Source of the DNA: Promethearchaeota archaeon
GTDB lineage: Archaea > Asgardarchaeota > Lokiarchaeia > Sigyniarchaeales > SOKP01
Assembly: GCA_013375475.1 (NCBI GenBank)
Contig: JABXKD010000063.1
Span: 1-22,088 of the forward strand
Direction: 5' to 3'
DNA: 22,088 nt
Shown: in pieces, positions 1 through 22,088 of the stretch
Position numbering within the stretch: position 1 is the stretch's first letter
How the letters are laid out: every line of letters begins with the position of its first letter
Notes under the pieces: model-generated
The model's database searches: none
What the model saw: the letters and a program-made list of their open reading frames with translations, nothing else
What the model was told of the DNA's origin: nothing
Position numbers and translations under genes: made by a program

Positions 1-2
1 AA

Positions 3-617
3 CTTCCAGAACCGAAAAAGATTCCTGGTGAACCCGATTTTGCTGCACTCTTTTCTATATCTGGTAAAACGGAAAGTTTATTCAGAGCTAAGGTGGAGTA
101 TCTTAAGCAAACCATAGAAAATTTGAAAAAACAAGGGATCAAAGTTCTTCTCGTAGATGTTGACGAGTTTAGCAAGTTATTTAGTTTAAGAGTTAGATGC
201 CACTTGGATTTGCCCGCAGTAATTCTGTCATTAGTAGAATATTCGGGCCTTACATGGTTTGGATCTTACGCTCCGACGCATAAACTCGAAAAACTAATTC
301 CGAAGGTGAACGATTTGTTTTTGAAATACGACGTCCCTCCATTTATCTACATGAAAATAATGAAGCACGCTCACTACGGCATTTTTCGGCCGATACTTCG
401 ATACAATAAATTCAAAGACGAGGATAAAATCCATAGTCTTCTCAACGAAATAGCCGAATTTTGTATCGCAGAAGGGTGTATTCCGTATAAAACGCCAATT
501 TGGATGACGGATAAGATGCGTGAAATTATAAATCCTGGGTGGTTAAACTTGTTTGAAAAAGTGAAAAAGTGTATCGATCCAAATAATATATTTAATCCCG
601 GAAGGTGGAACACGTAG
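3..617 (+). CDS. FAD-linked oxidoreductase (VAO/PCMH/GlcD family), C-terminal part; 5'-partial
   Basis: Frame is open from nt 3 (LPEPKKIPGEPDFAALFSISGKTESLFRAKVEYL...), so the track's GTG at 93 is not the start. Aligns by eye with the C-terminal ~200 aa of 2253..3728 (EYSGLTWFG, HYGIFRP, GCIPYKTP, DPNNIFNPGRWNT). Confidence 0.85.
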   Translation, partial: LPEPKKIPGEPDFAALFSISGKTESLFRAKVEYLKQTIENLKKQGIKVLLVDVDEFSKLFSLRVRCHLDLPAVILSLVEYSGLTWFGSYAPTHKLEKLIPKVNDLFLKYDVPPFIYMKIMKHAHYGIFRPILRYNKFKDEDKIHSLLNEIAEFCIAEGCIPYKTPIWMTDKMREIINPGWLNLFEKVKKCIDPNNIFNPGRWNT

Positions 618-692
618 AAATTTTAAGTGAGAAAGATAAAAAAGTACTTTTAAAAATTCTGTTAATTTATCAAACTAAAGATGATATATTAA

Positions 693-1724
693 ATGATAGA
701 AACAAATATAACTAAAATGTTTGGGATAAAACATCCTATATTTAGCGCACCTATGGGTCCCTTTTTTACCCGTGATTTAGCTCTTGCCGTCAGTGAGGCT
801 GGTGGCTTAGGAGTGTTATCAAACGTTAATATAGCAGGCACAAATCCCGTTGAAGAACATAAGGCAAGCCTAGAACATATGATCGAACATACTGATAAAC
901 CATTTGGTCTTAACATCCTTACTTCTCGGAATAATCCAGGAGTCAGACAAATGGTAAGATCATTACCAAGAATAGTCATGGCTAACGAGAAAATGCGAGA
1001 TCAGTGTAAATATTGGTTAACTTCAGCGGGTTCTTCAAAGATTCTTGCAGAATCTAAAAGCTTTCAGGAATTAAGAGAGAACTCAGATGTTAAGCACTTT
1101 CACGTTGCTCCTGCTGTTTGGTTGGCTGAAAAATGTGTAGCTGCAAACGTAGATGGGATAGTAGTCACAGGTACTGAAGGTGGAGGGCATCAATCATACG
1201 AAAGAGTTAGCACTCTTGTTTTGCTTCAGCAAATGAACGAGAGATTTCCTGATTTACCAAAAATTGCTTGCGGAGGTTTCGCTACAGGAGAGTCCTTAGC
1301 TGCAGCGCTTTCGTTAGGAGCTGGAGCAATAGCTATGGGATCGAGATTTATAGCTTCTAAACAGAGTGAATTTCACGAAAAATACAAAGCGTTAATTCCT
1401 CCTGGAACACCACAAGATACCGGACTTTATACTGGAACATTTGGTCCGATTCGCCTGTATAAAAACGAATACGCTTTATCCCATCCAGCACCGGGTAGTA
1501 AAGAAGAAATGATCGCGTATGAAAATTCAATTTCTCCTGAGCAAAGAGCAAAAGACATGGGTTCATATGACAGGGTATATAACGGAGATATTGAAACTGG
1601 TGCTGTTTTACTAGGTCAATCGATAGGAATTATTGATAGCATAGATGATATTAACGATATCATTGAAAGGATAATAAAGAAAGCTGAAACTGTTATCAGA
1701 AATAATGGTTCGCTTCTGAAATAA
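693..1724 (+). CDS. Nitronate monooxygenase / enoyl-ACP reductase FabK-like FMN-dependent oxidoreductase (NPD family)
   Basis: Family motifs HPIFSAPM, LALAVSEAGGLG, TDKPFGLN, GTEGGGH, IACGG, ALSLGAGAIAMGSRF, LLGQSIG. Confidence 0.88.
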   Translation: MIETNITKMFGIKHPIFSAPMGPFFTRDLALAVSEAGGLGVLSNVNIAGTNPVEEHKASLEHMIEHTDKPFGLNILTSRNNPGVRQMVRSLPRIVMANEKMRDQCKYWLTSAGSSKILAESKSFQELRENSDVKHFHVAPAVWLAEKCVAANVDGIVVTGTEGGGHQSYERVSTLVLLQQMNERFPDLPKIACGGFATGESLAAALSLGAGAIAMGSRFIASKQSEFHEKYKALIPPGTPQDTGLYTGTFGPIRLYKNEYALSHPAPGSKEEMIAYENSISPEQRAKDMGSYDRVYNGDIETGAVLLGQSIGIIDSIDDINDIIERIIKKAETVIRNNGSLLK

Positions 1725-1752
1725 AATTTTAAGTAAATTTACTATAACCAAA

Positions 1753-1767
1753 TTTTTAATTTTTTTT
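1753..1767 (+). terminator. Probable archaeal-type oligo-T terminator
   Basis: T5-AA-T8 tract about 30 nt after the stop at 1724. Confidence 0.35.
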
Positions 1768-1819
1768 AATTAAACGAATGATCGATTTGTTTTGAACAAA
1801 CAAATTTAAAAGAAAAATT

Positions 1820-2242
1820 ATGTTGAATATAGAATTCCCGGATGATTTAATTTCTTTATCACTGTACAATGTTTTCAATTCAAGGAAGAACGAGAGAAAA
1901 TTTAAAAAGCATGTAAAAGATTGGAATAAAAAAATAGTTCTACATATAGAACCGTTCTATCCCGTAACTGTAATCTTCGATGGTATGGATATAAAATTTG
2001 AAAGGAAAGAATACCCCAACCCAGATTTGAAAGTTAAAATTCATGTTAACACAATGCTAGATATCGCAAACGATAGATTAAATCCCTTTTATGCTATAGA
2101 AGAGGGGAAAATGGAAATTGAAGGTTTGGGAGAGGATAGCGAAAAGATAATGCGATTTTACAATATTTTTGTAGTATCGATGCAAATGGTCGCACAAGAG
2201 CCTAATGTGAACTATTACGAATTAAATAAGGATACGAGGTGA
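1820..2242 (+). CDS. SCP2 sterol/lipid-binding domain protein
   Basis: 140 aa. The segment PDLKVKIHVNTMLDIANDRLNPFYAIEEGKMEIEG matches the SCP2 C-terminal pattern (D.....  ..LNP..A...GK..I.G). Confidence 0.72.
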   Translation: MLNIEFPDDLISLSLYNVFNSRKNERKFKKHVKDWNKKIVLHIEPFYPVTVIFDGMDIKFERKEYPNPDLKVKIHVNTMLDIANDRLNPFYAIEEGKMEIEGLGEDSEKIMRFYNIFVVSMQMVAQEPNVNYYELNKDTR

Positions 2243-2252
2243 AATAGATCTA

Positions 2253-3728
2253 ATGACAACAACCAACCAACGGAATGTGTTTGAAAAGATATCAAAAGAT
2301 AATGTTTATTCAAAATTGGTTGAAATTTTTGGTAAGGATTATGTTACAGATAAGAAAGTTGACTTGTATCCTTATTCTCAGGATATGACTGAAAACAAAC
2401 CTCACATGCCAGACTTCGTTGTAATTCCTCAAAACAATGAACAGCTCGTTGAACTCATTAACTTTTGTAACGAATTTTCGATTCCAATAGTTCCTTATAC
2501 TACAGGAAATAATGTTGGAGGATTAACTATCCCTGATTACGGCGGGATTGTCGTCGATTTTGGAAAAAAAATGAACAAAATTTTACACATAGACGACAAC
2601 ATGATGTATGCGCTCCTAGAGCCCGGGGTTACTTTTGGTCAACTTAAAAAACACCTTGAAGAACATTATCCACATTTAAGGTATAGCTTCCCAAACGCAC
2701 CTCCTTACTCAGGAGTTGTTGGAAATGTTTTATTAAGCGGTATGACAAACTTAGCGGCAAAGATAGGCTCAATGGCAGATAGTATTAACGGTCTTGAAGT
2801 CATAACTGCTGATGGAAATGTAGCTCGAATCGGTTCCTGCTTCTATGGAAAGGATAAAGCAGAAGATGACAGCTGGTGGTGTAGATATCCAATGCCTGAC
2901 CTTTTAGGACTGTTTGTAAATTTCCAAGGCATGACGGGGTTAGTTACTAAGTGTGCCGTTCAATTGTGGCCTAAAGAACCGATTGAAAAGCCGCAACTTG
3001 TTGTGTTTTTTGGTTTAACGGATTTAGCGCCATTTTTAAGGGAGGTTGGAAGAGCAGATATCGTTAACGATGTCGCAGCTTTTTCAGTAGAAGTTGCTAA
3101 AATGGAAGTCGGGATACCAGAGCCTGTAAGATATCCTGAAGAACCTCCTTACACTGCGGTCGTGCCAATGTCTGCGAAAACCGAAAACCAAATGAACGCT
3201 AAGTTAGAAATCCTTAACGATATAATTGAAAAACTAAATAATGCTGGAACAAATATCCATGTAATTGATTATAAAGAATTTGCTAAATTGTTTAATTTGA
3301 AAGCTCTTAATATTTTCAATTTACCCTCCCAAATACTTTCCCTACACGAGTATAGTGGGCTAACCTGGTTTGGTGCGTATGCCCCATCTCATAAGTTTGA
3401 GGAACTCATTGAAAAAACCGACGAACTTTATAGGAAACACGGAGTTCCTCCATTCAATTATCTTAAGATCATGAAAGGAGGGCATTACGGCATATTTCGA
3501 CCTATATTTAGGTTTAAAAAATTCAAAGATCAAGATAAGATTGTTAAGTTGTTAGAAGAAATTGCTGATGTCTGTATAGACCTTGGGTGTATACCCTATA
3601 AAACTCCATCGTGGATAACTGCTAAGTTAAGAGAGAAAATTAATCCAGGTTGGATTGCTCTTTTTGAAAAAGTAAAACATTGTATGGATCCTAATAATAT
3701 ATTTAATCCAGGAAGGTGGAACACGTAA
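2253..3728 (+). CDS. FAD-binding oxidoreductase, VAO/PCMH/GlcD (FAD_binding_4 + FAD-oxidase_C) family
   Basis: PDFVVIP, IPIVPYTTGNNVGG, GGIVVDF, LLEPGVTFGQL, GLEVITADG, QGMTGLVTK and C-terminal DPNNIFNPGRW. Confidence 0.88.
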   Translation: MTTTNQRNVFEKISKDNVYSKLVEIFGKDYVTDKKVDLYPYSQDMTENKPHMPDFVVIPQNNEQLVELINFCNEFSIPIVPYTTGNNVGGLTIPDYGGIVVDFGKKMNKILHIDDNMMYALLEPGVTFGQLKKHLEEHYPHLRYSFPNAPPYSGVVGNVLLSGMTNLAAKIGSMADSINGLEVITADGNVARIGSCFYGKDKAEDDSWWCRYPMPDLLGLFVNFQGMTGLVTKCAVQLWPKEPIEKPQLVVFFGLTDLAPFLREVGRADIVNDVAAFSVEVAKMEVGIPEPVRYPEEPPYTAVVPMSAKTENQMNAKLEILNDIIEKLNNAGTNIHVIDYKEFAKLFNLKALNIFNLPSQILSLHEYSGLTWFGAYAPSHKFEELIEKTDELYRKHGVPPFNYLKIMKGGHYGIFRPIFRFKKFKDQDKIVKLLEEIADVCIDLGCIPYKTPSWITAKLREKINPGWIALFEKVKHCMDPNNIFNPGRWNT

Positions 3729-4907
3729 ATGGTTGAAATTGACGAAAGTTTAATTGGAAAAGATGTTTTAGAAATGGCATTTGATCGGTGTATCAAATGC
3801 AGCACATGTAAATATAGCTATAAAGACTTCGAAAAATCATGCCCCAGCGGAGAAAAATTCCTATTCGAATCATATTGGGCGTCAGGTCGAATCAGAATAA
3901 TTAGAGGAGTTTTAAACGGAGATCTGGAATGGACGGAGGATTTAATAGATCCAATATTTGCTTGTACAACTTGTGGGGCTTGTATGGACGCATGTCAAGC
4001 GCCTCACGCTGATTATATAGTTGAAATGATAGAAGCATTAAGGGAATTGGCAGTAAAAAACATCGGGTCAGCAGAGAACCAAAAATTTTTAGTTACTCGA
4101 TGCGAAGACAGTTGTAATCCTTACGGTGAGCCAAACTCAGATAACGCAGAGTTGATAAAAGAGTATAACTTACCGGATAAAGCCGAGTGGGTTTATTTTA
4201 TAGGATGTACTTCTAACTACCGCCAAAAAAGCTTAAGAGATTCTACTTTAAGGTTTTTGAAAAAAGTGGGTATCAATTTTACCTTAATCGACGAACACTG
4301 TTGTACGAGCCCTATGATTAGAACCGGGCAATTGAGCATAGTCGATGAATACATGAAATACAATGTTGAACAAATAAAAAAAACTGGCGCGACTAAAGTA
4401 ATCACCTCCTGCGCAGGATGTTATAAGACACTAACGAAAGATTTCGAGAGGTTTGGAAACGACTTAGAATTTGAAATCTACCATTCACTTGAGTTAGTGA
4501 GGAAACTTTTAGATGAGAAAAAGATAGAATTCAAATCTGAATACAATAAAACGGTTACATACCACGATCCATGCCATCTAGGAAGACATATGGGAATATA
4601 TGAATTACCAAGAGAGATTTACAAACAGATTCCGGGATTGAATTTGGTAGAGATGAAGAGAAATCGGAATTTTGCGTGGTGTTGCGGTGCTGGGGGCGGG
4701 GTGAAAATCGGATATCCTGATTGGGCTCTGGAGATCTCAAAAGAACGGCTTGATGAAGCTAAAGAAACGGGAGCAACGGTTATAACGTCAACTTGTCCTT
4801 TCTGTAAAACCAATTTAACTGACGCGACAAATGTTTACAATTTTGATTTTGAAGTGTTAGATTTGATGGAAATATTAGATAAAATTGACATAGAATTGCT
4901 AAACTAA
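3729..4907 (+). CDS. Fe-S oxidoreductase subunit, GlpC/GlcF/HdrD-like (2x[4Fe-4S] plus two CCG domains)
   Basis: CIKCSTC...CP and CTTCGACMDAC ferredoxin motifs, then YFIGC, EHCC, TSCAGC, YHDPCHLGR, CCGAGGG, TCPFC. ATG directly abuts the upstream TAA. Confidence 0.9.
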   Translation: MVEIDESLIGKDVLEMAFDRCIKCSTCKYSYKDFEKSCPSGEKFLFESYWASGRIRIIRGVLNGDLEWTEDLIDPIFACTTCGACMDACQAPHADYIVEMIEALRELAVKNIGSAENQKFLVTRCEDSCNPYGEPNSDNAELIKEYNLPDKAEWVYFIGCTSNYRQKSLRDSTLRFLKKVGINFTLIDEHCCTSPMIRTGQLSIVDEYMKYNVEQIKKTGATKVITSCAGCYKTLTKDFERFGNDLEFEIYHSLELVRKLLDEKKIEFKSEYNKTVTYHDPCHLGRHMGIYELPREIYKQIPGLNLVEMKRNRNFAWCCGAGGGVKIGYPDWALEISKERLDEAKETGATVITSTCPFCKTNLTDATNVYNFDFEVLDLMEILDKIDIELLN

Positions 4908-4928
4908 ATATGAGTAAGTGGATTACTA

Positions 4929-6086
4929 ATGAACTCTTCTCTTGAAAAAACACCAGCAACCATTTCACAAGAGTATGAAAGACGATATGATATCGATTGG
5001 CTCAGAATAATTGCCGTTTTTCTTGTTTTTATATACCATTGCTCGCGTTTTTTTGATTTTAATGAATGGCACGTCAAAAATGATGAATTAGATTTATTTA
5101 TGACTTTCTTTTTTAACTTTTTAGGAGGTATTGGCATGCCTTTGTTTTTTATAATTTCGGGGATGGCTACGTTCTACTTCTTGGGCTTTGCGAAGGCGGG
5201 ATTATATGTCAAAGCAAGATTTGTTCGTCTTATGATCCCTTTCTTATTTGCTATACTTACCCAAATTCCTATACAGGTCTTTCTTGATCGAGTAAGCCAT
5301 GCAGAGTTTACTGGTTCTTTTTTCGAATTTTACCCTCAATATTTTAATGGGTTATATGGTTATGGTGGAAATTTTCCGTGGACTGGTTTGCACTTATGGT
5401 TTTTAATTTTGCTTTTTATTTTTTCGCTTGTTACTGTAAAACTGTTTGTATACCTACGGAAAGATGAAAATCTTGAGAAACTCTCAAAAATGGCACTTTT
5501 TTTCAAGAAACCGGGATCACTTTACATATTAATTATTCCAATATTAATACTGGAGTTACTTAATCCACTCTCTATTCTTGGGAAGTTTGGAGGTTATAAT
5601 TTCTTTTCATTATTAGTTTTCTACATAATAGGGTTTCTATTAGCATCCAATAAACAATTCAAAGAATCTATTGAGAACCATAGGCTAATTGCTTTAATAG
5701 TAGGTATTATATCGACAGTATTATTACTTGTTGTAACATTATTTTTTGATTTATTTTTTGAAGACTTCTTATTTTGGATACTTGGTTTAACTTATGTGTG
5801 GAGCTGGCTAATTGTAATTTTAGGATTAGGCAGCAAATATCTTAATTTTAACCACAAATCAAGAAAGTTTCTAAACGATATTGTAATGCCGTTTTATGTT
5901 GTTCATCAAACTATAATAATAGTTATTGGATTTTTTATCGTTCAATTAGATTTCGCAATCGTTGCAAAGTACTTCACCATTATGTCTTTGTCTTTAATCA
6001 TCATAATTGGTTTAGTATACATTATTCGACAATTCAATATACTACGTTTTTTATTTGGCATGGGCTTAAAGAAGAAGAAACAATAA
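4929..6086 (+). CDS. Acyltransferase family 3 membrane protein (OpgC/MdoC-like)
   Basis: RRYDIDWLR..AVFLVFIYH, MPLFFIISG, RLMIP, HLWFL, PFYVVHQT; about ten hydrophobic segments. Confidence 0.88.
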   Translation: MNSSLEKTPATISQEYERRYDIDWLRIIAVFLVFIYHCSRFFDFNEWHVKNDELDLFMTFFFNFLGGIGMPLFFIISGMATFYFLGFAKAGLYVKARFVRLMIPFLFAILTQIPIQVFLDRVSHAEFTGSFFEFYPQYFNGLYGYGGNFPWTGLHLWFLILLFIFSLVTVKLFVYLRKDENLEKLSKMALFFKKPGSLYILIIPILILELLNPLSILGKFGGYNFFSLLVFYIIGFLLASNKQFKESIENHRLIALIVGIISTVLLLVVTLFFDLFFEDFLFWILGLTYVWSWLIVILGLGSKYLNFNHKSRKFLNDIVMPFYVVHQTIIIVIGFFIVQLDFAIVAKYFTIMSLSLIIIIGLVYIIRQFNILRFLFGMGLKKKKQ

Positions 6087-6116
6087 CAGGTATTCTAAAT
6101 GAAGTAAGTCATTAAA

Positions 6117-8249
6117 ATGAATAGACTTAACAAACTCGTTTCAATAAATTGGCGCAGGGTAGCAAGGTTACTAGTATATATATTTGGGATTGTAACCTTT
6201 TTCTTTTACTTTTGGTCGTTTATTGGGTTATTAATTGGGATCGTCTATTATCTATTCTCTAAAGATGTTGCTTGGAAAAGAAACGGAGTGCTTCTTTCCT
6301 ATTCGATTACATTCATTACTCTTTTAGTGTTTTACTACAAAGCGTTTTCTCCTCTTAATTTAGCGATATGGTCTGGATTAGGAATTTTTCTCTCTTTTTC
6401 GATACTCCTTTTAATAATAAGTATTCTAAAGAGAAAGACGGCGTTTGTTAGAAAATTTAATTCTCGAATTCTAGACCAAATTTATAGAATTCCTACAAAA
6501 CCAAAGTTAGCAATAAAATTAGCAACGGTTATCACACCCTTAATTTTGTGGTCAACTGTAAGTATTGATCTTGAAGTAATGTTTGATAACAATCCCCGCC
6601 TTCTTTGGGTTCACACCCAATCAAAAGTTAATTTAGGTGAAACATTTGAAATTAAAGTGGAAGCGTGGGATCAATTTGAACGTTTAAGCGCTATTTATAA
6701 GGGAACTGTTGAATTTTCCCTTTATTCTCTTAATATCAGCTCAGGTTCAGAAATCCTTAACCCGATCGCAGATTTACCCGCTCCATACACTTTCAATGGT
6801 CAATTTTTTGGTTCGGATATCGCTTATGAAATTAGGGACGGCAAAGATAACGGTATGCATAACTTTAAGATGAGTATTAACACTCCAGGAATCCACTATG
6901 TTTTAGTTAATGACTCGACAACATCGAATACTTATTATAGTAACCCAATAATAGTAAAGAATTACACTAACAATGAACAATTAATCGCTTGGGGAGACTT
7001 TCACGCTCACACGGAACTTTCTGATGGCACAGGGACTCCTGAACATTCATTATATTACGCTCGTTATGTTGCTGGTCTTGAATTCACTGCCTTAACCGAT
7101 CACGGAGAAATATTGATGTGGAACCCGGGATCTTTAGATCAGATTGAAAAAGCAACTAATTTTGCTTATGTTCCAAACGAGTTTGTTTCCTTTCAAGGAA
7201 TCGAATGGACTCAAGTAAAAACAGGGCATTATACCTGTATATTTAGCGGAGATGAACTACTGAAAGACCCTATATTGTCTTACACACTAGTTCCAACTAC
7301 TCAAGGTTTATGGGACGCTTTAAATGCTTTCACCGAACGCACAGGAGCAAGAGCTTTAGCCTTACCACATCATACTACCAAAAGAGCGTACATCCAAGAC
7401 TGGACATATATAAATCCTAAATATGTTAAAATAGCTGAAGTATCTTCTGTACACGGAGATTTTTTATTTGAGCAACGACATCCTTTAAATTATAGAGGAG
7501 CGATCGATACCCCTCCTTTGTACACTCACGGATCCTCAATCATGGATGCGTACAAGATGGGATATAAAATGACACTCTATAGTTCTGGAGATAATCACGA
7601 TGGACATCCAGGACACAGTATAAGTCATACGAGGGCATATATTGGCCATCAACGCCCTTATAGCATTTGGTTAACGAGAAACGAGCATCCTTACCCAGGA
7701 GGAATAACAGCAGCATTTGTAGATAACTTAACTCGAAATGGAGTTTTTACTGGTTTAGAAAACCAACAAATTTATGCTAATTCTGATCATGGAAGACCTA
7801 TTCTTTTATTTAACATAAATGGAACACAAGTAGGAGATGGTTCTACTCTTATTGTAAACAATCAAACTTCCCATAGAAAGATAAATATTTTTCTTGCCCA
7901 AGATGGAGCGCCAGTGGCTCAGAAATCGAAGGCAGCTTCCGTCTCAAAAAATTGGGTTCCCAATTGGGAAGGAGTGATTGAAATAATGAAGAATGGACTC
8001 CTATGGCAATCGATTGATATATCAGCTCCATTTGTTAATATTTCTGTAATAGATACTGATCCTATAGTAGGAGCTACTTTTGAACCTAATTGCGTCGAAA
8101 TAGATGGAAAATACTATATTAATAGTTATAGCGATAATCCAATTGATCCTAGTACATTAAATACGGGAGGGTTTGATTTTTACGTTATTAGAGTGGTTGG
8201 GGATAATGGTAGGACGACATGGGTAGGACCAATTTGGGTAGAATACTGA
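6117..8249 (+). CDS. Membrane-anchored DUF3604 / PHP-like metallohydrolase
   Basis: N-terminal hydrophobic helices, then a beta-rich region, then WGDFHAHTELSDG, FTALTDHG, GIEWT, LPHH, GDNHDGHPG and C-terminal YVIRV...WVGPIWV. Confidence 0.78.
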   Translation: MNRLNKLVSINWRRVARLLVYIFGIVTFFFYFWSFIGLLIGIVYYLFSKDVAWKRNGVLLSYSITFITLLVFYYKAFSPLNLAIWSGLGIFLSFSILLLIISILKRKTAFVRKFNSRILDQIYRIPTKPKLAIKLATVITPLILWSTVSIDLEVMFDNNPRLLWVHTQSKVNLGETFEIKVEAWDQFERLSAIYKGTVEFSLYSLNISSGSEILNPIADLPAPYTFNGQFFGSDIAYEIRDGKDNGMHNFKMSINTPGIHYVLVNDSTTSNTYYSNPIIVKNYTNNEQLIAWGDFHAHTELSDGTGTPEHSLYYARYVAGLEFTALTDHGEILMWNPGSLDQIEKATNFAYVPNEFVSFQGIEWTQVKTGHYTCIFSGDELLKDPILSYTLVPTTQGLWDALNAFTERTGARALALPHHTTKRAYIQDWTYINPKYVKIAEVSSVHGDFLFEQRHPLNYRGAIDTPPLYTHGSSIMDAYKMGYKMTLYSSGDNHDGHPGHSISHTRAYIGHQRPYSIWLTRNEHPYPGGITAAFVDNLTRNGVFTGLENQQIYANSDHGRPILLFNINGTQVGDGSTLIVNNQTSHRKINIFLAQDGAPVAQKSKAASVSKNWVPNWEGVIEIMKNGLLWQSIDISAPFVNISVIDTDPIVGATFEPNCVEIDGKYYINSYSDNPIDPSTLNTGGFDFYVIRVVGDNGRTTWVGPIWVEY

Positions 8250-8391
8250 AATACTTAAGAAAATGTATCTTTTAGAAAAACATCATCCTACATGAACATT
8301 TAAATCATATCGTGAAATATACATGCATAACAATTAATTTTGTTAAATTATTACTATATAAATTTATCAACAAATACGAGAATTGACAATT

Positions 8392-8895
8392 ATGGGAATG
8401 GGAAAAATTTTAAGTTTAATAGCTGGAATAATAACTATAGTTGCAACATATCTATTATCTTGGGTTTCTGTGACGCTACCTCCCACTTTTTATGCATATG
8501 GAATTGGTTTTATAAAAAACCTACCTGCTATGTTTACCGAAGCAGAAGCATTAGGAATATTATTGGGCGTCCCTGGTTTTGTTTTTTACATCATCGCAGG
8601 GATTGGAATTGTCTTCTTACTCTCTGGGATTTTTCAATTAATAGGGATGAAAAGTCGGGTAATAGGTTTGATTGGATCGATATTTGTGCTTCTGATGGGC
8701 ATAATGCTCCTCTTAGGTACGTTGAATATTGTGATTAATCTTGATTGGGTAACAAATATTTTCGGAGATTCTGCCCCAATTATCGATGGTATCATTCCAT
8801 ATGATTTACCTCTTGGTCCTGCGTCCCTTGGTTTATATGTTCTTATAGCTGGCGGCGCTTTAGGATTAATAGCAGGTATTATGGGCCCTGATTAA
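8392..8895 (+). CDS. Small multi-pass membrane protein of unknown function
   Basis: About four Gly-rich hydrophobic helices. ATG at 8392 is preferred over the track's TTG at 8383; TATATAAA lies ~30 nt upstream. Confidence 0.75.
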   Translation: MGMGKILSLIAGIITIVATYLLSWVSVTLPPTFYAYGIGFIKNLPAMFTEAEALGILLGVPGFVFYIIAGIGIVFLLSGIFQLIGMKSRVIGLIGSIFVLLMGIMLLLGTLNIVINLDWVTNIFGDSAPIIDGIIPYDLPLGPASLGLYVLIAGGALGLIAGIMGPD

Positions 8896-8910
8896 AATAA
8901 TTTTCTACAC

Positions 8911-8925
8911 TTTTTTTTTATTTTT
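8911..8925 (+). terminator. Oligo-T terminator
   Basis: T9-A-T5 tract 16 nt after the stop at 8895. Confidence 0.5.
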
Positions 8926-8954
8926 AAATAATCGCGTATTTCAATAATCGTTCT

Positions 8955-9575
8955 CTAATTTAAACATGCAGTCATATAAATGATCATTACTCCAATCATA
9001 TATAATCCTCGCTTTCTTGATTTCTTATCCGTTCTAAAGAGCCAGATTAGTCCTATCACAACCAAAGTTGATAGAGCTATAAGTGTACCCATTTCTGTCA
9101 TATTTCTTCTAGATGGAATAAGAGGGTCCCCAATAGAAATAGTGGCAAAGTTATAACCTAAACCATATAGAATTACATAGGGTATTACATCTCTACAAAC
9201 TAACCATATAATGAAAATAATTCCCCACTTTTTTCGCGTTTCTGAGTTTCTTAGCCTATCAGCGAAAAATAGAGCGATAATTGCTACTATTACGACATCT
9301 GCCACGGCCATTAGGGGGATTGTTAGCCAGTGCATGGAAGTGACATTTATCCCGAATAAATATTTTTCCTGCATCACGCGCCCTCCAAATAAAAATAACA
9401 TTATTTCAGATCCAATGTACAACAGTGTCCCAAATATTAATACCCAGAAATAATCTTTTCTTTTATTCTTCTTTCAATCATAAAAGCAAAGGATAAGTCC
9501 AAAAACAACATAGAGGAGTTTAATCGTAAATTCCCATCCAAAGAAACCACCTCGTATAATATAGATATCTGCCAT
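8955..9575 (-). pseudogene. Membrane protein gene with an in-frame TGA and a probably displaced C-terminus
   Basis: ATG at 9575 reads MADIYIIRGGFFGWEFTIKLLYVVFGLILCFYD*KKNKRKDYFWVLIFGTLLYIGSE..., in frame with track ORF 8955..9422. The single TGA is at 9474-9476. Confidence 0.7.
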
Positions 9576-9616
9576 ATTCTCACATTTTTAGTACTATTTT
9601 TAATAATAAATCTATT

Positions 9617-9635
9617 GTCTAAATCTTATTTAGAC
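9617..9635. promoter_or_regulatory. Perfect palindrome GTCTAAAT-N3-ATTTAGAC, candidate transcription-factor site
   Basis: 8-bp inverted repeat just upstream of a TATA-like TTTATTAT (- strand, ~9603-9610) that precedes the ATG at 9575. Confidence 0.5.
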
Positions 9636-9687
9636 TTATTTCATCAAAATCTTAAAAAAAAACAATGATCCCCGCCCTTGTTATATC

Positions 9688-9774
9688 ATGAGTATAAGTC
9701 GCGCTAATCCCCTCATAGAATTTGGAATCCTTGCTTATGACATTATAGTCGAAATGGGTTTATTTTGGAAATAA
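9688..9774 (+). pseudogene. Orphan coding fragment MSISRANPLIEFGILAYDIIVEMGLFWK, possibly the 3' remnant of the 8955..9575 gene
   Basis: Protein-like hydrophobic 28-aa frame starting at a CATG that mirrors the CATG at 8965-8968, where the - strand gene breaks off. Confidence 0.45.
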
Positions 9775-9816
9775 AAAAGGAAAATAAAACAGAGATTTAA
9801 GTTTTAAAAAAATCAA

Positions 9817-10914
9817 CTAAGCGCTTTGAGCGTCAGCGTTTATACTACCTGTTGATGTATCTAACGAAAATATGTATCTGTATGTCGCATTTCCGTAGTT
9901 TATGGAAGAATATATGCTTCCTAAGCCGGTTTCTATCATTCCTGTACCTGAATAATTAATTGATCCAGTACCAGTTGAGCCAATAAATCTAACACCAGTG
10001 TTGACTAAATTGTCTCTATAAATCACATTTACGCTTCCTGTGGAAGTTTCCCACGTTCCTGTTACGTTCGCACCCATAGTAATGTATTGGTAAAGTTCCG
10101 CATCAATTCTCCCAGTTGATGTCGCAAGGTTTAGATTAATGTCTTGTGAGTATATCATATTATAACTCTTAAAGGTCACAGTTCCGGTGGAAACTGTCCC
10201 AATTAAATTATCACCCATGTGACAATTTGTATAATTTAATGTCAAGGAGCCTGTGGATGTTAAAGTTCGAAATCCGCTCGAAAAATTCGTTTTGGTCGCT
10301 GAAGATTCTATACTCCCCGTGCTACTCTTGAGTCTAACTTCCCCTCGGAATTCGTTGTTACCTAATATATTCAATTTGACTGAGCCCGTAATCGAAGTTA
10401 ATGACGTTCCATTTAGGATCACACCATCGGAAACCTGCATTTCAATAGACCCTGTAGACATTAATGCTGTAAGATCGTATACTACATCTGTTCTTAAAGT
10501 AACGGTTACTGTAATGCTATAGGATTTAAACCAATGAGAGGGATCATACCAGGCATCTGGTAGAGTTCGTAGATTAAATGTAGCAGTCGAATTGTCCCAC
10601 CATTCTGTCTCTGGATTAAAGAAATCCTCATAGGTCTTTCCTTCCATAAACAAGCCCGCAATTTCTATATTTACATCTATATTTGCATAAGAGGTCGTCG
10701 GAGAAGTATTATACTTAAAAATTATTTCTCCAATGTCAGCATAGAAGGTAAGATCTTCTATAGGATCGGGAGAACTTGGTTCGTACTTAAAATTAAACGA
10801 ATTTTCGATACTCCCAGCAGCTACGAAACCGTAGATAAAAAATCCTAAACCGCCACCAACAACAAGAATCGCAACGATAAGTAAAGCTTTATTATAATTT
10901 CTCATTTTTTTCAC
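9817..10914 (-). CDS. Membrane-anchored DUF4097-like beta-strand repeat (putative adhesin) protein
   Basis: N-terminal TM/signal helix and about nine (S/T)STG(S/T/R)(I/V/L) repeats. Start is GTG 10914 or ATG 10905. Confidence 0.7.
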   Translation of the reverse strand: MKKMRNYNKALLIVAILVVGGGLGFFIYGFVAAGSIENSFNFKYEPSSPDPIEDLTFYADIGEIIFKYNTSPTTSYANIDVNIEIAGLFMEGKTYEDFFNPETEWWDNSTATFNLRTLPDAWYDPSHWFKSYSITVTVTLRTDVVYDLTALMSTGSIEMQVSDGVILNGTSLTSITGSVKLNILGNNEFRGEVRLKSSTGSIESSATKTNFSSGFRTLTSTGSLTLNYTNCHMGDNLIGTVSTGTVTFKSYNMIYSQDINLNLATSTGRIDAELYQYITMGANVTGTWETSTGSVNVIYRDNLVNTGVRFIGSTGTGSINYSGTGMIETGLGSIYSSINYGNATYRYIFSLDTSTGSINADAQSA

Positions 10915-11016
10915 ATTTGTATTTAATTAATTTAGTTGCTAAAGAATGAATGATTTTGGATCATATTTAAATGAAATTTAGACTGATTTTTATGAGTATT
11001 AACAGATTTAAAAATT

Positions 11017-11919
11017 TTAATGTTCTAAATTGAAAAATTCTATAGCATTTTCAACTGTTATTCTACTTACTTCTTGTTGAGATGTATTATGGGAATATGC
11101 TATTGCTACAATAGAATATTTTACATTTAAAGGCACGTTTACAGGTCCTCTTAGATAAGGGTGTTGGTAGTAACTATCAGTTTCCGTTACTAAAGCAGTC
11201 AACGGAGATTGTTTTGTCACTCTACGCCATTTATTAATTCCATAGGCAGAACTTGGAACCGATAAAGTGTATCCTTGTTTAGGCATACTTATTCCATACT
11301 CATCTGGACCAGAAAAACAATGCCACATAACCCTTTTAGGATTGATATTAAATTCATTAATTAGACCAAGAATTTCTTTTGTCGCTCCATCCCTCTTATT
11401 GTAGCGATGCTTTGGATTGTCTCGATCAAACTCGTGTTCAGCTGCATTCCGAACATGTAGAATATAGGGTTTATTAAATTCTATGGTAATTTCAAATACT
11501 TTCTTTAATTCTTTGACCTGTTTTTCTCGTTTCTCGAGTGTTTTAGCATGATGAAAGTCTAAACCAACTTCTCCAATAGCTAAATATAAATCTTGATTAC
11601 TTTCGATAAAATCAACCCATTTTTTCCATTCTCCGAAATACTGGTCTTTATTGGTATAGGTGACAGTTTGTGGAGCCCAACCGCATGTAAATCCGATCTT
11701 CTCTTTATCTTTAACAAACGGTAAAATTAGATCGAGAGTTCTATTATCTATCGAGCTGGTTACTAAGTAAACTCCTCCGTTACTCAAGAAATCTCGATAT
11801 TGCTGTTCATCAGAAGGTAAACGATCGTTTTTTTTCGGCCTAGGAAACGGTAAATGGCAATGAACATCGATAAATTTCAGGTTATCTTCTGGTTCTGGTA
11901 GGTTAATTTTCTTAGGCAT
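11017..11919 (-). CDS. tatD: TatD family metal-dependent nuclease/hydrolase
   Basis: IDVHCHL, AIGEVGLDF, ILHVR, MWHCFSG, LVTETDS and terminal NAIEFF. Confidence 0.9.
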   Translation of the reverse strand: MPKKINLPEPEDNLKFIDVHCHLPFPRPKKNDRLPSDEQQYRDFLSNGGVYLVTSSIDNRTLDLILPFVKDKEKIGFTCGWAPQTVTYTNKDQYFGEWKKWVDFIESNQDLYLAIGEVGLDFHHAKTLEKREKQVKELKKVFEITIEFNKPYILHVRNAAEHEFDRDNPKHRYNKRDGATKEILGLINEFNINPKRVMWHCFSGPDEYGISMPKQGYTLSVPSSAYGINKWRRVTKQSPLTALVTETDSYYQHPYLRGPVNVPLNVKYSIVAIAYSHNTSQQEVSRITVENAIEFFNLEH

Positions 11920-12018
11920 AGCGTTTCACTACAATAATATGGAATTTATTTTATGATAAAATTGTTCTAATAATTTAATCTTTGTTTTAATATTAACTGA
12001 GGTTCTATAATAAAATTT

Positions 12019-12198
12019 TTATTTCTTTCCGAACTTTTTATCTTCCCAATCTTTATAAGTGCTCATTAGTTTATCGATATCAGCTAAAAAGGTCATGTTT
12101 TGAATTTCATTTTTCTATTCCACTTGTTTTTACATGCCTTTTTTCTTTAATCCAAAGATAAAAACGAGTAAAAAAGGGGGTAATATAAATCCTAACAT
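12019..12198 (-). pseudogene. Decayed gene remnant: TM helix plus charged C-terminal tail
   Basis: One frame reads MLGFILPPFLLVFIFGLKKKGM*KQVE*KNEIQNMTFLADIDKLMSTYKDWEDKKFGKK*, with stops at 12130-12132 (TAA) and 12115-12117 (TAG). Confidence 0.45.
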
Positions 12199-12307
12199 AA
12201 TTTATAATTAATTCAAATCTGTTGATATTCTGGGATGAAACCAAGTATATCAAGATGTATAATTCTACAGGAAGGTTTATAAACCAGCTTGCAATTATTT
12301 TATGAAG

Positions 12308-12484
12308 TTACCAAATTTTTTTACTTTTCTCTAATTTTTTCTGGAAGTCGCTATATGCCTTCTTAAGTTCCTTAGGTGTTCTATTCCTACTATTGCTTTT
12401 TTTTTTGCTTTGATGATGTTCATGGTTCTTATCTTCTTTATTTTCCTTAAGATATTCTATTCTATGTTCATATTTACGACTCAT
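12308..12484 (-). CDS. Small basic/charged protein, 58 aa (absent from the ORF track)
   Basis: ATG 12484 to TAA 12308: MSRKYEHRIEYLKENKEDKNHEHHQSKKKSNSRNRTPKELKKAYSDFQKKLEKSKKIW. An AT-rich TATA-like tract lies upstream, divergent from the 12619 gene. Confidence 0.55.
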   Translation of the reverse strand: MSRKYEHRIEYLKENKEDKNHEHHQSKKKSNSRNRTPKELKKAYSDFQKKLEKSKKIW

Positions 12485-12618
12485 ATTCTTCTAAAATAGA
12501 ATAAATTATATAAATGTCTTCTAAGAGAAAATTAACTCAATAATCTATTCTTTATTTTAATGTCAATTAAGGTTCTAGAATAAAATTTTTAACAAATCTA
12601 CTGTATTAAGATGATATA

Positions 12619-13032
12619 ATGATCGAACAATTAAAATCGAAACTTCAAGAATTAGAGACAATAAAACAAGAGTTACAACCTAAAATCGACAAAATCGAGG
12701 AAAAAAAAGCGGAGGAAATCCAAGAATTAAACAAAAAATACGACCACTTGATTCAGGATGCTAATGTTGAAGTAAAGAATTTTGAACAGAAAATTATGGA
12801 TGATCTGATTGATTTATTTTCAAAGGTGATAATGGATGAATTTGAGCAGAAAAGGAGTACGAGTGAATATTCATTAACGGATAACTTCAAGGAATTTAAG
12901 GATTCTATATCTGAAATTGAATTTTTCCCTAAAGAACTAGTTGAGAGATTAGATAAAGTGATAAATGGAGATCTCATCGAAAATGTAGCTTATGATCTTG
13001 AGAAGATAAAAACTGAATATAAAAAACTTTAG
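12619..13032 (+). CDS. Hypothetical coiled-coil protein
   Basis: 137 aa, E/K/Q-rich with heptad-like N-terminal half. Confidence 0.75.
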   Translation: MIEQLKSKLQELETIKQELQPKIDKIEEKKAEEIQELNKKYDHLIQDANVEVKNFEQKIMDDLIDLFSKVIMDEFEQKRSTSEYSLTDNFKEFKDSISEIEFFPKELVERLDKVINGDLIENVAYDLEKIKTEYKKL

Positions 13033-13459
13033 TTTTCCAAAATCTTTTTGCCAATTATAGTTATAATTTCTCCGTTAATACTGACAGGACTCTTGGCTTT
13101 ACCAATTTATCTCTATGAAAAAAATATGGAAAAGATTCAAAGTAGAATTCACAAAAAACTCGCTAAATACAATCTACGACATATTACAATCCCCGAATTT
13201 GAGGATTTAGAAGAAGCTGAGCGGTAATGATATCTGGATACTAGATTATTAAATATCCGAATTCAAGTTTCTTGATATCAATACTACCATAAATATATTG
13301 ATATACTCTATGGAAATATTTGAAGAAATTACTGAAATATACAATGCAAAAATGCGTTTACTGAGCTGGTTATATGACGAAATAAAAATTCAATCTGATT
13401 CTGGCTTTTCCAAGGATTTGCTAAACGAAAAAGGTCAGAAACTACCGCTTAATCGTTAG
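13033..13459 (+). pseudogene. Coding-like remnants: TM-containing frame 13033..13227 and short ORF 13310..13459
   Basis: 13033..13227 reads FSKIFLPIIVIISPLILTGLLALPIYLYEKNMEKIQSRIHKKLAKYNLRHITIPEFEDLEEAER*, in frame with the upstream TAG. 13310..13459 reads MEIFEEITEIYNAKMRLLSWLYDEIK...PLNR*. Confidence 0.4.
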
Positions 13460-13480
13460 ATCAATCGAATTCCTAATATT

Positions 13481-14044
13481 TTAATGTGTTTTTAATATTT
13501 CTACAATAATTTTCTTAATTTTGGATGAATATTCCTCTAACTTGCCATTTTTTGGTATATGAATAAAAAGCACGGGGTATTCATTTTTTGAAATGTCTAA
13601 AGCCCAAAAGTACATAAAATTGCATAAATAGAACCCAGGAAAATAAGAAACCGCTAGCCTTATGTTAGACTTAAGAGCTTTATAAATTTCTTTTATATTT
13701 AATATAGTTTTGAGTTTTAAAGATTTATTTTTATTTATAAAACCAAATTTATATTTTCCGTCCATATCTTTACCAGAAACCCAATTCAAAGAAACTTTTT
13801 CTAAAGATATTCTTTTTTTTGAATATATCCCTAATAATATGACTAAGGATGGTTTTAATTCATTCGACTTGCAAAATTCTAAATATAAATCAATGCTCCT
13901 TTTCCAGCTAACTGGCAATATGATTTTTTCAATAGAGTACCGGTGAAGTTTATCGTCGAAATTTCTAACAATATCACTACTGAGATTTGAAGAATATTTA
14001 CCAAACTTCTCAAAACCAGTTAAAAAAATCGTATTTTTGTTCAT
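13481..14044 (-). CDS. pcp: Pyroglutamyl-peptidase I (peptidase C15)
   Basis: IFLTGFEKFG...N.S, ILPVSW, and the E-C-H triad in ISLEKVSLN, GFYLCN and FIHIP. Confidence 0.85.
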   Translation of the reverse strand: MNKNTIFLTGFEKFGKYSSNLSSDIVRNFDDKLHRYSIEKIILPVSWKRSIDLYLEFCKSNELKPSLVILLGIYSKKRISLEKVSLNWVSGKDMDGKYKFGFINKNKSLKLKTILNIKEIYKALKSNIRLAVSYFPGFYLCNFMYFWALDISKNEYPVLFIHIPKNGKLEEYSSKIKKIIVEILKTH

Positions 14045-14091
14045 TTACTCATGAAACCTAATGAAAATAATAAAAATAATATAAATAAAAA

Positions 14092-14511
14092 TTATTCGCT
14101 GACGCGTTTTTTTAATGCTTCAGCTTCTAACTTCTCTAATTTTTTTCTAAAAGCTTTAATATCTGCTTCATAAGATTTTATTTTATTTCTTTTCTCTTTA
14201 AGAATGTCATCCAGTTTCTTGTTTAAAGCTTTAGCTTTTCCCTTAATTAGATTATCTAATTTCTTCTTTAATGAAGATACTTCCACATTTAACTTATTCA
14301 TTTTCTTCGTCCAATCTTTAGACTTTTCTGTAGCTTCCTTTAAATCTACTTCTCCTACCTCGAGTTTAGACTTTGTATCGTCTATTTTATCGTCAAAATC
14401 GGCTTCGATTTCCTTTTCAGCCGAAGCTTCTTTTTTAGAAGCGTCTTCTTCGACTCTCGTAATTTCATCTTCTTTTTCCGCAATTTGGGATCTTAACTCT
14501 TGTTCTGACAT
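14092..14511 (-). CDS. Hypothetical all-coiled-coil protein
   Basis: 139 aa, very K/E-rich, no Pro; acidic N-terminal half and basic C-terminal half. Confidence 0.78.
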   Translation of the reverse strand: MSEQELRSQIAEKEDEITRVEEDASKKEASAEKEIEADFDDKIDDTKSKLEVGEVDLKEATEKSKDWTKKMNKLNVEVSSLKKKLDNLIKGKAKALNKKLDDILKEKRNKIKSYEADIKAFRKKLEKLEAEALKKRVSE

Positions 14512-14665
14512 TATTATTTCTCATTTATTATTTCTTTGTTCTATATATTTTGTTATATTCGCTACCTTAAAAATTATAAGATTGAATTCTAAATCGCTCT
14601 ACTTACAAGCAATAAAAAGAAAAAAGGAAAGTATTAAGAATACCGCAAAAATCTTAGTGTTTAAT

Positions 14666-15694
14666 TTAATCCAAAGACTCTCCAAGTGCTAATCGACACA
14701 GATCGCTAAGGATATAATTTTTCAACCCTTTTCGCTCAACCTTAGAGCCTAAGCTTTCCTTACACATAGAACAATTATACACACATGCTTCAGCGTCATG
14801 GTCTATCATATCGTTTATATTATCGTTTTGAGTTTTACGCCCCAAAGCCTTTTTATCAAGAGTTGCAAAGATTCCACCACAGCATAACGCATTTTCTCGA
14901 TCGTACTTCCTATGCACCCTAACAACACCGATTAAATTGCATATTTTATCAACCCATTCATCAACTTCAGGGATAAAACGATTTGAGCAAGATCTTTGAT
15001 AAGCTATTCTTAAATTCAAGGGTTTGATGTTGAATTCATGTTCTTTTAAATAATTGTAAAGATAGTTGTAGATATGAACGGGTTTAAAACCAGGTGGAAG
15101 TTCAATATTGTTACGTGGACAATAAGAAGCGTAAAATCCATAACATTCGTCGTGAAAGCAAATCATTTCTTTAATACCTTGAAGTTTGATATTTTCTAAT
15201 ATTATTGGAGCCCTTTCCTTAATGATAGAGTCTCTTGCGTAATGATGATACATCAAGTTACAAAAAAAGTCAAGACCACTAACATACTGCAAATTTTCAA
15301 AGAGCTGTCCTTCCATCTGTTTCGCGTTGATTTTACTTAGCCCACACTTATTTAATACGGGCTTATTAGGATCAATTTCCTTTAACCTCACTTGATCGTG
15401 TGGAGCAAATCTAGTAATTGTACTTTCAAGAATACCAGGGTTTATATTTAACGAATTGTATTTTTCTTGTAATTCTGTTATTAAATCGAATGGATGAGAC
15501 TCATATGGACAATATTCATCGCACGCAAAACAAGTAACACATTCAGATAGTACTCGAGATTCTTCCCCGTTGATCATTTTGGTTTTTTCTACTCGCGCTT
15601 CTTCAATATTACTAAATTCCATCCATTGACAACGAGTTAGACAATCCACATTTTCACATTTCTCACAATTAGAATCGTTGAAAATTTTCTTCAC
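14666..15694 (-). CDS. Fe-S binding protein with CCG domain (heterodisulfide reductase-related), paralog A
   Basis: CEKCENVDCLTRC, CVTCFACDEYCP, CFHDECY, YQRSCSNR, LCCGG, NCSMC. GTG start. Confidence 0.85.
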   Translation of the reverse strand: MKKIFNDSNCEKCENVDCLTRCQWMEFSNIEEARVEKTKMINGEESRVLSECVTCFACDEYCPYESHPFDLITELQEKYNSLNINPGILESTITRFAPHDQVRLKEIDPNKPVLNKCGLSKINAKQMEGQLFENLQYVSGLDFFCNLMYHHYARDSIIKERAPIILENIKLQGIKEMICFHDECYGFYASYCPRNNIELPPGFKPVHIYNYLYNYLKEHEFNIKPLNLRIAYQRSCSNRFIPEVDEWVDKICNLIGVVRVHRKYDRENALCCGGIFATLDKKALGRKTQNDNINDMIDHDAEACVYNCSMCKESLGSKVERKGLKNYILSDLCRLALGESLD

Positions 15695-15756
15695 CCTTGA
15701 TTAATTTAATTTGATTTGTGTATATGAATTTCTTTATGTTATTAATAATTACGATG

Positions 15757-15774
15757 AAAAAAAAAGAAAAAAAA
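15757..15774 (-). terminator. Oligo-T terminator between the tandem Fe-S paralogs
   Basis: A9-G-A8 on the + strand, i.e. T8-C-T9 on the - strand, beginning 9 nt after the stop at 15783. Confidence 0.55.
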
Positions 15775-15782
15775 GGGTAAAC

Positions 15783-16811
15783 TTAATATTCTAACTTTTC
15801 ACCTAAAGCAAGTCTCGCGAGGTCACTAATAAAATAAGATTTCAATCCCTTAGCAGTAACCTTCCGATCTAATGTGTCTTTACACATTGGACAATTGAAT
15901 ATACAGACCTCAGCACCATAGTCTACCATGTCCTGAACGTTATCATTTTGAGTTTTACGAACTAGATTTTTGTGACCCCTTGGTGCAAAAGGTGCAGCGC
16001 AACATATACCGTTTTCTCTATCAAATTTCCTAGCAACCCTTTCAACCCCGATAAGTTCGCATATGTTATCAAGAATCTCATCAGTTTCAGGTACATAACG
16101 ATTGGAGCAGTTACGCTGATAAGCGGCTTTTAAGTTTAATTTCTTGATATCAGATTCGTGATCTTTTAGATAATTATATACATACTCAAAAATATGAACG
16201 GGTTTAAAAGGCACTTCAAGGTTGTTCCTTTGACAATATGAGGTATACAATCCATAGCACTCGTCGTGCCAACATATGACCTCAGTATCCTTATTAACAC
16301 CTGTTTTTTTGAAGTTTTCAAGAATCAACGGAACTCTTTCTTTGATGATGGAAGGTTTTGCTAAGTGTTGATATACTAATTGACAAAAGTAATGTAAACC
16401 ACCAACTGATTGTAGATCATCAAACATTGGCCCTTCTATTTCTTTTGCATTCATTTTAGGGAACGCACACTTATCTAAAATTGGTCTTTCAGGATCAATC
16501 GGGCGCGGTACAAATTCACTCTTTGCTCCATACCCATCGATTGCATTTTGAGCAATTGCAGGTGATACATTTTGAGAATTGTATTTTTCCTGCAACTCAT
16601 TTATTTTGTCAAAAGGATGTGAATGATATGGACAATACTCGTCACAAGAAAAACACAGCATACAATCCTTTAATATGCGACAATCCTCATCTTCATTTAT
16701 CAATTTAGTAACTTCCATCTTAGCTTCGTTAATATTCTCAAATTTGATCCATTGACATTTCATCATACAAGCAACAGTTTCACATTCTTCACAATGCGAT
16801 TTATCAAACAT
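15783..16811 (-). CDS. Fe-S binding protein with CCG domain (heterodisulfide reductase-related), paralog B
   Basis: CEECETVACMMKC, CMLCFSCDEYCP, CWHDECY, YQRNCSNR, ICCAA, NCPMC. Colinear with 14666..15694. Confidence 0.85.
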   Translation of the reverse strand: MFDKSHCEECETVACMMKCQWIKFENINEAKMEVTKLINEDEDCRILKDCMLCFSCDEYCPYHSHPFDKINELQEKYNSQNVSPAIAQNAIDGYGAKSEFVPRPIDPERPILDKCAFPKMNAKEIEGPMFDDLQSVGGLHYFCQLVYQHLAKPSIIKERVPLILENFKKTGVNKDTEVICWHDECYGLYTSYCQRNNLEVPFKPVHIFEYVYNYLKDHESDIKKLNLKAAYQRNCSNRYVPETDEILDNICELIGVERVARKFDRENGICCAAPFAPRGHKNLVRKTQNDNVQDMVDYGAEVCIFNCPMCKDTLDRKVTAKGLKSYFISDLARLALGEKLEY

Positions 16812-16907
16812 ATTTATACAGCTTTTAATTATTTTGAATAATTATTATATATTTTTTTTATTAGTTGTAATCACACTACAACCATTATTAATTTTATTTT
16901 CTTAGTA

Positions 16908-17452
16908 TTATTCTTCAATAGTGAATTCCCAAGCGCAATAATAGTTGTCAGGATGTTGATCAGGAGGGCAACATATGCATCTAGTCTTAATTCTAGGATC
17001 TATGGTTTTAGCGAAATCTTCATATTCTATAATTCCTACGGGTTTACAAGGAAAATCCGGAAGGTTTCTTCTTTTTCTTGCATACTGCACCCGGCAATTG
17101 TTCATCCGAAACACACACCGATTCTCAGAAATCTTAATTATTTCTTGAACATTTATATTGGCATAAATTCTATATCTCAACGCTTTAATTAATCCCGAGA
17201 TTCCTCCATTTTCTGGAATGTTGAAGCGACTCATTATTCGTTTTGCTTCAATTACCGTAAACCTTTTCCACTGCGCAGCATCAAGTTCAATGGCTTTGTC
17301 CAATCCAAATTCTCTTTCAACTGCTTGAAACCAGGTTTTGGGGTTAAAGTATTTCTTTAATTCTTTCCATCAATGGCCAACCAGTTTTTAGATAAATCTT
17401 CAATGTAGTTTATTAATTCATCTCGCGTTAACTTTTCTAAGTCCTCTTTCAT
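16908..17452 (-). CDS. DUF6125 family protein (V4R-like, Cys-rich), interrupted by a 29-nt insert; 171 aa if the insert is removed
   Basis: Segment 1 (17452..17366) is MKEDLEKLTRDELINYIEDLSKNWLAIDG. Segment 2 (17336..16908) is TWFQAVEREFGLDKAIELD...CRVQYAR...PCKPVG...CICCPPD...YCAWEF. Joined they give the family motif NWLAxDGxWFQAVE. Confidence 0.82.
17336..17364 (-). other. Candidate 29-nt archaeal BHB-type intron or frame-disrupting insertion
   Basis: AGAATTAAAGAAATACTTTAACCCCAAAA (boundaries can slide within A runs). Contains the hairpin TTAAAG-AAATA-CTTTAA and an in-frame TAA. Removal restores GAT GGA ACC TGG. Confidence 0.55.
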
Positions 17453-17555
17453 AACTCGATACCTAATGTTTTAATAATTAAAATAAGACATGAAGGAAAT
17501 TTATTTCTTATCTAATCAGATTTTTCCGAATAAGGAGCTATTGCCTACTGATTTT

Positions 17556-18614
17556 TTATAAAATATCTTTATCATCGAGAGGGATGTGGATAGCAAATTC
17601 ACAACTTTCATCCCCGTTTAATAAAGTTTTCAAAATTTCGATTCGAACGGGTTTCTTTAAAATACCTTCCCATATCTGTCTATACCATCCGGCACTACAA
17701 TTGCAAAAAGTCGTAGAAATTCCCTCGTCCAAATATTCACGGACCAAAGAGCAATGACAATAGTTGCGTTTCTTTTCATCTTGAGTTTTTGCATTTTTGT
17801 AACCCTCTAAGTTATATGGTATTTTAGTTGTATAGATCACACTCCCTCTTCGCGTAGGATTTTCATACCAAAGATAATCTTTTTGCATTTCCTCTACAAC
17901 TGCATCTATGCTTCCAGATACTACATAAATATCTCTTAATTTATCAATTCGCTTTTGAGAAAATTCGTGAGCACAATTAGACAAAATCTCATATTTTTGA
18001 TAATTATCAGCAACTATATCCAATTCTTTTAAGACGCTTTTTACCCATTGATTTTTTTCTTCTCGTGAAGTCTCAACATTAAACAATTCTTTATATTTCA
18101 TTATATTTTTAGATTTTTCTTTATCATCTAAGACTTTATCTAAGTTTTTTTGCAAATTATTGTCCCATAAATGAATTATTCCTTGGATCTCTACACGGTT
18201 ATTTTCGGAGTCAGTTTTGCCAATTTCTTGGAAAACTAGTCGAATTTTAGTTGTCCCTAAAACAGCATGTTCACTAAAATAATTAAAAAGTTTTTGAGAA
18301 GTTTCACTTAGCATATTATAGGATCCTTGATGAGATATTGATAATACTTCAACATTTTCAAGCGTTTTAACATTAAATCCTTCTTCATTAAAATTTTTAT
18401 CAATAGGGAGGCATAAATCTATGTCCGATCCCCCTTCACTATAAACGCCATAATCAATAACCACTATAATTGGATTGGGAGGGAAGATTATAAAACTTTC
18501 TCGAAATTCTTCAATTTTCGAAGGTACATCTTTTAATTCTCCCCGAAAATTATAATAGGCTACGAAAATTGGCTCAATTTGTTTATGAATAATTCCTAAT
18601 TCTTTTAGAGACAT
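17556..18614 (-). CDS. GyrI-like small-molecule-binding domain fused to a DUF6144 (V4R-like, Cys-rich) domain
   Basis: N-terminal GyrI-like segments (DIDLCLPI, EVLSISHQGSYNML...LFNYF). C-terminal CAH, YCHCSL, TFCNCSAGW, PVRIEILKTLLNGDESCEFAI. Confidence 0.75.
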   Translation of the reverse strand: MSLKELGIIHKQIEPIFVAYYNFRGELKDVPSKIEEFRESFIIFPPNPIIVVIDYGVYSEGGSDIDLCLPIDKNFNEEGFNVKTLENVEVLSISHQGSYNMLSETSQKLFNYFSEHAVLGTTKIRLVFQEIGKTDSENNRVEIQGIIHLWDNNLQKNLDKVLDDKEKSKNIMKYKELFNVETSREEKNQWVKSVLKELDIVADNYQKYEILSNCAHEFSQKRIDKLRDIYVVSGSIDAVVEEMQKDYLWYENPTRRGSVIYTTKIPYNLEGYKNAKTQDEKKRNYCHCSLVREYLDEGISTTFCNCSAGWYRQIWEGILKKPVRIEILKTLLNGDESCEFAIHIPLDDKDIL

Positions 18615-18753
18615 TTGAAAAAACTCCTAAATTTTCCGTATTTCAATTAGGTTAAAACATGTAATTTAATAAAAGTAATTAAATTAAGTTAAGAAGTTTC
18701 CATATTCTTCCAAAAAATTTGTAAAAGAGATTGAAGTTAAATTTAAAATGTTC

Positions 18754-20460
18754 TCATTTTTTCCATATTTTACACAACATATGTGCTGCCATTTTGGGCC
18801 GCCGATCACGAGTAAAAACCCCTTTATGATTCATTGATCCCATTCTCATTATCCCTTGAGATGTTTTAAAATCACATAGATTCCATACATGTTCACCTAT
18901 AACATAAGGTTTACTTCGGCATACACCGATGTATTTTCTCAAGAATTCAGTTTGATATTCTTCGCTAAACATTTCGGGGGGTTGAGAGTGCCATCCCGGA
19001 ATTGTATCTGCTCCAAATTCACTTAGAATAATTGGTTTGCGATGTTTTTCATATAATTTGTCCATTTCTTTAGAAAGAATTTCGCACGCTTCGTCAATTT
19101 TTCCGGGTTGCATATACCATCCATAGTAACGATTGATACATAATACATCGCAGAATTCAAAAGCTTTATCTTTTACAGCCATCATATGTACAATAGTAAT
19201 AGGCCTAGTATTATCTAATGCTCTTGTTTTATTATAAAGTTCCTTAAAGAACTCCTTAGATTTCAGGCTACTATGAGGTTCATTTGCTAAACTCCACATT
19301 ATCACGCTTGGATGGTTTTTGTCTCTCTTTATCAATTCTTCAATGTATTGATGGCACAATTCTAGTTGTCTTTCGATAACATTTTTTCCAAAGGTAAGAC
19401 CTACGGCAGGAATCTCGTCAATAACTAAAAAACCAAGACGATCTGCTAAATCCATCATTTGTTCTGAGTATGGATAATGCGATGTTCGAAAAGAATTAGC
19501 TCCGATCCATTTCATTAATGAGTAATCTTTAATTATTAATGCCGGAACATACCCTCTCCCCGTAATTGGAAAATCTTCGTGGCGACCAAATCCAGTTAAA
19601 TAAATGGGTTTACTATTTAATAGCAACTTATCATCCTTCACTTCTATAGTTCGGATTCCTACTTTAAGTGAATAAGAGTCTATTATAAAATCACCTTTAA
19701 CGATGTCCACTGTTAGATCGTATAAATTAGGTGATTCTGTATTCCAAAATTTCGCTCCGTTTACTTCTAAAGCCATTTTTTGAATATCATTTTCAATTTT
19801 AGAGGTATCAATTATCTCTGTTCCAAATCCTTTTAGAGTGAGAGTCGTATACGCTTCATTTAAGCCATTAGTCTCTAATGTAACATCTATAATTCCCGTA
19901 GTATCCTTAATCGATGTTTGAACAGTTATATCTCGTAATCCTTTCTTAGGAATAGTATGTAGTAAAACAGGCCTATGAATACCACAAAATGGATAAAAAT
20001 CAAAGTTAGTTTGGGGATAGTTCATTGGTGTCCCACTGGGTGGTACGTGTTTATCCGATAATCTCCCATCAACTCTAACTACGAGAAGATTGTCTTCTGA
20101 TACGATCTTATTAGATATATCAAATTCAAAAGGTAAATGTCCCCCCTCGTGTCTTCCTATCAACTCTCCATTCAACCACACATCCGACAGATAATTAACT
20201 GAACCAAACCTTATCAGAGTTTTCCCATTTTCCCTGTCCCAAGGTTTCTTAAATTTGATTTGATACCATGCAGGACCGAGAAAATCGCGGTCGTCAGCAA
20301 ATTGATCATTCCAACTGGCAGGTACAGCGATTGGACAACTATTATTAAAGCCCGTTCTCCAATTTTCACCAACTCCTTTATCATCGGGATCAAATCGAAA
20401 ATCCCAAAATCCGGATAAATCGATATAATGACGAAACTTATTTCTTTGTGGATAAAGCAT
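18754..20460 (-). CDS. uidA: Beta-glucuronidase (glycoside hydrolase family 2)
   Basis: IAVPASWN, HEGGHLPF, FDFYPFCGIHRPV, GFGRHED, GANSFRTSHYPY, WSLANEP (acid/base), YYGWY, SEFGAD (nucleophile) and the GUS-type NHKG (NxK) motif. ATG 20460 is preferred over TTG 20466. Confidence 0.9.
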   Translation of the reverse strand: MLYPQRNKFRHYIDLSGFWDFRFDPDDKGVGENWRTGFNNSCPIAVPASWNDQFADDRDFLGPAWYQIKFKKPWDRENGKTLIRFGSVNYLSDVWLNGELIGRHEGGHLPFEFDISNKIVSEDNLLVVRVDGRLSDKHVPPSGTPMNYPQTNFDFYPFCGIHRPVLLHTIPKKGLRDITVQTSIKDTTGIIDVTLETNGLNEAYTTLTLKGFGTEIIDTSKIENDIQKMALEVNGAKFWNTESPNLYDLTVDIVKGDFIIDSYSLKVGIRTIEVKDDKLLLNSKPIYLTGFGRHEDFPITGRGYVPALIIKDYSLMKWIGANSFRTSHYPYSEQMMDLADRLGFLVIDEIPAVGLTFGKNVIERQLELCHQYIEELIKRDKNHPSVIMWSLANEPHSSLKSKEFFKELYNKTRALDNTRPITIVHMMAVKDKAFEFCDVLCINRYYGWYMQPGKIDEACEILSKEMDKLYEKHRKPIILSEFGADTIPGWHSQPPEMFSEEYQTEFLRKYIGVCRSKPYVIGEHVWNLCDFKTSQGIMRMGSMNHKGVFTRDRRPKMAAHMLCKIWKK

Positions 20461-20674
20461 TAACAATCCTCTTTATTTGGTATAAATTACAAAAAACTTC
20501 TTAAAATATTAATATAATTGAATTCTCTGAGATGAAGAAAGGTTTTCACACACATACTTTTCGTGGTTTTAAATACCATACAAATTTGTTAAACACTTAA
20601 AAATTAATTATCCTTATACTTATTTACTATATTTTGAAATTCAAATAATTGTGTAAGAGAGGTTTAAGAGCTAA

Positions 20675-21334
20675 ATGAGTTCTCAAAAAAGTTGTCCGAA
20701 GTGTGGTAAGTTAAACGTTATTAAGAATAAATATTGCATCAATTGTAGATTTCAGTTTGAGGAAAATGATTTTATTGAGTTTGAAATTGTTGAAAATTTA
20801 AAGACAAGTCTTTATGGAAGCTTAATTTGCATTTCGATATTTGTTGCATTTATGGTATTAGTTACGGTTGCAATAATATTTGAATACGGTCTCTTCGGCA
20901 CTATTTCAATTGTAATAATTTGGCCGATAACCATAGGTTTTATAGTGTGGGCAAGTCGTTAATTAAAAGGTCTCTCAAAATCTAGGAGATTTACGATAAA
21001 TAAAGATGTTATTGAAATAGTTGTTCCTCATAAGCCTACTCTTCGAATCAAATGGTCTGAATTTGATTCTATTGTAATCACAAAACGAGAATCAATGTCA
21101 GCAGTACCAACTGGAGAGGGAGTTATATTAGGACCGAAATTTGTATACTTTGGCTTGATTTTTAAGGGAAAATCATCAGAACGCAGCTATGAATTTGAGT
21201 CAGGTAAAGATTTCAAAGTGAGATCGAGGAAAAAAATTGTAATTGCTTTAGAAGAATCTTCTAAAAAGAGAGGAAAGGATTTTACAGGATGGAAATGGAA
21301 GGATAGAAGGAAGGCAAAAAAGGGTATAAACTAA
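20675..21334 (+). pseudogene. Zinc-ribbon + 2 TM + PH-like soluble domain protein, split by one in-frame TAA
   Basis: Track ORFs 20675..20962 and 21095..21334 share a frame. The 44 codons between them are open (LKGLSKSRRFTINKDVIEIVVPHKPTLRIKWSEFDSIVITKRES). The only internal stop is TAA 20960-20962. N-terminal CPKCG...CINC. Confidence 0.75.
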
Positions 21335-21339
21335 TAATC

Positions 21340-22086
21340 TTATAAAAGCGTTTGAGCAAATAGTTTTATTTTATCCTTAACGATTTTTTCAGAAGTCATT
21401 CGTTTGTCTCCCACATCTAAATCAATGAGAAGCATCGGGATTCCTACTTCGTCTCGTAAAGCTTCCCTTAGTATTTGAGGGACGCTTCCAAATTGTTTGC
21501 ACCCTATATGAGATGTAAAAACATAGCAATCAGCTGAGAATTCCTTTGCTAAATGAACGCACTCATCGATGAAAGAATAATAAAATTCTGCAGATTGTTT
21601 TACCATTGGTGCTTCCATAGTTTTAATGGCCATCCCATTAAGCATTGTTTCCAAATCAGAAGTTGTATCTATAGGTTCGGCAAAATTATAATTGAAAATA
21701 TCGAATAGAATTGACATCCCTAGTTCGCGATCTAACCATTCACATAGAGATAAATCAAAAAAAATGATCATGTAGGGCCATATACTTCGAATTTTTTCTT
21801 CTCCAGCATGATGTTCTTTTAGAGTATATCTTTGCTTTGCCACATTAAGCATCTCTTCATAGAATGTAATTTTTTCTGGGCGCCCAGATAAGTATATAGC
21901 GGCAGCGGCAGCCATGGCATTGAACATATTTTCAACAGGACAAGGTAATGCTTTTTTCAATTCAAATATCTCCATTTGCATGCTAAAAATTTTGTTTTCA
22001 ATTTCTAAAGCTCTCCGTAGCTTGTCATAATCGGGTTCTTGTCCAATTACTTTACCTAATTCTTCTAAACCTAATTTAATTTGTTC
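21340..22086 (-). CDS. 2-hydroxyacyl-CoA dehydratase subunit (HgdA/B, FldB/C, BcrB/C family); 5'-partial
   Basis: Frame is open to the window edge (EQIKLGLEELGKVIGQEPDYDKLRRALE...). Motifs ADCYVFTSHIGCKQ and GIPMLLIDLDVGDKR...KIKLF. Confidence 0.85.
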   Translation of the reverse strand, partial: EQIKLGLEELGKVIGQEPDYDKLRRALEIENKIFSMQMEIFELKKALPCPVENMFNAMAAAAAIYLSGRPEKITFYEEMLNVAKQRYTLKEHHAGEEKIRSIWPYMIIFFDLSLCEWLDRELGMSILFDIFNYNFAEPIDTTSDLETMLNGMAIKTMEAPMVKQSAEFYYSFIDECVHLAKEFSADCYVFTSHIGCKQFGSVPQILREALRDEVGIPMLLIDLDVGDKRMTSEKIVKDKIKLFAQTLL

Positions 22087-22088
22087 CC

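Follow-up and report, generated by a model that had tools for sequence, protein, structure and literature searches.

An intron of the bulge-helix-bulge (BHB) type occurs patchily in the cbf5 pre-mRNA of Crenarchaeota (Desulfurococcales and Sulfolobales; Watanabe 2002, Yoshinari 2006, Yokobori 2009), with gains and losses, and a hetero-oligomeric EndA splices it (PMC2738675). According to PMC7714728, cbf5 is the sole reported BHB intron in archaeal mRNA besides the 5'-UTR case of Haloferax described there, and in the literature we searched it was the only archaeal coding sequence with such an intron, a list to which the supplement of a 2026 preprint (10.64898/2026.10.13.758758) may add. The same preprint describes Asgard tRNA introns as gained repeatedly, by an arrival route that it states to be unknown. 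Furthermore, BHB introns in crenarchaeal rRNA genes encode LAGLIDADG proteins (PMC4496867, PMC2602781). A related arrangement is the collaborative homing of phage group I introns, which hold no ORF themselves and have a free-standing endonuclease gene next to them (PMC3984707, PMC2790892); in the accounts given there, the target of the endonuclease is the intron insertion site, so that the intron shields whatever carries it and is copied along with the endonuclease gene.

Here we describe a 29-nt insert in a DUF6125 gene on the minus strand of a 22,088-nt window, the whole stretch analysed (contig JABXKD010000063.1, positions 1 to 22,088, of the Promethearchaeota archaeon assembly GCA_013375475.1). 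The genome of the window is called G000, and G-, L- and X-numbers denote genomes, loci and sequencing samples, respectively. Most probably, the insert is a BHB (tRNA-type) mini-intron of the DUF6125 pre-mRNA, excised by EndA and RtcB. Like the cbf5 intron, it is of the BHB type and lies within coding sequence, and the protein requires its removal. Unlike the cbf5 case, the host is a DUF6125 gene of a mesophilic member of the Asgard phylum with 32.5% GC, and splicing is deduced from sequence; moreover, the intron is fixed at 28-29 nt, is present in 6 of 100 species orthologs and has, in some relatives, a free-standing LAGLIDADG gene associated with it. With archaeal tRNA introns (hBHBh' and relaxed BHL) it shares geometry, predicted cut sites and size range, and the same enzymes would act on it, but it sits in an mRNA, codons constrain the exonic half of its motif (GAU GGA A / CN UGG), and a plausible route of spread at the DNA level is visible. 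As in the crenarchaeal rRNA introns, for example those of the I-DmoI type, a LAGLIDADG homing endonuclease accompanies a BHB intron in some relatives. Those introns spread by homing into a conserved target and hold the endonuclease ORF within a long intron, whereas the DUF6125 intron is ORF-less and 29 nt long, with a separate upstream endonuclease gene where one is present. The loci of relatives, with a free-standing endonuclease gene near an ORF-less intron, are likewise reminiscent of phage collaborative homing; however, the DUF6125 intron is a BHB intron and would be spliced by proteins instead of self-splicing, its host is a cellular archaeon, and G000 is without the endonuclease gene. 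As a second, well-supported family, it would show that the tRNA-splicing machinery also processes mRNAs in the lineage closest to eukaryotes.

All features named in the first-pass annotation of this DNA were seen on the minus strand of the window. Exon 1 (17365..17452), with its ATG at 17452, comprises 29 codons and the first base of a Thr codon; its translation is MKEDLEKLTRDELINYIEDLSKNWLAIDG. The frame-breaking insert (17336..17364) contains an in-frame TAA at 17359-17357 and is followed by exon 2 (16908..17335), which supplies the last two bases of the Thr codon and 141 aa, reading (T)WFQAVE... up to the stop at 16908-16910. Because of an AA microhomology the insert can be placed in three equivalent registers, 17364..17336 being the one predicted by the BHB rule. 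Its removal gives a 171-aa ORF (29 + 1 + 141) with the predicted spliced junction GAU GGA A/CC UGG and, across it, the predicted peptide ...NWLAIDGTWFQAVER.... The two pieces together cover the complete Pfam profile PF19620 (DUF6125) save the codon spanning the junction: exon 1 matches positions 2-24 (17 bits alone) and exon 2 positions 26-164 (E 1e-69, 234 bits at a gathering cut-off of 27), and neither exon contains a second lesion. Sequence and profile thus bear out the first-pass annotation in its reading of an otherwise intact DUF6125 gene restored to 171 aa by excision, while its description of a putative sensor gene is unsupported, DUF6125 being a family without known function. Gene callers annotate such genes as broken, and therefore some Asgard 'pseudogenes' may be intact.

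In the proposed fold of the transcript, the exonic AUGG (17367..17370) would pair with the intronic CCAA (17338..17341) in a four-position central helix H with three pairs (G-C, G-C and U-A, with one A.A mismatch). The 3-nt bulges AAA (17364..17366) and AAC (17335..17337) would flank this helix on opposite strands, with an inner helix h' on one side and an outer exon-exon helix h on the other. The inner helix and its loop (17342..17363) comprise the pair G17363-C17342, the mismatch A17362.C17343, the unpaired A17361 and a 6-bp stem (17360-17355 with 17349-17344) closed by the loop 17354-17350. The 5' strand of h (17371..17378) consists of GGCCA, two unpaired U and G, as found in the minimum free energy (MFE) fold and by RNAalifold; in the 3' strand (17329..17334), C17334 pairs with G17371, and UGGUU (17333-17329) can pair with GGCCA (17378-17374). 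Every helix that the first-pass annotation named is present, and the RNAfold MFE structure contains the hairpin of 6 bp, the central pairs UGG/CCA and the outer helix GGCCA/UGGUU. A two-subunit (alpha/beta) EndA would cut after the second base of each bulge, that is between 17365 and 17364 and between 17336 and 17335, and RtcB would then ligate the exons to give the 171-aa protein and free the 29-nt intron, probably as a circle. Both enzymes are encoded in G000. One EndA paralog has the catalytic His (best PDB match 3p1z_B, E 2e-35), in the other, Asp takes its place (best PDB match 1a79, E 6e-22), and the two, judged from their sequences, are an alpha/beta-type pair, made up of a 200-aa protein from C215 and a 202-aa protein from C133; RtcB is recognized with 560 bits. 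The tRNA genes of G000 contain introns of 15-30 nt, and for tRNA-Ala(UGC), with a 30-nt intron found by aragorn and 4/4 central pairs, the same BHB cut rule reproduces the intron.

The strongest argument for an intron comes from the family to which the insert belongs. An insert of 28 or 29 nt occurs at the identical site (...NWLAIDG / TWFQ...) in 13 distinct sequences including G000, and the same-site inserts with covarying stems that the first-pass annotation had proposed to look for in orthologs thus exist in 12 other distinct sequences. Order-wide, 6 of the 100 GTDB species whose ortholog was read at the junction carry the insert, four in the genus of the window (G000, G141, G135 and G144) and two in another genus (G116 and G105), as do 12 metagenome or genome contigs; the other 94 orthologs are uninterrupted and read NWLA[IH]DG[TLC]WFQ. 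Only L193 has 28 nt, the 1-nt difference falling in the hairpin loop, and the BHB cut rule leads to D-G-T-W at the junction in 13/13. Eight of the 13, L175 and L169 among them, attain the canonical BHB, defined as 4/4 central pairs with a run of 2 or more pairs in h or h', a class reached by 0.7% of random 29-nt windows of G000; in these eight the central helix (columns 20-23 with 49-52) has all four pairs, as CUAU or CCAU, and in 12/13 h or h' has two or more pairs in a row beside the bulge. The bulges are nearly invariant, with AA in columns 24-25 and C in column 55 of 13/13 and AA in columns 53-54 of 12/13. Column pair 27-48 is AU in five members, GC in five and UA in three, unpaired in none; both-side changes occur in five pairs, and h' is paired in 93.3% of cells. 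Overall, 90.3% of cells are paired as against 82.4 +/- 1.1 in shuffles (0/500 as high), and the covariation score is 0.278 as against 0.123 (0/500 reach 0.278), controls that overstate independence because of the kinship among the 13 sequences. When the 3' partners are displaced by a single column, pairing falls to 51-56%, and RNAalifold independently recovers the same helices, with the outer helix in columns 12-16 and 57-61. Other matches to the degenerate pattern were largely unrelated loci other than DUF6125 (7 of 9 genome-contig and 16 of 26 metagenome-contig loci).

That the insert is real DNA, for which the first-pass annotation had proposed a check in raw reads, is attested by metagenome contigs from three studies, a diverged strain among them. 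Logan contigs of X1 and X2, both of the same study and X1 possibly the source of the assembly, cross the insert gap-free. A contig of X4, from another study, crosses it as well in a strain that differs at 22 of 910 nt, with a single substitution within the insert, at 17361, which is an unpaired column of h'; the contig of X6, from a third study, begins within the insert at 17355 and has the same 17361 substitution.

At the protein level, the ATG, the 29 exon-1 codons and both reading frames are intact in 13/13 intron-bearing alleles. Exon 2 has a median omega of 0.06 (31 intron-bearing pairs, maximum 0.119) versus 0.091 for intronless pairs, a signal that may in large part be older than the entry of the intron block into the G000 lineage, since exon 2 has a different history; in exon 1, pN is 0.121 versus a pS of 0.608. 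Both exons are, by these sequence estimates, under purifying selection. Sixteen intronless loci that the extraction regex missed were omitted from distances, dN/dS and trees, all of them having been scored uninterrupted earlier; trees were built without L014 (short exon 1) and L161 (short exon 2), and L266 (G109) stands outside the junction count.

The alternative that survives best, although we consider it unlikely, is that the G000 intron has decayed beyond splicing and that DUF6125 is a recent pseudogene. Its basis is the state of the motif, with the A.A mismatch next to the 3' bulge, the A.C in h' and U.U in h. With bulges AAA and AAC at the right spacing, central pairs 3/4, and a single contiguous pair each in h' (G17363-C17342) and h (G17371-C17334) where the definition asks for at least 2, the G000 copy is 'relaxed' and has the lowest score of the family; beyond the mismatch and bulge of h' lies its 6-bp stem, and beyond the two unpaired U of h a 5-bp helix. 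Of 20,000 random 29-nt windows of G000, 2.6% likewise show at least 3/4 central pairs and at least 1 pair in each flanking helix, and the single-sequence fold is no better than chance against shuffles (z of -1.19 for 91 nt, +1.27 for 58 nt and -1.20 for 72 nt). The first-pass annotation had rightly called the BHB imperfect, this copy being among the most degenerate of the 13-sequence family, and as it falls short of the strict definition, the claim of an intron here rests on family membership by homology. Further in favour of decay, all 5/5 relaxed copies are without a homing-endonuclease gene, as expected late in a homing cycle, and the gene is often missing in the genus: at E <= 1e-40 no ortholog was found in 12 of 41 searched relatives (G000 not counted), including some of 98-100% completeness, and the copy of G109 (L266) is broken. 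The gene is therefore dispensable in the lineage, and a dead copy would be tolerated. G000 also has other broken genes, such as an alcohol-dehydrogenase-family gene on C285 with an in-frame TAA, and about 25 small frame shifts or stops relative to relatives. However, the CCAA strand of the central helix is common to three diverged lineages (the window; L156/L163/L188; L185), all with intact exons, and the G000 exons are likewise free of a second lesion. In the strain of X4 and X6, moreover, the coding bases of the gene from 16936 on show 0 differences, while the intron has 1 and the 103-nt spacer upstream of the gene has 3. In addition, Asgard EndA is described as being of the broad-specificity type (PMC5829648). 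The relaxed G000 copy, despite its A.A mismatch and weak h and h', is probably still a splicing substrate.

Translational recoding, in which the ribosome would bypass the 29 nt by a hop from GGA or shift by -1 and RNA splicing would be unneeded, is very improbable. The stop does follow soon after the Gly codon and within a hairpin, an arrangement with a superficial likeness to phage T4 gene 60, and the G000 insert is open in the downstream frame (WKELKKYFNPKT). But the 3' end of the insert has no GGA/GGN landing codon, GAU GGA AAG offers no X XXY YYZ slippery site, and the roughly 10 residues that a -1 shift would introduce are not conserved in sequence across the 13 inserts, while base pairing and BHB geometry, neither of them required by recoding, are conserved. 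More improbable still is a split gene whose exons are translated as two polypeptides that assemble: exon 1 has its own ATG, and a stop lies within the insert in every family member, but no in-frame start precedes TWFQAVE..., the first being a TTG at 17303, 11 codons in, although the TWFQAVE... segment is still under protein-level selection, and a 32-aa peptide partner would leave the conserved RNA pairing unexplained. A one-off inactivating insertion or assembly artefact without kinship to any intron, the other outcome that the first-pass annotation had allowed for, might be read into the chance-level single-sequence fold and the first 19 orthologs examined, uninterrupted in 19/19, but is refuted by the homologous same-site inserts, the assemblies of three studies and the uniqueness of the 29-mer, of which a k-mer search of the 3.92-Mb G000 assembly found no copy elsewhere. 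The longest other exact match was 16 nt, and a templated origin was accordingly rejected, no copy of at least 17 nt being found. The reading of the insert as an EndA/RtcB-type BHB mRNA intron, which the first-pass annotation had put forward, thus gains support from the 12 same-site inserts, the 8/13 canonical motifs, covariation, selection and the two enzymes.

To what extent G000 holds further introns of this kind was addressed by a motif-free census, in which stop-to-stop ORFs from G032 (0.40 Mb) and G008 (1.49 Mb) were searched against G000 with tblastn, followed by a displaced-end search, an approach that detects neither introns that G008 has as well nor those that keep the frame and contain no stop. 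Among 1,452 ORFs of relatives with a match (109 + 312 + 1,031) there was no second insert of 10-100 nt. The scan for short frame-breaking inserts proposed in the first-pass annotation therefore returned the DUF6125 insert, recovered twice, and no companion, the other candidates implying differences of 0, +/-1, +/-2, 4, 5, -25 or -89 nt; mRNA introns are thus not common in G000. Nor was an iolM-type intron found in G000, as 0 of 17 ADH_N matches are split, one having a point nonsense codon and two being cut by contig ends.

How, then, might the intron have reached this gene? The closest relative of the window in exon 2 (G133, 8.5% nt difference) is intronless and 31% different in exon 1. For exon 2, where there are 10 changes of state, the AU test rejects a single clade of intron-bearing alleles (p = 0.0002); for exon 1 plus 30 nt it does not (p = 0.21). 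In the window, L166 and L212, exon 1 clusters with intron-bearing alleles and exon 2 with intronless neighbours. Mosaic alleles of this sort are the feature of co-conversion, and they point to a movement of intron plus exon 1 between alleles by recombination. Furthermore, four distinct intron-bearing loci have a LAGLIDADG gene that precedes the ATG by 6-63 nt, open in L182, L161/L173 and L201 and with in-frame stops in L167/L179, while none was found beside any of the intronless loci. Together, the mosaic alleles and the upstream LAGLIDADG genes point to mobility at the DNA level; they also make the arrival route of a BHB intron directly testable, with gains traceable allele by allele.

Following from these observations, we tentatively propose, as a serious possibility when the model is taken as a whole, that Asgard archaea harbour a selfish element of two parts, with the mini-intron as its 'immunity' half and the free-standing LAGLIDADG endonuclease as the other. 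The endonuclease would cut the conserved intronless sequence encoding NWLAIDG/TWFQ, and the broken allele would acquire by repair the endonuclease gene together with a replacement exon 1 and the BHB intron of 29 nt, while the tRNA-splicing enzymes of the host would render the insertion harmless. If true, this would be a concrete route for tRNA-type introns into, and from one to another of, the protein-coding genes in the closest prokaryotic relatives of eukaryotes. The window and locus of G000 contain no LAGLIDADG match or trace; since the gene is present in relatives and absent here, the G000 copy can be no more than an orphan of this kind of element, and under the model G000 would since have lost or replaced the endonuclease gene, leaving an orphan intron in need of continued splicing.

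In the slot held by the LAGLIDADG gene in some relatives, the G000 locus has a gene of 352 aa (17556..18614, minus strand) with a weak GyrI-like N-terminus and a DUF6144 C-terminus by Pfam. This gene lies upstream of DUF6125 only in intron-bearing loci (the window, L156/L188, L163, L166 and L185); of 32 intronless loci with 1.5 kb or more of flanking sequence, 0 have it there. By locus comparison and blastn breakpoints, it forms one block that moves together with exon 1 and the intron. As a candidate nuclease it was rejected, with nothing in NCBIfam, one weak match without assigned function in PHROGs and a weak effector-binding domain in the PDB; without a nuclease signal, it is treated as a hitch-hiking neighbour. 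Elsewhere in G000, two LAGLIDADG-like ORFs on C244 are unrelated to the DUF6125 locus.

The interrupted DUF6125 gene lies on the minus strand of the window, where the sequence reads as an ATG at 17452 followed by 29 codons (…SKNWLAIDG; exon 1), and as a frame that resumes with (T)WFQAVEREFG… and runs to a stop at 16908 (exon 2). The 29 nt between them shift the frame and bring in a TAA at 17359-17357. The 29-nt deletion can be placed equally well in three ways, owing to an AA microhomology, and 17364..17336 is the one predicted by the bulge-helix-bulge (BHB) rule. Pfam profile PF19620 is covered at positions 2-24 by the first piece and 26-164 by the second (E 1e-69), both flanks being intact and only the break-spanning codon missing. 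The first-pass annotation had described this frame-breaking insert with its TAA and intact flanks and had proposed a BHB fold; the description holds, and every helix it named is found in the window sequence, the RNAfold minimum-energy structure comprising the 6-bp hairpin, three central-helix pairs and the GGCCA/UGGUU outer helix. Taken alone, the insert does not exceed chance expectation (fold z-scores -1.19, +1.27 and -1.20): under a strict geometric rule it has 3/4 central pairs and one contiguous pair per flanking helix, a geometry matched by 2.6% of 20,000 random 29-nt windows of the same genome, 14.6% of which reach 3/4 central pairs and 0.7% the canonical class.

The 29-mer is single-copy in the 3.92-Mb, 288-contig, 32.5% GC assembly, with a next-longest exact match of 16 nt, so the insertion was not templated from another copy in the genome, an origin that the first-pass annotation had considered. 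Furthermore, the insert is present in Logan contigs from three studies. It is crossed gap-free in samples X1 (possibly the source sample) and X2 of one study; in X4, from another, it is crossed with no indel at the insert by a contig whose strain shows 22 differences over 910 nt; and in X6, from a third, a contig begins within it, at 17355. The single substitution inside the insert, at 17361, is common to X4 and X6 and falls in the one unpaired column of the intron-side helix. In the same samples, contigs of ~89% identity go directly from …NWLAIDGT to WFQ without the insert, and intronless relatives therefore live alongside.

The decisive result of our analysis is that this insert belongs to a family occupying one and the same site. 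None of the first 19 orthologs inspected, 15 from the genus and 4 from the order, had an insert. A scan with a degenerate pattern, in which a gap separates the two exon flanks, found a 29-nt insert at this site in two other species when run over one genome per species, and in ten contigs of JGI metagenomes. When all 154 genomes of the order were searched by protein, 101 proved to have a DUF6125 ortholog, and the junction was read in 100 of these, the window's own genome (G000) included; in the one left out, G109, a species of the family, the ortholog is truncated and broken by TGA and TAA stops (C53:26088-26432), so that the gene can decay in this group. Ninety-four junctions are uninterrupted and six carry an insert, namely G000, G141, G135 and G144 in the window's genus and G116 and G105 in another genus. 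Genomes and metagenome contigs together gave 13 distinct insert-bearing junction sequences, 12 with 29 nt and one (G135) with 28 nt, the absent base belonging to the hairpin loop.

In an alignment of 72 columns (column = 17390 minus window coordinate), the exonic AUGG is invariant in all 13 sequences, and its intronic partner is CUAU or CCAU in eight (4/4 central pairs) and CCAA or C(U/C)AC in five, G000 among them (3/4 pairs); the strict rule likewise classes 8/13 as canonical and 5/13 as relaxed. The 5' bulge is AA(A/U) and the 3' bulge AAC, once AUC. The pair closing the intron-side helix beside the 5' bulge (columns 27-48) is A-U in five, G-C in five and U-A in three, and is never unpaired. 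The named structure pairs 90.3% of cells, compared with 82.4 +/- 1.1 in shuffles (0/500 as high), and covariation scores 0.278 versus 0.123 (0/500), a control that overstates independence since the 13 sequences are related. Two results do not depend on such independence: sliding the partners by one column drops pairing to 51-56%, and three pair types occur at one position. Both-sided changes occupy 16 cells across five pairs; the same-site inserts with covarying stems that the first-pass annotation had proposed looking for among orthologs are thus found. RNAalifold, given no structure, returned the same central and inner helices together with the outer exon-exon helix of that annotation.

Archaeal BHB motifs are cut after the second base of each bulge, as reportedly described by Marck and Grosjean (2003). 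Applied to all 13 sequences, this rule removes columns 26-54 and predicts a spliced junction reading D-G-T-W in 13/13, the residues found in most intronless orthologs of the genus. As a control, it was applied to tRNA-Ala(UGC) of G000 and gave the same 30-nt intron as aragorn; the motif there has 4/4 central pairs, three pairs in the intron-side helix and two in the exon-exon helix.

In all 13 intron-bearing alleles the ATG and the 29 exon 1 codons are retained and exon 2 is complete. Exon 2 omega has a median of 0.06 and a maximum of 0.119 among intron-bearing pairs (31 with computable dS), and is 0.091 among intronless pairs; exon 1 has a pN of 0.121 against a pS of 0.608. Judged by their codons, the interrupted genes are alive. 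Together, the same-site family, the covariation and the selection on exons support the interpretation of the first-pass annotation, and the G000 insert is most probably a BHB intron that EndA and RtcB splice out. The main alternative, which we consider unlikely, is that the relaxed copy of G000 has decayed too far to be spliced and the gene has recently become a pseudogene: DUF6125 is dispensable in the genus, but three diverged lineages retain the CCAA variant, all with their exons intact. Recoding in place of splicing is very improbable, and a split protein slightly more so. Selection on the 29 exon 1 codons would be difficult to account for were they not joined to exon 2; ahead of the conserved TWFQAVE segment there is no start codon in its frame. 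A one-off insertion, with the same site occupied in 13 distinct sequences, is scarcely credible.

On the evidence of allele comparisons, the predicted intron travels with exon 1 and has a history apart from exon 2. For instance, the nearest relative of G000 in exon 2 is the intronless G133 (36 differences in 426 nt), from which it differs at 27 of 87 exon 1 positions, and G000 and the intron-bearing G141 show no difference over the last 27 nt of exon 1 and the first 17 nt of exon 2. Locus L166 has its exon 2 within a tight intronless clade (6-11% distance) and its exon 1 at 26-28% from that clade, and L212 compared with L207 is a similar mosaic. On the exon 2 tree (nt 31-414, 90 rows) intron state requires 10 changes, at least seven forced by supported branches, and forcing the 13 intron-bearing rows into one clade lowers the log-likelihood by 430 units (AU p = 0.0002). 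The tree of exon 1 plus 30 nt requires six changes and does not reject one clade (p = 0.21, with only 117 columns). Clustering near the junction could in part come from shared structural constraint on ~10 exonic bases, which would not account for 27 identical bases. At the other end of the gene, window 16777-16935 (the DUF6125 3' end and the spacer to a CCG-domain gene) is ~10% different in the X4/X6 strain and the rest of the gene is identical, which suggests a second recombination breakpoint there.

Intronless loci have ~37 nt between a preceding GH2 gene and the DUF6125 ATG, and in intron-bearing loci this slot is variously filled. In L182 (1733-2668, -), L161/L173 (L161 406-1341, -) and L201 (2046-2885, -) it is occupied by a gene whose 280-312-aa product has two LAGLIDADG motifs and matches Pfam LAGLIDADG_3 and LAGLIDADG_1 above cut-off. 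The gene ends 6-63 nt short of the ATG, and L167/L179 (L167 1044-1973, +) carry the same gene with in-frame stops. This makes four distinct intron-bearing loci and no intronless one, although 62 of the 94 show only ~210 nt upstream, that is, the last 50-65 residues of such a gene. The window itself (17556-18614, -), L156/L188, L163, L166 and L185, all of one intron subtype, have instead a 352-aa gene with a weak GyrI-like N-terminus and a DUF6144 C-terminus; none of the 32 intronless loci whose flank spans 1.5 kb or more has it upstream, profile and structure searches gave no nuclease signature, and it has probably been carried along with the block that recombines. In L175 (9843-10489, +) the slot holds a MazE-like antitoxin and a PIN-domain gene, a segment whose 3' end alone is found in L169. 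The four distinct introns linked to an endonuclease gene are all canonical, and all five relaxed introns, that of G000 among them, lack the gene, no trace of which was found at the G000 locus. The arrangement in the relatives is like the collaborative homing of phage group I introns and free-standing endonucleases (PMC3984707), and the pattern would fit a homing cycle ending in orphan introns. Contig C244 of G000 has two LAGLIDADG-like ORFs (60464-60742, -; 54904-55146, +), of 556 aa (two motifs) and 197 aa (beginning at a motif), unrelated to the DUF6125 locus and with no interrupted gene seen beside them.

G000 encodes RtcB and two EndA (PF01974) proteins. For the 200-aa paralog, in which the His of the catalytic motif is retained, the best matches are EndA chains of Crenarchaeota (3p1z_B, E 2e-35); the 202-aa one best matches 1a79 and has Asp in place of that His, which fits a catalytic and structural pair. 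Among only 29 tRNA genes reported by aragorn, 14 have introns of 10-77 nt, several at non-canonical positions, in agreement with the heavily interrupted Asgard tRNA genes described in a 2026 preprint (10.64898/2026.10.13.758758). In the literature searched, supplements aside, cbf5 was the only archaeal coding sequence found with BHB introns, and no mRNA intron in Asgard archaea was found; a 5'-UTR BHB intron is described in Haloferax (PMC7714728).

G000 is not rich in such introns. The first-pass annotation had suggested scanning for further short frame-breaking inserts, and a motif-free census was made with ORFs taken from two relatives (1.89 Mb in all); 1,452 of these ORFs had a match in G000. 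The DUF6125 insert came up twice and no further insert of 10-100 nt was implied, the reach of the census being frame-breaking inserts that the related genome G008 does not share. A zinc alcohol-dehydrogenase-family gene of G000 (C285:1237-1521, -) has a single in-frame TAA (…PEDN*ILVKV…) where relatives would have a sense codon, which is a point nonsense mutation rather than an intron. The census also gave ~25 G000 genes whose comparison with G008 implies either a 1-5-nt frame shift or an in-frame stop, on contigs C214 (three close together), C44, C222, C267, C234 and others, which could be pseudogenes, assembly errors or programmed shifts.
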